DNA of 61,418 nucleotides, filler included, from Candidatus Babelota bacterium (GCA_017999075.1; 10 parts of 10 records of this genome joined end to end with filler, not necessarily neighbours in it), one strand, 5' to 3'. Positions 1 to 61,418 are shown, counted from the first letter of the whole stretch. A program made the numbers and translations. The notes: generated by a model from the sequence alone, not told the origin.

Positions 1-1365
1 ATAATATTAAAAAATATCAGCGGATTATACTCAGCTACATATGCCTCAATATATTTAATTAATCAGAAGAATAAACTAAATTATTTTAAAGGGTTAAATG
101 CAGGAATAATAAATATTAAAAAAAATGTTATATTTAAAATGTTCATCAAAAAAAAACCGGAGTTAACAGATTATTCAGAAATTTTTGAAAAAAATGAGAT
201 TGATTTAACAATAAAAAAAAACCTTACTCCGTTTCATTTACTGGTTGCGCCAATGTTTATTAAAGAAAAAAATATCGGTGTTATTATATTATATAAAAAA
301 CACGAATTCACTTTACAGCAATTTTTATCGATTCAAATAATAAATTCTTTTCTCAGTCAATATTTTTTTTACAATAAACCTGTTTTAGAAAATCAAAATT
401 ATTATGAAAATGATTATTCCGAAGAAATAATTCATAAAAGTCCTGCAATGTCTAAAATAATACAAATAGCAAAAAAAGCAGCAGCAACAGATTCAACCAT
501 ATTGATTACAGGAGAAAGCGGCACAGGAAAAGAAGTACTTGCAAAATTCATTCATACTAACAGCCTTAGAAAACGGAACAGATTTGTGCCTGTATCATGC
601 ATTACGATCGCTCACGGACTCATTGAAAGCGAATTGTTCGGAAGCAAAAAAGGCGCTTTTACAGGAGCAGTATCAGATAAGAAAGGAAAATTCATGATTG
701 CAGATAGCGGCACTCTGTTTTTAGATGAAATTTCAGAAATAACCACGGACGTTCAGGTAAAGCTGCTTCGAGTAATACAGGAAAAAACAATTTCTCCACT
801 GGGCGATGAGAAAGATTATCCGGTGGATGTAAGAATAATAGCAGCCACAAACAAAAATCTTGAGATATTGATAGAATCAAATTTATTCAGAGAAGATTTG
901 TATTTCAGATTAAACGTAGTTAACATAACTCTCCCTCCTTTACGTGAAAGAAAAGAAGATATTCCTGATTTAATCCATTATTTTGAAAAGCAATATAATC
1001 TAATGTTCGGCAAGCAAACAGAATTTAGTCAAAGCGCTATCGAAAAAATTTCAAACAATTATTGGAGAGGCAATATTCGCGAACTTGAAAATTTCGTTGA
1101 ACGTACAATTCTGCTGGCTGATTCAAATAAAATAAAACATACTGACTTTAATTTAACCACCAAATCAGTTTCACGTGCAGTAAAAGACTTTTCAAATAAA
1201 AATATGACACTTTCCGAAGCAGAAAAAATTTTTAAAAAAAATTTTTTGTTCTCAAAACTTGAATCAAACAGATGGAACGTTACCAGCACCGCAAAACAGC
1301 TTGATATACAGAGAACTTATTTAAGCAGATTAATAAAAGAATTTTCTTTAAAAACAGAGAGATAA
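1..1365 (+). CDS. Sigma54-dependent enhancer-binding protein (GAF-like + AAA+ + Fis HTH), probably 5'-truncated by the window edge
   Basis: Walker A GESGTGKE, ESELFG, GAFTGA loop, LFLDEI, FREDLYFRLNV, WRGNIRELEN, C-terminal HTH. Frame is open from base 1 to the ATG at 139. Confidence 0.93.
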   Translation: MILKNISGLYSATYASIYLINQKNKLNYFKGLNAGIINIKKNVIFKMFIKKKPELTDYSEIFEKNEIDLTIKKNLTPFHLLVAPMFIKEKNIGVIILYKKHEFTLQQFLSIQIINSFLSQYFFYNKPVLENQNYYENDYSEEIIHKSPAMSKIIQIAKKAAATDSTILITGESGTGKEVLAKFIHTNSLRKRNRFVPVSCITIAHGLIESELFGSKKGAFTGAVSDKKGKFMIADSGTLFLDEISEITTDVQVKLLRVIQEKTISPLGDEKDYPVDVRIIAATNKNLEILIESNLFREDLYFRLNVVNITLPPLRERKEDIPDLIHYFEKQYNLMFGKQTEFSQSAIEKISNNYWRGNIRELENFVERTILLADSNKIKHTDFNLTTKSVSRAVKDFSNKNMTLSEAEKIFKKNFLFSKLESNRWNVTSTAKQLDIQRTYLSRLIKEFSLKTER

Positions 1366-1512
1366 ATAATTTATGTGTGATTGAATTGATTTTTTTTTAT
1401 GGAGTTATATAATCAGTTACAGTAATATAATAACAGACAAAAATAACTATAAATTACAGAATATAAAATTATTTTTATTTTTTATCATATATTTTTTGAA
1501 GGAGTTTTATAA

Positions 1513-2214
1513 ATGAGTATACATATTGGGGCAAAACCAGGAGAAATATCAGATTTTGTTTTAATGCCGGGAGATCCTCTCCGAGCAAAACTTATATCTG
1601 AAACATTATTTGAAAATTCTGTTTGTGTAAATCAGGTAAGAGGAATGTATGGTTTTACCGGTTATTATAAAGGAAGGAGGGTATCTGTTCAGGGATCAGG
1701 TATGGGAATGCCTTCAATGACAATTTATTCAACTGAATTAGTAAAAGATTACGGAGTTAAAACTATAATCAGAATCGGAACATGCGGATGCATTCAGGAA
1801 GACATAAAAGTAAGAGACATAATAATGGCTACTGCAGCTTCAACGGATTCAAACATAAACAACCTTAAATTTGAAAATAAAAATTTTGCTCCTGCTGCTT
1901 CTTTTGAACTTTTAAATAAATGTTATAATATCGCAAAAGCCGAAAATATAAGTATAAAGGCCGGAACTGTTCTTACATCAGACATTTTTTACGAAGATGA
2001 CAGAATGTTCTGGAAACTATGGGCTTCCTACGGAATAACAGCAGTTGAAATGGAAACTGCCGCATTATATACAGTAGCTGCAAAATATAAAATAAACGCG
2101 TTGTCAATATTGACAGTAAGTGATAACATAATAACCGGAGAAGCAACTTCTTCTGAAGAGCGTCAAAACAAATTTTTAGGAATGGCTGAATTAGCCTTAA
2201 AATTATCTTTATAA
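1513..2214 (+). CDS. deoD: Purine nucleoside phosphorylase, DeoD type
   Basis: MSIHIGAKPGEI, LMPGDPLRAK, GMGMPS, RIGTCG, VEMETAALY, ILTVSD; GGAG RBS at 1501. Confidence 0.96.
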   Translation: MSIHIGAKPGEISDFVLMPGDPLRAKLISETLFENSVCVNQVRGMYGFTGYYKGRRVSVQGSGMGMPSMTIYSTELVKDYGVKTIIRIGTCGCIQEDIKVRDIIMATAASTDSNINNLKFENKNFAPAASFELLNKCYNIAKAENISIKAGTVLTSDIFYEDDRMFWKLWASYGITAVEMETAALYTVAAKYKINALSILTVSDNIITGEATSSEERQNKFLGMAELALKLSL

Positions 2215-2227
2215 AAAAATTCAAATT

Positions 2228-3421
2228 ATGCAAACTGTAAATATAAAATTCTTTTATTCAAAACTTCACAAACAAAATGAAGTTGATACCATTAAAAACA
2301 CGATTTTATCGTTTTTATCAAACTATTTCAAAATTTCGGATGAACAGAGCAATGTAACAATTATATCCGTATTGACAGGAGGAGTTGAACAGGATGTAAT
2401 AAAATTTTTATCTGAAACAGAATTAATTCCTGTTATAATTGTTTACCATAACTCAGCCAACTCATTACCTGCAGTTCTTGAAATCACCACATATCTGAAA
2501 GAATTAAACCGTAAGGTAATCCCTATTCATTACGAAAATACAAGATTATTAAATAAAATAGTTTCTGTATCTTCAGCTGTAAATTCTCTAAAAAATTCAA
2601 ATATCGGAATAATAGGAACTCCTTCGGATTGGCTTATAGCAAGCACTGTTTCAGAAGATTATTTTAACAAAACAATAAAAAAATTAGTTACTATACAATT
2701 GTCTGAAATCTTTCAATTATTCGAACAAACCGACATTAAAGATACAGAAAAAGTATACGAAAAATTCAGCAGATTCGAATCTTATGTTGATAAAACAGAA
2801 TTATTGAAATCATTAAAAATGTATGTTGTATTAAAAAAAATAATAGAAAAATATAATCTAAATTGTTTCAGCATACGGTGTTTCGATGTACTCGAAAAAT
2901 ATAGAACTACAAGTTGTCTTGCTTTAAGTTTACTTAACAGCGAAGGCATTATATCAGGATGCGAAGGAGATATGCAATCATTGATGACTATGTATATTAC
3001 AAAACTTCTAACAGGAAAAATTCCGTTTATGGCAAATCCTTCTGCCGCTGATTTTATTGAAAACAAACTAACTTTAGCTCATTGCACCTGCGCAATCGAA
3101 CTTTTAAATCATAAACTTCTGAAAATCAACACGCATTTCGAATCAAATCTCGGGACAGCGGTTCAAGGCAGTCTTAAACAAGGGATATATACTCTGGTAA
3201 AATTCGGCGGAAAAAATATGCATAGAAGCTTTATATCCAGGGCCCGTACAATTGAGCATGAATGGTCAGGAAAGTTATGCAGAACTCAAACTGTTCTGTC
3301 TATAGACGAAGATTTAAAAAAATACATTTCAAATCCTATTGGAAACCATATGGTATTATTGGAAGACGATTGCACGGATATATTGAAATTATGGTATGAA
3401 TTATTCATTGATACTATTTGA
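2228..3421 (+). CDS. L-fucose/L-arabinose isomerase-like protein
   Basis: LTGGVE, NSLPAVLE, IRCF, GCEGD, FMANP, AHCT, THFES, LCRTQ, GNH motifs typical of the fucose-isomerase-related family. Confidence 0.75.
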   Translation: MQTVNIKFFYSKLHKQNEVDTIKNTILSFLSNYFKISDEQSNVTIISVLTGGVEQDVIKFLSETELIPVIIVYHNSANSLPAVLEITTYLKELNRKVIPIHYENTRLLNKIVSVSSAVNSLKNSNIGIIGTPSDWLIASTVSEDYFNKTIKKLVTIQLSEIFQLFEQTDIKDTEKVYEKFSRFESYVDKTELLKSLKMYVVLKKIIEKYNLNCFSIRCFDVLEKYRTTSCLALSLLNSEGIISGCEGDMQSLMTMYITKLLTGKIPFMANPSAADFIENKLTLAHCTCAIELLNHKLLKINTHFESNLGTAVQGSLKQGIYTLVKFGGKNMHRSFISRARTIEHEWSGKLCRTQTVLSIDEDLKKYISNPIGNHMVLLEDDCTDILKLWYELFIDTI

Positions 3422-3433
3422 TTTTAGGGTTTA

Positions 3434-4378
3434 TTGTTTCACAAAAAAATGAAAAAAATTATAGATCATTCCAAAATAACATTGCTGTTTGATATAAAAA
3501 ACGTAGCGCGTTTAATATTACAAAATATTTTAAATGAATGCAATTGTGATAAAGGAATGCTGCTTTTTTTAAATATAAAAAAAAACACCTATAACATAAT
3601 CGAATATTCCGGGTTTTCAGCAAAACAATTTTATGATTTAAAAATTGATTTGAGTTTTCTGGATAAAACCCCTGTTCAGGAAGAATTTACAAAATCTCAT
3701 AAAAACAAGATTTTTGAAACAATATCCAAAAACATGATCAATGATCTTGAAAAAATATTAATATTCCCGATAAATTTCAATTCAGGAAGGCGTCTTGGTT
3801 TTTTAATATTATTAGCTGATGGTAAAAAAAAATTAAATAATGATATTACCGAAATATGCCGTAACCATATTCAAATTTTAGTAAACAACATCAATTCTGA
3901 TTCTGTTGATAAAATAGGCGAATTTGATATGTTTGATTCTACGACTCAACTGTACAACCAGGATTTTCTATACGAAAATTTATACAGAAAAATTATTGAA
4001 TCAGAACGGACAAATTCGAAATTTTCACTGGCGTTAATTGAAATCAAAAATTTTAATGAAATACTTTCAAACAAACAGAACTTAAGCAATGTAATATTAA
4101 AAAGTTTAAGCGGATTCCTAAAAAAAAATTTGAGAAAAATTGATATTCTGGCAATGTTGTATAACGCAATTATTTCGATAATATTCGCTGATATGGATCA
4201 TGATAAAACATTAAAAAAATTAGAAGAACTGAAAATCAAACTTTCATCTGTTAATTTAACAGACGAAAATAATAACCCTCTTCCAAAAATCGAAATGATT
4301 TACGGTATAGCCGAATATCCTGATTCGGGAAAAAATTGTGAAATGCTTATAAGAAGCGCTATTAAATCGATAGTATAA
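3434..4378 (+). CDS. GAF-like + degenerate GGDEF-fold protein (probably catalytically inactive)
   Basis: DSTTQLYNQ, FSLALIEIKNF, LRKIDIL and YGIAEYPDSG match the GGDEF fold; the GGDEF signature position reads MLYNAII. Confidence 0.75.
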   Translation: MFHKKMKKIIDHSKITLLFDIKNVARLILQNILNECNCDKGMLLFLNIKKNTYNIIEYSGFSAKQFYDLKIDLSFLDKTPVQEEFTKSHKNKIFETISKNMINDLEKILIFPINFNSGRRLGFLILLADGKKKLNNDITEICRNHIQILVNNINSDSVDKIGEFDMFDSTTQLYNQDFLYENLYRKIIESERTNSKFSLALIEIKNFNEILSNKQNLSNVILKSLSGFLKKNLRKIDILAMLYNAIISIIFADMDHDKTLKKLEELKIKLSSVNLTDENNNPLPKIEMIYGIAEYPDSGKNCEMLIRSAIKSIV

Positions 4379-4430
4379 TTTTTCACTATATAAAACTTTT
4401 AATTTAATCGGACCGGGAGGAAACAAAATT

Positions 4431-4805
4431 ATGGGTATTCCAACAATGATGGCAGGTTCAATACGCAACATTTTGTTAGGCGCTATTGAAGTTAAACGGG
4501 ATGAATTCAAATCCGGAAAATCTATTGATACAATTATTGAAGAACTTAAAAACGATGGTTTTTCAGAACACAATATTAAACGAATTGCAGTTGAAGTACA
4601 GGATAAACCTATACCCGATGATTTTGATTCAGACATAATAAAAGACAGTTATAATATAAAGGAAAACACTGTAAAACTTATTCTATGCGAAAGTTTAGGA
4701 TTAAAAATTCAAGATGTTGTCAGGTTCAAAGGCCGCGACTGGGTAGTACAACAAATCAACGAATTCGGAAACGAATGTGAAATGCTTATAAAATTTTATG
4801 GATAA
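4431..4805 (+). CDS. Hypothetical protein
   Basis: 124-aa ORF with GGGAGG RBS; overlaps the kdsB start. Confidence 0.7.
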   Translation: MGIPTMMAGSIRNILLGAIEVKRDEFKSGKSIDTIIEELKNDGFSEHNIKRIAVEVQDKPIPDDFDSDIIKDSYNIKENTVKLILCESLGLKIQDVVRFKGRDWVVQQINEFGNECEMLIKFYG

Positions 4806-5586
4806 AAAAAAACCTTTGAATGATCAATATAAAATTATAGCGGTCTTACCTGCAAGATACGGTTCTACAAGGCTGCCCGGAAAGCCATTAATTAAAATCA
4901 ACGGGAAACCTGTTATACAATATGTTTATGAAAACATATCAAATTCAAAAATGATTGACGAAGTAGTGGTTGCTACTGATGATTCAAGAATATTTGACGA
5001 AACACTTAAATTCGGCGGAAAAGCTGTTATGACTCCGTCAGAATGCAAATCCGGAACTGACCGCATTGTTTATACTATAAAAAATTGCGGGTTTAATAAT
5101 TACGATATCATAGTAAATGTTCAGGGCGACGAACCTCTTTTAAAATGCAGTGATGTGGAATCAGTAATATTGCGTTTAATAAAAAATGATTCGGATATAT
5201 CAACTCTTGCGATAAAATTCAAAAATATTTCCGATGTTAAAAACCCGAATCATGTTAAAGCTGTTTTAGATAAAAATTTCAATGCTTTGTATTTTTCCAG
5301 AAATGTAATACCTTATCCGCGAGATTCTGAAATAATTCCTGAAAATTATTATAAGCATATCGGTGTTTATGTTTTTAAAAAACATGTTCTTCTAAAATTC
5401 GAAACTTTACCGGATTCTATTCTCGAACACACTGAAAAACTCGAGCAGTTAAGACTTCTTGAAAGCGGTTATAAAATAAGCGTTGCTGTTACTGAAAACG
5501 AAACTATAGGAATAGACACACCTGAAGACGTAGAAAAATTTAATTTTTTAATTAATTCACAAAATAAAAAACAGTATGATTTATAA
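4798..5586 (+). CDS. kdsB: 3-deoxy-manno-octulosonate cytidylyltransferase
   Basis: PARYGSTRLPGKPL, VATDD, SGTDR, VNVQGDEP, ALYFSR, KHIGVY, LEQLRLLE, IDTPED. Confidence 0.96.
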   Translation: MDKKKPLNDQYKIIAVLPARYGSTRLPGKPLIKINGKPVIQYVYENISNSKMIDEVVVATDDSRIFDETLKFGGKAVMTPSECKSGTDRIVYTIKNCGFNNYDIIVNVQGDEPLLKCSDVESVILRLIKNDSDISTLAIKFKNISDVKNPNHVKAVLDKNFNALYFSRNVIPYPRDSEIIPENYYKHIGVYVFKKHVLLKFETLPDSILEHTEKLEQLRLLESGYKISVAVTENETIGIDTPEDVEKFNFLINSQNKKQYDL

Positions 5587-6415
5587 CAAAATCTGCGGTA
5601 TATTCGGAAATCCTGTAAGTCACTCGCTTTCCCCTTTGATTCATAATCATTTATTTAATAAATACAATTATAATTATGAATACGAAGCATTTGAAATATA
5701 TGATATTGAAACAGCAGTAAAACTTATAAGGACAGAAAAAATGCGGGGCGTAAGCATTACAATACCTTTCAAAGTTAAAGTAATAAAATATTTGGATGAA
5801 ATAACTGATTTATCGAAAAAAATAGGCGCAGTAAATACAATAATTAATGAAAATGGAAAACTTATAGGAGATAATACCGACGCTTACGGAGTATCTCAGA
5901 CATTTAAAAAAAGAAACATATTTCTATCAGGAAAAAATATAGTTATACTCGGAATAGGCGGCGCTGCTAAATCAGTTGTATATTCCATATTAAATGATTT
6001 CGATATAAATTCTTTAAAACTTATTGCAAGGAACAATGATAAATTAATAGATTTTTCCAAAGAAATTTTGGATAAAACCGGGTTTAACAATATTACTTGC
6101 ATGAATTTCGAAAATGAAACATATAGTGTTGAAATGGAGGATGATATTATTATAAACGCATCTTCGGCAGGCATGACCCCAAACATTAACGAATCTTTAA
6201 TTAACGAAAAAAAATCTTATTACAATAATGAAAAAATTTTTTTCGATGTTATTTATAATCCTGAAAAAACACTGATGCTGAAAACCGCAGAATCAAAAGG
6301 CTCTCAAATCATTAATGGAATGGACATGTTTATTTATCAGGCTATGCGTCAGCACATTTTATGGACAGGAAACAATAAAATAAAATACGAAGATATTTCA
6401 AGTATCTTATTTTAA
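5576..6415 (+). CDS. aroE: Shikimate dehydrogenase
   Basis: GNPVSHSLSP, TIPFK, IGAVNT, NTD, GIGGAA, DVIYNP, GMDMFIYQA. Confidence 0.95.
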   Translation: MIYNKICGIFGNPVSHSLSPLIHNHLFNKYNYNYEYEAFEIYDIETAVKLIRTEKMRGVSITIPFKVKVIKYLDEITDLSKKIGAVNTIINENGKLIGDNTDAYGVSQTFKKRNIFLSGKNIVILGIGGAAKSVVYSILNDFDINSLKLIARNNDKLIDFSKEILDKTGFNNITCMNFENETYSVEMEDDIIINASSAGMTPNINESLINEKKSYYNNEKIFFDVIYNPEKTLMLKTAESKGSQIINGMDMFIYQAMRQHILWTGNNKIKYEDISSILF

Positions 6416-6449
6416 AATTAAAATATAACCTTTTTTAAAAACTGATATT

Positions 6450-8561
6450 TTATATAAAACGCGATTTTCTAATTTCAGCAATAATATCTTTTATCTGCTG
6501 AAACTCAAATGGCTTCTGAATAAACGAATACGCTCCGGTCTGTTTTATATTTTCTATCTCAAGTCCTATCTGCCCTGAAATAAAAACTATAGGAATTGAT
6601 TTTATTTTTTTGATTTCTCTGAATATTTCTTCTCCTTTCATATCTGGAAGCAGCATATCAAGAAATATCAGATCAAAATCATTTTTCAAAACTAATTTTA
6701 CAGCCTGTTTGCCTCTTTCACAAACAATAGTATCACAATTATTTATTTGCAATATTTTCTTCATTGACCTTAAAAATTCAGGTTCATCATCAACAATCAA
6801 AACTTTCAAAGGAATTTCATCATTTATTATCTGTTCATTGTTATTTTTTTCATTATCAAAACTATGCTGAATATTCGAATATCCCGCAGGTAAAACTATT
6901 ACAAACTTAGTTCCTTCTCCTTCTGTGCTTTCAGCATAAATTCTACCGGAATGATTTTCTATTATCATAAAAGTAACTGAAAGCCCTAATCCTGTACCTT
7001 TAATATTCAAATTATCTTTAGCAAATGCTCCTTTTGTAGTAAAAAACGGGGTAAATATTTTTAATTTGGTTTCGTCATCCATTCCAATTCCTGTATCGCT
7101 TATTGAAATATAAACCTCTTCTTCTTTTAAATAAGTCTTAATTGTTATTAATCCTTTTCCTTTAGGCAAAATAGCATGACGCGCATTTATTATTAAATTC
7201 AGGAAAACCTGTTCAATCTGTCCTGGATCAACATATATTTTTTCAGAATTCGAATAATCAGTCAAAACAGTTATATTTTCAAGTTCCAACTGTTGTTTCT
7301 GAAGTTTTATAACCGAATCTATTATATCTTCAATTTTAATTAATTCTTTTTTAGGAGGAACAGGTTTAGCAAAACTCATCATATACTCAACAATTTTTTT
7401 CCCACGTAAAATTGCGTTTTCAATTGCTTTCAGCGATCCTTTCGAATCATCCGACAACTTATTATTATCCTCCATAACAATAAGTTTAGCGCTTGTGTAA
7501 GCAATTGCCAAAATATTATTAAATTCATGAGCAATACCTGCAGCAAGCTGACCTATAGCGGATAATTTTTCCGAATGTATCAATTGTTCCTGAAGTTTTA
7601 TTCTTTCATTTTCCAGCCTTTTCAATTCTGTTATATCCGTTGATATTCCGCATAATCCGTAAACTTCTCCTGATTCATTTTTAAGAGGAATTTTTATTAC
7701 CCAATAAGTGCGGGGGGTGTTTTCAGGAGAAGACAAATTGGTTTCTTCTCTAATAATTTTATCTCCGCATTCAATTACAGGTTTATCACTTTTCAATATT
7801 TCTTCAACCGAACTTTTATCAAAAAAATCATCGTCTTTTTTCCCTACAATATCACAAAGCGTTTTACCGAAAAGCTCACATACTTTTTTATTGGCATACG
7901 TATAGCGATAATTTCTATCTTTAACAAAAATATAAGATTCAACATTATTTAGAACATCGTTAAGAAAATCCTGATTTTCTTTCAATTTTTTTTCCGAAAA
8001 ATTTCTTTTTTCCTGATCTGATAAAAGCAATCCGAGAAAAACAGTGCCTAAAGGATAAAGAATCATTACAGGCAATGAAATATTTTTCAATACGCTAAAT
8101 GCAATTTCTTTAGGCAGAGTCAGCATCCAAAGCAGCATAAAAATATGAGTAATTATCCCTAAAAAATAAAAATGATAATACTTAAGTTCAGATACATTTT
8201 TTTTTAAATTTCTAAATATTATTCCTGTTGCCGCTGAAGTAAAAATAACGCATATTCCAGTAAATACTCCGCTTCCGCCTATATGCCATCTATAAATTGA
8301 AGTCATTATTGCAGCTATTCCGGCAGGAATTATTCCACCAAATAATCCAGCCATACTTAATACAATAGAACGTCCGTCAAAAATAACTCCTTTGCTGAAA
8401 TTAATCGGAGTTATCATTCCTATAACAGCAATACTGCCGAATATTATCCCTGATAAAATTCTACTTGTATTTCCAGTCTTTTTGCCTTTATTAATAATAA
8501 AACCATAAAGAATGCTTAATGCCAATAGCAATGCTATATTTCTGACATATTCTAAAAACAT
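6450..8561 (-). CDS. Hybrid sensor histidine kinase (5TM-5TMR_LYT-like membrane domain, PAS, HisKA, HATPase, receiver)
   Basis: GVIFDGR in a multi-TM N-terminus, PAS/PAC (FVKD...GISTDITE), H-box AHEFNN, N-box NLIINA, GTGLGL, receiver LIVDDE/FLDM/KPF. Confidence 0.93.
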   Translation of the reverse strand: MFLEYVRNIALLLALSILYGFIINKGKKTGNTSRILSGIIFGSIAVIGMITPINFSKGVIFDGRSIVLSMAGLFGGIIPAGIAAIMTSIYRWHIGGSGVFTGICVIFTSAATGIIFRNLKKNVSELKYYHFYFLGIITHIFMLLWMLTLPKEIAFSVLKNISLPVMILYPLGTVFLGLLLSDQEKRNFSEKKLKENQDFLNDVLNNVESYIFVKDRNYRYTYANKKVCELFGKTLCDIVGKKDDDFFDKSSVEEILKSDKPVIECGDKIIREETNLSSPENTPRTYWVIKIPLKNESGEVYGLCGISTDITELKRLENERIKLQEQLIHSEKLSAIGQLAAGIAHEFNNILAIAYTSAKLIVMEDNNKLSDDSKGSLKAIENAILRGKKIVEYMMSFAKPVPPKKELIKIEDIIDSVIKLQKQQLELENITVLTDYSNSEKIYVDPGQIEQVFLNLIINARHAILPKGKGLITIKTYLKEEEVYISISDTGIGMDDETKLKIFTPFFTTKGAFAKDNLNIKGTGLGLSVTFMIIENHSGRIYAESTEGEGTKFVIVLPAGYSNIQHSFDNEKNNNEQIINDEIPLKVLIVDDEPEFLRSMKKILQINNCDTIVCERGKQAVKLVLKNDFDLIFLDMLLPDMKGEEIFREIKKIKSIPIVFISGQIGLEIENIKQTGAYSFIQKPFEFQQIKDIIAEIRKSRFI

Positions 8562-8643
8562 TTCAATCCTCGAAACTTGCTTTTCATTTTTTTAATTTAC
8601 ATGCTCAATACAGAAGAGAATTAATGCATTGTCAATATGACGT

Positions 8644-9570
8644 TTATTCTATTATAGGATTCCTATTAAATTTTTTCAAGAAAAAATTCTTATATTTTTC
8701 AATTTTTAATTCTAATAAAACTGATTGTCTAAGTATTTTAAATGCGTATGCGCAAACCAGCTCATCATCATTTGAATAAAAAATATTTTCAATTTCAGTT
8801 ATATAGCTGCCTGATATATTAAACGAACTTAATATTCTCAACAAATATCTCAGTTCATACTTATCCGCATTATTTATTTTTTCAAAAATAAAAGGAATTA
8901 CAATTTCAGAATCCATTTTTTGAACGGATTCAACTGCTGAAAATCTTAAATAAAAATATGAATCGGACAAATGCGAAAACAACAAATCTAATAATCCAGT
9001 ATCCTGTTCTGAATTCGTATCCGATAATTTACCTAATGATACAATAGCTGACTTTTTTACCATATTGTTTGTATCGTAAGTAAGGTGTTTCAATTTATTT
9101 ATTATATTGGAATCAGTAAATTTAATTTTACCTAATGCCATAGCCGCTACATTTCTTAATTGAACATGTTTGCTATCCAGAAGCCCTGAAATTTTTTCAA
9201 CTGCTGAAGTGTCTCCGATATCTCCGAGAACTTCAACTATTATAAGGTTTCCTGTGGTTAAAGTATCAGAAATATAATCTGTAAGAAACTTTACTGCAGG
9301 TTTTCCGATTTGAACAAGAAGGCTGCGTATTTCCCATAATGTCCTGCTGTTTACAGTGTCGAGATGATTCAGCATATATTCTATTGATCTGGTGTCGCCT
9401 GCTAAAATACCTTTGGCCCAACCTGAAAATTTATTATTTGACAGATGAGGATTTACAAAATAACTAATAATCTCATTGTAATCATCCGCATTGTATTCTT
9501 CTGAATATAACTGAGAAGGCGAAACAGCGGCACAAAAAAAAATTAAAAAAACAAACAGTTTATTTATCAT
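8644..9570 (-). CDS. Secreted HEAT-repeat protein
   Basis: Signal peptide; LGDIGD, RNVAAMALGKI and VKKSAIVSLGKL PBS-lyase/HEAT-type repeats. Confidence 0.8.
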   Translation of the reverse strand: MINKLFVFLIFFCAAVSPSQLYSEEYNADDYNEIISYFVNPHLSNNKFSGWAKGILAGDTRSIEYMLNHLDTVNSRTLWEIRSLLVQIGKPAVKFLTDYISDTLTTGNLIIVEVLGDIGDTSAVEKISGLLDSKHVQLRNVAAMALGKIKFTDSNIINKLKHLTYDTNNMVKKSAIVSLGKLSDTNSEQDTGLLDLLFSHLSDSYFYLRFSAVESVQKMDSEIVIPFIFEKINNADKYELRYLLRILSSFNISGSYITEIENIFYSNDDELVCAYAFKILRQSVLLELKIEKYKNFFLKKFNRNPIIE

Positions 9571-12199
9571 AATAAATTCCGTATTTCCCTAAAACCTTCA
9601 AATCAGAATTTTTCGAATTAAGATACCTGTCATTCCCTGATTTATCAAAAAATACGGCTATACTTCCGAATTCACGCAGTACAAAATATTCGCCGAATCC
9701 TAAATTTTTCGAAATCGAATAGTAGCCGTCATCTCCCGATTCATCCACAAAAATTCCTATTGCAGTTGTTATTGCTCCGCCATTCCCGAGATGTCTCTGA
9801 TTATAAATATCATCGCCGGATTTATCATATAATAATCCAAACGACACATCGTGACCGCAGCCTTGACCTACTTCCCAATTATTATATTCATCATTGCCTG
9901 AAAAATCCATAAGACAGCTTATGCCAAGATGAATTCCGGAACCTTGAGAATATCTGTGAGCAACATATTTATCATCGCCGGAATAATCTATAAGACATCC
10001 TATTCCCATCCAATAAGAAGCAGCCTGACCGTAAACATCAGATTTATATAAATCATTTCCTTCGTAATCTATAAGCATTCCCAGTCCACCAGGAACATAT
10101 GGGCGGATGCCATATCCACAACCCTGGCTCATTGTTATTGAATTAGTATAATATCTTATAGAATCAATAATTCTGTTGCCGCTTAAATAAAAGTCGCTGC
10201 CTTTATAATCAATTAATATCCCGTATCCTTTAACCGAACCAAATCCCTCACAATATGCTCCGCCGTTATAAACATCATTCCCGTTCATATCATCAAGTAT
10301 AGAAACTCCAAACAATGCAGCGCCAATTCCATAAAGTTCACTCTGATAATTATCATTTCCGGATATATCGCTTATCACACTAATTCCAAAATATGACGAA
10401 GCCACAGAATTATTTTTTCCGAAATACCTGTCTTCACCTGAATTATCAAACAAACAGGATATTCCGAAAACAGTTGAACCAAGATCAAAATAAGTATCTG
10501 AAATATAGTTGTCATTCCCTGAAAAATCTATATAAACAGAAATCAATTTTTTTTCATCAGATGAAGCTATTTTATTTTTGTAAAAATCGTCGCCTCCTAA
10601 ATCAAGCAATATAAAACAATCTGAATTAGCATGATAATTATCGGAAGTTCCGGCAATTATTATTTTCCCTAATCTCGTATTTTTTTCAAATAAAATATCT
10701 TTTTCAATCAATTTTTTATCAATTCCAGAAAAATCATATTTTCTTATTTTTTCAGATATTATAACAATTTTATACGATATTTTTTTTAAGTCAGTCAAAT
10801 CAATTTTATCAAGAATTTTTTTTAATTTCATATTGTCTTTATCATTATCGTCTGAACTTTTAAGTTCTTCACGCATATTCATTTTTAACGATTTTCCCGT
10901 ATTTGAAAAATTATTCAATATATTTTCTTTTAAAAAAGAAAATTCGGTATCCGCCAAACTTTTTTTAAATTTTTCAAAACACTCTGCGTATTTAACAGAA
11001 TATCTGTAAATTTCATTTAAATCATTCTTTAATGTTTCGGGAAAATAATCAGGCAAATCTATCTCGGCTGCCGCCTCTGTAAATTCACCGTATTTTTCTT
11101 CAACCGGTATTTTATCCAATAAAAATACATTATATAATTTTTCAGATATACTCCCTGAATTAATCAGGCTATCGGATATAATGTTAAAACATTCTGGCGT
11201 TTCAATAGTATTTTGAAATAATTTCGTAAATACCGGCAATTCAATAGTATCGGGATTTTGTCTGTAACTCAAATTAAAATCATTTTCTTTCAGCATCATA
11301 TAATCAAGGACACCATTTATATTATCAGGATTTGAAAAAAAATTTCCAGAAACAGTATTTATACTATTTTTTTTCTCTTCGATTTTAGTTAAAGGAATCA
11401 TTTTTTCTTTTACTGTTTCATTTTTTACATTTTCACTATTTTCCTGTTCAACTGATTTTGAAAATGTGTCGTTAAAATTATTTAAAATTACCGAGTTGTT
11501 GTTCCCGGCAGAAATGCTTATATCAAAATTATTTTTTATAAATAAATTGTTTTTTATTACTGACCTGTAATCAAACCATAATTCCACAGCGTTTCCCGAA
11601 TTGTTAAAAAAACAGTTTGAATCAACGGAAGTATTGCAATGCAGCATTTGTATACCGTCATCTTTGTTTGAAAAAATAGAATTGTTTTTGATTAACGCTT
11701 CAGAATTATAAATTTTAATTCCGTCTATTTCATTATTTTCGATTATATTATCAATAATCTGCCCGTTAAAAAATGAAGCATATATACCATAAGGTTTATT
11801 GGAAGATATTATATTTTTTCTTACAACCGCGTCTGAATTCGATAAATATACCGCATTTGCATACCAGTCTCCATTTGCTCCTCGAATAATTAATTTTTCT
11901 ATTGTTCCAGAACCATATTTTAATAAAACAGGCTTTTCAAAATCTAAAGGTTCAATTATGACTTTTCCTTCTTCTTCCGCAGTTATGCTGACACCGTCTT
12001 TTAATTCTATATTGAGTTTATATGTTCCAGGCAATAAAAAAAGAGTATCTTCACTTTGCGCATATTTTATTTTATCGGTAGTGGTGGGAGAAATTTCTAT
12101 TATTTGTCCGGCGCATAAATAACTGCAGGTTACAAAAAATACTGTTACAAAAAAAAACCACCTTTTAATAAAGGTGGTTTTAAAAAAAACTGAATCCAT
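9560..12199 (-). CDS. Secreted protein with an N-terminal right-handed beta-helix (NosD-like) and C-terminal DxxGxDxY/Gly-rich repeats
   Basis: Signal peptide; LLPGTY followed by N/G/I-rich helix turns; about 12 repeats such as DLGGDDFY, DFSGNDNY, DYSGDDKY, DKSGDDIY. Confidence 0.75.
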   Translation of the reverse strand: MDSVFFKTTFIKRWFFFVTVFFVTCSYLCAGQIIEISPTTTDKIKYAQSEDTLFLLPGTYKLNIELKDGVSITAEEEGKVIIEPLDFEKPVLLKYGSGTIEKLIIRGANGDWYANAVYLSNSDAVVRKNIISSNKPYGIYASFFNGQIIDNIIENNEIDGIKIYNSEALIKNNSIFSNKDDGIQMLHCNTSVDSNCFFNNSGNAVELWFDYRSVIKNNLFIKNNFDISISAGNNNSVILNNFNDTFSKSVEQENSENVKNETVKEKMIPLTKIEEKKNSINTVSGNFFSNPDNINGVLDYMMLKENDFNLSYRQNPDTIELPVFTKLFQNTIETPECFNIISDSLINSGSISEKLYNVFLLDKIPVEEKYGEFTEAAAEIDLPDYFPETLKNDLNEIYRYSVKYAECFEKFKKSLADTEFSFLKENILNNFSNTGKSLKMNMREELKSSDDNDKDNMKLKKILDKIDLTDLKKISYKIVIISEKIRKYDFSGIDKKLIEKDILFEKNTRLGKIIIAGTSDNYHANSDCFILLDLGGDDFYKNKIASSDEKKLISVYIDFSGNDNYISDTYFDLGSTVFGISCLFDNSGEDRYFGKNNSVASSYFGISVISDISGNDNYQSELYGIGAALFGVSILDDMNGNDVYNGGAYCEGFGSVKGYGILIDYKGSDFYLSGNRIIDSIRYYTNSITMSQGCGYGIRPYVPGGLGMLIDYEGNDLYKSDVYGQAASYWMGIGCLIDYSGDDKYVAHRYSQGSGIHLGISCLMDFSGNDEYNNWEVGQGCGHDVSFGLLYDKSGDDIYNQRHLGNGGAITTAIGIFVDESGDDGYYSISKNLGFGEYFVLREFGSIAVFFDKSGNDRYLNSKNSDLKVLGKYGIYYDK
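12149..12181 (-). terminator. Probable intrinsic terminator downstream of fliD, overlapping the first codons of the next gene
   Basis: Perfect 12-bp stem AAAACCACCTTT/AAAGGTGGTTTT with a 4-nt loop, followed by a U-run on the minus strand. Confidence 0.6.
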
Positions 12200-12210
12200 A
12201 ATTATTTTTA

Positions 12211-13761
12211 TCAGTTGCTGCTTAAACTGCTTAACTGAGATGAAAAATATTCTCCCTGACTGTTTAAAGTTGAAAGCTGCTGTTCCATTCGTGAAAATTG
12301 TTTTCTATATGTTTCTTCAACTCTTTCAAGACGTTCGGTCTGCCTGTCAATATTATCATTAATAGAATCTATAATTGATTGAAGCGCATTTTTCTCATTT
12401 GTAATCATTCCACTGTATCTTGTTATCGGATTAAGATACGCATTAATTTTATACGCTATACCGTTATCAGCAACTACTTTTGTTTCTGTAGGAGTTGAAG
12501 TCTTATATCCGAACAGCAATTGAACCTGATCAGAATTCGCATCAATAGCAGCCTGAAGTTTATTTTCATCAATTACAAGATGATTAGCGTCTGTGGTACC
12601 GTATTTTCCTAATGAAATTCCTATTTCGCTTAACATTGAATATTGCCCTGCATTTCTTAATTCAGAATATGCCTGCATTGTTTGCGTGTTCATATTAAAA
12701 CTTATATCTGTAACTAAAAAATTACCGGCTAACGGCCCTCTTGACGATGTATCACTGTCTGATTCGGAAGATAACGTGCTTACTGTGGAAAGTTTTGTCT
12801 GTTCTTTGATAAAATCCTGAACATCATTATATTTTTTCACAAAATCTTTTATTAAATTAGATATAGCGCTGGTATTCTTTTTTACAACTACAGTAGAATC
12901 CCCATCACTTAAAAAATTCACAGTAGTGCCGTTAACAGTGTAGCTGTTTCCAGTAGGATTTATGGTAACTCCATTCAGTTCAGCTGCAGTTGAAGTACCG
13001 CTTACAAAATTCGCATTATTCGCCGGAGCAGCAACAGCGCCTATATCAGCAGTAAGATTTAATGTATCTATAATTCCCAAATCATCTGATCCGCCACCGT
13101 CAACATCTGTAGTTATATCAATAAAATAATCTCCTGCTTCATTTGCTGTTAATACAAATTTTCCGTTAACAGATGAATCTTCGTCGTAAAATGCAGTTAC
13201 TCCCACGCTAGCACGGTTTATTTTAGTAATAAAAGTATTTAGAGTATCTGTCGTATTAAATTCTATTTGTGAGGATTTTACTTCTGAGCCATCAGCTTTA
13301 TTCCTCAAAACTATTTTAAATTTACCGTTCCCATTACTCAATAAAGGATCAACAAAATCTCCGTCATCACTTAATGCCTTTAAAGTTTTAGTTGAATTTT
13401 TAATAGTATTTGCTGCAATGTCCGCAGTTGATTTAGTAAACGCCTGCGTACCTAAAACTATGTTGGTAAACTTATATGTTCCTTCAGCAGCAGTACTGCT
13501 TGATGTTGCTGATAAAATAGAAGTATCGCTGATATTGGTGCTTTTTGCTGACCAAGAAGTAGCTGTTAATAATGTTTCTGAAGAACTTTTTAAAGCAAGA
13601 AGTTTGGTATTAAAATTTTCAAATGCAGTTTTCTGTTCCGCATATTTATCTCTGCGCGCTTCTAATTTAGTTATTGGAACTTTTTCTAATTCTATTAATT
13701 GGCTGATTATAGAATCAGTGTCTAATCCGCTTAATCCTCCGACTGAAATACCCATAATCAT
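12211..13761 (-). CDS. fliD: Flagellar filament cap protein
   Basis: GLSGLDTDSIISQLIELE N-terminus, IKDFVKKYN, LSEIGI, KQFSRMEQQLSTLNSQ C-terminus; GGGAGG RBS. Confidence 0.95.
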   Translation of the reverse strand: MIMGISVGGLSGLDTDSIISQLIELEKVPITKLEARRDKYAEQKTAFENFNTKLLALKSSSETLLTATSWSAKSTNISDTSILSATSSSTAAEGTYKFTNIVLGTQAFTKSTADIAANTIKNSTKTLKALSDDGDFVDPLLSNGNGKFKIVLRNKADGSEVKSSQIEFNTTDTLNTFITKINRASVGVTAFYDEDSSVNGKFVLTANEAGDYFIDITTDVDGGGSDDLGIIDTLNLTADIGAVAAPANNANFVSGTSTAAELNGVTINPTGNSYTVNGTTVNFLSDGDSTVVVKKNTSAISNLIKDFVKKYNDVQDFIKEQTKLSTVSTLSSESDSDTSSRGPLAGNFLVTDISFNMNTQTMQAYSELRNAGQYSMLSEIGISLGKYGTTDANHLVIDENKLQAAIDANSDQVQLLFGYKTSTPTETKVVADNGIAYKINAYLNPITRYSGMITNEKNALQSIIDSINDNIDRQTERLERVEETYRKQFSRMEQQLSTLNSQGEYFSSQLSSLSSN

Positions 13762-13819
13762 TCCCTCCCTGGTTTTTCTTTCGCGTTTTTAAAAATAAAA
13801 TATATACTATCTTATATTT

Positions 13820-13846
13820 ATATCGGCAAAAACACAAAAAACTTTA
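13820..13846 (-). promoter_or_regulatory. Sigma28 (FliA) promoter of fliD
   Basis: Minus strand reads TAAA-N15-GCCGATAT, matching the sigma28 consensus, about 60 bp upstream of fliD. Confidence 0.88.
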
Positions 13847-13864
13847 ATTATTTTTTACAATTTT

Positions 13865-14785
13865 TTATAATTCAGGGAATTTATAGGTAAGAGACAACCT
13901 ATGTGTGTCTCCCAAAGAGCCGAATGGAGAAAATGCATAATCAAGCACAAACCTTGATACATAAAATCCTAATCCTGCGCTTACTCCGTCGCCAATATCG
14001 CTTTCAGAAGTATAACCGCATCTTAATGCAAGCATTTTATGAAATTTCCATTCTACTCCTGTGCTGAACGACCAGTCAGTATCACGCGCTTTTACAATAT
14101 CAATGCCTGTTACAAGTTTATCCTGATAAAAAATATACGACATCCCAAACCTGAATGTTTGCGGAGGTTTAAAACTTTCCTGGACAAATTTTATGGATTT
14201 CCCTAAATTTTGCGCAGCAAAACCAAACATTAACTTTTCTATATTCGGAGTATATAAAATACCAAAATCAAAAATATACCCTGATGCGCTTTCATACTCA
14301 TATTTTTCATCAATATATTTAAAATTAAGTCCTGTTATAACTTTTTCCGACAGTTTTCTGCCGTAAGTCAAAGCAAAAGCTTTATCAGAAGCTTCAGGAT
14401 TTGAAATTCTATAACCACTTGCATTGTATCCTTCAATTTCTCCGTAATCAACATATATCAAACTTCCTGCCAAAGCTGATTTGTCTGTTAGAGGCTGCGC
14501 ATATCCTATATATCCGTAATTTATATCTGCCAACCATTTATTATGCATCAAATTCGCTTCAGGTACACGTAAATTTATTACACCAGCAGGATTTCCGTAT
14601 GTAGCGTTGATCCCATCTGCAATTGCTGTAAATGTGTTTCCCATACCTATAGCTCTGGCACCAACTCCAAGACGCAAAAATATTGCGCCTACAGTACCTG
14701 CATTATATTGAACTCCACGACAATAAACAGATACAGGAAATAAAATTGTCAATAAAATTAAAATTAATACTATTTTTTTTCTCAT
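13865..14785 (-). CDS. PorV/PorQ-family (UPF0164) outer-membrane beta-barrel
   Basis: Signal peptide, FLRLGVGARAIGMG, NPAG, LRCGY, DYAFSPFGSLGDTHRLSL. Confidence 0.88.
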   Translation of the reverse strand: MRKKIVLILILLTILFPVSVYCRGVQYNAGTVGAIFLRLGVGARAIGMGNTFTAIADGINATYGNPAGVINLRVPEANLMHNKWLADINYGYIGYAQPLTDKSALAGSLIYVDYGEIEGYNASGYRISNPEASDKAFALTYGRKLSEKVITGLNFKYIDEKYEYESASGYIFDFGILYTPNIEKLMFGFAAQNLGKSIKFVQESFKPPQTFRFGMSYIFYQDKLVTGIDIVKARDTDWSFSTGVEWKFHKMLALRCGYTSESDIGDGVSAGLGFYVSRFVLDYAFSPFGSLGDTHRLSLTYKFPEL

Positions 14786-14856
14786 TTTTGAATATTATAA
14801 ATTTTCTTTAAAAAAAAGCAAATATATTCTAAAATATATAAAAATTATTTAAATAA

Positions 14857-17800
14857 TTATTTTATCACTAAAATCTTGCCTATTTTCTTTTCTTCTCCTT
14901 TTTCAAGCATATAAATATATACGCCGCTTGCAACAGATTGCCCATGATCGTTTTTCCCATCCCAAATAAATCTGTATTGATTCTGACCTGTAGTATTTTC
15001 AGATATTATCTGACCTGTAACTGTAAATATCCTTAACCTTGTTCCAGGCTGAACATTATCAAATATAACATTATTATGACCTATGCCTGAATTCGGCTTA
15101 AACGGGTTCGGATAAACTTTCACATTACCCAAACCAAGATTCAAACTTATATTTGCTCCGAAAACAGAATATATTGAAAAATGATTTATTCTTACAGAAA
15201 CAAGTTTATTTATAGGATCATTAACGCTGTTAGTGACTATTTCCCATTGATTTGAATTTTCATTCAGCCAATAAAAATTCAAACTTGTTACAGGCATACC
15301 TTTAAATAAAGGAGAAATCGTACCGTCAACTATCAGATCATTGTCGTCATCAGGATAACTTATATACAACTGAATATAATTTGAATCAAAATTAGTAAGT
15401 TTTGTTCCATCGCTTTTTTCAAAATTAAATCCTTTTGTTGTTTCAACTAAATTTGTAATTGTTGATAACGGAACAAAATGTGTTAATTTTCTTATAGTTT
15501 CATTTGCCTGAGCTATTTGAGCTTTTATAGTTGAACTGAATGATAATGATTTTTCAAGTTTAACTTTCAAATTCGGATCAACATTCATAAAATACATATA
15601 AAATATTTCGTAAGGTATCACTATCATCGCATACGATTTTAAATAAGTTTCACTTACAAATGTAATAGGCGGGAATGGAGGCAACTTACTCTTTTTCATA
15701 AACAATTGAGTTTCAAATATTTTATTTTGAAAATTAATCGACACCTTTGTCATAGTATCAATGGCAGAATTAAGTTTAAATTCAGCTACTCCATTTGTAA
15801 TAGCAACACTGGAATCAACAAAATTAAGTTTTGATGAATTCAATGTTACCGTATTCCCGTCAAAACAACTTATTATACTTCCTTCATAACTTATCAGATT
15901 AACAAATACAGAAGTTGTACCTGAATTAGTTTGTGTCCATACTTTAAGCTGAGGTATATTGTCAGTCGAATAAATTTTAGTAACAATAAGACTGCTTTGA
16001 GTCATATCGCTTTTATTTGTAGCATTATCTTCCATCTGAATATAATATACATAATTTTTTTCATATTGAGCTGTATCATCTGTAAAATTAGCCGATGTAG
16101 TAGAACCAAGATATATTGGCAACGCCTCATTTTCTGTTAATCTGAAAATATTATATTGTTTAAAATCATCTCCGTATAATTCGTCTGACATATCAGGTTT
16201 GGACCATTTGAACGTTATTATAGGTTTTTCAGAAATAGCGTCAATAACTTTAGTTATTGTTCCTGAGTCAACAACTGGCGGATTATCCAAATCGCAATAA
16301 ACTGTTATTGTATCATAACTTACATTTGTATATTCATCTATTATTTTTACAATTAAAACATTTTCAGTTTTAACTAATAAATTATATGACAACTGTATTT
16401 CAGAGTTCCACTGATTATCATTTAAAATAACAGATGACTTATAATTATTATTTACATATATTGTCACCGTATTCCCGTTATCTGCCGAAGAACTTCCTTT
16501 AAGAAGCAGGGTAATAGAATTAGTATCATATTTTGAAACAGAACTTGTTATTGGATACAAAAATTTAATATTTACAGAATCATTATATTTTATAATAATT
16601 GTATCATAATCTGTTAATCCGTTAAATTTAGAAATAAGCTGCGCTGTCAAATAATTATTTCCTGAAGATAAATTAATGTCATTAAATTCAAATCCACCAT
16701 TTTTAATCTGAATATTTTCTGAAGTTAAATAAATTCCGTTAACAAATAATTTCACCGTATCACCGGCAAAAGAATTATATGAAATACCGCTTATTTTAAT
16801 TAAATTAACATTAGTACAGATGTTATCATTAGGATAGAAAATATCAACATCTACAAGTTTAATATAATTTACCATTATAGTGTCGAATTTTATTCTATTA
16901 AATTTATCTACAAGTTTTACTGCAACACTATCGCCAAGACCTGTAAGTTTAACTGTTCCGCTCCAGTTACCATTAATATTATTTAAAACATATTCAGATT
17001 GTTTAAACGAATTAACATAAAATTCTATTTTGTCGCCTGTATTAACATCATAAGAAGTTCCTGATATCATAATATATTCCGAACTTGTATCATGTAAATC
17101 TACAGGAGAAACAATTTCAATATAAGGATTATCAAAATAATTTATTGTAATATAATCCGTATCATATCTGCCGAACCGGTCTTTTACTAAAATACTGATG
17201 GTATTAGATTGCGATGATAAAAAAGCATTCAGCGTAAACGAACCGTCAATTGAATTTAAAACTGAACTTCCTGCTAAATTACCGTTAACATAAATATACG
17301 TTGTGTCGCCGTTTCCTGTGGATTTTGTAAATCCGGAAATATTAATTGAAGAATTATATGTATCATAATTTAATCCGGAATTTACAGGATTATTTATAAC
17401 AACATCAAGTTCCGGATAATAATATATTATTATTGTATCAAAAGCAGTTCTGTTAAAATTATCGGTTAACTGCAATACAATTGTATTAAATCCTGAATTT
17501 ATTTTTATATTATTAATTAACCAATTATCCGAATATCTGTTATTTATAACATCTTTTGAATCAGAATATAAAATTCCATTCAAATAAATAACTGCAAAAT
17601 CATTTTCTCTAACAGAAACAGTTGTTCCTGATATGGCTATAGTAGAAACATTGGTTTCATAATAATTATCCTGAACCGGCGAAGTTATTGAAACAACAGG
17701 TAAATCCAAATAATTCAGAGTAATCGTATCGTAATCTATTCTTCCAAACTTATCTGTAAGGGCAACATTAATTTTATCGTTTAACCCAGATATATTGCAT

Positions 17801-20800
17801 GTTAATGACCAGTTTTCATTATATGAATTTAAATTAACAAAATTTTGTTTTATGCCGTTAACAAATAATTCTATCGTATCATTCCCGTTAATATTCAACG
17901 ATGTACCTGAAATAATTATGTTTGTCAAACAAGTATCTGTATTATCTTCAGGCATAATTATTTTCACATCTATATCAGGCAGATAATAAATTACAATAGT
18001 GTCATACGAACAATTTGCCACTTTAGGTTTCAGCTGGAGCAGCAATATATTTTTCCCTGGCTCCAATTTTCCATTCAATATACCTGACCATTCTGTATCA
18101 CTCGACAAAATAAATTTCGTCAGAAAAACAGAATCAGAATTTATTGTATCCGATTCGTTATTCATTCTATAAACAAAAATAGAATCTCCAGTTACAGAAT
18201 TAAATGAGGTTCCGCTAAACATTATTGAATTTGAAAATGTATCAATAACATTATCGCACGGCGACTTTATTGAAATTATAGAATATCCTAGATATTTAAT
18301 TATCGACGTATTATATCTTGAAACACCGAATTTATCAGTAAATTTTACAACTATGCTGTCTCCGGCTCCTGCTAAACTTACTGTGCCTGACCAGGTTCCG
18401 TTCATTGAATTTATATTCGAAACAGAGCATAAGGATAATGTATCTCCATTGTAATACCTGATAAATATTTCTATTGTATCTCCATTATTTGAATTATAAC
18501 TTGTTCCTGAAACATTAATCATTTGAACTGCCGTCTCATAATTATCAACAGGCTCGATTATTGACACAGAAGGATTATCAAAATAATGAACTGTTAAACT
18601 GTATGTGTCGAATCTGTTTAACCCGAACCTGTCGTTTATTACTGCATAAACAGTATTTTGCTGAGAAGTCAAACTTGCCGTACCGCTGAATACATTTGAT
18701 ACACCGGTTAAAACCTCGGTATAATTCAAAACATTTCCTGTATAAATTTTTATAATATCTCCTGCACCTGCATTTGATAATGTTCCTGAAATATTTATGA
18801 TTTTAACATTAGTATCGTAACCTCCGAATTGAATAAATTCGATAGGATTTGTAACTGCAATACTTACTCCGCCATAATAATTTACAATAATAGTATCATA
18901 AATTATTCTGCCGAATCTATCAGTTAATTTAGCAACTATTGAATCACCAAAATTTGACAGCACAACAGTTTCAGCCCATATTCCATTCAAATCAGTTAAA
19001 TTAAATTTTGACTGATAAACTCCATTCACAAATAATTCTACTGTATCTCCTATTCTTGTAAATTCTGTTGTTCCGGAAATAATTATGTTTTTAAAAGAAG
19101 TATCATAATTTGACAATGGACTTGTTATAGCTAATTTCGGATATTTGTAAAAGTTAACCTGAACCGTGTCGTAACTTGTTTGTCCGTATCTATCAATAAA
19201 TTTCACTATAACACTGTCAGCATAATTTGATATAGAAACAGCTCCTGTCCATATACCATTCATTCCGATATTAACAACATTAGTCATAATTTGAGGAACA
19301 AATAGATTGTTTACATACAACATCACAGTATCGCCAGTATGATTATATTTAGTGGTTCCTGAAATTTGAACTATACTTGCATCAGTATCAATAATAACAG
19401 TTTTAGATGGAGAAGTTATAGCTAATGTTGGATTACCAAAATAATTTACAGTAACCCGCGAATATTTGAATTTTCCATCATAAAACCCCTGACCTGAGTA
19501 AATATATGCTACAACATTATTTACAGTTGTATCAAATGAATATGTAAATGGTCCTAACTTTACATTTGCGATATGAGTTAAATTAATATAGGTATCAAAT
19601 GATCCGCTATCAGAAGATAGAATATATGATGCCGTATCTTTACCATTTACAGTTAAATAAATAATATCTCCTGACCTGGTATTATACGTAGTTCCGCGAA
19701 TTTGTATTCCGGTTATATAAGTATCACTATTATTCACTGGATATGCAATCTGTATAGATACATTTCCTGAATCAAAATATTGTAACGTAATAGTATCATA
19801 AGCTATTCTTCCAAAACCATCTGTCAACTTAATTGTTAATTTATTATTTCCGTCAAGTAATGGAACTAAATCACATTCCCAATTCCCGTTGCGGTTTAAT
19901 AAAATATAAGTATCCGGTACTATCTGATAATATCCATTTACAAATACTTCTATGGTATCTCCCTGTCTTGAATTATTTGAAGTCCCTGATAAAGTGATTA
20001 TTCTTATATATGTATCATAATCAATTGAATCTGATGTTGTCGGATATTTTATTTTCACAGACAAATCAGGATAATAATTTACAGTTATTGTATCATATGC
20101 AATTGAATTAAAGCTATTGATGAGTTTCGCGGTTATAACGTTTATTGTATCATTTAAATTAATTTGAATGGAAAAATTATCTTTAAATTTTGTTATTGAA
20201 TATTTAGTATCATTCAATATTCCATTAATAAAAATTTCTACTGTGTCATTTGATACAGCATTAAACGTTGTTCCGGAAATAATTATATTTTTAACAAATG
20301 TATCATATAAATTTATTGGGGTGGTGATTCTAATAGATGGTATTCCTATATAATTTATTACCACTGAACAATTACTCGTCCTGCCAAATTTATCAGTTAT
20401 AACCACGAATACTGTATCATTGTAACTGTTTAAATTAATTCCATTAAAGCTCCATGAGCCGGAATCAGAAATAATGTTAGTAGTTCCTTGCTTATATGGA
20501 TGACCTATTTGTTCAACATATAATTCTACCGTATCTCCTGATCTTGTAAAACCTGTAAAACCTCGAATAGTAATTAAAGAATTATTAGTGTCACATTCAG
20601 TACTAGTAGGATAACTTATATAAATCAGCGGAGACGATAGGTAATTTATTGTAACCGTATCATAATAATTTCTCCCAAATTGATCTGTCAACTTAACCAC
20701 TACGGAATCATAATAACCATTCAAACTCACACTTCCAGACCAATTTGAATTCAAAGAAGTCATATTTATTGAATTGACTAGTATATTATTTACAAACAAC

Positions 20801-21321
20801 TGAATAGTATCATTTTTCTGAACATTTAGACTTGTTCCAGATATTGTTAAATAATTTATTGAAGTATCATACAATGTTACAGCAGGGTCGGTAATTTCAA
20901 TAACAGGCATATCAAAATAACTTATCACTGTAGTATCTTGAGAAGAAAGTAAATTAGGCATTATAGGATTAATAACAACTTTTATTATATCATTATATCC
21001 AGTCAAAACTGCACTTCCTATAAACGTACCGTTATTTGTATTTAATGTATAAACCGACTGCAACATTTCATTTATATATATTGCCACTGTATCTCCGATA
21101 AACGATTTATTAGTAGTTCCTGATATAAAAATAGTTTTTGTTTTTGTGTCACTATTATTTAACGGTGAAACAACTTTCACTATTGATTGATAATAATAAT
21201 TCACTGTTATTGTATCATAATATGTTCTTCCGAACTGATCCGTAACTTTCGCTGTTATGCTGTCTTCCTGCGCTGTTATATGCGCTGTCCCTGTCCACGT
21301 TCCGTTCATGCCTGTTATTAC
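14857..21321 (-). CDS. Giant surface protein with many ~95-aa Ig-like repeats and a C-terminal T9SS type-A/FlgD-Ig-like sorting domain; 5'-truncated at the contig end
   Basis: Repeat unit ITxP...DT...ISGT...GDTVxLxVNG...WSG...DxFGR..YDTITVNY; NHFSIY; C-terminus VYPNPF...IFTVTG...WDGKN..G..VASGVYIY. Frame stays open into the spacer. Confidence 0.88.
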   Translation of the reverse strand, partial: VITGMNGTWTGTAHITAQEDSITAKVTDQFGRTYYDTITVNYYYQSIVKVVSPLNNSDTKTKTIFISGTTNKSFIGDTVAIYINEMLQSVYTLNTNNGTFIGSAVLTGYNDIIKVVINPIMPNLLSSQDTTVISYFDMPVIEITDPAVTLYDTSINYLTISGTSLNVQKNDTIQLFVNNILVNSINMTSLNSNWSGSVSLNGYYDSVVVKLTDQFGRNYYDTVTINYLSSPLIYISYPTSTECDTNNSLITIRGFTGFTRSGDTVELYVEQIGHPYKQGTTNIISDSGSWSFNGINLNSYNDTVFVVITDKFGRTSNCSVVINYIGIPSIRITTPINLYDTFVKNIIISGTTFNAVSNDTVEIFINGILNDTKYSITKFKDNFSIQINLNDTINVITAKLINSFNSIAYDTITVNYYPDLSVKIKYPTTSDSIDYDTYIRIITLSGTSNNSRQGDTIEVFVNGYYQIVPDTYILLNRNGNWECDLVPLLDGNNKLTIKLTDGFGRIAYDTITLQYFDSGNVSIQIAYPVNNSDTYITGIQIRGTTYNTRSGDIIYLTVNGKDTASYILSSDSGSFDTYINLTHIANVKLGPFTYSFDTTVNNVVAYIYSGQGFYDGKFKYSRVTVNYFGNPTLAITSPSKTVIIDTDASIVQISGTTKYNHTGDTVMLYVNNLFVPQIMTNVVNIGMNGIWTGAVSISNYADSVIVKFIDRYGQTSYDTVQVNFYKYPKLAITSPLSNYDTSFKNIIISGTTEFTRIGDTVELFVNGVYQSKFNLTDLNGIWAETVVLSNFGDSIVAKLTDRFGRIIYDTIIVNYYGGVSIAVTNPIEFIQFGGYDTNVKIINISGTLSNAGAGDIIKIYTGNVLNYTEVLTGVSNVFSGTASLTSQQNTVYAVINDRFGLNRFDTYSLTVHYFDNPSVSIIEPVDNYETAVQMINVSGTSYNSNNGDTIEIFIRYYNGDTLSLCSVSNINSMNGTWSGTVSLAGAGDSIVVKFTDKFGVSRYNTSIIKYLGYSIISIKSPCDNVIDTFSNSIMFSGTSFNSVTGDSIFVYRMNNESDTINSDSVFLTKFILSSDTEWSGILNGKLEPGKNILLLQLKPKVANCSYDTIVIYYLPDIDVKIIMPEDNTDTCLTNIIISGTSLNINGNDTIELFVNGIKQNFVNLNSYNENWSLTCNISGLNDKINVALTDKFGRIDYDTITLNYLDLPVVSITSPVQDNYYETNVSTIAISGTTVSVRENDFAVIYLNGILYSDSKDVINNRYSDNWLINNIKINSGFNTIVLQLTDNFNRTAFDTIIIYYYPELDVVINNPVNSGLNYDTYNSSINISGFTKSTGNGDTTYIYVNGNLAGSSVLNSIDGSFTLNAFLSSQSNTISILVKDRFGRYDTDYITINYFDNPYIEIVSPVDLHDTSSEYIMISGTSYDVNTGDKIEFYVNSFKQSEYVLNNINGNWSGTVKLTGLGDSVAVKLVDKFNRIKFDTIMVNYIKLVDVDIFYPNDNICTNVNLIKISGISYNSFAGDTVKLFVNGIYLTSENIQIKNGGFEFNDINLSSGNNYLTAQLISKFNGLTDYDTIIIKYNDSVNIKFLYPITSSVSKYDTNSITLLLKGSSSADNGNTVTIYVNNNYKSSVILNDNQWNSEIQLSYNLLVKTENVLIVKIIDEYTNVSYDTITVYCDLDNPPVVDSGTITKVIDAISEKPIITFKWSKPDMSDELYGDDFKQYNIFRLTENEALPIYLGSTTSANFTDDTAQYEKNYVYYIQMEDNATNKSDMTQSSLIVTKIYSTDNIPQLKVWTQTNSGTTSVFVNLISYEGSIISCFDGNTVTLNSSKLNFVDSSVAITNGVAEFKLNSAIDTMTKVSINFQNKIFETQLFMKKSKLPPFPPITFVSETYLKSYAMIVIPYEIFYMYFMNVDPNLKVKLEKSLSFSSTIKAQIAQANETIRKLTHFVPLSTITNLVETTKGFNFEKSDGTKLTNFDSNYIQLYISYPDDDNDLIVDGTISPLFKGMPVTSLNFYWLNENSNQWEIVTNSVNDPINKLVSVRINHFSIYSVFGANISLNLGLGNVKVYPNPFKPNSGIGHNNVIFDNVQPGTRLRIFTVTGQIISENTTGQNQYRFIWDGKNDHGQSVASGVYIYMLEKGEEKKIGKILVIK

Positions 21322-21421
21322 NNNNNNNNNNNNNNNNNNNNNNNNNNNNNNNNNNNNNNNNNNNNTTAATTAATTAANNNNNNNNNNNNNNNNNNNNNNN
21401 NNNNNNNNNNNNNNNNNNNNN
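21322..21421. other. Artificial contig spacer
   Basis: N44-TTAATTAATTAA-N44. Confidence 0.98.
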
Positions 21422-22120
21422 AATTATACTGTTAATGGAAATGATGCCTATGATACCGTCATAACCTATAATAAAAAAGGAATACGAAAGATTGAATGTA
21501 TAAAGAATGAGGACATATTGTATCATTGTTTATATTACGATAATACCAATAAAATAGTAAGTGAAATAATAAACGGAAATGGAAAATCAATTGAATATTA
21601 CGATAATACCAATAAAATAGTAAGTGAAATAATAAACGGAAATGGAAAATCAATTGAATATTATGATAATGGAAATACTGATTGCATTAGAGAATATCAA
21701 GAAGGCAAACTAAATGGAAAGGAAATAAATTATTTTGAAAATGGTAAGATTGAAAATGAAATTAATTATCTAAATGATTTAAAAAATGGTCAAGCTATTT
21801 TATGTCTTGAAACGGGAGAAAAAATTGAAGAGAAAAATTATCTCTTGGGTCTAATGGAAGGTCAACAAAAGGAATGGTATGAAAACGGTAATTTAAAGGA
21901 AATAACAGATTATACAAAAGATAAGAAAAATGGTAAACGAATCAAATGGCGTAAAAATGGTATTAAAAGTGTCGAAGAAAATTATTTTAACGATAAATTA
22001 CACGGAGAATGTTATTATTGGTGGCAAAATGGAGAAAAAGCAGCTGAAGTTAATTATGAAAATGGTATTGAAAAAGGTAAAAGAAAAGAATGGGAGAGCG
22101 ACGGTAGAAAGATAAAATAA
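21422..22120 (+). CDS. Cassette 1: MORN-variant/YwqK-type repeat protein, 5'-truncated
   Basis: Repeats of Y..G...G....WYENG; frame open from contig start (NYTVNGNDAYDT...). Confidence 0.85.
   Translation, partial: NYTVNGNDAYDTVITYNKKGIRKIECIKNEDILYHCLYYDNTNKIVSEIINGNGKSIEYYDNTNKIVSEIINGNGKSIEYYDNGNTDCIREYQEGKLNGKEINYFENGKIENEINYLNDLKNGQAILCLETGEKIEEKNYLLGLMEGQQKEWYENGNLKEITDYTKDKKNGKRIKWRKNGIKSVEENYFNDKLHGECYYWWQNGEKAAEVNYENGIEKGKRKEWESDGRKIK
21533..21658 (+). repeat. Exact 63-bp tandem duplication (21 aa x2) inside cassette 1
   Basis: TATTACGATAATACC...AAATCAATTGAA at 21533 and 21596, encoding YYDNTNKIVSEIINGNGKSIE twice. Confidence 0.95.
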
Positions 22121-22136
22121 TTAGTAAGGCACTAAC

Positions 22137-22234
22137 GCCTAACTCGGGCTTATACCTCGAGCCTGCGGCTCGGCGCTTTGCGTCATCCGCCGCAGGAAGC
22201 GGCGGCGGACGAGTATAAGCCCAATCCGTTAGGC
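22137..22234 (+). other. attC site 1 (98 bp)
   Basis: GCCTAAC ... GTTAGGC; GGGCTTATAC(C)TCG pairs with CGAGTATAAGCCC; internal GC hairpins. Confidence 0.9.
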
Positions 22235-22276
22235 GTAATGCCCTTAAAAAATATTTTATTATTGGAGTGTCAATGT

Positions 22277-23074
22277 ATGAAGAATTTTATTTTATTTATT
22301 AGTTTTCTAATTATTGTAATTAGCGAAGCTCAATCAAAAGAAATTCGAGAAGAAATTATCTCACGATATGAAAGTGGGCAAAAAAAAGTTTACTGTAAAT
22401 TTGAAGGTTTATTGAAAGAAGAAAAAATAGTTGAGCGAATTGAATTTTCAGAAAATGGTAATATTTTGACGCATTATTTAACGGCAACTGTTGGCGACGA
22501 TAGATTTGATACTGAAATAATATTTCGAAAAAAATCAATAGAAACGATTAAATGCTTGAAAAATAATAAGCTATATAATTGTAAATTTTATAACTCGCAA
22601 AATAAATTGGAAAGTGAAATAATTGAAGGAACTGGAAAATTAATTGAATGGCAAAATAATGGTAAAATTAATTTTTCTGCGGATTATGTTAATGGTTCAT
22701 TAAATGGAAAATATACGATATATCATGAAAATGGATTGAAAAAATATGAAGCTGATAATGTCAATGGCAAAACACACGGAAAATGTATATATTGGTCAAA
22801 AAAAGGGAGCAAAATCAAAGAGGAAAATTATGTTAATGGATTTGAAGAAGGCAAAACAATAGAATGGGATGAAGAAGGCAAACTTATTGAAACAGAAGAT
22901 TTTGTTTTAGGAAAAAGAAATGGAAAAAAAATCAGATATAATGAAAAAGGTTTAAAAATTGAGGAAACAGAATATGTTAATAATCTTAAACATGGAAAAA
23001 GCATAAAAATTGATAGAGAAGGTAATGAAACAATAACATATTTTGAAAATGGAGAAGAAGTAACTAAAAAATGA
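22277..23074 (+). CDS. Cassette 2: secreted MORN-variant/YwqK-type repeat protein
   Basis: True start is probably ATG 22277 (GGAG RBS at 22264, signal peptide MKNFILFISFLIIVISEAQS); the longer ORF call starts inside attC 1. Confidence 0.85.
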   Translation: MKNFILFISFLIIVISEAQSKEIREEIISRYESGQKKVYCKFEGLLKEEKIVERIEFSENGNILTHYLTATVGDDRFDTEIIFRKKSIETIKCLKNNKLYNCKFYNSQNKLESEIIEGTGKLIEWQNNGKINFSADYVNGSLNGKYTIYHENGLKKYEADNVNGKTHGKCIYWSKKGSKIKEENYVNGFEEGKTIEWDEEGKLIETEDFVLGKRNGKKIRYNEKGLKIEETEYVNNLKHGKSIKIDREGNETITYFENGEEVTKK

Positions 23075-23085
23075 CGGGCACTAAC

Positions 23086-23172
23086 GCCTAACTTGTGCTT
23101 TTACCTCACGCCTTCGGCGTGGCCGCTTTGCGGTCAGCGCTGCGCGCCGAGTAAAAGCACGGTTCGTTATCT
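23086..23172 (+). other. attC site 2 (87 bp)
   Basis: GCCTAAC ... GTTATCT; GTGCTTTTAC(C)TC pairs with GAGTAAAAGCAC. Confidence 0.9.
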
Positions 23173-23190
23173 GAAACCGGCTATTAAAAA

Positions 23191-23601
23191 ATGAAGAAAT
23201 TAACAAAAATTATATTTTATATTTTAGCATTAATACTTCTAATTATTTGCTTAGGGTATTTTATTTTACCAAAATTTTTAGTTCCAGACAGAGTAGAGCC
23301 AATCGGCGTTTTAAAAAGTGATATTTCTTGTTTATCATCTGCTTTACAATTATATTTTGTTGACCACGAAAAATATATTGTTGCTAAAGGTAAAATAAAA
23401 AATACTTTAAAAGAATTGGAACCAAAATATATTTCAAAATTACCCAATCTAAATTATTATGGTGAATGGATTAAAAAATATAATTATTCAGAATATTATT
23501 ATGAAGGAGATACTGATAATTTTATAATTTATATTGAAAATCCAATAGAAAAACTAAAATTTATCGGAGAAGAAAATAAGTTTGAAATTATAAAAAAATA
23601 G
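23191..23601 (+). CDS. Cassette 3: membrane-anchored pilin/GspG-like small protein
   Basis: N-terminal TM helix, then LKSDISCLSSALQLYFVDHEKY and LEPKYISKLP, resembling the GspG/pilin helix; no prepilin cleavage motif. Confidence 0.6.
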   Translation: MKKLTKIIFYILALILLIICLGYFILPKFLVPDRVEPIGVLKSDISCLSSALQLYFVDHEKYIVAKGKIKNTLKELEPKYISKLPNLNYYGEWIKKYNYSEYYYEGDTDNFIIYIENPIEKLKFIGEENKFEIIKK

Positions 23602-23609
23602 CCGGCATC

Positions 23610-23702
23610 AGATAACTTGTAGCTATCCCTGACGGACTGCGTCCGTCGCCCTGCGGGTCATCCCGCTTTCAGCGGGACGAGGATAGCTACTATCCGTTAG
23701 CT
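23610..23702 (+). other. attC site 3 (93 bp)
   Basis: AGATAAC ... GTTAGCT; GTAGCTATCC(C)T pairs with AGGATAGCTAC. Confidence 0.9.
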
Positions 23703-23737
23703 GACATGTCCCTTGAGACATAAGCAAAGGAAATATT

Positions 23738-25666
23738 ATGGAAAAACGTCTAAATCAAACGAAAGAAGAATTAATTGAGGAAATAAAGCGATTAGAAATA
23801 TTTAAAAAGATTATTGTGTCAACAACTGAAGCTATTGCAATTAGTGATGAAAACGGAAAATTATTATTTATAAATCCTGCGCACGAAAAATTATTTGGGC
23901 GTTCGTTAGAAGAAGCAAAAAAATGTAATTATCGAGATTATTATCCAGAGAAATCAATAAAAATTCTCAATGAAGAAGTCGTTCCTATTTTAAAAAAAGG
24001 AGGTAGCTGGGAGGGTATTCTTGAAGTTAATGATGTAAAAGGCAGATGTTTTCCTTTATGGGAAAAAGCTGATTCTATACTTGATGATAATCAAAAAATG
24101 TTATATGGATTTGGCATTATGCATGATGTATCACGAGAAAAAGAATTAGAAAATCAATTAAAAAAAAATAAATTTTGGCTAAAGAAAGCTCAAGAAGTTG
24201 CTCGAATCGGACATTGGGTTTGGGAAATGAAAACACAAAAATTACATTGGTCTGATGAAGTATATAGAATTTTTGGAGTTGAGCCGAATTCATTTGCGCC
24301 ATCTGTTGAAGCATTTGAGTCAAAAATTCATCCTGATGATTTAGCTGATTTTTTATTTAAAAGAGAACAAATGCTTAATGAAAAAAAAGATACATTTATT
24401 GAACATCGTATTATTTTACCGACTGGGGAAATTAGATATGTTATTGAACGTTCAGAATTATTATTAGATGAAAAAGGTAATGTTGAAAGCGTTCTCGGAA
24501 CAGTTCAAGATATAACTGATTATAAAACTCTTCAAAATCAATTAATTCAATCAGAAAAACTGTCAGCCGTCGGTCAACTTGCCGCAGGAATAGCGCACGA
24601 ATTCAATAATATTCTTGCGATAAATCATTCCAATATTCAACTATTGGAATTGACAGAGAAAAATAATATTTCGGAAGAATCATTAGAATTATTAGAGAGT
24701 ATAAAGAGCGCTATAAAACGAGGAGCGGCTATTGTATCAAATATGATAGCATTTGCTAAACCGCTTTCACCGAAAAAAGAATTAATTAAAATTGAAGATA
24801 TTATTGAAAATGTTTTAAAAATGCAAAAGCAGCAAATAGCATTAGAAAACATTGAAATAGATAGGAGATATGAACAAACCGAAAAAGTATACATCGATAA
24901 TGGACAGTTTCAACAAGTATTCTTAAATTTGATTATAAATGCAAGACACGCAATATTGCCTAATGGCAAGGGAAAAATTACATTATCAGTAAAAACTAAA
25001 AATAATAAAGTTGAGATAAAAGTTATTGATGACGGAATTGGAATTGATAATGAAAATTTGAAAAATATTTTTATTCCGTTTTATTCGACTAAAGGCGCTC
25101 ACGCTCGAAATAATCACGGAATAAAAGGGACGGGATTAGGATTGGCTGTAACGCATACCATAATAAAAAATCATAATGGAACAATACGAGTTGAAAGCGA
25201 AAAAGACAAAGGGGCAACATTCATAATTGATATACCAACAGCAGAAAATAAAACTGAAACATTAAAAAAAGATACAAAAGAAATTATAAATGAAGTCGAA
25301 CAAAAATTGCTAAATGTTCTGATTATTGACGATGAGCAAGTTCTACTTTCAACGATGACACAATTATTCAGAATAAATAATTGCGAAGTAAAAAGTTCTA
25401 TTTCAGGATTTGAAGGAATTAAACTTGCGAAAGATAATAAATTTGATATTATATTTCTTGATATGTTATTGCCCGATATATCAGGTGAAAATATTTTCAT
25501 AGAAGTTCGCAAGTTTGATACTGATGTTCCCATAGTTTTTATATCAGGGCAAATCGGAATTGAAATTGAAAAAATAAAAAGTTTAGGAGCATACGATTTT
25601 ATACAGAAACCATTCGATATGGTAGCAGTAAAAAAAATACTAAATGAAATTAGGAAAAAAAAATGA
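23738..25666 (+). CDS. Cassette 4: cytoplasmic hybrid histidine kinase (PAS-PAS-HisKA-HATPase-receiver)
   Basis: Two PAS/PAC domains (IGHWVWE..WSDEVYRIFG..IHPDD), AHEFNN, NLIINA, GTGLGL, IIDDE/FLDM/KPF. Confidence 0.93.
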   Translation: MEKRLNQTKEELIEEIKRLEIFKKIIVSTTEAIAISDENGKLLFINPAHEKLFGRSLEEAKKCNYRDYYPEKSIKILNEEVVPILKKGGSWEGILEVNDVKGRCFPLWEKADSILDDNQKMLYGFGIMHDVSREKELENQLKKNKFWLKKAQEVARIGHWVWEMKTQKLHWSDEVYRIFGVEPNSFAPSVEAFESKIHPDDLADFLFKREQMLNEKKDTFIEHRIILPTGEIRYVIERSELLLDEKGNVESVLGTVQDITDYKTLQNQLIQSEKLSAVGQLAAGIAHEFNNILAINHSNIQLLELTEKNNISEESLELLESIKSAIKRGAAIVSNMIAFAKPLSPKKELIKIEDIIENVLKMQKQQIALENIEIDRRYEQTEKVYIDNGQFQQVFLNLIINARHAILPNGKGKITLSVKTKNNKVEIKVIDDGIGIDNENLKNIFIPFYSTKGAHARNNHGIKGTGLGLAVTHTIIKNHNGTIRVESEKDKGATFIIDIPTAENKTETLKKDTKEIINEVEQKLLNVLIIDDEQVLLSTMTQLFRINNCEVKSSISGFEGIKLAKDNKFDIIFLDMLLPDISGENIFIEVRKFDTDVPIVFISGQIGIEIEKIKSLGAYDFIQKPFDMVAVKKILNEIRKKK

Positions 25667-25678
25667 CGGGACACAGTC

Positions 25679-25720
25679 AGCTAACTTGGGCTTATACCTC
25701 GAGCCTGCGGCTCGGCGCTT
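25679..25720 (+). other. attC site 4, left half only
   Basis: AGCTAAC followed by GGGCTTATACCTCGAGCCTGCGGCTCGGCGCTT, identical to attC 1; no matching right arm before the contig end. Confidence 0.8.
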
Positions 25721-25814
25721 CGCTCCGACAGGCAAGTAAAAAAATATTGATAAAACAGCGACGTAATTCATTGATAATATTAGACTTACATCGCTATTTC
25801 TGCCTCATTTGAGT

Positions 25815-25914
25815 NNNNNNNNNNNNNNNNNNNNNNNNNNNNNNNNNNNNNNNNNNNNTTAATTAATTAANNNNNNNNNNNNNNNNNNNNNNNNNNNNNN
25901 NNNNNNNNNNNNNN
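25815..25914. other. Artificial contig spacer
   Basis: N44-TTAATTAATTAA-N44. Confidence 0.98.
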
Positions 25915-25972
25915 AGCTATGCTTGCGCAGGGCAATATGTTAAGTCAAAATGTTTTAGGATTAATTTTATAA
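25915..25972 (+). CDS. Flagellin C-terminal fragment (not in the ORF track)
   Basis: Translates AMLAQGNMLSQNVLGLIL*, matching the conserved flagellin end AMLAQANxxxQxVLxLL. Confidence 0.75.
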
Positions 25973-26091
25973 TATTTTATTGAAAAATTTTGTAAAACAT
26001 TTTATATTTAAATTTCATAAAATGTAAAAATTAAAAAAAACTATAAAATTTTTTTAAAACGATTATAGTTTACCAACAGGAGCATATTGAA

Positions 26092-27147
26092 ATGGCAAAA
26101 ACTAAAAATGAACAGGAATCAAAACCTGCAGTAGAATCAAATAAAGAAAAACTTAAGGTTTTAGACAGCGCAATATCAGGAATAGAAAAAAAATACGGAA
26201 AAGGTTCTATAATGAAACTTGGTGATTCCGAACATGTAAAACTTCCTGTAATACCTACCGGGATATTGACTCTTGATGTAGCTACAGGTATAGGCGGAGT
26301 TCCGCGTGGAAGAATTATAGAAATATACGGGCCTGAATCTTCAGGCAAAACCACTTTGACTTTAAGTATAATTGCAGAAGCTCAAAAAATGGGAGGAATA
26401 GCTGCATTTATTGATGCGGAACACGCATTTGATCCTGCATACGCAGAACTTCTCGGAGTCAACACTTCGGATTTATATATTTCTCAGCCTGATGATGGGG
26501 AACAGGCGCTTGAAATAGCAGAACAGCTTGTAAGATCAGGTGCGCTTGACGTTATAGTAGTTGATTCTGTAGCCGCATTAACTCCGCGCGCTGAAATAGA
26601 AGGAGAAATGGGAGATTCTCATATGGGTCTTCAGGCTCGTTTAATGTCTCAGGCGCTCAGGAAACTTACAGGAGTAATAAGCAAATCAAATACTACTATG
26701 ATATTCATAAATCAGGTGAGAATGAAGATAGGCGTTATGTATGGAAACCCTGAAACTACAACTGGCGGAAATGCATTGAAATTTTATGCTTCAATGAGAA
26801 TGGAAATACGCAAGGCTGAAACTCTTAAAAAAGGCGACGATATGATAGGAATCAAATCGCGTGTCAAAATAGTGAAAAATAAAATGGCTTCACCGTTCAA
26901 AAGCGCAGAATTTGATTTGCTGTATTCAGAGGGAATTTCTAAAATCGGGTGTATTGTAGATTCAGCGATTGATTTAAAAATAATTAATAAAAGCGGAGCA
27001 TGGTTTTCTTATAATGACACAAAACTCGGACAGGGAAAAGATATGGCCAAACAAACTCTTGCAGAGAATCCTGATCTGCTCGAAGAAATAAAAGATAAGA
27101 TTTATAAAAATTTTAATTTAACCGCTGGCGACGATTCTGAAGAATAA
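26092..27147 (+). CDS. recA: Recombinase A
   Basis: [53 protein letters not shown]. Confidence 0.99.
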
Positions 27148-27170
27148 TCTATGACCGGGGTTAACTTGTT

Positions 27171-29228
27171 ATGAATGAAATTCAGTTTACGGCGGAATTA
27201 GATTATATTTTTATAGAGAAAATTACCGCGTTTATAGTAAAAAATATTAAGAACAGCAGTCAGGTAAGCGATATAAGCGAACTTGTAAACGGGTTATACT
27301 ATTTTACAGATAATATACTGTATGATATTATTGACGATAAAACTCAAGTAACCGGAACCTGTAAGATAGATAATACTACAGTTGTAATTGATTTGGCTAA
27401 CATCCCGCCTGAATATTTAAAGACCAAAAAAGATCATTTTTTGGAACTTAAAAAACACATTGGTAAAATCGGGTATGATGAACCCACCAAAATTTTGAAA
27501 TTGTCAAAATATCTGTTTGTGGTTGATAACGAATTTGAAAATCAATTGTCAAATATAGTATCTGATATAAAAACTTCTGAAACAAAATCCAGCGACAGCA
27601 TAGATGATTCATTTGCCGGATTAAATCCTGTAGAAGCAGAGAAAATCATCACCCAACTGAAAAATATAGATAAACTTAATTTTTATTGTTTTGACAGATT
27701 TTTATATGATATAAGTTCTGCAGAATTATTGTCGAATTTATATTATTTCAGGCGAGTGATTCCGGGTCAAATAGTAGCTGCTACGCTGCTTCCTATTTTA
27801 AAAAGCAAGCAGTTTAAAAGTTTGGAGTCCGGTGAAAATATTTTAATTTCAAAAAGCCGAAACTGTTATTTTTCTAAAATTAATGGAAGAGTCAGGTGGG
27901 TTGGAGATAAAGTAGAAGTTTCTGCAGTACAGAGTATAGATAAACCGATAAATAATTATCAAAAAGAAATAGTCTGTGAAAATTCATTGATAGTAAACGG
28001 AACGGTTTCAGACAGTGTAAGTATCAATACTGCAAAAGATCTGTATGTTATAGGAAATGTTGTGAATACGGGAATTACTGTAAAAGGAGATTTATATGTT
28101 TCCGGAAAAATAGAAAATTGCAATACCAAACCATTTATCGTAACAGGAAATATTATTGCTTCGGGAATATTAAATTCGAAATTGACTTCGGAATCGAATA
28201 TACTTATTTCTGAAGAAATAATATCGAGTTATGTTTCTGCAACCGGAGATATCATTCTTGACGGAAACAAACAGGCTATAGTCGGCGGCCTTATAGAATC
28301 AGGGAAAAGTGTAGTTTGCGGAGTTATAGGAGATGGTAAAACGCAGACAGAAATTTCATTAAAATCAGTTTCAAAAGAGAATATCGAAAAATCAAAGCTG
28401 CTTGTTTCAAAAAATGAAGTTGAGAAAGAATTAAAAAAAATAAATCAGTCTTTCAAAGAACTTACAGAAAAAAGAGATTCTGGAGATACCACAAAAGAAC
28501 TTGATCTTAAGATAAAAAACTGCATACAATTAAGAATTAAAATGGAAAAAAATATAGATTTTCTCACCACAAAAATTACTGAATTTGATGAATTGAAATC
28601 TTCTGATACCGGAATGCTGAGGGTTTCCGTAAAAAACAATATTTTTTCTAAAGTAATAATGAAATTCAACGGATTGTCAAAAGAATTTTCTGAAGATCAA
28701 AATTCTTCATCTATAGTTTATACAAAATCAGGAATCACGGTTTCAAGATATAATTCTGGAAAAATAACCGGTGAAACTTCTGTTGATTTTAATGTATCTG
28801 CTTCCGGACGAGAACAGATAGATCCGGCTTCTATAAGAAAAAGCATAGTTATGGAAGGAAGCAGTGAAAATAAGTCAAAAGATCTTGCTGCAAAATTTTT
28901 AGAAATTTCTTCTGAGAAAATAGCTTCAGAAAAGATATTCGAATCAAAAACAAAATGCAGGGTATTTGCTGCTCAATTGAAAGATGGAGAAGACAAAATT
29001 GAGGTTATTTCTAAACTTCTTCCAGTAAAAAGGAATATATCGTTAAATACCGCTGAAGGTGTAAAACGAGTTAAGATTTCAGGCGACACACTTGAAGATT
29101 GTATAAAATCTGCTATCCAGAAATATAAAATTGAAAAAACAAAATTAAAATATATTGTTATTAAAAAAGGTAAAAGCGGGGTTTTCGGACTTGGAAAAGA
29201 ACAATACATTATAGAAATCGAAATATGA
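27171..29228 (+). CDS. FapA/DUF342-like protein with C-terminal Jag_N-like domain(s)
   Basis: Central V/I-x-G-x-V beta-solenoid with IVGG, coiled coil, and C-terminal ISGDTLEDCIKSA...KGKSGVFGLGK. Confidence 0.75.
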   Translation: MNEIQFTAELDYIFIEKITAFIVKNIKNSSQVSDISELVNGLYYFTDNILYDIIDDKTQVTGTCKIDNTTVVIDLANIPPEYLKTKKDHFLELKKHIGKIGYDEPTKILKLSKYLFVVDNEFENQLSNIVSDIKTSETKSSDSIDDSFAGLNPVEAEKIITQLKNIDKLNFYCFDRFLYDISSAELLSNLYYFRRVIPGQIVAATLLPILKSKQFKSLESGENILISKSRNCYFSKINGRVRWVGDKVEVSAVQSIDKPINNYQKEIVCENSLIVNGTVSDSVSINTAKDLYVIGNVVNTGITVKGDLYVSGKIENCNTKPFIVTGNIIASGILNSKLTSESNILISEEIISSYVSATGDIILDGNKQAIVGGLIESGKSVVCGVIGDGKTQTEISLKSVSKENIEKSKLLVSKNEVEKELKKINQSFKELTEKRDSGDTTKELDLKIKNCIQLRIKMEKNIDFLTTKITEFDELKSSDTGMLRVSVKNNIFSKVIMKFNGLSKEFSEDQNSSSIVYTKSGITVSRYNSGKITGETSVDFNVSASGREQIDPASIRKSIVMEGSSENKSKDLAAKFLEISSEKIASEKIFESKTKCRVFAAQLKDGEDKIEVISKLLPVKRNISLNTAEGVKRVKISGDTLEDCIKSAIQKYKIEKTKLKYIVIKKGKSGVFGLGKEQYIIEIEI

Positions 29229-29830
29229 AATTTCAAACTTTGAAAATCGGAATTACTGGCGGAATATCGTCAGGAAAGTCAACGGTTCTGGAATATTTAA
29301 AAACAAAAAAATATGCTACAATATGCGCTGATGAAGTTTATCATAAATTATTAAAAACCAATAAACGCCTTGTGAATTTAATTATATCAGAGTTTGAATG
29401 CCGTTCAGAAACCGGCAACTTAATTGATAGAAAAAAACTCGGGCAATTAGTTTTTAACGATAAAATTAAACTCGATAAACTTAATTCCATAACGCATCCT
29501 TATATTTTGAAAGAAATAACCAAAATTGTTAAATTTTTTAAAAAAGAAAAATATATTTTTATAGACATACCTCTTTTATTCGAAACAAATTTGACGAACA
29601 CTGTAGATAAAATAATAACAGTTTACTGTCCTAAGTATATGCAAATAGAACGTATGATTTCAAGAAATAATATAAACAGAACAGAAGCGATTAAACGGAT
29701 TAATTCTCAATTGCCGATAAAATACAAAATGGAAAGATCAGATTTTGTTATTTATAACAAAAAAAAAATCAATGATGTGTACAAACAAATTGACAATATC
29801 ATAAAAAAAATATATTATGAAACTAAATAA
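29225..29830 (+). CDS. coaE: Dephospho-CoA kinase
   Basis: IGITGGISSGKST, DRKKLG, ITHP, DIPLLFE, RINSQLP. Confidence 0.95.
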   Translation: MKFQTLKIGITGGISSGKSTVLEYLKTKKYATICADEVYHKLLKTNKRLVNLIISEFECRSETGNLIDRKKLGQLVFNDKIKLDKLNSITHPYILKEITKIVKFFKKEKYIFIDIPLLFETNLTNTVDKIITVYCPKYMQIERMISRNNINRTEAIKRINSQLPIKYKMERSDFVIYNKKKINDVYKQIDNIIKKIYYETK

Positions 29831-29855
29831 CAGTATAATCGGAGGATTTTTATAA

Positions 29856-30307
29856 ATGAAAAATGATTCCGGCGGAAAAAAATATATTTTAAATATTGAA
29901 CAAAAAGCCGTAAAAATTATTATATTTATTTTTTCAATAATAATAATTGTAGTGTTTGGCGCAGGTTATTTTATGGGAAAAACAGTTTCTCTTAAAAATT
30001 CAAGAATTGAAAACCAGAGTAATGTTTTATATAAAATAACTCCGGCAGACACAGTTGGGTTATCAACAGTAACTGCGCAGATTGAGAAGTCTGTTCCTAC
30101 GGATAAAAAAAAAGATAATAATCAGGAAACTGATAAAATAGCAGCGGTAAATAAACCGGAAATTCAGGATGATGTTAAAACCGGCACTGATAAATCAAAA
30201 ATAAAAGAATCATCGCAGTCAAAAAAGAATTCATCAAAATCCAAATCTCAGAAAAAAAATAAAGAGTATATAATAGAAGTGTATGCTTACAAAACCTCAA
30301 AAGAAGC
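29856..30307 (+). CDS. Bitopic membrane protein, probably SPOR-domain (FtsN/DedD-like); 3'-truncated
   Basis: TM helix ending GYFMGK, low-complexity K/S linker, YIIEVYAYK resembling the first SPOR strand. Confidence 0.6.
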
Positions 30308-30407
30308 NNNNNNNNNNNNNNNNNNNNNNNNNNNNNNNNNNNNNNNNNNNNTTAATTAATTAANNNNNNNNNNNNNNNNNNNNNNNNNNNNNNNNNNNNN
30401 NNNNNNN
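30308..30407. other. Artificial contig spacer
   Basis: N44-TTAATTAATTAA-N44. Confidence 0.98.
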
Positions 30408-33400
30408 GCGCAGACTCAATTTCTCCGAGTTCTATCCTGAATCCGCGTATTTTTACCTGGTCATCTATTCTGCCTAAAAATTCTATGTTCCCGTCTTCAA
30501 GCCAACGGCCTATATCTCCGGTTCGATATAACCGTTCGCCTTTAACAAAAGGATTCTCTATAAATCGTTCTTCAGTCAATTCTTCACGATTCAAATAACC
30601 GCGCGCTATTCCAAACCCTCCAATATATAATTCTCCTAAAACGCCTATAGCTACAGGCGACAAATTTTTTCTTAAAATATACATTCTAACATTTGGTAGG
30701 GGTTTACCTATAGAAACATTCGCGCTATCATCATAGTCTGACAAAGAATACCAACTTGCATAAACAGCTGTTTCTGTAGGTCCATAAATATTTTCCAGTA
30801 ATATTTCTGTATTTAACTTATTAAATTTTTTTATAATTTGCGGTGTTACCGCTTCACCAGCTAAAAATATATATTTCAATGTTCTTATTTTAGTAATCAT
30901 ATCTGAACTTAATATTTCTATAAATACGTTGAACATCGAAGGAACAAAATTTATATGAGTAATATTATGTTTCTCTATAGTTTCTATTATTTTTTCCGGG
31001 TCCTTTTCAAATCCTGATGGTAAAACTACTAATCTGCCTTTACCAAAAATAAAACAGAATATTTCACTGACTGACACATCAAAGGTATATGTTGTTTTTA
31101 ATAAATAATTGTCACTTTTATTTAACGGATATTTTTTATCTAACGCTTTTAGCGTATTAATTATATTCCTATGCTCTATCATTACTCCTTTTGGCTGACC
31201 TGTAGAACCAGATGTATAAATAATATATGCTAAATTTTTTGAATTGCTTATTAAAGACAAGTTTTCATTTCTAACAAAATTAATATCTGCTAATTCAAAA
31301 AATTTATTATTATAAGTTTTTTTAAATCTTTCTATTTGCGGCGCTGCGCTTATTACAGCTTTACAACCAGCATCTTTCAATATATATTCCACCCTTGATT
31401 CAGGATATTCTGTATCAATCGGCAGATATGCGGCGCCTGCTTTTAATATCCCTAATATTCCGATTATTAATTTTTCCGAACGTTCAAGCATTATTCCTAC
31501 TATATCATCAGCACGAATTTCATATTTTTCACGCAAATAATGTCCCACAGCATTCGCACGTTCATTCAATTCGCGATATGTCAATTTTATATCATCAAAT
31601 ACCACTGCTATATTATCAGGCGTTTTTGCAGCCTGTTCTTCAAATAATTCAATAATTGTTTTATCTTCAGGATAATCAATTTCCGGCCCGTTGAATTCAT
31701 ATAATATTTTTTCTTTTTCATTTTCAGTCAGAATATCTATATCATTTATTTCTGTTTTACTTTTTCCTATTATTGTTTCGATAATTTTTTCAAAATGTCC
31801 GGCTATACGTTCGATATTTTTACCGCTGAATTTAACTCGATTATAAGTAAATTCTATATTTATTTTATTTGTTTTTGAAACGATTATTCCAAAATCATAA
31901 TTGATTTGTTCAAAAACTTCTGTTGCCGCAATACTCAAAGCATTATCATTTTTCTCAATTGCCTGTAATTTCTCGTCTATCGGATAATTTTCAAATACTA
32001 CTATATGATTAATTAAATTCTGTTTTAATTCGCTTTGCGACTGGATTTCCGCAAGTGAACTGTAATGATGCGGCTGACATTCAACTGCCTCTTTCTGCGT
32101 CCTTTTCAACAATTCTTCAAATGTTTCTCCATTTTTTATTTTAATACGCACCGGTATAGTATTTATAAAGAGTCCTAATATTTTCTCTATTCCTTTTATT
32201 TCGGCAGGCCTGCCTGATACTGTCGCTCCGAATACTGCTTCATCAGCATTATTATATCTTGATAAAAGCAATCCCCACACACTCTGAATAAGAGTGTTTA
32301 ATGTAACTCCATTTTTATTGCTTATTTCCTGCAGTTTTTTACTTTTTATTTCATTTATTACAAATGAAAATTTCGAATGACCGGATTCTGTTATCTCTTT
32401 TTCTTTTCCATGGCCAAATGGAATTTCTACTGCTGATTCATATCCTTTCAAATATTCTTTCCAAAATCCCAATGACTTTTCTTTTTCATATCTTTTCAGC
32501 CAACGGATATATTCTGAATACTGAACTGCTGGTTCCAATTCAATAATTTCATTTTTCAGCAATCCATAATATATTCTTAAAAATTCACCGAACAGTACAG
32601 CTATGCACCAACCATCCATTATTATATGATGAAATGAAAATACGCTGTAAAATTCATTATCTGACGTCTGAAGTATACCTATTCTAAACAACGCATCGCT
32701 GCTTAAGTCAAACTTTCTCAATTTATCTGCATTCTTGAATTCACTAATCACCGCATTCTGTCTTGATTCTTCAAGTTCACTTCTTAAATCTTTATACGTT
32801 ATTTCCAGATCCCTGTGTTTTACTACTATTTGAACCGGCTGACTTATATCTTTATATAAAATTACAGTTCTTAATATGTTATGCCGCTCTAAAATCATTT
32901 CCCAGCTTTTTTTAAATAATTCATAATTAAATTTGCCTTGCGCTTTTATCACAGTCTGTTCAAAATACGCAGCCGAATTTTCATCAAGCAATTTATGATA
33001 TAGAAAACCAGACTGCATAGCCGTCAAAGTATAAATATCCGCAATATTTTCATATCTCAAACCATTTGCTTTTATTGCATCTTCATATTCTCCTAATTCA
33101 AGCGGACAATCTGTATAATCTCCAGGAGTATTTTCTCTTTCTGTTTTTAATATACAATGTTCTGCTATTTTTATCAGGGCTTTTCTATAATTATCTCTAA
33201 ATGACTTTATCTCTTTTTCCGTATAAATTTCAGGATTATAGGTAATGTTAAAATTAATGTTATAATCAACGGTAACCGCATTAATCTCAATCGGATGCTG
33301 CAGTTCAAAATCTCCGCTTATGTTTTGGCCAGAACTCATTTGCGAAAAATTAAATATGCTTTTTGACTGCTCATTCGACGACACTTCTCCTAAATAATTA

Positions 33401-34798
33401 AACAATACATATGGTCTAATTTTATCAAATGACATTGTTTTTTTATGATCAGAATCAGTTAAATATTTCAATATACCATAACCTATTCCATTATTCGGCA
33501 CACGCCTAAGCAGTTCTTTAGTTTCTTTGATTGATTTTGATATATCATCATAATTTTTCAGGATTAAAGGATACATTGCCGTAAACCAGCCGATTGTCCG
33601 GCTTATATTGACTTCTCTTAATATTTCATCTCGGCCGTGAGTCTCAAGTTCAACCAATAAATTTTCTTTTCCAAAACTCTTTTCAAATCCATCAGCAAGA
33701 GCTGTAAGCAGAATATCATTAATTTTTGTATTATACGCGAAATGAACTGATTTTAAAATTTTTTCAGTTAATTCTTTTTCAATAACCAAAATTTCATTCT
33801 TCGCATATTTCAATAAAATTTTTCTATCAGATGACGCACAAAATGAATTATCTATTATTTTTTGCCAGTATCCTCGTTCATTTAAAACTTCTGGACTTAC
33901 GCTGTATTTCATTATATCTTCCGCATATTTTTTAAACGAATCTGTTTTTAACGGAAACTTTATCTCTTCCTTATTCAATGCCAGGCTATACCCGTAATTC
34001 AAATCTTCAAGCAATATCCTCCACGACACTCCGTCTATCACAAGATGATGGATTACGATAAGCAGCAAATCTTTTTCTTCTGTTCTGAACAGAACGCATT
34101 TCATTAACGGCCCTGTTTCAAGATTTATTCCAGATTGAATTTTTTCACAATGTTCTTCTACTATCTTCTTTGAATCTGCTATTTTGCAGACATCCATTAT
34201 TTCAAAAAATATTTCAGTTTCGTCTTTATATTCCTGTATAATCTCATTATCAATTTTTTTATACACGAATCTCAGCGCATCGTGATGCTCTACTATTTTT
34301 CCCAATACAGTCTTTATAATATTTTCGTCAATACGTTCTGAACTTTCCAGCATTAAAGACTGATTGAAATGCCCTTTTTGTCCATGTTCAAGTTCAAAAA
34401 ACCACTTCTGGACAGGGTTCAGCAAACTGATTCCCTTAACTTTCCGCTGTTCAATTTTCCGCTCTTTCTTTTTCAGTTTTTCTGCCAAATCTTTTATTAC
34501 AGGAAATTGAAATACATCTTTTATGTTTATTTCCATATCAAGGGCATTCAAACGAGCTATTATCTGTATTGCCTTTATAGAATCTCCGCCAAGCTCAAAA
34601 AAATTATCCAAAATGCTTACTTTAGTCAACATTAATACTTCACTCATTATTTGCGATAAAATTTTTTCACCTTCTGTTTCAGGCGCTCTATATTCGTTGC
34701 CTGATATCATTCCATCTCCTGACGGCATCGGCAGATTTTTTCTGTCTATCTTGCCGCTCTGATTTAACGGCATCTTTTCCAACTCAACAAAATACGAC
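30408..34798 (-). CDS. NRPS internal fragment: end of A - PCP - epimerization - condensation - A
   Basis: GKIDRK (A10), LGGDSI, HHLVIDGVSW/ETHGR/RTIGWFT/PNNGIGYG/FNYLG (E domain), HHIIMDGW (C domain), YTSGSTGQPKG, YGPTE, YRTGD; open at both ends. Confidence 0.96.
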
Positions 34799-34898
34799 NN
34801 NNNNNNNNNNNNNNNNNNNNNNNNNNNNNNNNNNNNNNNNNNTTAATTAATTAANNNNNNNNNNNNNNNNNNNNNNNNNNNNNNNNNNNNNNNNNNNN
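34799..34898. other. Artificial contig spacer
   Basis: N44-TTAATTAATTAA-N44. Confidence 0.98.
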
Positions 34899-37656
34899 AT
34901 CTGAAATAAATGAAATGCTGGCATCACTTGAATCTTCTGAAAAGATAGTGAAAGAAAATCAAATTTGGTTTAAAACTATTTTTGAAACAGTTCAAACAGG
35001 AGATGTTTTAGTAGAAAAAAACACGCATAAAATTATCGATGCAAATCCTGTTGCGGTAAAAATGATTGGAACTGAAAAAGAAAATATTGTCGGTCATATA
35101 TGCCATAAATTTATTTGTCCGGCAGATTTCGGAAAATGTCCTGTAACAGATTTACATATGGAAATAGATAATTCTGAGAGGGAATTAATTACTGATAAAA
35201 ATGAAAAAATCCCTATTTTAAAGACTGTTGTTTCAATAAATCTTGGAAACAAGGATTATTTGCTTGAAACATTCAGCGATATAACCAAACTGAAAAACGC
35301 TGAAGCGTCTATGAAAGCTGCTAAAGAATCAGCAGAAGAAGCTAATATTGCTAAAAGCCGTTTTTTAGCGAATATGTCTCATGAAATCCGAACCCCGCTT
35401 AATTCTATAATAGGATTTACTGAAATTTTGATGGAAGAACAATTGAGTTTAGACCAGCGGGAACATATAAATTTGATTCATTCGAGTTCTGAAACATTGA
35501 TGAATCTAATCAACGATATTCTTGATATTTCAAAAATTGAAGCGAATAAAATTGAATTTGAAGAAATTGAATTTGATTTAGATAAAATAATTTATGAGAC
35601 AATAGATATTTTCCGTTCTAAATTAAACCAAAAACCAATTGAGTTTATTTTTAATACGGAAGAAATTGAAAATCTTCTGATTGGCGATCCTGTGAGGATA
35701 AAACAAATATTAATGAATTTATTGAGTAATGCCATAAAATTTACTGAAAAAGGAGAAATTGAGCTTAGTCTGAAAAAAATAAGCGAATCTTCCGAAATCT
35801 TAAATATAGAAATTGCTGTAAGAGATACAGGAATAGGTATACCGGAAGATAAATTAAATTTGATTTTCGAGCCGTTTAAACAAGTTGACAGCAGTACTAC
35901 AAGAAAATTCGGAGGAACAGGTCTCGGTTTGAATATAGTAAAAAAAATTATTGAGTTCATGAAAGGTAAAATAATTTTGGAGAGCAGGCTTAATGAAGGT
36001 TCCAAATTTGTAATAACCTTGCCTATGAAAAAATCAGAGCGTAATATTTTAAATTCCGTTCAATATGCAGAAGGATTGATAGGATTAGAAATCGTTTGCG
36101 TTGACGACAATAAATCAAACAGAATAATTCTTGAAAACATGTTGAAAAAAATGGGGGTAATACCATCTTTATTTGAATCAGCTAAAAAAATGATTGAATA
36201 CCTTGAATCAATTGATTGTTTGCCTAAAGTGGCAGTTATAGATATTATGATGCCGGAAATGGACGGATACAAAGTGGCTGCGGAAATAAGGAAAAAATAT
36301 GGAAATAAAATTAAGCTTATAGGATTGTCTTCTCAAGGCAATATTCTTGAAACTGATGACCCGGCTGAAATTTTATTTGACGGATTCCTGAATAAGCCAA
36401 TAAAAAAGATTGTTTTAATAAACGCTATAAAATTATGTCTTTACGGAGAAGGAGATAAACCGGCTGGAATAATCACTGAACAATATATTGATCAAAATTC
36501 CATAAATAAAAAAATTAATATATTAGTTGCAGAAGATATCCAGGCAAACAGAAAATTTATAGATGTTTTACTGAAAAAGATGGGATTATCCGCGGATTTT
36601 GCCGAGAACGGAATACAGGCAGTTGATATGGCCTCCAAAAAAAAATATGATATCATATTTATGGATATTCAAATGCCTGAAATGGATGGAATAGAAGCCA
36701 GTAAAAGAATCAGAATGAAAGAAGTTGAAACTCCTATTATAGCACTGACTGCAAATGCTATGAAAGGAGACAAAGAAATTTGTCTGCAATCCGGCATGAA
36801 TGACTATATGACCAAACCTATAAAAAAAGATGTTTTTTATAAAATGCTGTCAAAATGGACAAACATTGTTCCTGATTATATGAAACCGCAGCGGGTTTTA
36901 ATAATAGAAAACAATTCTGTACTAATTAATATTTTAAAATTTGCGATACTTGACGCTTATCCTGAAATATCAGTAAAAACAGCAGAAAATGGATTAACCG
37001 GAGCTTCTATGATATCCGGATTTTTACCAGACATTGTAATTTCCGGATCTTCGGTATCAGGAATGAATAATGATGAATTGATAACTTTGATAAATTCTGA
37101 TAAACGTTTTGAAAATATTTCTATAATAATATGCAGTGATTTAGCAAATAAAAATAATGACTCATATAAAAAATTGTCTGAAAATTATTTTGTAGAATTG
37201 CTGATTCCTCCGTTTAACAGAAATGAAATTGTTAGAACTGTCAATAAAGTCTTGAAAAAAAAATTTTTTAAAACGAATGGAATCCAGATAGGAAAAGATG
37301 AAGAAAAAACAATTGAAATTGAAAGTCAGGAAAATGAAAAAATGTTTGAAAGGTGGATGAAAACAGCAGGCGGCGATCCTGATTTTGAACAAATAATAAT
37401 AGATTTTTTAATGGAAATCCCGAAATACATTGAGCAGCTTGAAAAATTAATTGCACAAAAAGATTTGGATGAAATAAAAAAAATAGCTCATTCAATGAAA
37501 GGAAGTTCAGGAACTATGGGAGCTAAAGAATTATACGAACAATTTCTTAAAATTGATATGGAATGCAAAACAAGCAAAAGTATAGATAAAATTGCGGAAT
37601 CGCTTCAGGAAATCAAAAAAGTAATGAATATGATTCCAAAGAAGTATTTTCAATAG
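34899..37656 (+). CDS. Unorthodox hybrid kinase (PAS-HisKA-HATPase-REC-REC-pseudoREC-Hpt), probably 5'-truncated
   Basis: FLANMSHEIRTPLN, NAIKFT, GGTGLGL, VDDN/DIMMP, AED/DIQMP, AHSMKGSS; frame open from contig start. Confidence 0.93.
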
Positions 37657-37800
37657 GTTCTAATGTTTTAATATAATTATATATATTTTTATTGTTTTTT
37701 TTAAATTATTGAGATTAAATATAAATAGATAATTTATGAATTTTAGTATTGGAACAGGAAAATTTAAATTATAGTTAGATTTAAAAGGGAGGATGCTGAA

Positions 37801-38937
37801 ATGATTAAAAAAAATATGTTTTTTTCGGGAGTTCTTTTTTTATTATTAGTTTTGAACTTGCCTTTGTTTGCTGAAATTAAAATAGGCGGTATTTTTGCTA
37901 AGACCGGACCTGCAGGTTTTTTAGGACTTCCTGAAGATAAATCTGTAACATTATTAGTTGAACAGATAAATTCAAAAGGCGGAATAAATGGAGAAAAAAT
38001 AGTTTATATAAGTAAAGATTCTATGGGAAATCCTGAAAAAGCCATATTGCTTGCTAAAGAACTTGTAGAACAGGAAAAAGTTATAGCTATTTTAGGACCG
38101 TCAACTACAGGAGAATCGTTGAAAATAAAAGATTATTGTAATGAAAATCAGGTTATACTTATTTCATGCGCTGCTGCTGAAGAAATAGTTTCTCCGGTAT
38201 TGAAATACGTTTTTAAAACTCCTCAGAAAGACAGTGATGCTGCAAGAAGAATATTTGAAACAATGAAAAAAAATAATATAAAAAAAGTTGGAGTTTTGAC
38301 CAGTAATTCAGGATTTGGAAGTACTGGTAAATCACAGCTTGAAAAATTGGCTCCTGGTTATGGAATAGAAATCGCTGCATCCGAAGTATATGATAAGAGT
38401 TTAAATGATTTAACTGCTGTATTAAAAAAGGTTCAGGAAAAAAATGTACAAGGAATAATAAACTGGTCAATAGAACCTGCTCAGGGCATAATAGCTAAAA
38501 ATATGAAACAGATCGGATTGAATATACCTTTGTTTCAAAGCCACGGTTATGGTAATATCAAATATGTAAAAATGTCAGGAGATGCTTCAGAAAATATTGT
38601 TTTTCCATGCGGCAGATTAGTAGTTGCAGATAAACTGGCAGATAATCATATTCAAAAAAAAGTTTTATCGGATTATAAAACTGCTTTTGAAACAAGATTT
38701 AAAGAAGAAGCAAGCGCATTTGGCGGTTATGCGTATGACGCATTAATGATTATAATTAAAGCTGTTGAAAAATCAGGCAGTGATAAAGAAAAAATCCGTG
38801 ATGCTATTGAAAATACCAAAAAATTTGTTGGTACTTCAGGAGTTTTTAATTTTTCAGAAAAAGATCATAATGGTCTGGCTAAAGATTCTTTTGAAATGAT
38901 AACTGTAAAAAAAGGGTTGTTTGAAATTTATAAATGA
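37801..38937 (+). CDS. Branched-chain amino acid-type ABC substrate-binding protein
   Basis: Signal peptide, IKIGGIF..TGPA, INSKGGING, LGPSTTG, FKTPQ, YDAL, GTSGVFNFS. Confidence 0.9.
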   Translation: MIKKNMFFSGVLFLLLVLNLPLFAEIKIGGIFAKTGPAGFLGLPEDKSVTLLVEQINSKGGINGEKIVYISKDSMGNPEKAILLAKELVEQEKVIAILGPSTTGESLKIKDYCNENQVILISCAAAEEIVSPVLKYVFKTPQKDSDAARRIFETMKKNNIKKVGVLTSNSGFGSTGKSQLEKLAPGYGIEIAASEVYDKSLNDLTAVLKKVQEKNVQGIINWSIEPAQGIIAKNMKQIGLNIPLFQSHGYGNIKYVKMSGDASENIVFPCGRLVVADKLADNHIQKKVLSDYKTAFETRFKEEASAFGGYAYDALMIIIKAVEKSGSDKEKIRDAIENTKKFVGTSGVFNFSEKDHNGLAKDSFEMITVKKGLFEIYK

Positions 38938-39264
38938 AATTTTTTTTAATAATTATAATTACTTTATTTTTAGTAAATTGCGCAAATCCTTATAAAATAA
39001 ATTTTATAAGCTCGCGCGACCAGATGATTGGCGGGAATTGGAAATTTCCATTTGAACCTGCTGGTAAAGACGATATCGTTAAATTGTATGTGACAGATGA
39101 TTTGAGTTCGGCTGAAGATGCTTTTCTTGAAAATGGGTATGTCAAACTTGGAAGTTCAATGTTCAACTCGTCTCCTGTAGATAAACAAAGTGCAATTAAT
39201 TTTGCTAAAACAATAGGCGCTTCAGTAGTTGTAATAAAAAGCAGGTATACAGGCACGATAACTG
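38934..39264 (+). CDS. Putative lipoprotein, 3'-truncated
   Basis: Hydrophobic leader ending LVNC; GYVKLGSSMFN and AKTIGA segments. Confidence 0.6.
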
Positions 39265-39364
39265 NNNNNNNNNNNNNNNNNNNNNNNNNNNNNNNNNNNN
39301 NNNNNNNNTTAATTAATTAANNNNNNNNNNNNNNNNNNNNNNNNNNNNNNNNNNNNNNNNNNNN
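39265..39364. other. Artificial contig spacer
   Basis: N44-TTAATTAATTAA-N44. Confidence 0.98.
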
Positions 39365-39604
39365 GGCTTGGGAGCCATTTAACAAAACTAGAGCGTATTG
39401 AATTACGCAAAAAGGAAACTGGTGGCCGCCTAGATAGAAAGTTAACTAGATATTCCGATAACTTCAATGAAATATTCAATTTTTTCCTTATCATATTTTT
39501 TCAATACCAATCCCATATTATTTTTAGCGTATAAATATATTTTGTCAATCTCACCGCTTGTCAATTTCATATTTTTTATCTAAAATTTTGTAAATAATTT
39601 GTAA

Positions 39605-40141
39605 TTATTGAAATTCAGCAAAAGCTTCTGAAAATAATATTTTATTAACATTCAATAAAATTATCGGTCTGTCTCCCGTATGTACAACTCCAGAAATATA
39701 TTCCGCTGAAATTCCTTCTACATTTTTAGGAGTTGGTTGAATGTTATTTTCTGAAATCATTCTTGCCGCAGTTACATAATCAACAATAAATCCTGCATCC
39801 CGTCCCGAATCACGCGTTATTATTATTTTAGTTCTTCGCGTATGTTTGTAAGAATAATCCGTTATTTTAAAAAATAATTTTATATCAAGTAATGCGATTA
39901 TTTCTCCACGTAGATTAATCACGCCTTTGGCAAATTCGGGTAAATTATTGACTCTAGTGTATTTGCTCATAGGAATTACTTCCCTTATATTTACTATATT
40001 AATTCCGAACTCTTCTTCTCCTAACATAAAACATATATATTGCTGTGCTTTCTCAAAATCATTCTCATTTAAAATGTTGGTTTCTTTCTTTTTTTTGAAT
40101 ATTTTTTCTGTTTTATCTGTCTGTTGTTTTACGTTTTTCAT
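39605..40141 (-). CDS. cheW: Chemotaxis coupling protein
   Basis: FMLGEEEFGINIVNIREV, KGVINLRGEI, GFIVD, YISGV. Confidence 0.93.
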   Translation of the reverse strand: MKNVKQQTDKTEKIFKKKKETNILNENDFEKAQQYICFMLGEEEFGINIVNIREVIPMSKYTRVNNLPEFAKGVINLRGEIIALLDIKLFFKITDYSYKHTRRTKIIITRDSGRDAGFIVDYVTAARMISENNIQPTPKNVEGISAEYISGVVHTGDRPIILLNVNKILFSEAFAEFQ

Positions 40142-40176
40142 AAAATCTCCTGTCCGGATGTCAGAATAATTTTTTT

Positions 40177-41694
40177 CTATATTTCGTCCAATGCTTCTAC
40201 TATATCCGTTTTGGTTTCTTTTATATTTTCGATTTTCGAATTAAATTCATTTAATGAATCAACCCGCTGCGCATTTAATTCAGAAATTGTCTGATGAATA
40301 TCTCTGAGTTTATCATTAATACTGGATACAAAAGTAACTGCATCTTCCTGTTCTTTTAAAGATCTGTTAAACCCTTCTATTGTTTTGGTTATACTTACAG
40401 AAATATCAAGTATTTTACCATTTATCGACGATCCCTTTTCAGTTTCGGTTTTCAATACATCAACCTGAGACTGAATAATCAAAATAATCTTGGTTAAATC
40501 TTTATTTTCGTTAAGCTGCTGATTAAATAACTTATTCATACTTTTAATTATTACTCCTATACTGTCAATTCCATAAACGATTTTTTGCAGCATATCTCCT
40601 GATGATTCAATTAAAAATTTACCTTCCTCAACTTTTTTACTTCCCTCATCAGTTGATTGCACCACAGCTTCAGTTTCTTTCTGAATACCTTTTATTAAAT
40701 CGCCAATATCCTTTGTTGAAGAGGCTGTACGTTCTGCAAGTTTTCTTACTTCATCAGCTACTACCGCAAATCCTTTTCCCTGTTCACCTGCACGCGCTGC
40801 TTCAACAGCTGCATTTAAAGCAAGTAAATTCGTCTGTTCAGCTATTTCATCTATAAGTTCAATAATGTTTCCTATTTCCTGAGCTTTCAACGATAAATTT
40901 TTTATTACTTTTGAAGTTTCATTCATCATCTCTGATATTTTATGCATACTTTTTACTGAATTTATTACTGATATATTTCCATCACTAACATCTTTTTTGG
41001 CTGATTCTATTGTTTCAGAAGCTTCATCAATTGATTTTATAAATCTTTCAAAATTTATTCCTGTTTTTGCCGTTTCATCAGTTATTTTAAGAATTGAATC
41101 AGTAATTGTTTCAGTTATCTCAATCAGTTTCCCTGTTGATTCAGACAATCCTGATATTAATTTATTAGAATTTTCAGAAGTAGATTTTAATAACCCGGCA
41201 TTCTCAATTGTTTTGTTCTGAACTGCACGTATTTCCGACATAACGGAACTTGTATCGGTTATTATTCCATTTAATCCTTCAAGCGCTTCACTTTCTTTTT
41301 TTAACTTTAACCTACATTCGTTAATATTCGTTTCCAGAATATTCAAAGTTTCTATTTCTTCTTTTTCTAAAACATGAATTTCGTCCAGTATGCCTTTATA
41401 TTTTTCTGTTTCTTCATCAAATTCAGATTTAATGCTTTTTTCAAATTTTTCCATAATGTCCAAAATTTTTTCTTCAACAATACCTTCCTGGCTTAAATCA
41501 ATTTTTTCAATATATTCTGCAATTTCATTTTGGTTTACATCTTTTTTGATTTTGATAAAAAATGAAATTATAATAACAGAACTTACTGAAATTATTCCGT
41601 AAAAAATCAATTGTCCTTTCAATAAAAATAATGTTGACAACATTGTTGCCATTACAACAATAAACGTCCATAATGGAATAATAAATTTATTCAC
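40177..41694 (-). CDS. Methyl-accepting chemotaxis protein with two adjacent TM helices and no periplasmic sensor domain
   Basis: [38 protein letters not shown]. Confidence 0.93.
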
Positions 41695-41736
41695 AATATC
41701 ACCTTTTATATTTAAGTTTAAATATTATTCGATTTT

Positions 41737-43717
41737 TTAATTCATTCTCCCGGCTTTCATACGCAGCCGTTCTCTGGCAGTTAATTCTTTTTCCTGCTGT
41801 TTTCCAGAGATGTTTTTTTTAGTTTCGGGCTGAATTTGTTTTTCATTCACCTGCTTTTTAGCGGAATATTTCGTTGTGGGCTTTACAGATTTCATTACTT
41901 TTTCATCACTGTCGTTATCGTCAATTATTAAATCTGTATTTTCATTACTACCGCCATCTTCAGGTTGTTCTTCAACAATTTTTGCCGTCTTTTTATTTTT
42001 CAACCGGTTTTCCGCAAGTTTTTTAGCTTTAACTTTTTTATTCAATTCTTCTTGTTCCTGAGCAAGTTCTACTGTTCCTATTTTAAATTGATTAACATAT
42101 TTTTTTAATAAATCCGCGTTTTCAACAAGATTTTCAGCTATGTTATTCAATTTATCTCCTTCAGTTCCTACCGATTCAGAAGTTTCCTTAACTGTCTTTG
42201 AAGAATTTACAACAGTTGAAACAGATTCCATTTGTTTATCAATCATAACATTTACTTCATTAGCACGGTCACTCATTTTTCTGACAGTAGACAGTATATT
42301 ACTGCCTGCATCCATTAATTGAATTATCGAAGCGCTTACATTGTTCGTCAAATCATTCATTTTTGTTGATTCGTGAATTATAAGCTTCGAACTTTCTCCC
42401 TGCTGAATTGTAGAGGTTACAACCTGTTCAGTCAAACTCTGCATTTCTGTTACTGCCGATGATAACGATTGATTTGTTTTATCCTGTTCAACCATCAAGC
42501 ACGTAATTTCATTCATTGCCGTAGTTACTGTTATAACACTTGATAGAATTCCTTTTAAAGCATCTCCAGCTGTATTGACAAGATTCGCTCCTTCATTCAT
42601 TTTTATATTTGTGATATCAGAACTCTCCACTGCTTTTCTTGTTTCTTCCTGAATACCTTTTATCAGAGTTCCAATTTTTTTAGTAGCCTCGCCTGTTTGT
42701 TCAGCCAGCTTTCTGACTTCATCTGCAACAACGCTGAACCCTTTTCCGTGCTCGCCGGCTCGCGCTGCTTCTATGGCAGCATTTAAAGCAAGCAAATTAG
42801 TCTGCCCGGCTATATCGCTTATAACTTTTACTATAGTATCTATTTCTTTTGATTTGTTTTCTAATCCGTTGATTATTTCAATTTGAGTTTTTAAAGCTCC
42901 TTCTATTTCTTTGAATCCTTTTATCGTTCCGCTTACTGCTGCATCGCCCTTTTCAGCTTCAACAGACATATTTTTCGCATTATCGTTCGCTCCTTGAATA
43001 TTTTTAGTTATACTTTGCAATGTTACGATATTTTCTTCTATTGCTGATGCAGTGCTATTTACCGTATCTCCTAATTTTTTCGCATTAGTCGAAATGGTTT
43101 GTATTCCGGTAGCAATTTGAGTTATACTCGAAGATACTGTCCCCACTGATCCTGTTAATTTTTGAGTGTTTTCCCCAGCAGCCTGCAAAGATTTTATCAT
43201 CTGTTCCATTGTCGCAGAATTTTCCTGCACTGCGCTTGCCAATGAAGCAATATTATTTCTCGCTTCCTCAAATCCTGTCTGCATTTTTGACATTAAATCC
43301 GAAGTTATACCCAATGCTTCATCTTGTTTAAGAACACCGTTATTCAATTCTCCGCAGCTTACTTTTATGTCTTCTATTATTCCGGACAAACTTTGTTCAA
43401 CATTTGATATTTCACGGATAATGTTCTGCAAATTTCCTACAAACTGATTGAATCCTGTAGCCATATCTCCAATCTCGTCCTTTGACATTACAGATAACCG
43501 TTTTGTCAAATCTCCTTCTCCTTTAGCTATATCCATTACCATATCTGATATAATTCTGATTGGTTTTGAAAGCATTGCCGGAAATATGATTGCCAATGCT
43601 ATACATATTATAACAACCACTATACAAATTGATAATATTACTTTAGACGCAGCTTTAAGATTTTCTGTTGTTTCAGTTACTTTTTTATTTGCATCCAGTA
43701 TTTTTGTCTGGCCGTCA
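41737..43717 (-). CDS. Methyl-accepting chemotaxis protein (TM-HAMP-signalling domain), 5'-truncated
   Basis: [55 protein letters not shown]; frame open to the spacer. Confidence 0.94.
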
Positions 43718-43817
43718 NNNNNNNNNNNNNNNNNNNNNNNNNNNNNNNNNNNNNNNNNNNNTTAATTAATTAANNNNNNNNNNNNNNNNNNNNNNNNNNN
43801 NNNNNNNNNNNNNNNNN
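43718..43817. other. Artificial contig spacer
   Basis: N44-TTAATTAATTAA-N44. Confidence 0.98.
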
Positions 43818-43846
43818 TTATTTCTGAAATTATTTCTAATTGATGG

Positions 43847-45469
43847 ATGAAAAATAAAATTTTTGAAATTAATAAAAAAAATGGGTCTTTTGCTGTTGTT
43901 GCAATATCAGGAATTTTAATTTCGGGAGAATCTGAATCAGATAAAAACCGATTTATTGATATAATAATAGAAGATATTTCGGAACAGAAAAAAATTTATG
44001 AAGAAAAAGAAAATTTAATATCTGAGTTACAGACGTCATTATTATTTTTAGGGCAGCCGATAAAAAATTTATGCAGAGAAATAATAAAATGCGGGATGCA
44101 TAATTCGATCAGAAAAACCGCTGAATATATGAAAAAACATCAATCTGGCGCAGTTTTGTTAACAACTGAAAAAGGCGAGTGCGCAGGAATAGTTACGGAT
44201 TATGATTTTAGAGAAAGAGTTGTGGCAGCAGGATTAGATTCTGAATTGCCGAGCTTTAAAATAATGAGCGCTCCTGTCGAAAGCATAAATGACGGTGCGT
44301 TAATTTTTGAAGCGTTGTTGTCAATGCAGGAAAAAAAAGTAAATTTTCTTGCAGTTAAAGATAACACAGGAGAAATTATAAATGTGATAAGCGTTGAAAC
44401 TTTGATAAATATGTTTCAGCACACGTCATCATTTATAATTAATGAAATTAAAAATTCTGCTGATATAGAAAGTATTGCTTTGATACGGAAACGCATTCCA
44501 GGAATGATAAAAGCATTAATTGACAGCGGATCCAATGCTAAAAATATTACAGCGGTTGTTTCAAAAATTTCCGATATTATAACTCATAAAGTTATAACTA
44601 TGGCAATATCTGAACTTGGAGAACCTCCTGTAAAATTTTCTTTTTTGGCATTAGGCAGCGAAGGGAGAGAAGAACAAACTCTTGTGACAGATCAGGATAA
44701 TGCCATAATTTATGATGATTTTTCAGGTAAAGGAATGTCGGATAAACAGGTTGAAGATTATTTTGAAAAATTATCAGTGAAAATTTGCGATGCGCTGAAT
44801 TTTATCGGGTATGATTATTGCAAAGGCGGAATTATGGCTAAAAACATAAAATGGAGACAGCCGATCAGTGTATGGAAATCTTATTTTCGTGATTGGATTA
44901 ATAAAACCGAACCTGAAGATTTGCTTGATATTAGTATTTTTTTTGATTTCAGATGTATTTACGGAGAAAAAAAAATTACTGACGAATTGAGAAATTCAAT
45001 CAATGAATCCATCTCAAAAAAACCTTTTTTCTTTTATCTGTTAGGATATAATATTTTGTTGAATAAACCTCCTATAGGGTTTTTTGGAAATATCGTTCTT
45101 GATTCTTCAGGGACACATCCGGATACTTTTAATATAAAATCTGCGATAAATCATATAATTGATTTCACAAGGCTTTATGCGCTGCAGAATAATATATATC
45201 AATCAAATACTTTATCAAGGTTAAAGGATCTGTTTGCTAAGAATGTCATTTTAAAATCAACTTATAATGAATTGTTTCAATCATACAATTTTCTAATGCT
45301 TTTGAGATTTAAACATCAATGCAGATTACTCGCTGAAAATAAAAATCCGGATAATTATATTAATCCGTCTGAATTGACGCATATAGAACAAGTTATGATT
45401 AAAAAAATATTTTCTCAAATAACAGGAATCCAATCAAAAATAAGTTTTGAATTTAAAATTTCAAGTTGA
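43847..45469 (+). CDS. PAC remnant + CBS pair + DUF294 putative nucleotidyltransferase (+ DUF294_C)
   Basis: GIVTDYDFRERV, IMSAPV, LGSEGREEQTLVTDQDNA, CKGGIMA, IFFDFR, FNIK. Confidence 0.9.
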   Translation: MKNKIFEINKKNGSFAVVAISGILISGESESDKNRFIDIIIEDISEQKKIYEEKENLISELQTSLLFLGQPIKNLCREIIKCGMHNSIRKTAEYMKKHQSGAVLLTTEKGECAGIVTDYDFRERVVAAGLDSELPSFKIMSAPVESINDGALIFEALLSMQEKKVNFLAVKDNTGEIINVISVETLINMFQHTSSFIINEIKNSADIESIALIRKRIPGMIKALIDSGSNAKNITAVVSKISDIITHKVITMAISELGEPPVKFSFLALGSEGREEQTLVTDQDNAIIYDDFSGKGMSDKQVEDYFEKLSVKICDALNFIGYDYCKGGIMAKNIKWRQPISVWKSYFRDWINKTEPEDLLDISIFFDFRCIYGEKKITDELRNSINESISKKPFFFYLLGYNILLNKPPIGFFGNIVLDSSGTHPDTFNIKSAINHIIDFTRLYALQNNIYQSNTLSRLKDLFAKNVILKSTYNELFQSYNFLMLLRFKHQCRLLAENKNPDNYINPSELTHIEQVMIKKIFSQITGIQSKISFEFKISS

Positions 45470-45550
45470 TTTTACTGAAATTTATTTTGAAAAGTAAATC
45501 AGAAATAATTCTACAATAAATATAAAAAATAACTTTTTTGGAGGAAATAC

Positions 45551-46327
45551 ATGTCTACACCAACCACCGATAAAACTATAAATTTTTTTAAACCATCAAC
45601 AACCAGGGCAAGGATAGTAAGAAATGTGATAATGATTTTTATTATTATCTGGGCTGTTTCAGTGTTCGGATTTCAGATTGCATTGAAAATATTTGAAAAA
45701 TCCACTCCAGAAAAAATATATTTTTCTTTTGAAAAAATATGGAATAAAATAGAAAATGAAAGTGCTGATCTTTCTGACTACAGAGAATTTTCAAAAACTT
45801 TACTTGCAGTTTTAGGTAAAAATGTTTCAATAAAACCAAAACATAAAGAAATATTATCGTCAGTTTTAAATTTTGTTATTTATCAATTGATTCCTCCAGA
45901 AGAAAAAGAATCGCTGATGAAAGAAATCTCGGAATTAAGCGGGTTGCGTAATAAAATTAAAAAAGCTGATAACGAAGATTTAATTAATATGAAACTGATG
46001 TTTTCTGACAAGTCAGCTGTTATTTCTGAAAAATTCGGGCGGTATCTTGATTTAGAAAAGGATCATATACTGATGAGGGTTTTAATATATGAAATAACCG
46101 ATGAAATAGACAGAAAAGCTTTGACAGAATACAAAAATCAGATTTCTGATATAATGAAATTGTATTTAATCCACAACCAATCATTTCTTACAGATATTAA
46201 AATCATAGGATTTCCATTTCATTACTGGTTTACTGCAGAATTTTTATTGATTTTATTTTTGGGTTTATGTTTGGCATATTGCCTTATCATTGATCATCTT
46301 AATAAAAAATATTCGATAATCGAATGA
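45551..46327 (+). CDS. DUF4212-like symporter small subunit with a large inter-TM insertion
   Basis: INFFKP...IWAVSVFGF (TM1) and GFPFHYWFTA...AYCLIIDHLNKKY (TM2), directly upstream of an SSS permease. Confidence 0.8.
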   Translation: MSTPTTDKTINFFKPSTTRARIVRNVIMIFIIIWAVSVFGFQIALKIFEKSTPEKIYFSFEKIWNKIENESADLSDYREFSKTLLAVLGKNVSIKPKHKEILSSVLNFVIYQLIPPEEKESLMKEISELSGLRNKIKKADNEDLINMKLMFSDKSAVISEKFGRYLDLEKDHILMRVLIYEITDEIDRKALTEYKNQISDIMKLYLIHNQSFLTDIKIIGFPFHYWFTAEFLLILFLGLCLAYCLIIDHLNKKYSIIE

Positions 46328-46418
46328 TTTTGATGAATAAGTTTTATATCCGATTGATTTGATAATTGTAATATAAAAGTATATGTTTTATGTAACAGAG
46401 ATTTTCAGGAGGCACAAA

Positions 46419-48122
46419 ATGACTTTGATAAAATCAAAAATTGATTTTTTAATAATATTGTTTTTGTTGACATTTTTATTTTCGGGTGAAGTATCGGCAG
46501 AAGGATTAACTAAACTTGAAGGTAGTTTTAAAACAGGCCCTGCAATAATATTGATTATAATATTAACTGTTTTTGTGGTTGTAGGTCTTTTGAACAGAGT
46601 TAAAGATACAACAGATTATTATGCGGCAGGCAGAAAAATTTCTAAAGTGGGTTCAGGAATGGCTATTGCATCGAATTGGATGAGCGCAGCATCTTTTCTG
46701 GGTATGGCTGCAATGATGTACGGATTCGGATATGACGGACTGGCGTATGTTGTAGGATGGACAGGAGGGTATGTTTTATTGCTGATTTTAATGGCAGGCC
46801 AAATAAGAAAATACGGCAAATATACAGCTCCTGATTTTATAGGAGATAGATATTATTCTCAAGGATTGCGTGCTGCCGGAGCAGTAATTACTATATTTAT
46901 ATCATTTGCCTATTGCGTAGGCCAATTCGGAGGAATCGGATTGATGTTTAAATGGATTTTAGGAATTGATTACACATGGTCCGTAATAATAGGCGCGTCT
47001 GTAGTATTATTGTATACTCTTATATCAGGGATGTTAGGAGTAACTAAAAATATGCAGATACAGTATGTTATAATAATTATATCTTTTTTGATTCCTCTGA
47101 TAATTCTTTCTTATAAATACGGATATTTCTGGCTTGTTCCGCAAATAGGATACGGAAATATAGTAAACGATATTGTTCAAGGCATTCCGGCCGGAAAAAT
47201 TATTGATGGAGTAAAACTGACTAATGCGTATGGGAATAATTTTTCCACAGTGCCTAGTCCGGAATTTGCTATGCCGTGGGACGCTTCTACAGGTAAAAGT
47301 TTTTTTCAATGGATAGCTGTATGTTTTTCTTTGATGATAGGAACAGCCGGACTGCCGCATGTTATTCAGAGGTTTTATGTTGTTCCTAAAACTTCAGATG
47401 CAAGATGGTCAGTTGTATGGGGATTGTTTTTTATTTGTTTATTATACTGGAGCGCTCCTGTTTATTCTGCGTTTGGAAAAATTTTGTCTGCAGATCCCGA
47501 AGTTGGAACACTTGCTAAAGATGCAATCGTAGTATATACTGCTCAATTAGGAAAAATTAATCCGCTTATAGTTGGGTTTCTTGCCGCAGGAGCCATTTCT
47601 GCGGCGTTTTCAACAGTAGCAGGATTACTTGTGGCAGGCGCATCTGCATTTTCTCATGATTTATATGTTAAGGTTATAAATCCAGGAGCTTCTCCATCGA
47701 GCCAGTTACTCACAGCTCGAATCGGAACTGTTATTATGGCTGTTGCAGTTGCAATTGTAGCTTTAATGGAATTAGGATTGATAGCTCAACTGGTTGCAAT
47801 TGCATTTTCACTTGCAGGATGTACGATTTTCCCTTTGTTTTTACTTGGAATATGGTGGAGCCGTTCAAATAAACAAGGAGCAATAGCAGGACTTGTAACC
47901 GGAAGTGTGATATCTCTTGTTTCTTTGACATATTTTATAGCTGCAAAAAACGGAATAAATTTGCCTGCTCATGATTTTATAACATACTGGCTTGATGCAT
48001 GGTATTTTGCTTGGATTGGAGCTCCATTGGCAATAATAGCTAATATAACAGTATCACTTATGACAAAAGAACCTCCGGCGGAAATTCAGAATTTTCTTGC
48101 AGAACAGGTTCATGGACAATAA
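46419..48122 (+). CDS. Sodium:solute symporter, ActP/acetate-permease-like
   Basis: YYAAGR, SNWMSAASFLG, GWTGGY, GTAGLPHV, AAFST, SHDLY; AGGAGG RBS favours ATG 46419. Confidence 0.93.
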   Translation: MTLIKSKIDFLIILFLLTFLFSGEVSAEGLTKLEGSFKTGPAIILIIILTVFVVVGLLNRVKDTTDYYAAGRKISKVGSGMAIASNWMSAASFLGMAAMMYGFGYDGLAYVVGWTGGYVLLLILMAGQIRKYGKYTAPDFIGDRYYSQGLRAAGAVITIFISFAYCVGQFGGIGLMFKWILGIDYTWSVIIGASVVLLYTLISGMLGVTKNMQIQYVIIIISFLIPLIILSYKYGYFWLVPQIGYGNIVNDIVQGIPAGKIIDGVKLTNAYGNNFSTVPSPEFAMPWDASTGKSFFQWIAVCFSLMIGTAGLPHVIQRFYVVPKTSDARWSVVWGLFFICLLYWSAPVYSAFGKILSADPEVGTLAKDAIVVYTAQLGKINPLIVGFLAAGAISAAFSTVAGLLVAGASAFSHDLYVKVINPGASPSSQLLTARIGTVIMAVAVAIVALMELGLIAQLVAIAFSLAGCTIFPLFLLGIWWSRSNKQGAIAGLVTGSVISLVSLTYFIAAKNGINLPAHDFITYWLDAWYFAWIGAPLAIIANITVSLMTKEPPAEIQNFLAEQVHGQ

Positions 48123-48161
48123 TATATAAATTTTGTAAAAAATGGCAGAACTGCCATTTGG

Positions 48162-48261
48162 NNNNNNNNNNNNNNNNNNNNNNNNNNNNNNNNNNNNNNN
48201 NNNNNTTAATTAATTAANNNNNNNNNNNNNNNNNNNNNNNNNNNNNNNNNNNNNNNNNNNN
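48162..48261. other. Artificial contig spacer
   Basis: N44-TTAATTAATTAA-N44. Confidence 0.98.
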
Positions 48262-48385
48262 TGTTTTTTAATAATTCCCATAGCGTCTCAAAATCGCATA
48301 CTCCGCCAGGTAATCTAAAACCAGCTCCGATAATCGCTATCTGCTCGTTATTTTTTATATTCAGCGGAACTATCTTATCCTCTGA
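48262..48385 (-). pseudogene. Ketosynthase N-terminal fragment, in frame with the upstream AT-ACP ORF but behind a TAA
   Basis: Translates SEDKIVPLNIKNNEQIAIIGAGFRLPGGVCDFETLWELLKN (typical KS start); no ATG. Confidence 0.75.
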
Positions 48386-49711
48386 TTATTCAGTTCCAGC
48401 CAAACCTGTCAAATAATCCGCATATTTGTTGATTGTAGGATAATCAAAAGCAGTGTGCGCATTAAGTTTTTTCCCGATTTTTTTTGATATTACTCGGGTA
48501 AATTTTATTACTCCAGCTGAATCCAACCCCAATTCAAAAAATCCCGTGTTTCCATCAAATTCGTTTTTCCCAGGATTTTTTATGATTTTTTTCAGAGTTT
48601 GTTCAATCAGCGAAACAAAAATATTTTTTTTATCAGATTTAGTTTGCGCATATGTATTATTATCAAAATCTTTTTCCCGTAAATTCTTTAGTTCATCTAT
48701 ATGCTTAATTATATTTCCTGGAATATTTATGCAATTGATTTTGTTTTCCTGAAGATTAACTATTAATTCCGCTATCGTTTCATATTCACTTTCTTCTTTA
48801 TACATCGGACAGAATACCGAATAATCCATAATTTTTCTTTCAATACATATTTTCCTAATATATTCTGTCAAAGTGGGATGTGGTCCTATTTCAATGAAAA
48901 TCCGGTTTTCTTTATCAAGCACATCATTTATTGTCTTCTTAAAATTTAATCCGTTGCAAAGCTGTATAAGCCAGTAATTATACGAATAATCCGAAAACAT
49001 ATTCTGTTTTTGCGTATATGAACAATAAACAGGTATTTGCGGTTCAAAATGTTTTATATCTTTTAAAGAATCATAATATTTGCTTACAATATCTTTCGCC
49101 ATAGAATGATGGAGAGCCGCATTTGTATTTATTATACCGCACAAAATTGACTGTTCTTTTAAATTTTTAATCAATATCTCAATATCTTTTTTCTCTCCGG
49201 CTATCAATGTATCTTCTGACGAATTTATTGATGTTATCTCTATTTTATATTTATTTTGCTCTATTATTTTTTGAATTTCCAATGAAGGCATTGATACGCT
49301 TGCTATAAGTCCTTTGTCTGCAATTTCAGCTATTATATTGGTATGGGAAAAAATTATTTTCAAACAGCTTTGAATGTCAATAACTCCAGCAGCATAAGCT
49401 GCGCTCACAGAACCAAGGCTGTGTCCTATAATGCAATCTGGTTTAATTCCATAATCTTTTAAATATTCGGTAAGCCCTATCTGTATAGCGGTAACTGCCA
49501 TAATATAATGTATCGACTTTTCTGTTTTTTCTGGTTCATCAGAAAATATAAGTTTCTTTATTGAAACTTTAGATAAATCACAATATATTTTTTCTATTTT
49601 ATCTATGGTCTCTGCAAATATTCCGCCTACTTCATAAAGATTTTTGCCCATACCCTGCCATTGACTGCCAAATCCGGAATATACAAATACAACTTTATTC
49701 ATAAAACACAT
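48386..49711 (-). CDS. Type I PKS loading didomain (AT-ACP)
   Basis: VFVYSGFGSQWQGMG, GHSLG, FIEIGPHP, ACP GFFELGLDS and FDYPTI. Confidence 0.9.
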   Translation of the reverse strand: MCFMNKVVFVYSGFGSQWQGMGKNLYEVGGIFAETIDKIEKIYCDLSKVSIKKLIFSDEPEKTEKSIHYIMAVTAIQIGLTEYLKDYGIKPDCIIGHSLGSVSAAYAAGVIDIQSCLKIIFSHTNIIAEIADKGLIASVSMPSLEIQKIIEQNKYKIEITSINSSEDTLIAGEKKDIEILIKNLKEQSILCGIINTNAALHHSMAKDIVSKYYDSLKDIKHFEPQIPVYCSYTQKQNMFSDYSYNYWLIQLCNGLNFKKTINDVLDKENRIFIEIGPHPTLTEYIRKICIERKIMDYSVFCPMYKEESEYETIAELIVNLQENKINCINIPGNIIKHIDELKNLREKDFDNNTYAQTKSDKKNIFVSLIEQTLKKIIKNPGKNEFDGNTGFFELGLDSAGVIKFTRVISKKIGKKLNAHTAFDYPTINKYADYLTGLAGTE

Positions 49712-49827
49712 CCTAAAACCCGATTAACCGGAAAAATTTCTGATTATATAAAAAATATTTTTGCTGCAAAGCAGGAATTTTTTCAACAGTTCACTAAATC
49801 AGATAAAAAATAAAATATTTAATCCAT

Positions 49828-50883
49828 CTATTTTTTCACAGCTTCAATTATCTTAAATGGACTTTTTGTATCTATAATTTTGTTAAGTTCAAAACCTGAC
49901 TCTTTAAATAAAACTTTAAACTCCTCTTCAGTCCTCTCTTTTCCTCCGAATAGGGTCATCATTATAATATCAAGATAATAATTCATCATAACATCATTTT
50001 CCCTTTCTATCATAGTTTCTATAACGAGCAGTTTGTTTCCTTTTTCAAGAATTTCACAACAGTTTTTTAATATTATTAGCGAGTGTTCGTCGTCCCAATC
50101 ATGAAGTATCCATTTCAATATTATAAGATCTGGTTTTATATTTAAAGATTCAAAAAAACTGCCAGCTACAAATTCGCAGCGCGAACCGAATCTGTTATTT
50201 TCTCTGGCTTTTTCTATTACTATTTCACAATCAAAAAGTATTCCCTTAATTTTATCAAATTTGTTCAGCAGAGGGAATAAAACCTGACCATAACCTCCGC
50301 CTATATCTGCTATAGTATTTATGCCTGTAAAATCATATTTTAAAATATAAGGCAGCGCTTGCCCTGATAATTCAGCCATACTATCTGAAAATACTTCAGA
50401 ACGCTCCTTATTTTTATTGAAATATGAAAAAATATCTTCTCCGGCATAATATGTTTTATCTTTTTTATTTTTTTTTATTTTATCCGGCAGACTATACAAT
50501 CCGTCAAAATATTCTGAAATCATCATATTTATCTGATTATATATTCTATATTTCTTTGTGTTCAGTAATGCTTGGCCATATTTGTCAAGACAATATTTCC
50601 CATTATTCAAAGCTAATATCTTCAAAAAAACCGAAGCTCTTAATATTCTGTATAAATTAACCTTGTCAGCATCTATTTTATAGGTTAATTCATCAAGCGA
50701 AAGATTATCTTTATGAAGCATATCCAAAATGCCGGTTTCTATCAGTGTCCTGAATATTTGCAATTCAAAAGGAATAGAACATTTAAGCAATATCGAATAT
50801 TCAGGCAAAAGTTTATTTCCATCCACTGAAATGCCTGATTTTTCACAACTTTCATCATGAAAAAAAATATTATTCGTTATCAA
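49828..50883 (-). CDS. SAM-dependent O-methyltransferase (dimerisation + Methyltransf_2)
   Basis: DIGGGYG, GSFFE, LKWILHDWDD, GGKERT. Confidence 0.92.
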   Translation of the reverse strand: MITNNIFFHDESCEKSGISVDGNKLLPEYSILLKCSIPFELQIFRTLIETGILDMLHKDNLSLDELTYKIDADKVNLYRILRASVFLKILALNNGKYCLDKYGQALLNTKKYRIYNQINMMISEYFDGLYSLPDKIKKNKKDKTYYAGEDIFSYFNKNKERSEVFSDSMAELSGQALPYILKYDFTGINTIADIGGGYGQVLFPLLNKFDKIKGILFDCEIVIEKARENNRFGSRCEFVAGSFFESLNIKPDLIILKWILHDWDDEHSLIILKNCCEILEKGNKLLVIETMIERENDVMMNYYLDIIMMTLFGGKERTEEEFKVLFKESGFELNKIIDTKSPFKIIEAVKK

Positions 50884-51120
50884 ATTAAATATTCCTTTAA
50901 TAAAAATTTTTAATAAAAATAAAATATAATAAATAAAAAATCAATAATAAATTTTAAAAAAAATTTTTTAATAATATTGTTTTAATAAATAAATTTCTCA
51001 TTTTTTAAAAATACAATTTTATACTTCAAAAAATACTTCAAAATAATTATATATTCTCATATTTATAAAAAAACTCAAAACATATATAATTGTTTGACAT
51101 TTTAATTTTTACAAAAAAAA

Positions 51121-51148
51121 TTGACAAAATAATTTATTTTTTTATAAT
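51121..51148 (+). promoter_or_regulatory. Sigma70 consensus promoter for the DUF697-PPTase pair
   Basis: TTGACA-16 bp-TATAAT, then GGAG RBS and ATG 51177. Confidence 0.7.
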
Positions 51149-51176
51149 TGTACAAAAATGGAGAGTGACAATTTAT

Positions 51177-51692
51177 ATGGAAAAAGAATCTAATTTCAAA
51201 ACAAATCCTTCTGAAAAAAATTTTTCAAAAGAAGACCATGCAAAAAAATTGGTTAAAAATTATATGTGGTGGTCAATTGGCGCAGGTATTATTCCAATTC
51301 CTTTTGTAGACATGATGTCTGTAACTGGAGTTCAAATGAAATTATTATATGAAATGTCAAAAATTTATAATATCCCATTTAAAGAAAATGCCGTAAAATC
51401 AATTCTTTCAACTTTACTCGGTTCTATAGTCCCAAATTCCTTGTCTTATGGCTCTGTAGGTTCAATCATTAAATCAATTCCATTAATTGGAACCGTATTA
51501 GGCGCTATTTCAATGTCAATTTTTTCAGGAGCAGCTACATATGCAATAGGAAAAGTATTCATACAACATTTCGAATCAGACGGAACATTCCTTGATTTTG
51601 AACCTAATAAAGTTAAAGAATATTTCAAAGAACAGTTTAAGGAAGGCCAAAAAATCAGCGAAGAAATGAATAATAATAAAGATTCATTATGA
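51177..51692 (+). CDS. DUF697/YcjF-like protein
   Basis: GAGIIPIPFVD..Q.K...YNIPF, IPLIG, ATYAIGKVFIQHFE.GTFLDF; start moved to 51177 because of the promoter and RBS. Confidence 0.8.
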   Translation: MEKESNFKTNPSEKNFSKEDHAKKLVKNYMWWSIGAGIIPIPFVDMMSVTGVQMKLLYEMSKIYNIPFKENAVKSILSTLLGSIVPNSLSYGSVGSIIKSIPLIGTVLGAISMSIFSGAATYAIGKVFIQHFESDGTFLDFEPNKVKEYFKEQFKEGQKISEEMNNNKDSL

Positions 51693-51693
51693 T

Positions 51694-52383
51694 ATGATCG
51701 GATTATTTACCCTAAAAATCGATTTTTTAATCAAGGAAACAATAATACTTGAAGCTTATAAACTTTTATCTGCGGAAAGAATTGAATTTTTAAAAAAATA
51801 CGTACACAAGGAAGATTTATTAAGAGGTCTTTATTCATCAATTCTTTCCAGAGCTTTAATATCAAGATACTTGAAAATACCAAACTCAAAAATCATATTT
51901 GATTTCAACAAATATTCCAAACCATTTTTGGCTGGTTTTGAAAATTTTCATTTTAATACTGCTCACTCAGGAGATTACGCAGTTTGTGCGGTAAGCGATA
52001 CTCCGGTCGGTATTGATATTGAGGAAATAAAACCAATTGATTTAAACGTCGCAGAATATGCGTTCAGTGAATTTGAATATAAAGAACTTATTAAAAAAAA
52101 AAATGAAGATCAGCTTGACTATTTTTATAATATCTGGGTATTAAAGGAAAGTTATATAAAAGCCATTGGAACCGGTTTATATACTGAATTAAAATCTTTT
52201 TATTTTGAATTATCAGATAATAATGTGAAAATTCATAACTCAAATAATGATAATTTTTTACATTTCAGAATTTATGATTGTTTTTCCGGATATAAATGCA
52301 GTATTTGTTCTGAAAATATAATTTCCTGCATCAATCCTGAAATTCTTAATTTTTCCTGTTTGATTAATGAATTAAAAAACTAA
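51694..52383 (+). CDS. Sfp-type 4'-phosphopantetheinyl transferase
   Basis: KP, HFNTAHSG, VGIDIE, WVLKESYIKAIGTGL. Confidence 0.93.
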   Translation: MIGLFTLKIDFLIKETIILEAYKLLSAERIEFLKKYVHKEDLLRGLYSSILSRALISRYLKIPNSKIIFDFNKYSKPFLAGFENFHFNTAHSGDYAVCAVSDTPVGIDIEEIKPIDLNVAEYAFSEFEYKELIKKKNEDQLDYFYNIWVLKESYIKAIGTGLYTELKSFYFELSDNNVKIHNSNNDNFLHFRIYDCFSGYKCSICSENIISCINPEILNFSCLINELKN

Positions 52384-52589
52384 AATTCTGATATGAATTT
52401 TATAATTTTATATTAAAAACTTTCGTCTTGTTAAATAAATTTATAAAAAATAAATTTCCTTGACTTTTTTTTTTTTTTTAGTAATATAAATTCTTATCTA
52501 CGGAATATTAGGAACTGTTTCCAAAACAGTTTTTAGAGATTTATACAAAATCAGGTTAATATAAAAATTGATTTTTACAAAATTTTATT

Positions 52590-52689
52590 NNNNNNNNNNN
52601 NNNNNNNNNNNNNNNNNNNNNNNNNNNNNNNNNTTAATTAATTAANNNNNNNNNNNNNNNNNNNNNNNNNNNNNNNNNNNNNNNNNNNN
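52590..52689. other. Artificial contig spacer
   Basis: N44-TTAATTAATTAA-N44. Confidence 0.98.
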
Positions 52690-52879
52690 AAAATCTTTAA
52701 ATTATCCTATACCTCCCGCAAAAACAGAAATTCCGGATGAATTTATTTCAGCAATAAAAAATATCAGTTCTTTAAATTCAGAATTTCTCAATGAAATTCC
52801 GGATAAAATCCGCGATCTGTATTCATTTGAAATATTAAAAAATAAATATTTAAATTTTATAAATAATATTATATCATAA
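52690..52879 (+). CDS. C-terminal fragment, possibly a GT4 glycosyltransferase
   Basis: Open frame ...PDEFISAIK...IRDLYSFEILKNKYLNFI*, upstream of a GtrA gene. Confidence 0.4.
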
Positions 52880-52931
52880 CAAAATATTTTAAAAATTTGT
52901 TTTATAATGACTTTTATTAAAAAATCAGGTT

Positions 52932-53432
52932 ATGCTTTATTATTCTGTAAATTTTATTTACTCAAAAAAAAAAATTATTAAATTTTTATTAGTAGGTTTT
53001 TCTTCATTTGTTCTAAACCTTGCCGCATTATACCTGTTTATCTATATATTTGAAAAAATACATATGATCGACAGGCTGGCAGATTATCTTCCAATACAGC
53101 AAAAAGATAAATTCCCTGCTGATATAGCTAATATTGTAGCAATAGAAATATCTATTTTATTTAACTATATGCTGAGCAGAAACTGGACTTGGAATCATGT
53201 CGAAAAACATCACGGCAGTTTATTATTGTTTCAATGTCTTAAATTTCATCTGGCAATTTTACCCGGCGGAATTTTAAGGATAATCATTTTTCCGGTTTTA
53301 GCGCATGTGGCAAAAATAAATCCAACTGTAAACACTATGATAGGCGTAACTATAGCTATGGTGTTAAATTTTTTATTTTATGATAAAATAGTTTTTACAG
53401 CTAAAAAAAAAGGCAAAAAAATTGAATTGTAA
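52932..53432 (+). CDS. GtrA-family membrane protein
   Basis: IKFLLVG, ANIVAIEISILFNYMLSRNWTW, NFLFYDKIVF. Confidence 0.88.
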   Translation: MLYYSVNFIYSKKKIIKFLLVGFSSFVLNLAALYLFIYIFEKIHMIDRLADYLPIQQKDKFPADIANIVAIEISILFNYMLSRNWTWNHVEKHHGSLLLFQCLKFHLAILPGGILRIIIFPVLAHVAKINPTVNTMIGVTIAMVLNFLFYDKIVFTAKKKGKKIEL

Positions 53433-54231
53433 AATTTGCGGTTCAGACAAAATAAAATCTTTTTTTGTAAAATCAGATAATACCGGCCTGGCGAAATGTT
53501 TGCATTGCGGCGTTTTTTTTACAGAACCGATTCCTTCTCAATCGCTGATAAACGATTTTTATAATAAATCAGATTATTTCAATCACTGGTTTAAATACAA
53601 AAATGTAAAACTTGAAACCGATAAACTCAGATTTGAAAATATTTTAAACTATCACCCAAACCCATGTAAACTTCTTGATTTCGGATGCGGCCCTGGTTTT
53701 TTTTTAAATATAGCAAAATCTAATGGATTAGAAGTTAATGGGGTAGAATTTTCTGATTTTGCCATAAATTATGCCAAAAATGAATTTAACATTAAAATTG
53801 ATAAATTCACAGAATTCCCATTAAAATTTGAAGACAGTTATTTCGATACAATAACTGTATGGCATACTTTAGAACATTTGCATGATCCTAAAACCGCATT
53901 ATCAGAATTCAGAAGAATTTTAAACGATAAAGGAATAATTATAATTGAGGTTCCAAATATAAACGGATTGCTTACTATTCTCCGCGGAAAAAAATCTCTT
54001 CCATTAATTGAACATTTATTTCATTTCAACGTAAAAAGTTTATCTATTTTACTTGAAAAATCAGGATTGAAAATAATATCTGCTACCCCTGGAAGACCTG
54101 GTTATACCAGAACAGGTTTCAAAATATTTATAAAAAAAGCTTTAGCAAAACTCGGAATCTTAATATTTAATATTACCGGAATCAATTTTGGAGACACCAT
54201 TCTTATATATTGTAAAAAAAAAACTTGTTAA
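53422..54231 (+). CDS. Class I SAM methyltransferase with N-terminal CxxC...CxxC
   Basis: CKICG, CLHCG, LLDFGCGPG, FDTITVWHTLEHL, IEVPN, EHLFHF. Confidence 0.9.
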   Translation: MNCKICGSDKIKSFFVKSDNTGLAKCLHCGVFFTEPIPSQSLINDFYNKSDYFNHWFKYKNVKLETDKLRFENILNYHPNPCKLLDFGCGPGFFLNIAKSNGLEVNGVEFSDFAINYAKNEFNIKIDKFTEFPLKFEDSYFDTITVWHTLEHLHDPKTALSEFRRILNDKGIIIIEVPNINGLLTILRGKKSLPLIEHLFHFNVKSLSILLEKSGLKIISATPGRPGYTRTGFKIFIKKALAKLGILIFNITGINFGDTILIYCKKKTC

Positions 54232-54302
54232 TTTAAACTTTATAATTATAATTTTTACAGTTTCTTTTTTATGATTTCAGATTATTATTTTATAATAAAA
54301 TA

Positions 54303-54584
54303 ATGAAAAATAAAAACTTTGTTCAACTTGTAACTGTAAGCGGTAAAGTTCAGGGCGTAGGATTCAGATATTTTGTATATAATCTTGCTCTTCAGCTTGG
54401 CATTAAAGGGTGGATAAAAAATATGCCTGACGGAACAGTTAAAGCCGTTTTATCAGGAAATATTGATAAAGTTTACAATATTATTACTTATATAAAAAAA
54501 GGGCCTCCGTTATCACGTGTTGATAATGTAATTATAACAGATTATCCTGAAGATGAAGATTTTATAAATTTTTCTATCCGATAA
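54303..54584 (+). CDS. acyP: Acylphosphatase
   Basis: VSGKVQGVGFR, GWIKN.PDGTV, KGPPLSRV. Confidence 0.93.
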   Translation: MKNKNFVQLVTVSGKVQGVGFRYFVYNLALQLGIKGWIKNMPDGTVKAVLSGNIDKVYNIITYIKKGPPLSRVDNVIITDYPEDEDFINFSIR

Positions 54585-54597
54585 AGATTTAAACCGA

Positions 54598-55368
54598 ATG
54601 ATTAAAAATTTTATATTATTATTATTATTTATAATAACAATAATTATATCTGGTTGCGCCGTCAAACGCGGCGGATATCATTATCAAGTTAAAGCCGGAG
54701 AAACAATAAATCAAATATCTCAAAAAGTAAATATTCCCGGTGACTTGATAATGAAATCAAATAATATATCTGATCCGACAAAATTAAGAGCCGGAAAATT
54801 AATATTTATTCCTGTGTATAAACCCGGCTCATCCGCTGATATTAAAGAATCTCCAAAAAATAAAAATATTTCTTCAGAAACAAAAAAAGACATAAAACAG
54901 CCGGTAAAAACAAAAAAACAAAAAACAGATAAAAACAAAAATTCAATCTCTAAAAATAAAGAAAAAACAAAACAGCCTTCTGTGATTAAAGATTTTGATT
55001 TTACATGGCCTGCTGCAGGGAAAGTAATAACATTTTTTTCTCCGCTTACAAGGGGGTTGACTATCGAAGTTGAGGAAAACAGCGATATAAAAACTGCAGG
55101 GCCAGGAGTCGTAATTTATACAGATAATTTAAAAGGTTACGGCAACTCTGTTATAATTAAGCACAACGAAAAATATATGACGGTTTATACTTATTTAAAA
55201 GAGGTTACGGTTAAACCCGAACAACCTGTTAAATCAGGAGAAATTATAGGGAAAGCAGGAATTAACGATACTGCTCCTGATTTTGATAAACCTGTTATTC
55301 ACTTTGAAATAAGGCAGTCTGAAGGCGGAAATCCTGTTGCTGTAAATCCGCTATTATTTCTTGATTAA
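54598..55368 (+). CDS. NlpD-like lipoprotein (LysM + degenerate M23)
   Basis: Lipobox ISGC, LysM YQVKAGET, WPAAG, GYGNSVIIKH, IHFEIR; HxxxD zinc motif missing (TRGLTI). Confidence 0.85.
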   Translation: MIKNFILLLLFIITIIISGCAVKRGGYHYQVKAGETINQISQKVNIPGDLIMKSNNISDPTKLRAGKLIFIPVYKPGSSADIKESPKNKNISSETKKDIKQPVKTKKQKTDKNKNSISKNKEKTKQPSVIKDFDFTWPAAGKVITFFSPLTRGLTIEVEENSDIKTAGPGVVIYTDNLKGYGNSVIIKHNEKYMTVYTYLKEVTVKPEQPVKSGEIIGKAGINDTAPDFDKPVIHFEIRQSEGGNPVAVNPLLFLD

Positions 55369-55394
55369 AATTGATGTAATAAAAAACTATAATC

Positions 55395-56750
55395 ATGGAC
55401 AATCAAATGAATATGTCAGATAATAAAAATAATGTTACCCCAAAAAAAAATCAGTCAAACCCTGCAACTGATTCATTAAAAAAAAATAATAAACAAATTG
55501 ATATAACAAAACTTACCGATTCAAAAAATTATCAAAAACTTGTTAAATATGCCCGAATTAATAATAACGTAGTAACTATTGACGCCGTAACGGAATTTTT
55601 ACCAGGAATTGAGCTTGATGAAATAATTTTTTTATTAAAGCAGGATGGCATTGAATTAATCGACGATTCCGAAATTCAGGATGATGATTCGGCAAATGAA
55701 ACAGAAGATTCAGAATTAAAAGAAAACCCGTTTGTACAGGATTTAATTAAAATTTATTTAAAAGAAATCGGAAAATATAGTTTACTTACTCCTGAAAAAG
55801 AAAAAGAATATTCCGATGAGTTACAGGGATACAAAAACAGCATAATAAAAATCCTCGAAACAAACAATATTAAAAAACCTTCATTCGATGAAATAAAAGA
55901 ATATTTTTTCAAACGGGATCTTAAAACAATAAAATCAATGTTTACAAAGAATTCAAATTGTTCTGAAGATGTTTTGAATAAAATTTTCAAATCAATAATA
56001 GATAAAATGAAAATATACAGCGAAATACGTACAGCTTTTACAGAAGCCAATCTTCGTCTTGTCGTAAACATAGCAAAAAAATATTTAAATCAAGGGCTGC
56101 CTTTTCTTGATTTAATAAATGAAGGCAACCTCGGATTATTGACAGCCATAGAAAAATTTGACACAAAATTCGGATATAAATTCAGCACTTATTCTTGCTG
56201 GTGGATAAAACAAAGCATTCGAAGAGCTTTAGTTGATAAAAGTAAGAATATACGCCTGCCTGTGCATATAGCAGATTTAATTTCAAAATACAAACGCACA
56301 AATTCCAGGCTTTTATTTGAATTAGGAAGGACTCCCAGTATTGAAGAAATTGCTTCGTCTATGCAATTAACTCCTGAAAGAATAATCCAACTAACCCTTG
56401 CTGCTCAAGACATAACCTCCCTTGATATATCGGCTAACGACGAACAAAGTTCTATTGCGGAACTTATTGAAGATGAAAGCGCTCAAAATTCATTCAACAA
56501 TATTGACATAAAAGATTTAAGCAATACAATAAATAATCTGCTTAAAGACTTTAATGAAAAAGAGCGCGCTGTTATTTGTTATAGATTCGGACTGAATAAC
56601 TGTCAGCCTATGACTCTAAATGAAATAGGAGAAAAAATGGATTTATCAAGAGAGCGCGTACGTCAGATTCAGGACAAAACAATGATAAAACTCCGCAAAC
56701 TTCTTGAAAAAGATAAATTTAAAAATTTTACTTCACCATATAAAACTTAA
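55395..56750 (+). CDS. Sigma70-family factor (RpoD/RpoS-like, probably group 2)
   Basis: Region 1.2 YLKEIGKYSLLT, NLRLVVNIAKKY, DLINEGNLGL, KFSTYSCWWIKQ, IRLPVH, SRERVRQIQ. Confidence 0.92.
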   Translation: MDNQMNMSDNKNNVTPKKNQSNPATDSLKKNNKQIDITKLTDSKNYQKLVKYARINNNVVTIDAVTEFLPGIELDEIIFLLKQDGIELIDDSEIQDDDSANETEDSELKENPFVQDLIKIYLKEIGKYSLLTPEKEKEYSDELQGYKNSIIKILETNNIKKPSFDEIKEYFFKRDLKTIKSMFTKNSNCSEDVLNKIFKSIIDKMKIYSEIRTAFTEANLRLVVNIAKKYLNQGLPFLDLINEGNLGLLTAIEKFDTKFGYKFSTYSCWWIKQSIRRALVDKSKNIRLPVHIADLISKYKRTNSRLLFELGRTPSIEEIASSMQLTPERIIQLTLAAQDITSLDISANDEQSSIAELIEDESAQNSFNNIDIKDLSNTINNLLKDFNEKERAVICYRFGLNNCQPMTLNEIGEKMDLSRERVRQIQDKTMIKLRKLLEKDKFKNFTSPYKT

Positions 56751-56803
56751 ATAAAATTGACATTTAAAAGATTTGGGTTTTATAGTATGTGTCATAAAAA
56801 AAT

Positions 56804-57006
56804 TTACAACACCCTGTATATCTTAACCTTTTCATGTTTTCCTTTAACTGTAGTTTCTTCCACAAAATCAATCTTAAACTTATCTTTAACTTTTAAATAA
56901 GTCGATTCTGAAATAAGGATTTCTTCTTTTGCAGCTATTGACTGAAGGCGGGCTGCAAGGTTCACGTTATCGCCTATAGCAGTATAATCAATACGCTGTA
57001 CAGAAC
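56804..57006 (-). CDS. Class III adenylate/guanylate cyclase, C-terminal fragment (not in the ORF track)
   Basis: Translates SVQRIDYTAIGDNVNLAARLQ...ILISESTY...VKGKHEKVKIYRVL*. Confidence 0.9.
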
Positions 57007-57106
57007 NNNNNNNNNNNNNNNNNNNNNNNNNNNNNNNNNNNNNNNNNNNNTTAATTAATTAANNNNNNNNNNNNNNNNNNNNNNNNNNNNNNNNNNNNNN
57101 NNNNNN
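57007..57106. other. Artificial contig spacer
   Basis: N44-TTAATTAATTAA-N44. Confidence 0.98.
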
Positions 57107-60100
57107 GAAGATCATGATTGAATAAATAAGTATTTTTTTCTTTATTATTTCCAATAAAATGAAGAAAATTATTGTCGCAGAATTTTTTCATTGCAGAGAA
57201 TAAATTTATTTTCAGTCTCATTTTTTTTGATATATACTCAATGACTTCAAACTTGAATTCTCTTCCTGCGATGGCTGCAAATGACAAGATTAATTTTTCA
57301 TTTTCAAAAAATTTGTCGAATTGGCTTATAATAACAGAATTTACCGAATCAGGAATTTTAGAATTTTCTAAAACGTTTTGAGAAGAATTAATAATCTGTG
57401 AAATGAAAAACGGGTTGCCTGAAGTTTTTTGATAAATTTCAAAAGCGTATTTGTTTGAAATATTAGAATTGATATTCAAATTTTTAATATATTGTTTCAT
57501 TTCGGAAAAAGTAAATGGTTTTATATCGATTTTAGTATATATCCGATTGTCGCAATCATTGATGAAAATATTTTCAGGCCGTTGAGTCATAATAAAATAT
57601 AGTTTTTTTATATTTTTTTGATTTTTGTTATGTTTTATTAATTCCTGAAGAAGTTCAAGAGAAATTTCATCAATCCAGTGAATATCTTCTAATATTATAA
57701 GAACCCTGTCTTCTGCCAATATAAAAAATAATTCTATTATTGACTGAAAAAATTCTGATTTATTGTTTTTGCTGTCATGATTGGAATATTCATCAGAGTT
57801 ATCTTGAATTTTTATATCGAGCAGGTTTGCTATGAGCGGAATGCATTTTAATAAGTATTGTTTTTGAATCGCCAATAATGATTTTTTTAAATCATGACCG
57901 ATTTTTTCTGTTATTAATTTTTTTAGTAACTGCTTCCACATATAGAATGGAACTGAGGAAAGATGAAGCGAATATCCTGCTGAAAAAATTTTAAATCCGT
58001 TATTGATAAATATTTTTTGTATATGACGGACAAAAGAAGATTTCCCTGTTCCAGCCTGTCCGATTATGTGAATAAAATACGGGAAAAAATTTTCGTTATA
58101 TAATATTTTTTCTACAATTTCTGTTTCATTTTTTCTGCCTAAAAATATAGTATAGTCTTTTCTTAAAATATTTTGAGAATCTTTTTTTCCTATTAATTCA
58201 AAAAAATCATATTTTTCTTTTATTCCTTTCAAGTAAGCATATTTTTTTTTAAACTTAAAAAGTTCTGAATGTTTTTCAGCAATGTCAGAACCGCAGTATA
58301 TTTTATCTTTCGGAGCAATAGACATAAGTCTTGCTGCAATATTGACTACATTTCCCATGACAGTATATTCTTTTCTGTTCAAGGAACCTATCAGTCCTAT
58401 GAAAGCATTACCATAATTTATTCCTGTTTGTTGAGATATTCGGCATTTGCAAATATTTTTTTTACATTTGGTTCTGATTTCTGAATTTATTTTTTTTATA
58501 GCATCTCTCATTTCAATAGCGAACCTCAATGTGTTTTCGGTAAAGTTATCGTAACACACTGGCGCCCCGAAAATTATTAAAAATTTTTCTCCGGAATGAG
58601 ATATATCGCTGCGCAGAAATTCTCCTTTGTAAGCTGTTGTAATATCAATTAATTTTTCAAAATAGCGTTTAACAGATGATTTTAAATTATCGCAAAAATG
58701 TTTTTCATTCAAACTTATCATGTCTGAAAAACCAGAGATATTTATGAATACAACTGCAATATTTCTGTTTACGGAAAGCAGATCGTATTTATAATTTAAA
58801 TTTATTATGCTTGATAAAACAGCTGAAGGAATAAACTGAAATAATTTAAAACATAATTCACGGCATTTATTTCTGTCAATCTCAAAATCAGAAATGCGTT
58901 CCATGCTGTTTTTAAATTCTTGAGGATAAACATAATTAGAATTATTGTTTATGTAAAAAAAGTCTTTTGATCCTTTTACCTGAATTAAATTAAATTGAGG
59001 AGGTAATTCTATAGCAGATTTGCGTGAAATTACGATTTCTCCTGATTCTGCCATTTTTTCCGCTTCAGCAAGTTTAGATAAAGTTTTTCCGCAAATATAA
59101 TATTCTTTTCTGATATTTTTATAATTCAATACAGTAGATATTACTTCTCCGCTGCTTATACCTATATGAATATTAAAAACATATTTTTTTTTAAATATTT
59201 CAATAGGCTGTTTGTTTTTTAAAAAGTCAATAATCTTCAATGCCGTAAATGCAGCATTTATTTTTGCCATTGATTTGTTAGTTATATTTTCAGGATACAT
59301 AGCCATTAAAGAATCTCCGCCGAATTTTAATATAGAACCGCCATATTCATTTATAATGCTGATAAAATTAGTGAAAATAGAATTTATCGTGGTTGTAAGA
59401 ATTTCAGCAGCTTGATCTCCGGAGTTTTGTAATTCATTTAATAATTTCGTGAATCCGCTAATATCTGAAAACAAAAATGTGTAATGAACTTTTCTGAAAT
59501 CGAATTTATAATTATTCGGTTTTTTCAGTAAAATAATCAGCAGATAACTTGGAATAAATATTTGTAAAATCCCAAACAATTTTTTATAGTCATCGTTAGT
59601 TTTCAAGTTGCTGAAAATTTCAGGTAAAAATTCATGGCGTTCATTATGGCTGCTTAAAAGAGATATTCTGGTTTCAGATTGAGTTGAAAATGAACTGTGA
59701 TATGACGGCATATCTGATTCTAAAAAGTTTTTAAAATACGGAATAGATTCATTTGTTTTTTCAGTGTTATAAAGACAATCTCCGATCAAAAACAGAACGT
59801 CTCTATTTAATCTTTCATTACTTTTTAAATAAGATAGAGCCGTTTCATATTCGCCGTACCACCATAGTTTCACTCCTTTAAAAAAGTTACAAGATGACTC
59901 TGAAATATTTATTTTTTGATTAATCGGAATACCAAGTTTGTTTAATGTAAGTTTTTCAATATCTGCTATAAGTTCTCCATATACACGGCGTAAAGGGATA
60001 ATATTTTTGAGTGAATCGTCGAGTTCAATAAAATACCTGTGTTCCGGAAGATATGCTTTGGTCAATCCGCATAAACCCTGAATAGTTTTTAAAGAAATGG

Positions 60101-61133
60101 AATAATATTCGCAATAATTTTTAAATGTCAGATTTTGATAATATACTTCTTCTATGCTGCCGTAATTTTTATAAATTTTTATCATTTCGGCAATTTTAGG
60201 TTCTGAAACTTTTATTGTCCTGCATACTGATTCAATAGCCATTTCAGGGGATATGTAAAACGGTTCGGCAATTGTAACAGGATGTGATTCTCCTTTTTTT
60301 TCTTTTTTTGATTTAATACCGGCAATATATTCCGGCAATTCTTTATGAAGTGAAATTTTATCTAATATTTCTGAGCATACAGAGTAATAAGTTTCAGGAA
60401 AATTCATTTTGTTCATCTCAAAATTATTTTTATAATAAAAACAATTTGAACTGTATGAAAAATTAGATGCGTATTTATCCGCTGTTTTAATATATATGTC
60501 GTGAATGAAAGATGATTCGAAATCAGGGTAATGGCAATCATTTGTAAGAACAGGATTGCAATTATATTTTTTGCACATTCCGGAAATAAAAGAATTTACT
60601 TTTGACTGCATTGCGATGTCGTGGCCTGAAACTTCAGGATAAAAATCTTTACCGAATTCTGAATAAAATTTTTTGAAAATAAGTTCGGCTTGTTCAATGT
60701 TTCCTGATGATAAAGAAATCCCTATTGGTCCTCCTATGCATCCTGATAAAACGATAAGTCCTGCTTTCCGTTCAATTAATTTATTTAATTTTACTACAGC
60801 ATATTTTGGCGGAAGAAAATTATCTGTCCATGCATCTGAAACGATCCGGACAAGATTAAAAAAACCTTCCAGATTTTTTGCTAAAACAACAAGATGGGAA
60901 ATCTTATTGTTTTTATTATCTTCAAAAGAAAAATATAATTCACATCCCAGAACAGGAATTATATTGTTCTCAATGCAGGAAAAGTAAAAAGGCCAAACAG
61001 CGGCCAAAGTCCCGTGATCAGTTATCCCCAATGCTTTATGATTATTTTCTTTTGCAAGTTTTACTGCACTTTCAATGCGTAAAACACTGTCGGAAAAAGA
61101 ACCGAAAAAATGATTATGCAAATGAAAATACAT
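57107..61133 (-). CDS. Multidomain fusion: DnaE-type PHP + DnaE remnant + TPR + two class III cyclase domains + STAND/AAA NTPase; 3'-truncated
   Basis: HLHNH/TDHG/GCE/SHL/SGC/NDCHY; FSDISGFT and KFGGD; EYTVMGNVVNIAARL; FLGRKNE, GQAGTGKS, LEDIHWID, GNPFF, FNHDL. Confidence 0.9.
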
Positions 61134-61165
61134 TTAAAAATCCGGATATATTGAATAATGTTTTA

Positions 61166-61418
61166 TTAATTAACCTGCCGTTTTTTTTTAACTGATTTTT
61201 TAGGTTTTATCATTAAAAAAATCTTTTTGCAAATTTGTTCAGCAGTAAGATTATTTATTTTCAGCAGATATTCTCTTGAGCCGTAATTAAAATTATATTC
61301 GTCGTTTATACCTATTCTTTTAAATTTTATATGAGAATTAAAATTGTATTCTGATATTATTTCTGCAACCGCGCTTCCCAGTCCGCCTATTATATTATGT
61401 TCTTCGACAGTTACAGCT
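61166..61418 (-). CDS. Transketolase-family C-terminal domain, 5'-truncated by the window edge (not in the ORF track)
   Basis: Translates AVTVEEHNIIGGLGSAVAE...RIGINDEY...GSREYLLK; stop 32 bp before the PHP-cyclase ATG. Confidence 0.85.
   Translation of the reverse strand, partial: AVTVEEHNIIGGLGSAVAEIISEYNFNSHIKFKRIGINDEYNFNYGSREYLLKINNLTAEQICKKIFLMIKPKKSVKKKRQVN

Follow-up and report, generated by a model that had tools for sequence, protein, structure and literature searches.

The question raised by this locus is how a hybrid histidine kinase of about 2 kb came to be carried as a gene cassette, and whether it was taken from the kinases of its own host. The window, the whole 61,418-nucleotide stretch of DNA that we analyzed, consists of ten contigs of the Candidatus Babelota bacterium genome GCA_017999075.1 (here G000) with N spacers between them; the kinase cassette lies on contig C503 (21422-25814) and the kinase used for comparison lies on C499. 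C503 is a separate contig of 4.4 kb, and the two kinases are therefore on different contigs. The G000 genome comprises 3.83 Mb in 594 contigs, with 30% GC, 87% completeness and 2.6% contamination in the bin, and no 16S rRNA gene was found in it. Our genome set for the phylum contained four genomes (G000-G003; 86-97% complete), three of which, G000-G002, represent the bacterial family of the host, G001 being congeneric with G000 and G002 belonging to another genus. Sequence of C503 was found in wastewater, digester and landfill metagenomes from three studies, the best-matching run of which may be the sample of origin, and the run search listed no RNA dataset containing it. The features of the two contigs that bear on the question are as follows.

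6450..8561, - strand: chromosomal 5TM-PAS hybrid kinase of the same subfamily, outside the array, on C499 (5TM-5TMR_LYT, PAS, same core)
21422..22120, + strand: MORN_2-repeat cassette ORF, open at the contig start
22137..22234, + strand: attC-type site 1 (R'' GCCTAAC, R' GTTAGGC), folding z -6.3
22277..23074, + strand: cassette ORF for a MORN-repeat-like exported protein, 35% to the ORF at 21518, weak LIC20035 match, variants at 88-92% in runs X1, X2 and X5
23086..23172, + strand: attC-type site 2 (R'' GCCTAAC, R' GTTATCT), folding z -3.7, 96% over 81 nt to a site on G000:C272
23191..23601, + strand: cassette ORF of 136 aa with a hydrophobic stretch at the N-terminus, no match in family searches, cassette ends matching over 9 nt
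23610..23702, + strand: attC-type site 3 (R'' AGATAAC, R' GTTAGCT), immediately 5' of the kinase cassette, folding z -5.9, 77 bits with model R1 (a training-set site)
23696..25723, + strand: kinase gene cassette, from the G/TT crossover core to the interruption point in its own attC, with 10-nt complementary ends
23738-25666, + strand: soluble hybrid histidine kinase of 642 aa (PAS, PAS_3, HisKA, HATPase_c and Response_reg domains)
25679..25723, + strand: left half of the kinase cassette's attC (R'' AGCTAAC, L'' arm, first inner hairpin), 95% over 43 nt to attC 1, without a full hairpin
25724..25814, + strand: end of a repeated element inserted mid-attC, where C503 terminates; identical 90 nt at G000:C100

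Two other proteins of the window drew our attention: a large ORF at 57107-61133 combines a PHP domain, two adenylate/guanylate cyclase domains and an AAA/NB-ARC-like ATPase, and at 27171-29228, immediately 3' of recA, lies a FapA beta-solenoid protein with a Jag_N domain at its C-terminus.

The four ORFs of C503 share one orientation and are separated by GC-rich sites (22137-22234, 23086-23172 and 23610-23702), the bottom strands of which fold at the z scores given above, with 0 of 200 shuffles equally good in each case. An earlier note on this DNA had placed a kinase cassette at 23696..25685, and those limits hold, with GTTAGCT at 23696-23702 and AGCTAAC at 25679-25685. The ATG of the kinase lies 42 nt past the G of the crossover core and is preceded by a Shine-Dalgarno-like AAGGA (23727-23731), R'' starts 13 nt past the stop codon, and a consensus scan of the + strand from 23500 to 24240 found no promoter-like site. 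The two ends of the cassette show 10 nt of complementarity, whereas none of the 13 G000 paralogs exceeds 5 nt; since its 5' end after the G is complementary to the end of R'', a circular form would re-form a site. When a cassette is taken to be an ORF between attC-type hairpin sites with R''/R' cores, the kinase has a whole site upstream and half of its own site downstream, and this half folds at chance level (z -0.45, with 60 of 200 shuffles as good). The earlier assignment as a cassette is thus borne out by the three folded upstream sites and the 10-nt ends, and falls short at its own attC, of which half is present. The kinase gene on C503 is an integron-type cassette. In the reads, the same attC sequences occurred beside other neighbours at unequal depths, and no joint was seen that skipped or circularised the kinase cassette, low-complexity joints having been set aside as noise. 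Depth in run X1 was 13-18 for the kinase contigs and 5.5 for the cassette before them, which hints weakly that the kinase cassette also has another array context. The MORN-repeat-like cassettes at 21422-23074 form a neighbouring pair, the second of which has its 88-92% variants, and higher depth, in three runs.

The array to which this cassette belongs is one of a family. A covariance model (R1), built from 14 G000 attC-type sites and applied to at most 150 candidates per genome, identified 17 sites in G000, 20 in G001, 8 in G002 and 0 in G003; the attC family is therefore present in all three genomes of the host family, where the contigs that carry it include some of 31, 52 and 112 kb. Among 46 sites the R' core was GATA in 18 and GTTA in 21, with seven lacking an R' call, and the three whole sites of the window all have GTT. 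GTT and GAT cores are mixed within single sites, and the inner hairpins are branched. Cassette ends, scored for 23 cassettes of G000-G002, matched over exactly 10 nt in 14 and over at least 9 nt in 17, some of the low values being due to mis-anchoring by the search pattern. Cassettes ranged from 0.5 to 6.2 kb with a median of 1.1 kb, and the kinase cassette, at about 2.1 kb, tied for third of the 23. The suggestion that it is unusually long therefore holds against published surveys, such as one in which the median cassette gene measures 402 nt (from part of the text of PMC7370490), and does not hold within the host lineage. Long cassettes are said, in a passage of 10.1101/2024.07.02.601686, to recombine poorly.

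No integrase above the TIGR02249 cut-off was found in any of the four genomes (G000-G003; 86-97% complete), and a canonical IntI in G000 was rejected on that ground. The recombinase on G000:C9 scored 180.6 of 265 bits against this model and has 14 aa across a stretch that is 55 aa in IntI4, which indicates a SAM4 recombinase without the IntI-specific insertion, the feature by which IntI is defined in a passage of 10.1101/2022.02.06.479319. Its gene is intact, with a GTTATCA core behind it near the contig end. A SAM4 tyrosine recombinase also lies 5' of the first cassette, co-oriented with the array, at G002:C50 (frameshifted) and at G000:C124 (a remnant); at both places the first cassette begins 190-250 nt past this gene or what remains of it, and has no upstream hairpin. 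G001 has 20 attC matches, yet at E<=1e-40 nothing in it matched the C9 enzyme. Two canonical-integron features are thus absent, an IntI with the insertion and an invariant GTT crossover core. As judged from its sequence, the kinase element behaves as an integron cassette in the cassette features tested, within a system that lacks those two features of canonical integrons.

The cassettes of the three hosts are alike in composition, with a GC3 of 0.15-0.16 in each cassette set and 0.21-0.30 in the chromosomes (G001 and G002 sampled in part), and cassette proteins common to different genera are 81-95% identical. Cassettes of G000-G002 have one common codon usage, which is unlike that of each host chromosome, and the cassette codon score also ranks contigs C434, C341, C122 and C156 of G000 as further cassette candidates. 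Their cargo is varied. A five-gene dynamin-like operon forms a single 6.2-kb cassette with matched ends (L257:4375-10476, G002:C50; G000:C414, C21), its proteins being 81-95% identical in two genera. A flagellin with a propeller insert occupies a 2.8-kb cassette (L201:4120-5763, G000:C272), has cassette-like codons and 11 matches in the host proteome, and may be a second cassette derived from a host gene family. In G001, metabolic cargo between attC sites includes an ammonium transporter (L258:4784-5989); a prismane-family (Hcp-like) protein with two small genes spans about 3 kb between attC sites (L266:164-2922), and three paralogous exported-protein cassettes, with a zinc ribbon at the end, have an identical 10-nt start (L260:691-2103, L263:87-1358, L263:1490-2839).

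The attC of the kinase cassette is interrupted at about position 25724, and the next 90 nt are identical to those behind another half-site at G000:C100, while a third attC half precedes the same element sequence in run X2 (record 16). One element end thus splits three different attC sites at an identical point of the inner hairpin (window 25724-25814; the end of G000:C100, L207:2867-2991; X2 record 16). The element end carries a motif that is also found beside tRNA genes (C124, C589), and this tRNA association suggests that the element is the end of a tyrosine-recombinase island. No match to the inserted element was found in G001-G003, and no Rfam family was found at the attC-type sites. The 21 viral matches to a 15-mer of the element looked chance-like in the 10 flanks inspected among them. 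Because the element splits its attC, this copy of the kinase is probably immobile at present, held in place for now by an attC-targeting element. A second attC-targeting element is an IS110-like transposase, found in two genera beside an attC that breaks off immediately ahead of R', the junction sequences being similar (L202:362-2309, G000:C25; L269:254-2279, G002:C102). A broken reverse-transcriptase gene lies 3' of a cassette on an array contig (L203:444-1484, G000:C85) and is probably a group II intron remnant.

The kinase itself has its two PAS domains at residues ~22-131 and 169-256, followed by HisKA at 278-341 (His287), HATPase_c at 388-501 and a receiver at 527-634 (Asp575, Lys624), and has no membrane sensor domain. 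Read from alignments, its catalytic motifs are intact, namely the HisKA histidine, the N, G and F boxes of HATPase_c, and the Asp, Ser/Thr and Lys of the receiver. The second PAS domain shares 55-59% identity with those of subfamily members, among them the attC-free kinase of G001:C114 (P0019). The first has matches of only 28% in G000, with no close paralog there, and is 60-63% identical to domains of two unrelated multi-PAS proteins, from which we infer that the gene is partly of non-host-family origin; to judge by these alignments, the cassette kinase is a mosaic protein. It has the PAS-HisKA-HATPase(-receiver) layout in common with CckA-, EspA/EspC- and AtoS-like PAS kinases, for which the best NCBIfam scores were 174-219 bits. 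Orthology to CckA, EspA or AtoS was rejected because all scores fell far under the curated cut-offs of 646-1400 bits.

As the earlier note had stated, the kinase aligns without gaps to the one at 6450-8561, from the H-box through the end of the ATPase domain (213 of 412 residues, 52% identity); the two sensors differ, PAS-PAS in one and 5TM-PAS in the other by domain search, and no attC was found near the 6450-8561 copy. The four strings reported as idiosyncratic are indeed in both proteins, most of them being motifs of a 14-member subfamily, and KELIKIEDI alone is limited to the pair. The members of this G000 subfamily (n=14) are 41-65% identical to the cassette core, and the next match outside it is at 31%. 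Its closest G000 paralog is the kinase on C489, with 65% core identity, compared with 53% for 6450-8561. At E<=1e-50, with 48 candidates scored in each genome, G001 had four subfamily members, G002 five and G003 three, while 2 of 37 other sampled genomes had members, at 32-40%. Among homologs of known source, the closest were not in unrelated taxa: the best 80 of 141 loci in the genome scan were all at 34% or less, and in a large protein set, members labelled Spirochaetes were at 46-48% and those labelled Lentisphaeria at 39%. The best homologs in that protein set were at 77% (P0002), 75% (P0003), 65% and 63%, with their source not on record. The best 80 of 470 loci in a metagenome scan were at 41% or less, P0002-P0006 not being among the matches listed, and a viral scan found no homologs of the cassette kinase. 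When attC sites were marked on the subfamily, the cassette kinase was the only member in G000-G003 with one nearby. At C489 and C499 we found no attC scar or end match, and the matching neighbours in G001 have no kinase. The attC-free chromosomal paralogs also have shuffled sensors, a mark of lineage-specific expansion, so that an integron is not required for the shuffling.

In order to place the cassette kinase among its relatives, trees were built with FastTree on 90 rows and with IQ-TREE on 40 rows and on 33 rows of known context; genome-locus duplicates, the short P0015 and matches under rank 75 were left out, as were most unplaced proteins in the smaller trees. In the 40-row tree the cassette kinase forms a six-row clade with P0002, P0003, P0006, P0004 and C489 (100/98), which sits within a 10-row clade together with four G002 kinases (97/94), and the C499 kinase (6450-8561) pairs with C381 (100/96). 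Grouping of the cassette kinase with C499 was rejected on the 33 rows (p-AU 0.0001). With groups chosen after inspection of the tree, its placement outside the subfamily was likewise rejected (p-AU 0.0001), as was placement outside a 12-row group (p-AU 0.018), while a position as sister to the G002-plus-C489 group, the tightest test of nesting, was not (p-AU 0.08). The claim of close paralogy to 6450-8561 therefore survives as membership in one subfamily, without the special pairing; 6450-8561 was rejected as the source of the cassette kinase, and the suggestion that it is a domesticated cassette did not hold, its partner being C381, away from the cassette. In the rooted tree the cassette kinase falls inside a group of attC-free chromosomal kinases from the host's bacterial family, in agreement with the earlier proposal of a cassette built from a host gene family. 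This nesting, together with the lack of attC at the other members in G000-G003, makes movement from chromosome to cassette the parsimonious direction for the family as a whole. The tree thus favours chromosome-to-cassette recruitment at the level of the family, and the direction at the tips would depend on the context of P0002-P0006.

The cores of the cassette and C489 kinases are 72% identical in DNA, with a pS of 0.61 and a pN of 0.20, so that synonymous sites appear to be near saturation and the recruitment event old. Codon usage is distinct as well: the kinase has 21 CAA and 3 CAG codons, the C499 kinase 3 and 16. With a codon score modeled from the G001 and G002 cassettes only, the kinase scored +0.031 (bootstrap 0.010-0.051), which places it at the 99.2nd percentile among 1620 ORFs, and all 13 G000 paralogs had negative, host-like scores, so that the codon comparison proposed in the earlier note came out as cassette-like for the kinase. 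Other foreign-looking genes with no attC on record share a high score, which therefore marks mobile DNA generally, and the signature does not separate a cassette from a mis-binned contig. A recent duplication from the chromosome of G000 itself was rejected on the pS of 0.61 and the codon usage. Run X1 contains a 99% variant of the kinase, in which 7 of 10 listed differences are synonymous (10 of 17 listed), and the landfill run X6, from another study, has kinase pieces at 96% and 93%.

On balance, we think it probable that the kinase is a long-standing integron-type cassette recruited from a subfamily that has expanded on the chromosomes of this lineage. As the tree suggests, an ancestor in the host family would have had orphan hybrid kinases whose sensors were freely exchanged around a conserved HisKA-HATPase-receiver core. 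One soluble PAS-PAS member would then have been packaged, promoterless, between attC-type ends and, to judge from codon usage and the variants, kept in a cross-genus cassette pool under purifying selection. A co-oriented SAM4 tyrosine recombinase without the IntI insertion would move the cassettes, crossing over behind the G in GTT or GAT cores. Once transcribed from a promoter of the array, the kinase would sense a cytoplasmic cue through its PAS pair and be autophosphorylated at His287; from the anatomy of the protein, its action is most likely phosphotransfer from His287 to Asp575, with the signal passing to partners that the host already has. Since the lineage's own kinases have this core, the cassette kinase probably feeds the existing two-component network of the host and would need no partner gene of its own.

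The alternatives differ from this account mainly in where the kinase came from and in what it feeds. The cassette could have come from another organism with the same kinase subfamily, or C503 could be mis-binned, and the likeness would then be distant kinship. C503 is indeed a separate 4.4-kb contig with non-host codon usage, the best homologs (77% and 75%) have no source on record, and the bin has 2.6% contamination; against this, the attC family occurs in all three family genomes, long contigs included, in tetranucleotide distance C503 is unremarkable, at the 74th percentile among 163 similarly sized contigs, and named outside taxa reach at most 34% (best 80 of 141 genome loci), or 46-48% in the protein set, compared with 56-65% for attC-free kinases of G000 and G002. 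We therefore regard an outside source as improbable. The earlier note had further proposed shuffle-able sensor inputs to one native phosphorelay; in the strong form of this idea, cassettes are interchangeable sensors that all feed a single dedicated relay, to which the 6450-8561 kinase belongs as well. The first DHp helix (A[AS]G[IV]AHEFNN) is near-invariant across the 14 G000 paralogs, which makes common partners or cross-dimers plausible, and the cassette has no partner gene. However, the arrays examined contain a single type of kinase cassette, attC-free paralogs shuffle sensors too, and the first receiver helix differs among the cassette, C489 and C499 kinases. No stand-alone Hpt was found in G000 (87% complete), where all 17 Hpt matches fall within reading frames at least 372 aa long, and a reading of neighbours found no evident co-oriented response regulator downstream of any of the 13 paralogs. 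Among comparable paralogs, part of Alm et al. 2006 (PMC1630713) describes diverged expression and little evidence of crosstalk. The single shared phosphorelay was accordingly not borne out, and we consider it very improbable.

Recruitment from the chromosome may also have been accompanied by the reverse. The six-member clade (the cassette, P0002, P0003, P0004, P0006 and C489) would then be mainly cassette-borne, its PAS inputs swapped around a fixed core, and C489 would be a settled cassette that lost its attC. Consistent with this, C489 is nested (99/96) above the short-branched pair of the cassette and P0002, the cores of the clade are 58-77% identical while the sensors are mostly 21-35% identical or unalignable, and C489 has the top cassette score among the 13 paralogs. 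The congeneric G001 has no close match to C489 (best 48%), its gene matching the upstream neighbour of C489 has no adjacent kinase, and insertion at secondary sites has been described in a passage of PMC1382264. However, C489 has no attC or end-match scar and its codons are host-like (-0.022), P0004 lies on a 28.7-kb contig, longer than the array contigs seen here, the array contigs of G001 and G002 that were examined contain no second kinase cassette, and sensors are shuffled among chromosomal paralogs as well. Such two-way traffic seems to us rather unlikely. It is tempting to speculate, though we hold the idea doubtful, that two-component expansion in this lineage is driven by an integron-like system with a patch-less recombinase. 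Kinases with fixed native cores and swapped PAS domains would travel between genera as cassettes, join the host network with no partner gene and sometimes become fixed on the chromosome, as at C489. If this were true, chromosome and cassettes would exchange genes both ways, and the six-member clade would offer a dated series on the making and domestication of cassettes.

Most cassette genes have no host relatives, so that their source is untraceable. Passages of PMC4889954 describe the creation of cassettes as unknown. The host arrays have in common with the sedentary chromosomal integrons and CALINs described there tandem co-oriented ORFs, each followed by a folded R''/R' site, an ATG near the crossover, and mobile elements in sites; they differ in their mixture of GAT and GTT cores, their 10-nt end matches and their branched inner hairpins, and the candidate integrase differs from those of integrons in lacking the IntI-specific insertion and in being co-oriented with the array. 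Cassette ORFs of Vibrio that are 70-76% identical to attC-free genes of related bacteria were reported by Boucher et al. 2006 (PMC1382264), where the direction is left unclear and the cargo consists of enzymes or TA parts. Here the cassette encodes a signalling protein of several domains, and the large attC-free expansion in which it nests makes the direction readable, unlike in the Vibrio case. That expansion resembles the orphan-kinase expansions of Desulfovibrio, as described in part of Alm et al. 2006 (PMC1630713), in its conserved kinase core, shuffled PAS or membrane sensors and lack of an adjacent response regulator, and differs in that one member is a mobile cassette, integrons not being mentioned in the passages on Desulfovibrio. 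A histidine kinase carried as a cassette did not turn up in the main texts examined from the integron-cassette literature, the survey supplements of which may list such genes.

Given the age of the split, the packaging step itself is no longer visible; the host is uncultured, and the phenomenon as such has been on record for Vibrio since 2006. The present case contributes a large signalling cargo whose direction can be read. A regulatory protein of 2 kb can persist as a cassette under selection, even though surveys find short ones. The rooted tree links a cassette to the kinase family of the host's own lineage, and thereby provides a traceable, if old, case of a host gene becoming a cassette.

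Follow-up and report, generated by a model that had tools for sequence, protein, structure and literature searches.

A polymerase-less DnaE module with a complete set of PHP metal ligands, joined in one genus to a cyclase-STAND-TPR protein

In C-family polymerases, an 'active' PHP exonuclease site is recognized by the metal-ligand motif HHDHEH[C/H]DH (PMC12926913). The thumb of E. coli Pol III alpha carries a basic patch of K439, R443 and R447, and R506 lies near the DNA (PMC7584608). In the X family, noncanonical PolX proteins that are dead as polymerases have been shown to be 3'-5' exonucleases (PMC9226535), and PolX-like proteins without the entire polymerase domain have been reported (PMC12926913). 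Of two C-family surveys, that of 2013 excluded any sequence whose polymerase site was not intact (PMC3919608), and the other discarded truncated sequences before trees were built (PMC12926913). Therefore, a family of DnaE-like proteins without polymerase would have been filtered out. We found no description of the family reported here in the literature covered, which did not extend to subscription papers; the supplements of PMC12926913 and PMC3919608 might list such sequences.

The window, i.e., the whole stretch of 61,418 nucleotides analysed here, consists of ten contigs of a Candidatus Babelota bacterium (GCA_017999075.1) joined by N spacers. The source genome comprises 3.8 Mb with 30% GC in 594 contigs. 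One ORF in the window combines a DnaE-derived N-terminus with a cyclase, and we compared it with intact replicases, PHP proteins and cyclases.

A DnaE without palm 1 at the N-terminus of a fusion protein

The fusion ORF lies on contig C511 (57107-61418), where it begins at window position 61133 on the minus strand and leaves the contig at 57107 (Table 1). Contig C294, which shares the last 227 bases of the ORF except for one mismatch, brings the TPR tail, giving a fusion protein of 1858 aa in all. The identical domain order was found in a single reading frame in P0003 (1765 aa, without the first ~95 aa) and in genome G001, in which a 1900-aa frame spans an inserted element. Pfam recognized PHP, two cyclase stretches and AAA_16 in the whole ORF, with weaker matches to NB-ARC and NACHT in the STAND region. 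The match of the short TPR unit to Pfam TPR was weak (E ~0.05), and the unit is common to about half of the mini-DnaE family described below.

Table 1. Features of the fusion ORF in window coordinates
Feature	Position	Strand	Basis or remark
Fusion ORF	57107..61133	-	1342 aa inside window, cut by contig end
DnaE-type PHP domain, aa 1-262	60348..61133	-	Pfam PHP E 1e-30; best matches DnaE
Short linker, aa 263-281, in place of ~130 aa of palm 1	60291..60347	-	spacing; model
DnaE remnant, aa 282-402: thumb + second palm segment	59928..60290	-	profile-profile, model
Short TPR unit, aa 410-490	59664..59906	-	model helices, TPR fold matches Z 10-11
Tandem class III cyclase domains (ADCY10-like)	58179..59501	-	Pfam Guanylate_cyc, two stretches
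STAND-type P-loop NTPase, then helical domains	57108..58145	-	Pfam AAA_16 E 2.5e-14

A sequence-only reading of the window had proposed that a DnaE-like stretch follows the PHP domain. This segment alone gave no Pfam match at E<=10, no remnant match among PDB sequences and no tblastn match to the genome's own dnaE, and its match to a DnaE HMM was weak (E 0.024). An eight-sequence family profile, with P0003, P0004, the same-genome paralogue L004 and genes in G001, G002 and G017 among the relatives, aligned colinearly with DnaE 427-557 over 124 columns in a profile-profile comparison (probability 97.4%, E 1.5e-11). At E<1e-3, the profile matched 92 of 112 DnaEs and none of the 112 reversed DnaEs; the DnaEs had been gathered by a search with aa 1-560, in which most matched through PHP. 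The structure search of the segment that the sequence-only reading had proposed also placed DnaE first. A model of aa 275-410, predicted from a family-only alignment of 26 family rows, reached pLDDT 94.8; DnaE occupied all 13 top rows listed by Foldseek (best E 7.9e-5, TMq 0.73) and the top five places among 48,161 chains (130-132 residues aligned, E. coli 420-559). The Z scores in the latter comparison were modest (5.6-7.2), and the matches span the entire segment.

The remnant corresponds to about residues 425-551 of E. coli Pol III alpha, and the Mtb domain limits place it as thumb plus second palm segment (PMC5636811). The view that the thumb was kept and the palm removed is therefore correct for the thumb and only half correct for the palm, as the second palm segment is also kept and palm 1 alone is deleted. 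Similarly, the interval first assigned to the remnant, 59928..60350, contained the right segment and at its 60350 end took in the ~20-aa linker, which includes much of a helix at 262-275 in the predicted model. The PHP 'EM' motif and the thumb helix are 59 aa apart in the fusion protein, compared with 186-201 in DnaE; the fusion protein lacks ~130 residues of palm 1 together with all three polymerase aspartates. As noticed earlier, the region that bears GRGS and PDxDxD has thus shrunk to ~20 aa. GRGS and DxDxD are absent from the fusion protein and from all 68 family rows checked, a palm-1 HMM was negative, and no Asp follows LGI at the position of the third catalytic Asp (KxDFLGL), again as the sequence-only reading had it. 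The HAxG motif of DnaE is replaced by PD/PE in the remnant. The DnaE features present in the fusion protein are the N-terminal DnaE-type PHP, the thumb and the second palm segment; no fingers, HhH or OB domain was found in it. Judged by its sequence, the fusion protein is not a DnaE polymerase because the catalytic palm and fingers are lacking. As predicted, the genome has a separate intact DnaE, which keeps all polymerase and PHP motifs and to which the remnant is 16% identical; it also encodes PolC, in two contig pieces. These results show that the remnant stems from a duplicated DnaE, of which it represents the thumb and the second palm segment, palm 1, the fingers and the C-terminal domains having been lost. 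We regard the DnaE origin of the mini-DnaE module as practically certain; the profile, the models and family members with an eroded palm all bear out the idea that the N-terminus came from a real Pol III alpha.

The PHP domain keeps all nine metal ligands (H6, H8, D15, H40, E65, H80, C132, D199 and H201) and fits the active motif, and the nine were intact in 58 of the 58 fully covered rows among 69 family sequences, whose kin are not independent. K110-Y111 align with the wedge residues K136-W137 of Mtb DnaE1, and the Y105 position is Ile. C-family polymerases accounted for all NCBIfam matches of the PHP region among the 9 of 10 families listed and for all 13 significant or near-significant PDB sequence matches. 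A model of aa 1-490 (pLDDT 94.8, pTM 0.93), built from an alignment that included three near-DnaE rows, superposed on E. coli alpha 5-558 over 403 residues at 2.8-2.9 A with Z about 39.5; AlphaFold may recall the DnaE layout. In this model, PHP and remnant are predicted to form one rigid ~400-aa mini-DnaE, arranged as in the intact polymerase. Basic residues conserved in the family at 78, 111, 216 and 218 would suit a phosphate-rich substrate. The sub-clade of the window protein has lost several of them (I78, Y111, A218), and therefore its substrate may differ from that of the core family.

Distribution, selection and neighbours of the family

When 1.84 billion representatives were searched with a profile, 150 matches were listed, and P0003, P0004 and P0002 were treated alongside them. 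Palm 1 was missing in 41 of 151 among the matches listed; apart from four near-DnaE proteins and a few fragments, these make up a coherent family. Scanning of genomes, with the best 80 of 487 kept, gave at least 31 further loci, and in the phylum of G017 a family gene was present in 8 of 26 genomes. Named carriers belong to Elusimicrobiota, Ca. Tritonobacter, Euphemobacter, Erginobacter, Auribacterota/Aureabacteria, Lindowbacteria, Mcinerneyibacteriota and others. After six loci were dropped as duplicate or partial and identical ends were removed, the final set held 69 sequences, many of them close kin. In a quick, unrooted PHP tree without a PolC/PolX outgroup, 32 family rows formed one side of a branch with SH-aLRT 99. 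Members are labelled 'PHP domain-containing protein' in databases or mislabelled as DNA polymerase III alpha, and an Atlas search with a stand-alone member returned only generic PHP clusters, under 0.9.

The family is chromosomal, occurs in candidate phyla, and most members stand alone or with TPRs: in 35 of 68 rows, at most 45 aa follow the remnant (some of these rows may be partial), 29 have a tail of 46-260 aa, mostly TPR (the trimmed window row and P0122 included), and 4 have a longer one. All five carrier genomes tested also have a full-length DnaE frame. Within the host lineage, both the long and the short form occur in G001, only the short one in G002 and neither of them in G003. In four members (P0125, P0133, L079 and L083), palm 1 survives in an eroded state that has neither GRGS nor DxDxD, with a spacing of 172-181 aa; that of P0125 still matches PF07733 (E 2e-21). 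Elsewhere in the family, the spacing from EM to thumb is 97-99 aa in two members and 47-67 aa in the rest. The thumb is shortened to 17-32 aa with most helices lost in 24 of 67 rows, and what is kept despite this trimming are the flanking strands, the P380 motif (36/36) and a basic residue equivalent to R506 (55/68). Eroded palms, deleted palms and trimmed thumbs can thereby still be seen as a series within the family, and this series fits a stepwise loss in an order that we infer.

dN/dS, the comparison among homologs that the sequence-only reading had suggested, was below 1 in all 14 pairs (PHP 0.06-0.28, remnant 0.05-0.61), indicating purifying selection, and in 11 of the 14 the PHP had the lower value of the two; dS was near saturation in distant pairs. 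Between the window protein and its relative in G001, the values were 0.17 for PHP and 0.27 for the remnant.

Neighbours of the family differ by clade and are housekeeping genes, i.e., argC/ackA, bioY, rnhC, gcvP and tpi, as well as what we take to be tsaB/rimI-like genes. No DNA-repair operon is conserved around the family loci; an RNase HIII gene lies upstream in 13 of 31 loci, in one clade only. A transketolase gene and unrelated genes in convergent orientation border the fusion locus of the host, and neither an adjacent effector gene nor a defence island was seen on C511 or C294, both of which are short. None of 80 viral loci, the best of 557 found with core-clade patterns, was a family member. 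Six viral loci above the score threshold proved to be full-length DnaEs with palm and fingers and were not counted as members. A metagenome scan for neighbours of the sub-clade yielded one family member in 80 loci, from the core clade, the rest being swamped by DnaE. We also asked whether the module takes the place of nfo, xth or a DEDD nuclease, which was not supported. Across 26 incomplete genomes of one phylum, no exclusion pattern appeared: nfo was found in 5/8 carriers vs 3/18 non-carriers, xth in 1/8 vs 3/18 and the DEDD nuclease in 6/8 vs 16/18. Host DnaEs keep their own PHP motifs; therefore, no missing proofreader is replaced by the mini-DnaE.

The best PDB match of aa 545-985 was human soluble adenylyl cyclase, ADCY10 (E 2e-16, both domains). 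D557 and D607 are present in C1 and R841, T924, N931 and R935 in C2; presumably, the former are the metal aspartates and the Thr/Asn/Arg of C2 the complementary catalytic residues. Walker A (1025-1032) and Walker B (1147-1153) of the STAND NTPase are both intact. By these residues, the C-terminal part, with its TPR tail on C294, is an ordinary sAC-like cyclase-STAND-TPR protein that would make cAMP by likeness. In G001, a multi-copy element interrupts the gene and comes with a 9-base duplication; its end motif was matched 27 times, compared with 0 matches in the control. Among other cyclases, the nearest, P0308, has no mini-DnaE module fused or among its nearest upstream genes, which points to a recent fusion, and no PHP domain was listed for the other 11 cyclase matches. 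The sub-clade with the window protein comprises seven rows (SH-aLRT 99 in the quick unrooted tree). It includes the cyclase fusions of the window protein, P0003 and G001, the stand-alone sister P0123, and P0004, P0126 and P0128 with STAS/PilZ-like tails, which are a lead only (Atlas score 0.85; 9/9 structure rows PilZ clusters, TM under 0.5).

Possible roles of the mini-DnaE

We read the remnant as capping an active PHP rather than as the main point of the protein, because all nine ligands are kept under the tighter constraint on PHP, the thumb patch has drifted and the predicted packing is DnaE-like. The emphasis of the sequence-only reading on 'keeping the non-catalytic surface' was thus misplaced, and it passed over what, from the alignments, is the central feature: the conserved part is the PHP with its metal ligands, while the basic residues of the thumb have drifted.

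Overall, we favour, with somewhat more confidence than doubt, an active PHP acting as a zinc-dependent 3'-end nuclease or phosphoesterase with a structural thumb cap. That the PHP is active and the remnant structural seems to us quite probable; that nucleic-acid 3' ends are the substrate is an even call. A DnaE was duplicated and lost palm 1, fingers and C-terminal domains; the remnant would have stayed because it is predicted to pack on the PHP barrel in the way seen in the complete polymerase, giving a rigid unit. The working part would be the PHP with its putative full three-metal site, which most likely hydrolyses 3'-terminal phosphodiester or phosphoester bonds of short DNA/RNA ends or oligonucleotides. 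It may thus represent a proofreading site set free from replication, like the PolX-like proteins. The stand-alone and TPR forms are ordinary chromosomal genes, and in one sub-clade the module is joined to signalling domains, which in this genus are the observed sAC-like cyclase-STAND-TPR. The fused module probably couples nucleic-acid ends or nucleotides, as its input, to the production of cAMP, the weakest step of the proposal. PHP phosphatases and RNases use the nine-ligand motif as well. The preference for a 3'-end nuclease comes from descent from an Mtb-type proofreader (PMC5636811) and from the PolX parallel (PMC9226535, PMC12926913). Counting against this explanation are the PHP phosphatase and RNase fold matches, the lack of a repair operon and of nuclease exclusion, and the retained R506 equivalent.

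The PHP may instead have been re-tooled for signalling nucleotides, as a phosphodiesterase for cAMP, c-di-GMP or pGpG, or as a pyrophosphatase pulling the fused cyclase forward, so that synthesis and breakdown would sit in one chain. The sub-clade's cyclase fusions and candidate STAS/PilZ-like tails, its altered pocket and the element-interrupted gene in G001, which fits an accessory role, speak for this, as does a report of the E. coli alpha PHP as a pyrophosphatase (PMC4822814). However, about half of the family ends shortly after the remnant (some maybe partial) and most others carry only TPRs, P0123 stands alone, the closest cyclase lacks the module, and the literature matches listed held no PHP cyclic-nucleotide phosphodiesterase fused to a cyclase; we consider this alternative unlikely. 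A thumb kept as a DNA-binding surface, as had been suggested, would let the STAND cyclase sense DNA duplexes or forks. The fusion protein and 44 rows still have thumb helices of full length, the residue equivalent to R506 is mostly basic, and the E. coli thumb wedges DNA strands (PMC7584608). Against this, the equivalents of K439/R443/R447 are E/E/R in the fusion protein and are basic in only 19, 28 and 17 of 68 family rows, compared with 112, 111 and 112 of 112 DnaEs. All three are basic in none of the 44 full-thumb rows, the thumb tip is deleted in the trimmed rows, and the net charge of the remnant is -1 in the fusion protein and -10 to -13 in short paralogues. The basic DNA-binding residues thus appear to have drifted, which makes a DNA-binding thumb doubtful, and we give this account a small chance.

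The remnant had also been proposed as an integrated decoy for replicase-targeting proteins; phage proteins trapped in this way would set off the STAND cyclase, which would act as an immune receptor. STAND-TPR architectures are receptor-like, the fusion is recent, and the cyclase domains match Pycsar PycC models (best E 1e-20). These PycC matches cover the generic cyclase fold only, though, and PADLOC gave no match for the 4/4 cyclase-free members. Moreover, a remnant so far from the host DnaE in sequence is a poor mimic, purifying selection acts on the family, a decoy does not need the conserved active site, and the neighbours are housekeeping genes, with a transketolase gene at the host locus and no members among the 80 viral loci kept. 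We found no support for the decoy and deem it very improbable. As for a decaying dnaE pseudogene or a mis-assembled chimera, suggested by the fragmented assembly and an ORF cut at a contig end, the independent copies of the fusion in P0003 and G001 refute it, and the 69 family sequences, purifying selection and intact active site leave it a negligible probability.

Beyond the favoured 3'-end nuclease or phosphoesterase, one may speculate, with more doubt than belief, that the replicase proofreading site was cut out more than once as a PHP-plus-thumb unit, and that one lineage domesticated it as a nucleotide-processing or DNA-end-sensing input gating the sAC-like STAND cyclase or STAS/PilZ-like domains. 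If true, this would link a replication enzyme directly to cAMP and c-di-GMP signalling.

Comparison with known systems

The mini-DnaE shares the nine-ligand PHP and, by prediction, the arrangement of thumb and second palm segment with DnaE1/Pol III alpha (E. coli 2hnh, Taq 2hpi, Mtb 5lew), whereas it has no palm 1, catalytic aspartates, fingers, HhH or OB; the fusion protein further differs in its lost thumb basic patch and in the added TPR, cyclase and STAND domains. As a natural protein of ~400 aa, the mini-DnaE could allow a PHP exonuclease to be studied without polymerase. RNase AM and the 3',5'-nucleoside bisphosphate phosphatase are similar in that a trinuclear PHP barrel acts without polymerase (Z 16-17), but they are far more distant than DnaE (Z 35-41) and have no thumb/palm remnant. 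In ADCY10 and bacterial cyclase-STAND-TPR proteins such as P0308, the tandem C1/C2 cyclase, P-loop STAND and TPR tail are alike, whereas the fusion protein has an N-terminal mini-DnaE and TPR module and Arg at the sAC K334 position; here, a replicase module has been recruited into cyclic-nucleotide signalling proteins. The PolX-like proteins of Actinobacteria (PMC12926913) and noncanonical PolX (PMC9226535) likewise retain the PHP site after loss of the polymerase domain or its function. They belong to the X family, another PHP lineage in other taxa, and noncanonical PolX often lies beside NHEJ genes, whereas the mini-DnaE is of the C family and has no conserved repair neighbour. Since its PHP matches are C-family polymerases and the attached remnant is DnaE, the mini-DnaE, as far as its sequence tells, is not PolX-like by descent; it is PolX-like in design, as a C-family parallel.

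Fusion gene surroundings and orthologue

The nine spacers in the window (21322-57106) are N runs flanking a 12-base linker that join separate contigs; therefore, no gene across a spacer is a neighbour of the fusion gene, and this applies, for example, to the sigma-factor-like gene at 55395-56750. The fusion gene converges at its 3′ end with a gene encoding a 730-aa protein (L005 3847-6039), for which Pfam gave no match. An ORF of 2150 aa was also observed on host contig C499 (window 14857-21309).

The orthologue of the fusion gene in the related genome G001 was split by an insertion-sequence-like element, which is multi-copy, has inverted ends and is accompanied by a 9-base duplication. The end motif of this element showed 27 matches, almost all at contig ends. 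Within the cyclase C1 domain of the orthologue (L030 6886-11115), a 23-aa unit occurs three times in tandem; this triple repeat may be real or may be an assembly slip.

Features outside the window and their locations
Feature	Location	Remark
Insertion-sequence-like element in fusion orthologue	L029 near 10000-10044; L030 near 11130-11182	G001
Second family gene, same genome	L004 6751-8514 (G000:C219)	PHP, remnant and TPRs only
RNase HIII-type gene upstream of family gene	L061 5057-5971 and 12 related loci; L238 735-1652	
Palm-less PHP-plus-thumb protein	L310 3604-5043	Much nearer DnaE than family
Palm-less PHP-plus-thumb proteins	P0157, P0158, P0180, P0247	Much nearer DnaE than family

Other family members and their neighbours

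The second family gene of the host sits between argC and ackA, and this synteny is kept in G001 and the related genome G002. Because its listed ATG leaves out the first PHP metal ligands, its true start must be further upstream. A conserved gene of 346 aa (L004 4525-5565) lies upstream of argC and is present in G001 and G002 as well; it had no match in Pfam. In one clade, the gene immediately upstream of the family gene is of RNase HIII type (RNase_HII and DUF3378), an adjacency for which a ribonucleotide-repair link and plain synteny are both possible explanations.

Relation to DnaE and PolC

The host, which carries outer-membrane genes (OmpA-like, DUF748), has next to DnaE1 a PolC that was spread over two contigs (L007 1793-4864; L008 3-1319). 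Judged by eye, the exonuclease insert within its PHP looks degenerate.

The palm-less gene of L310 is preceded by one uncharacterised gene and an MBL-fold-like gene, whose fold we presume from its sequence. In the PHP tree, the other four palm-less proteins, each a single sequence and some possibly assembly errors, were nested within DnaEs, which suggests that the PHP-plus-thumb unit was excised from DnaE independently in these lines.
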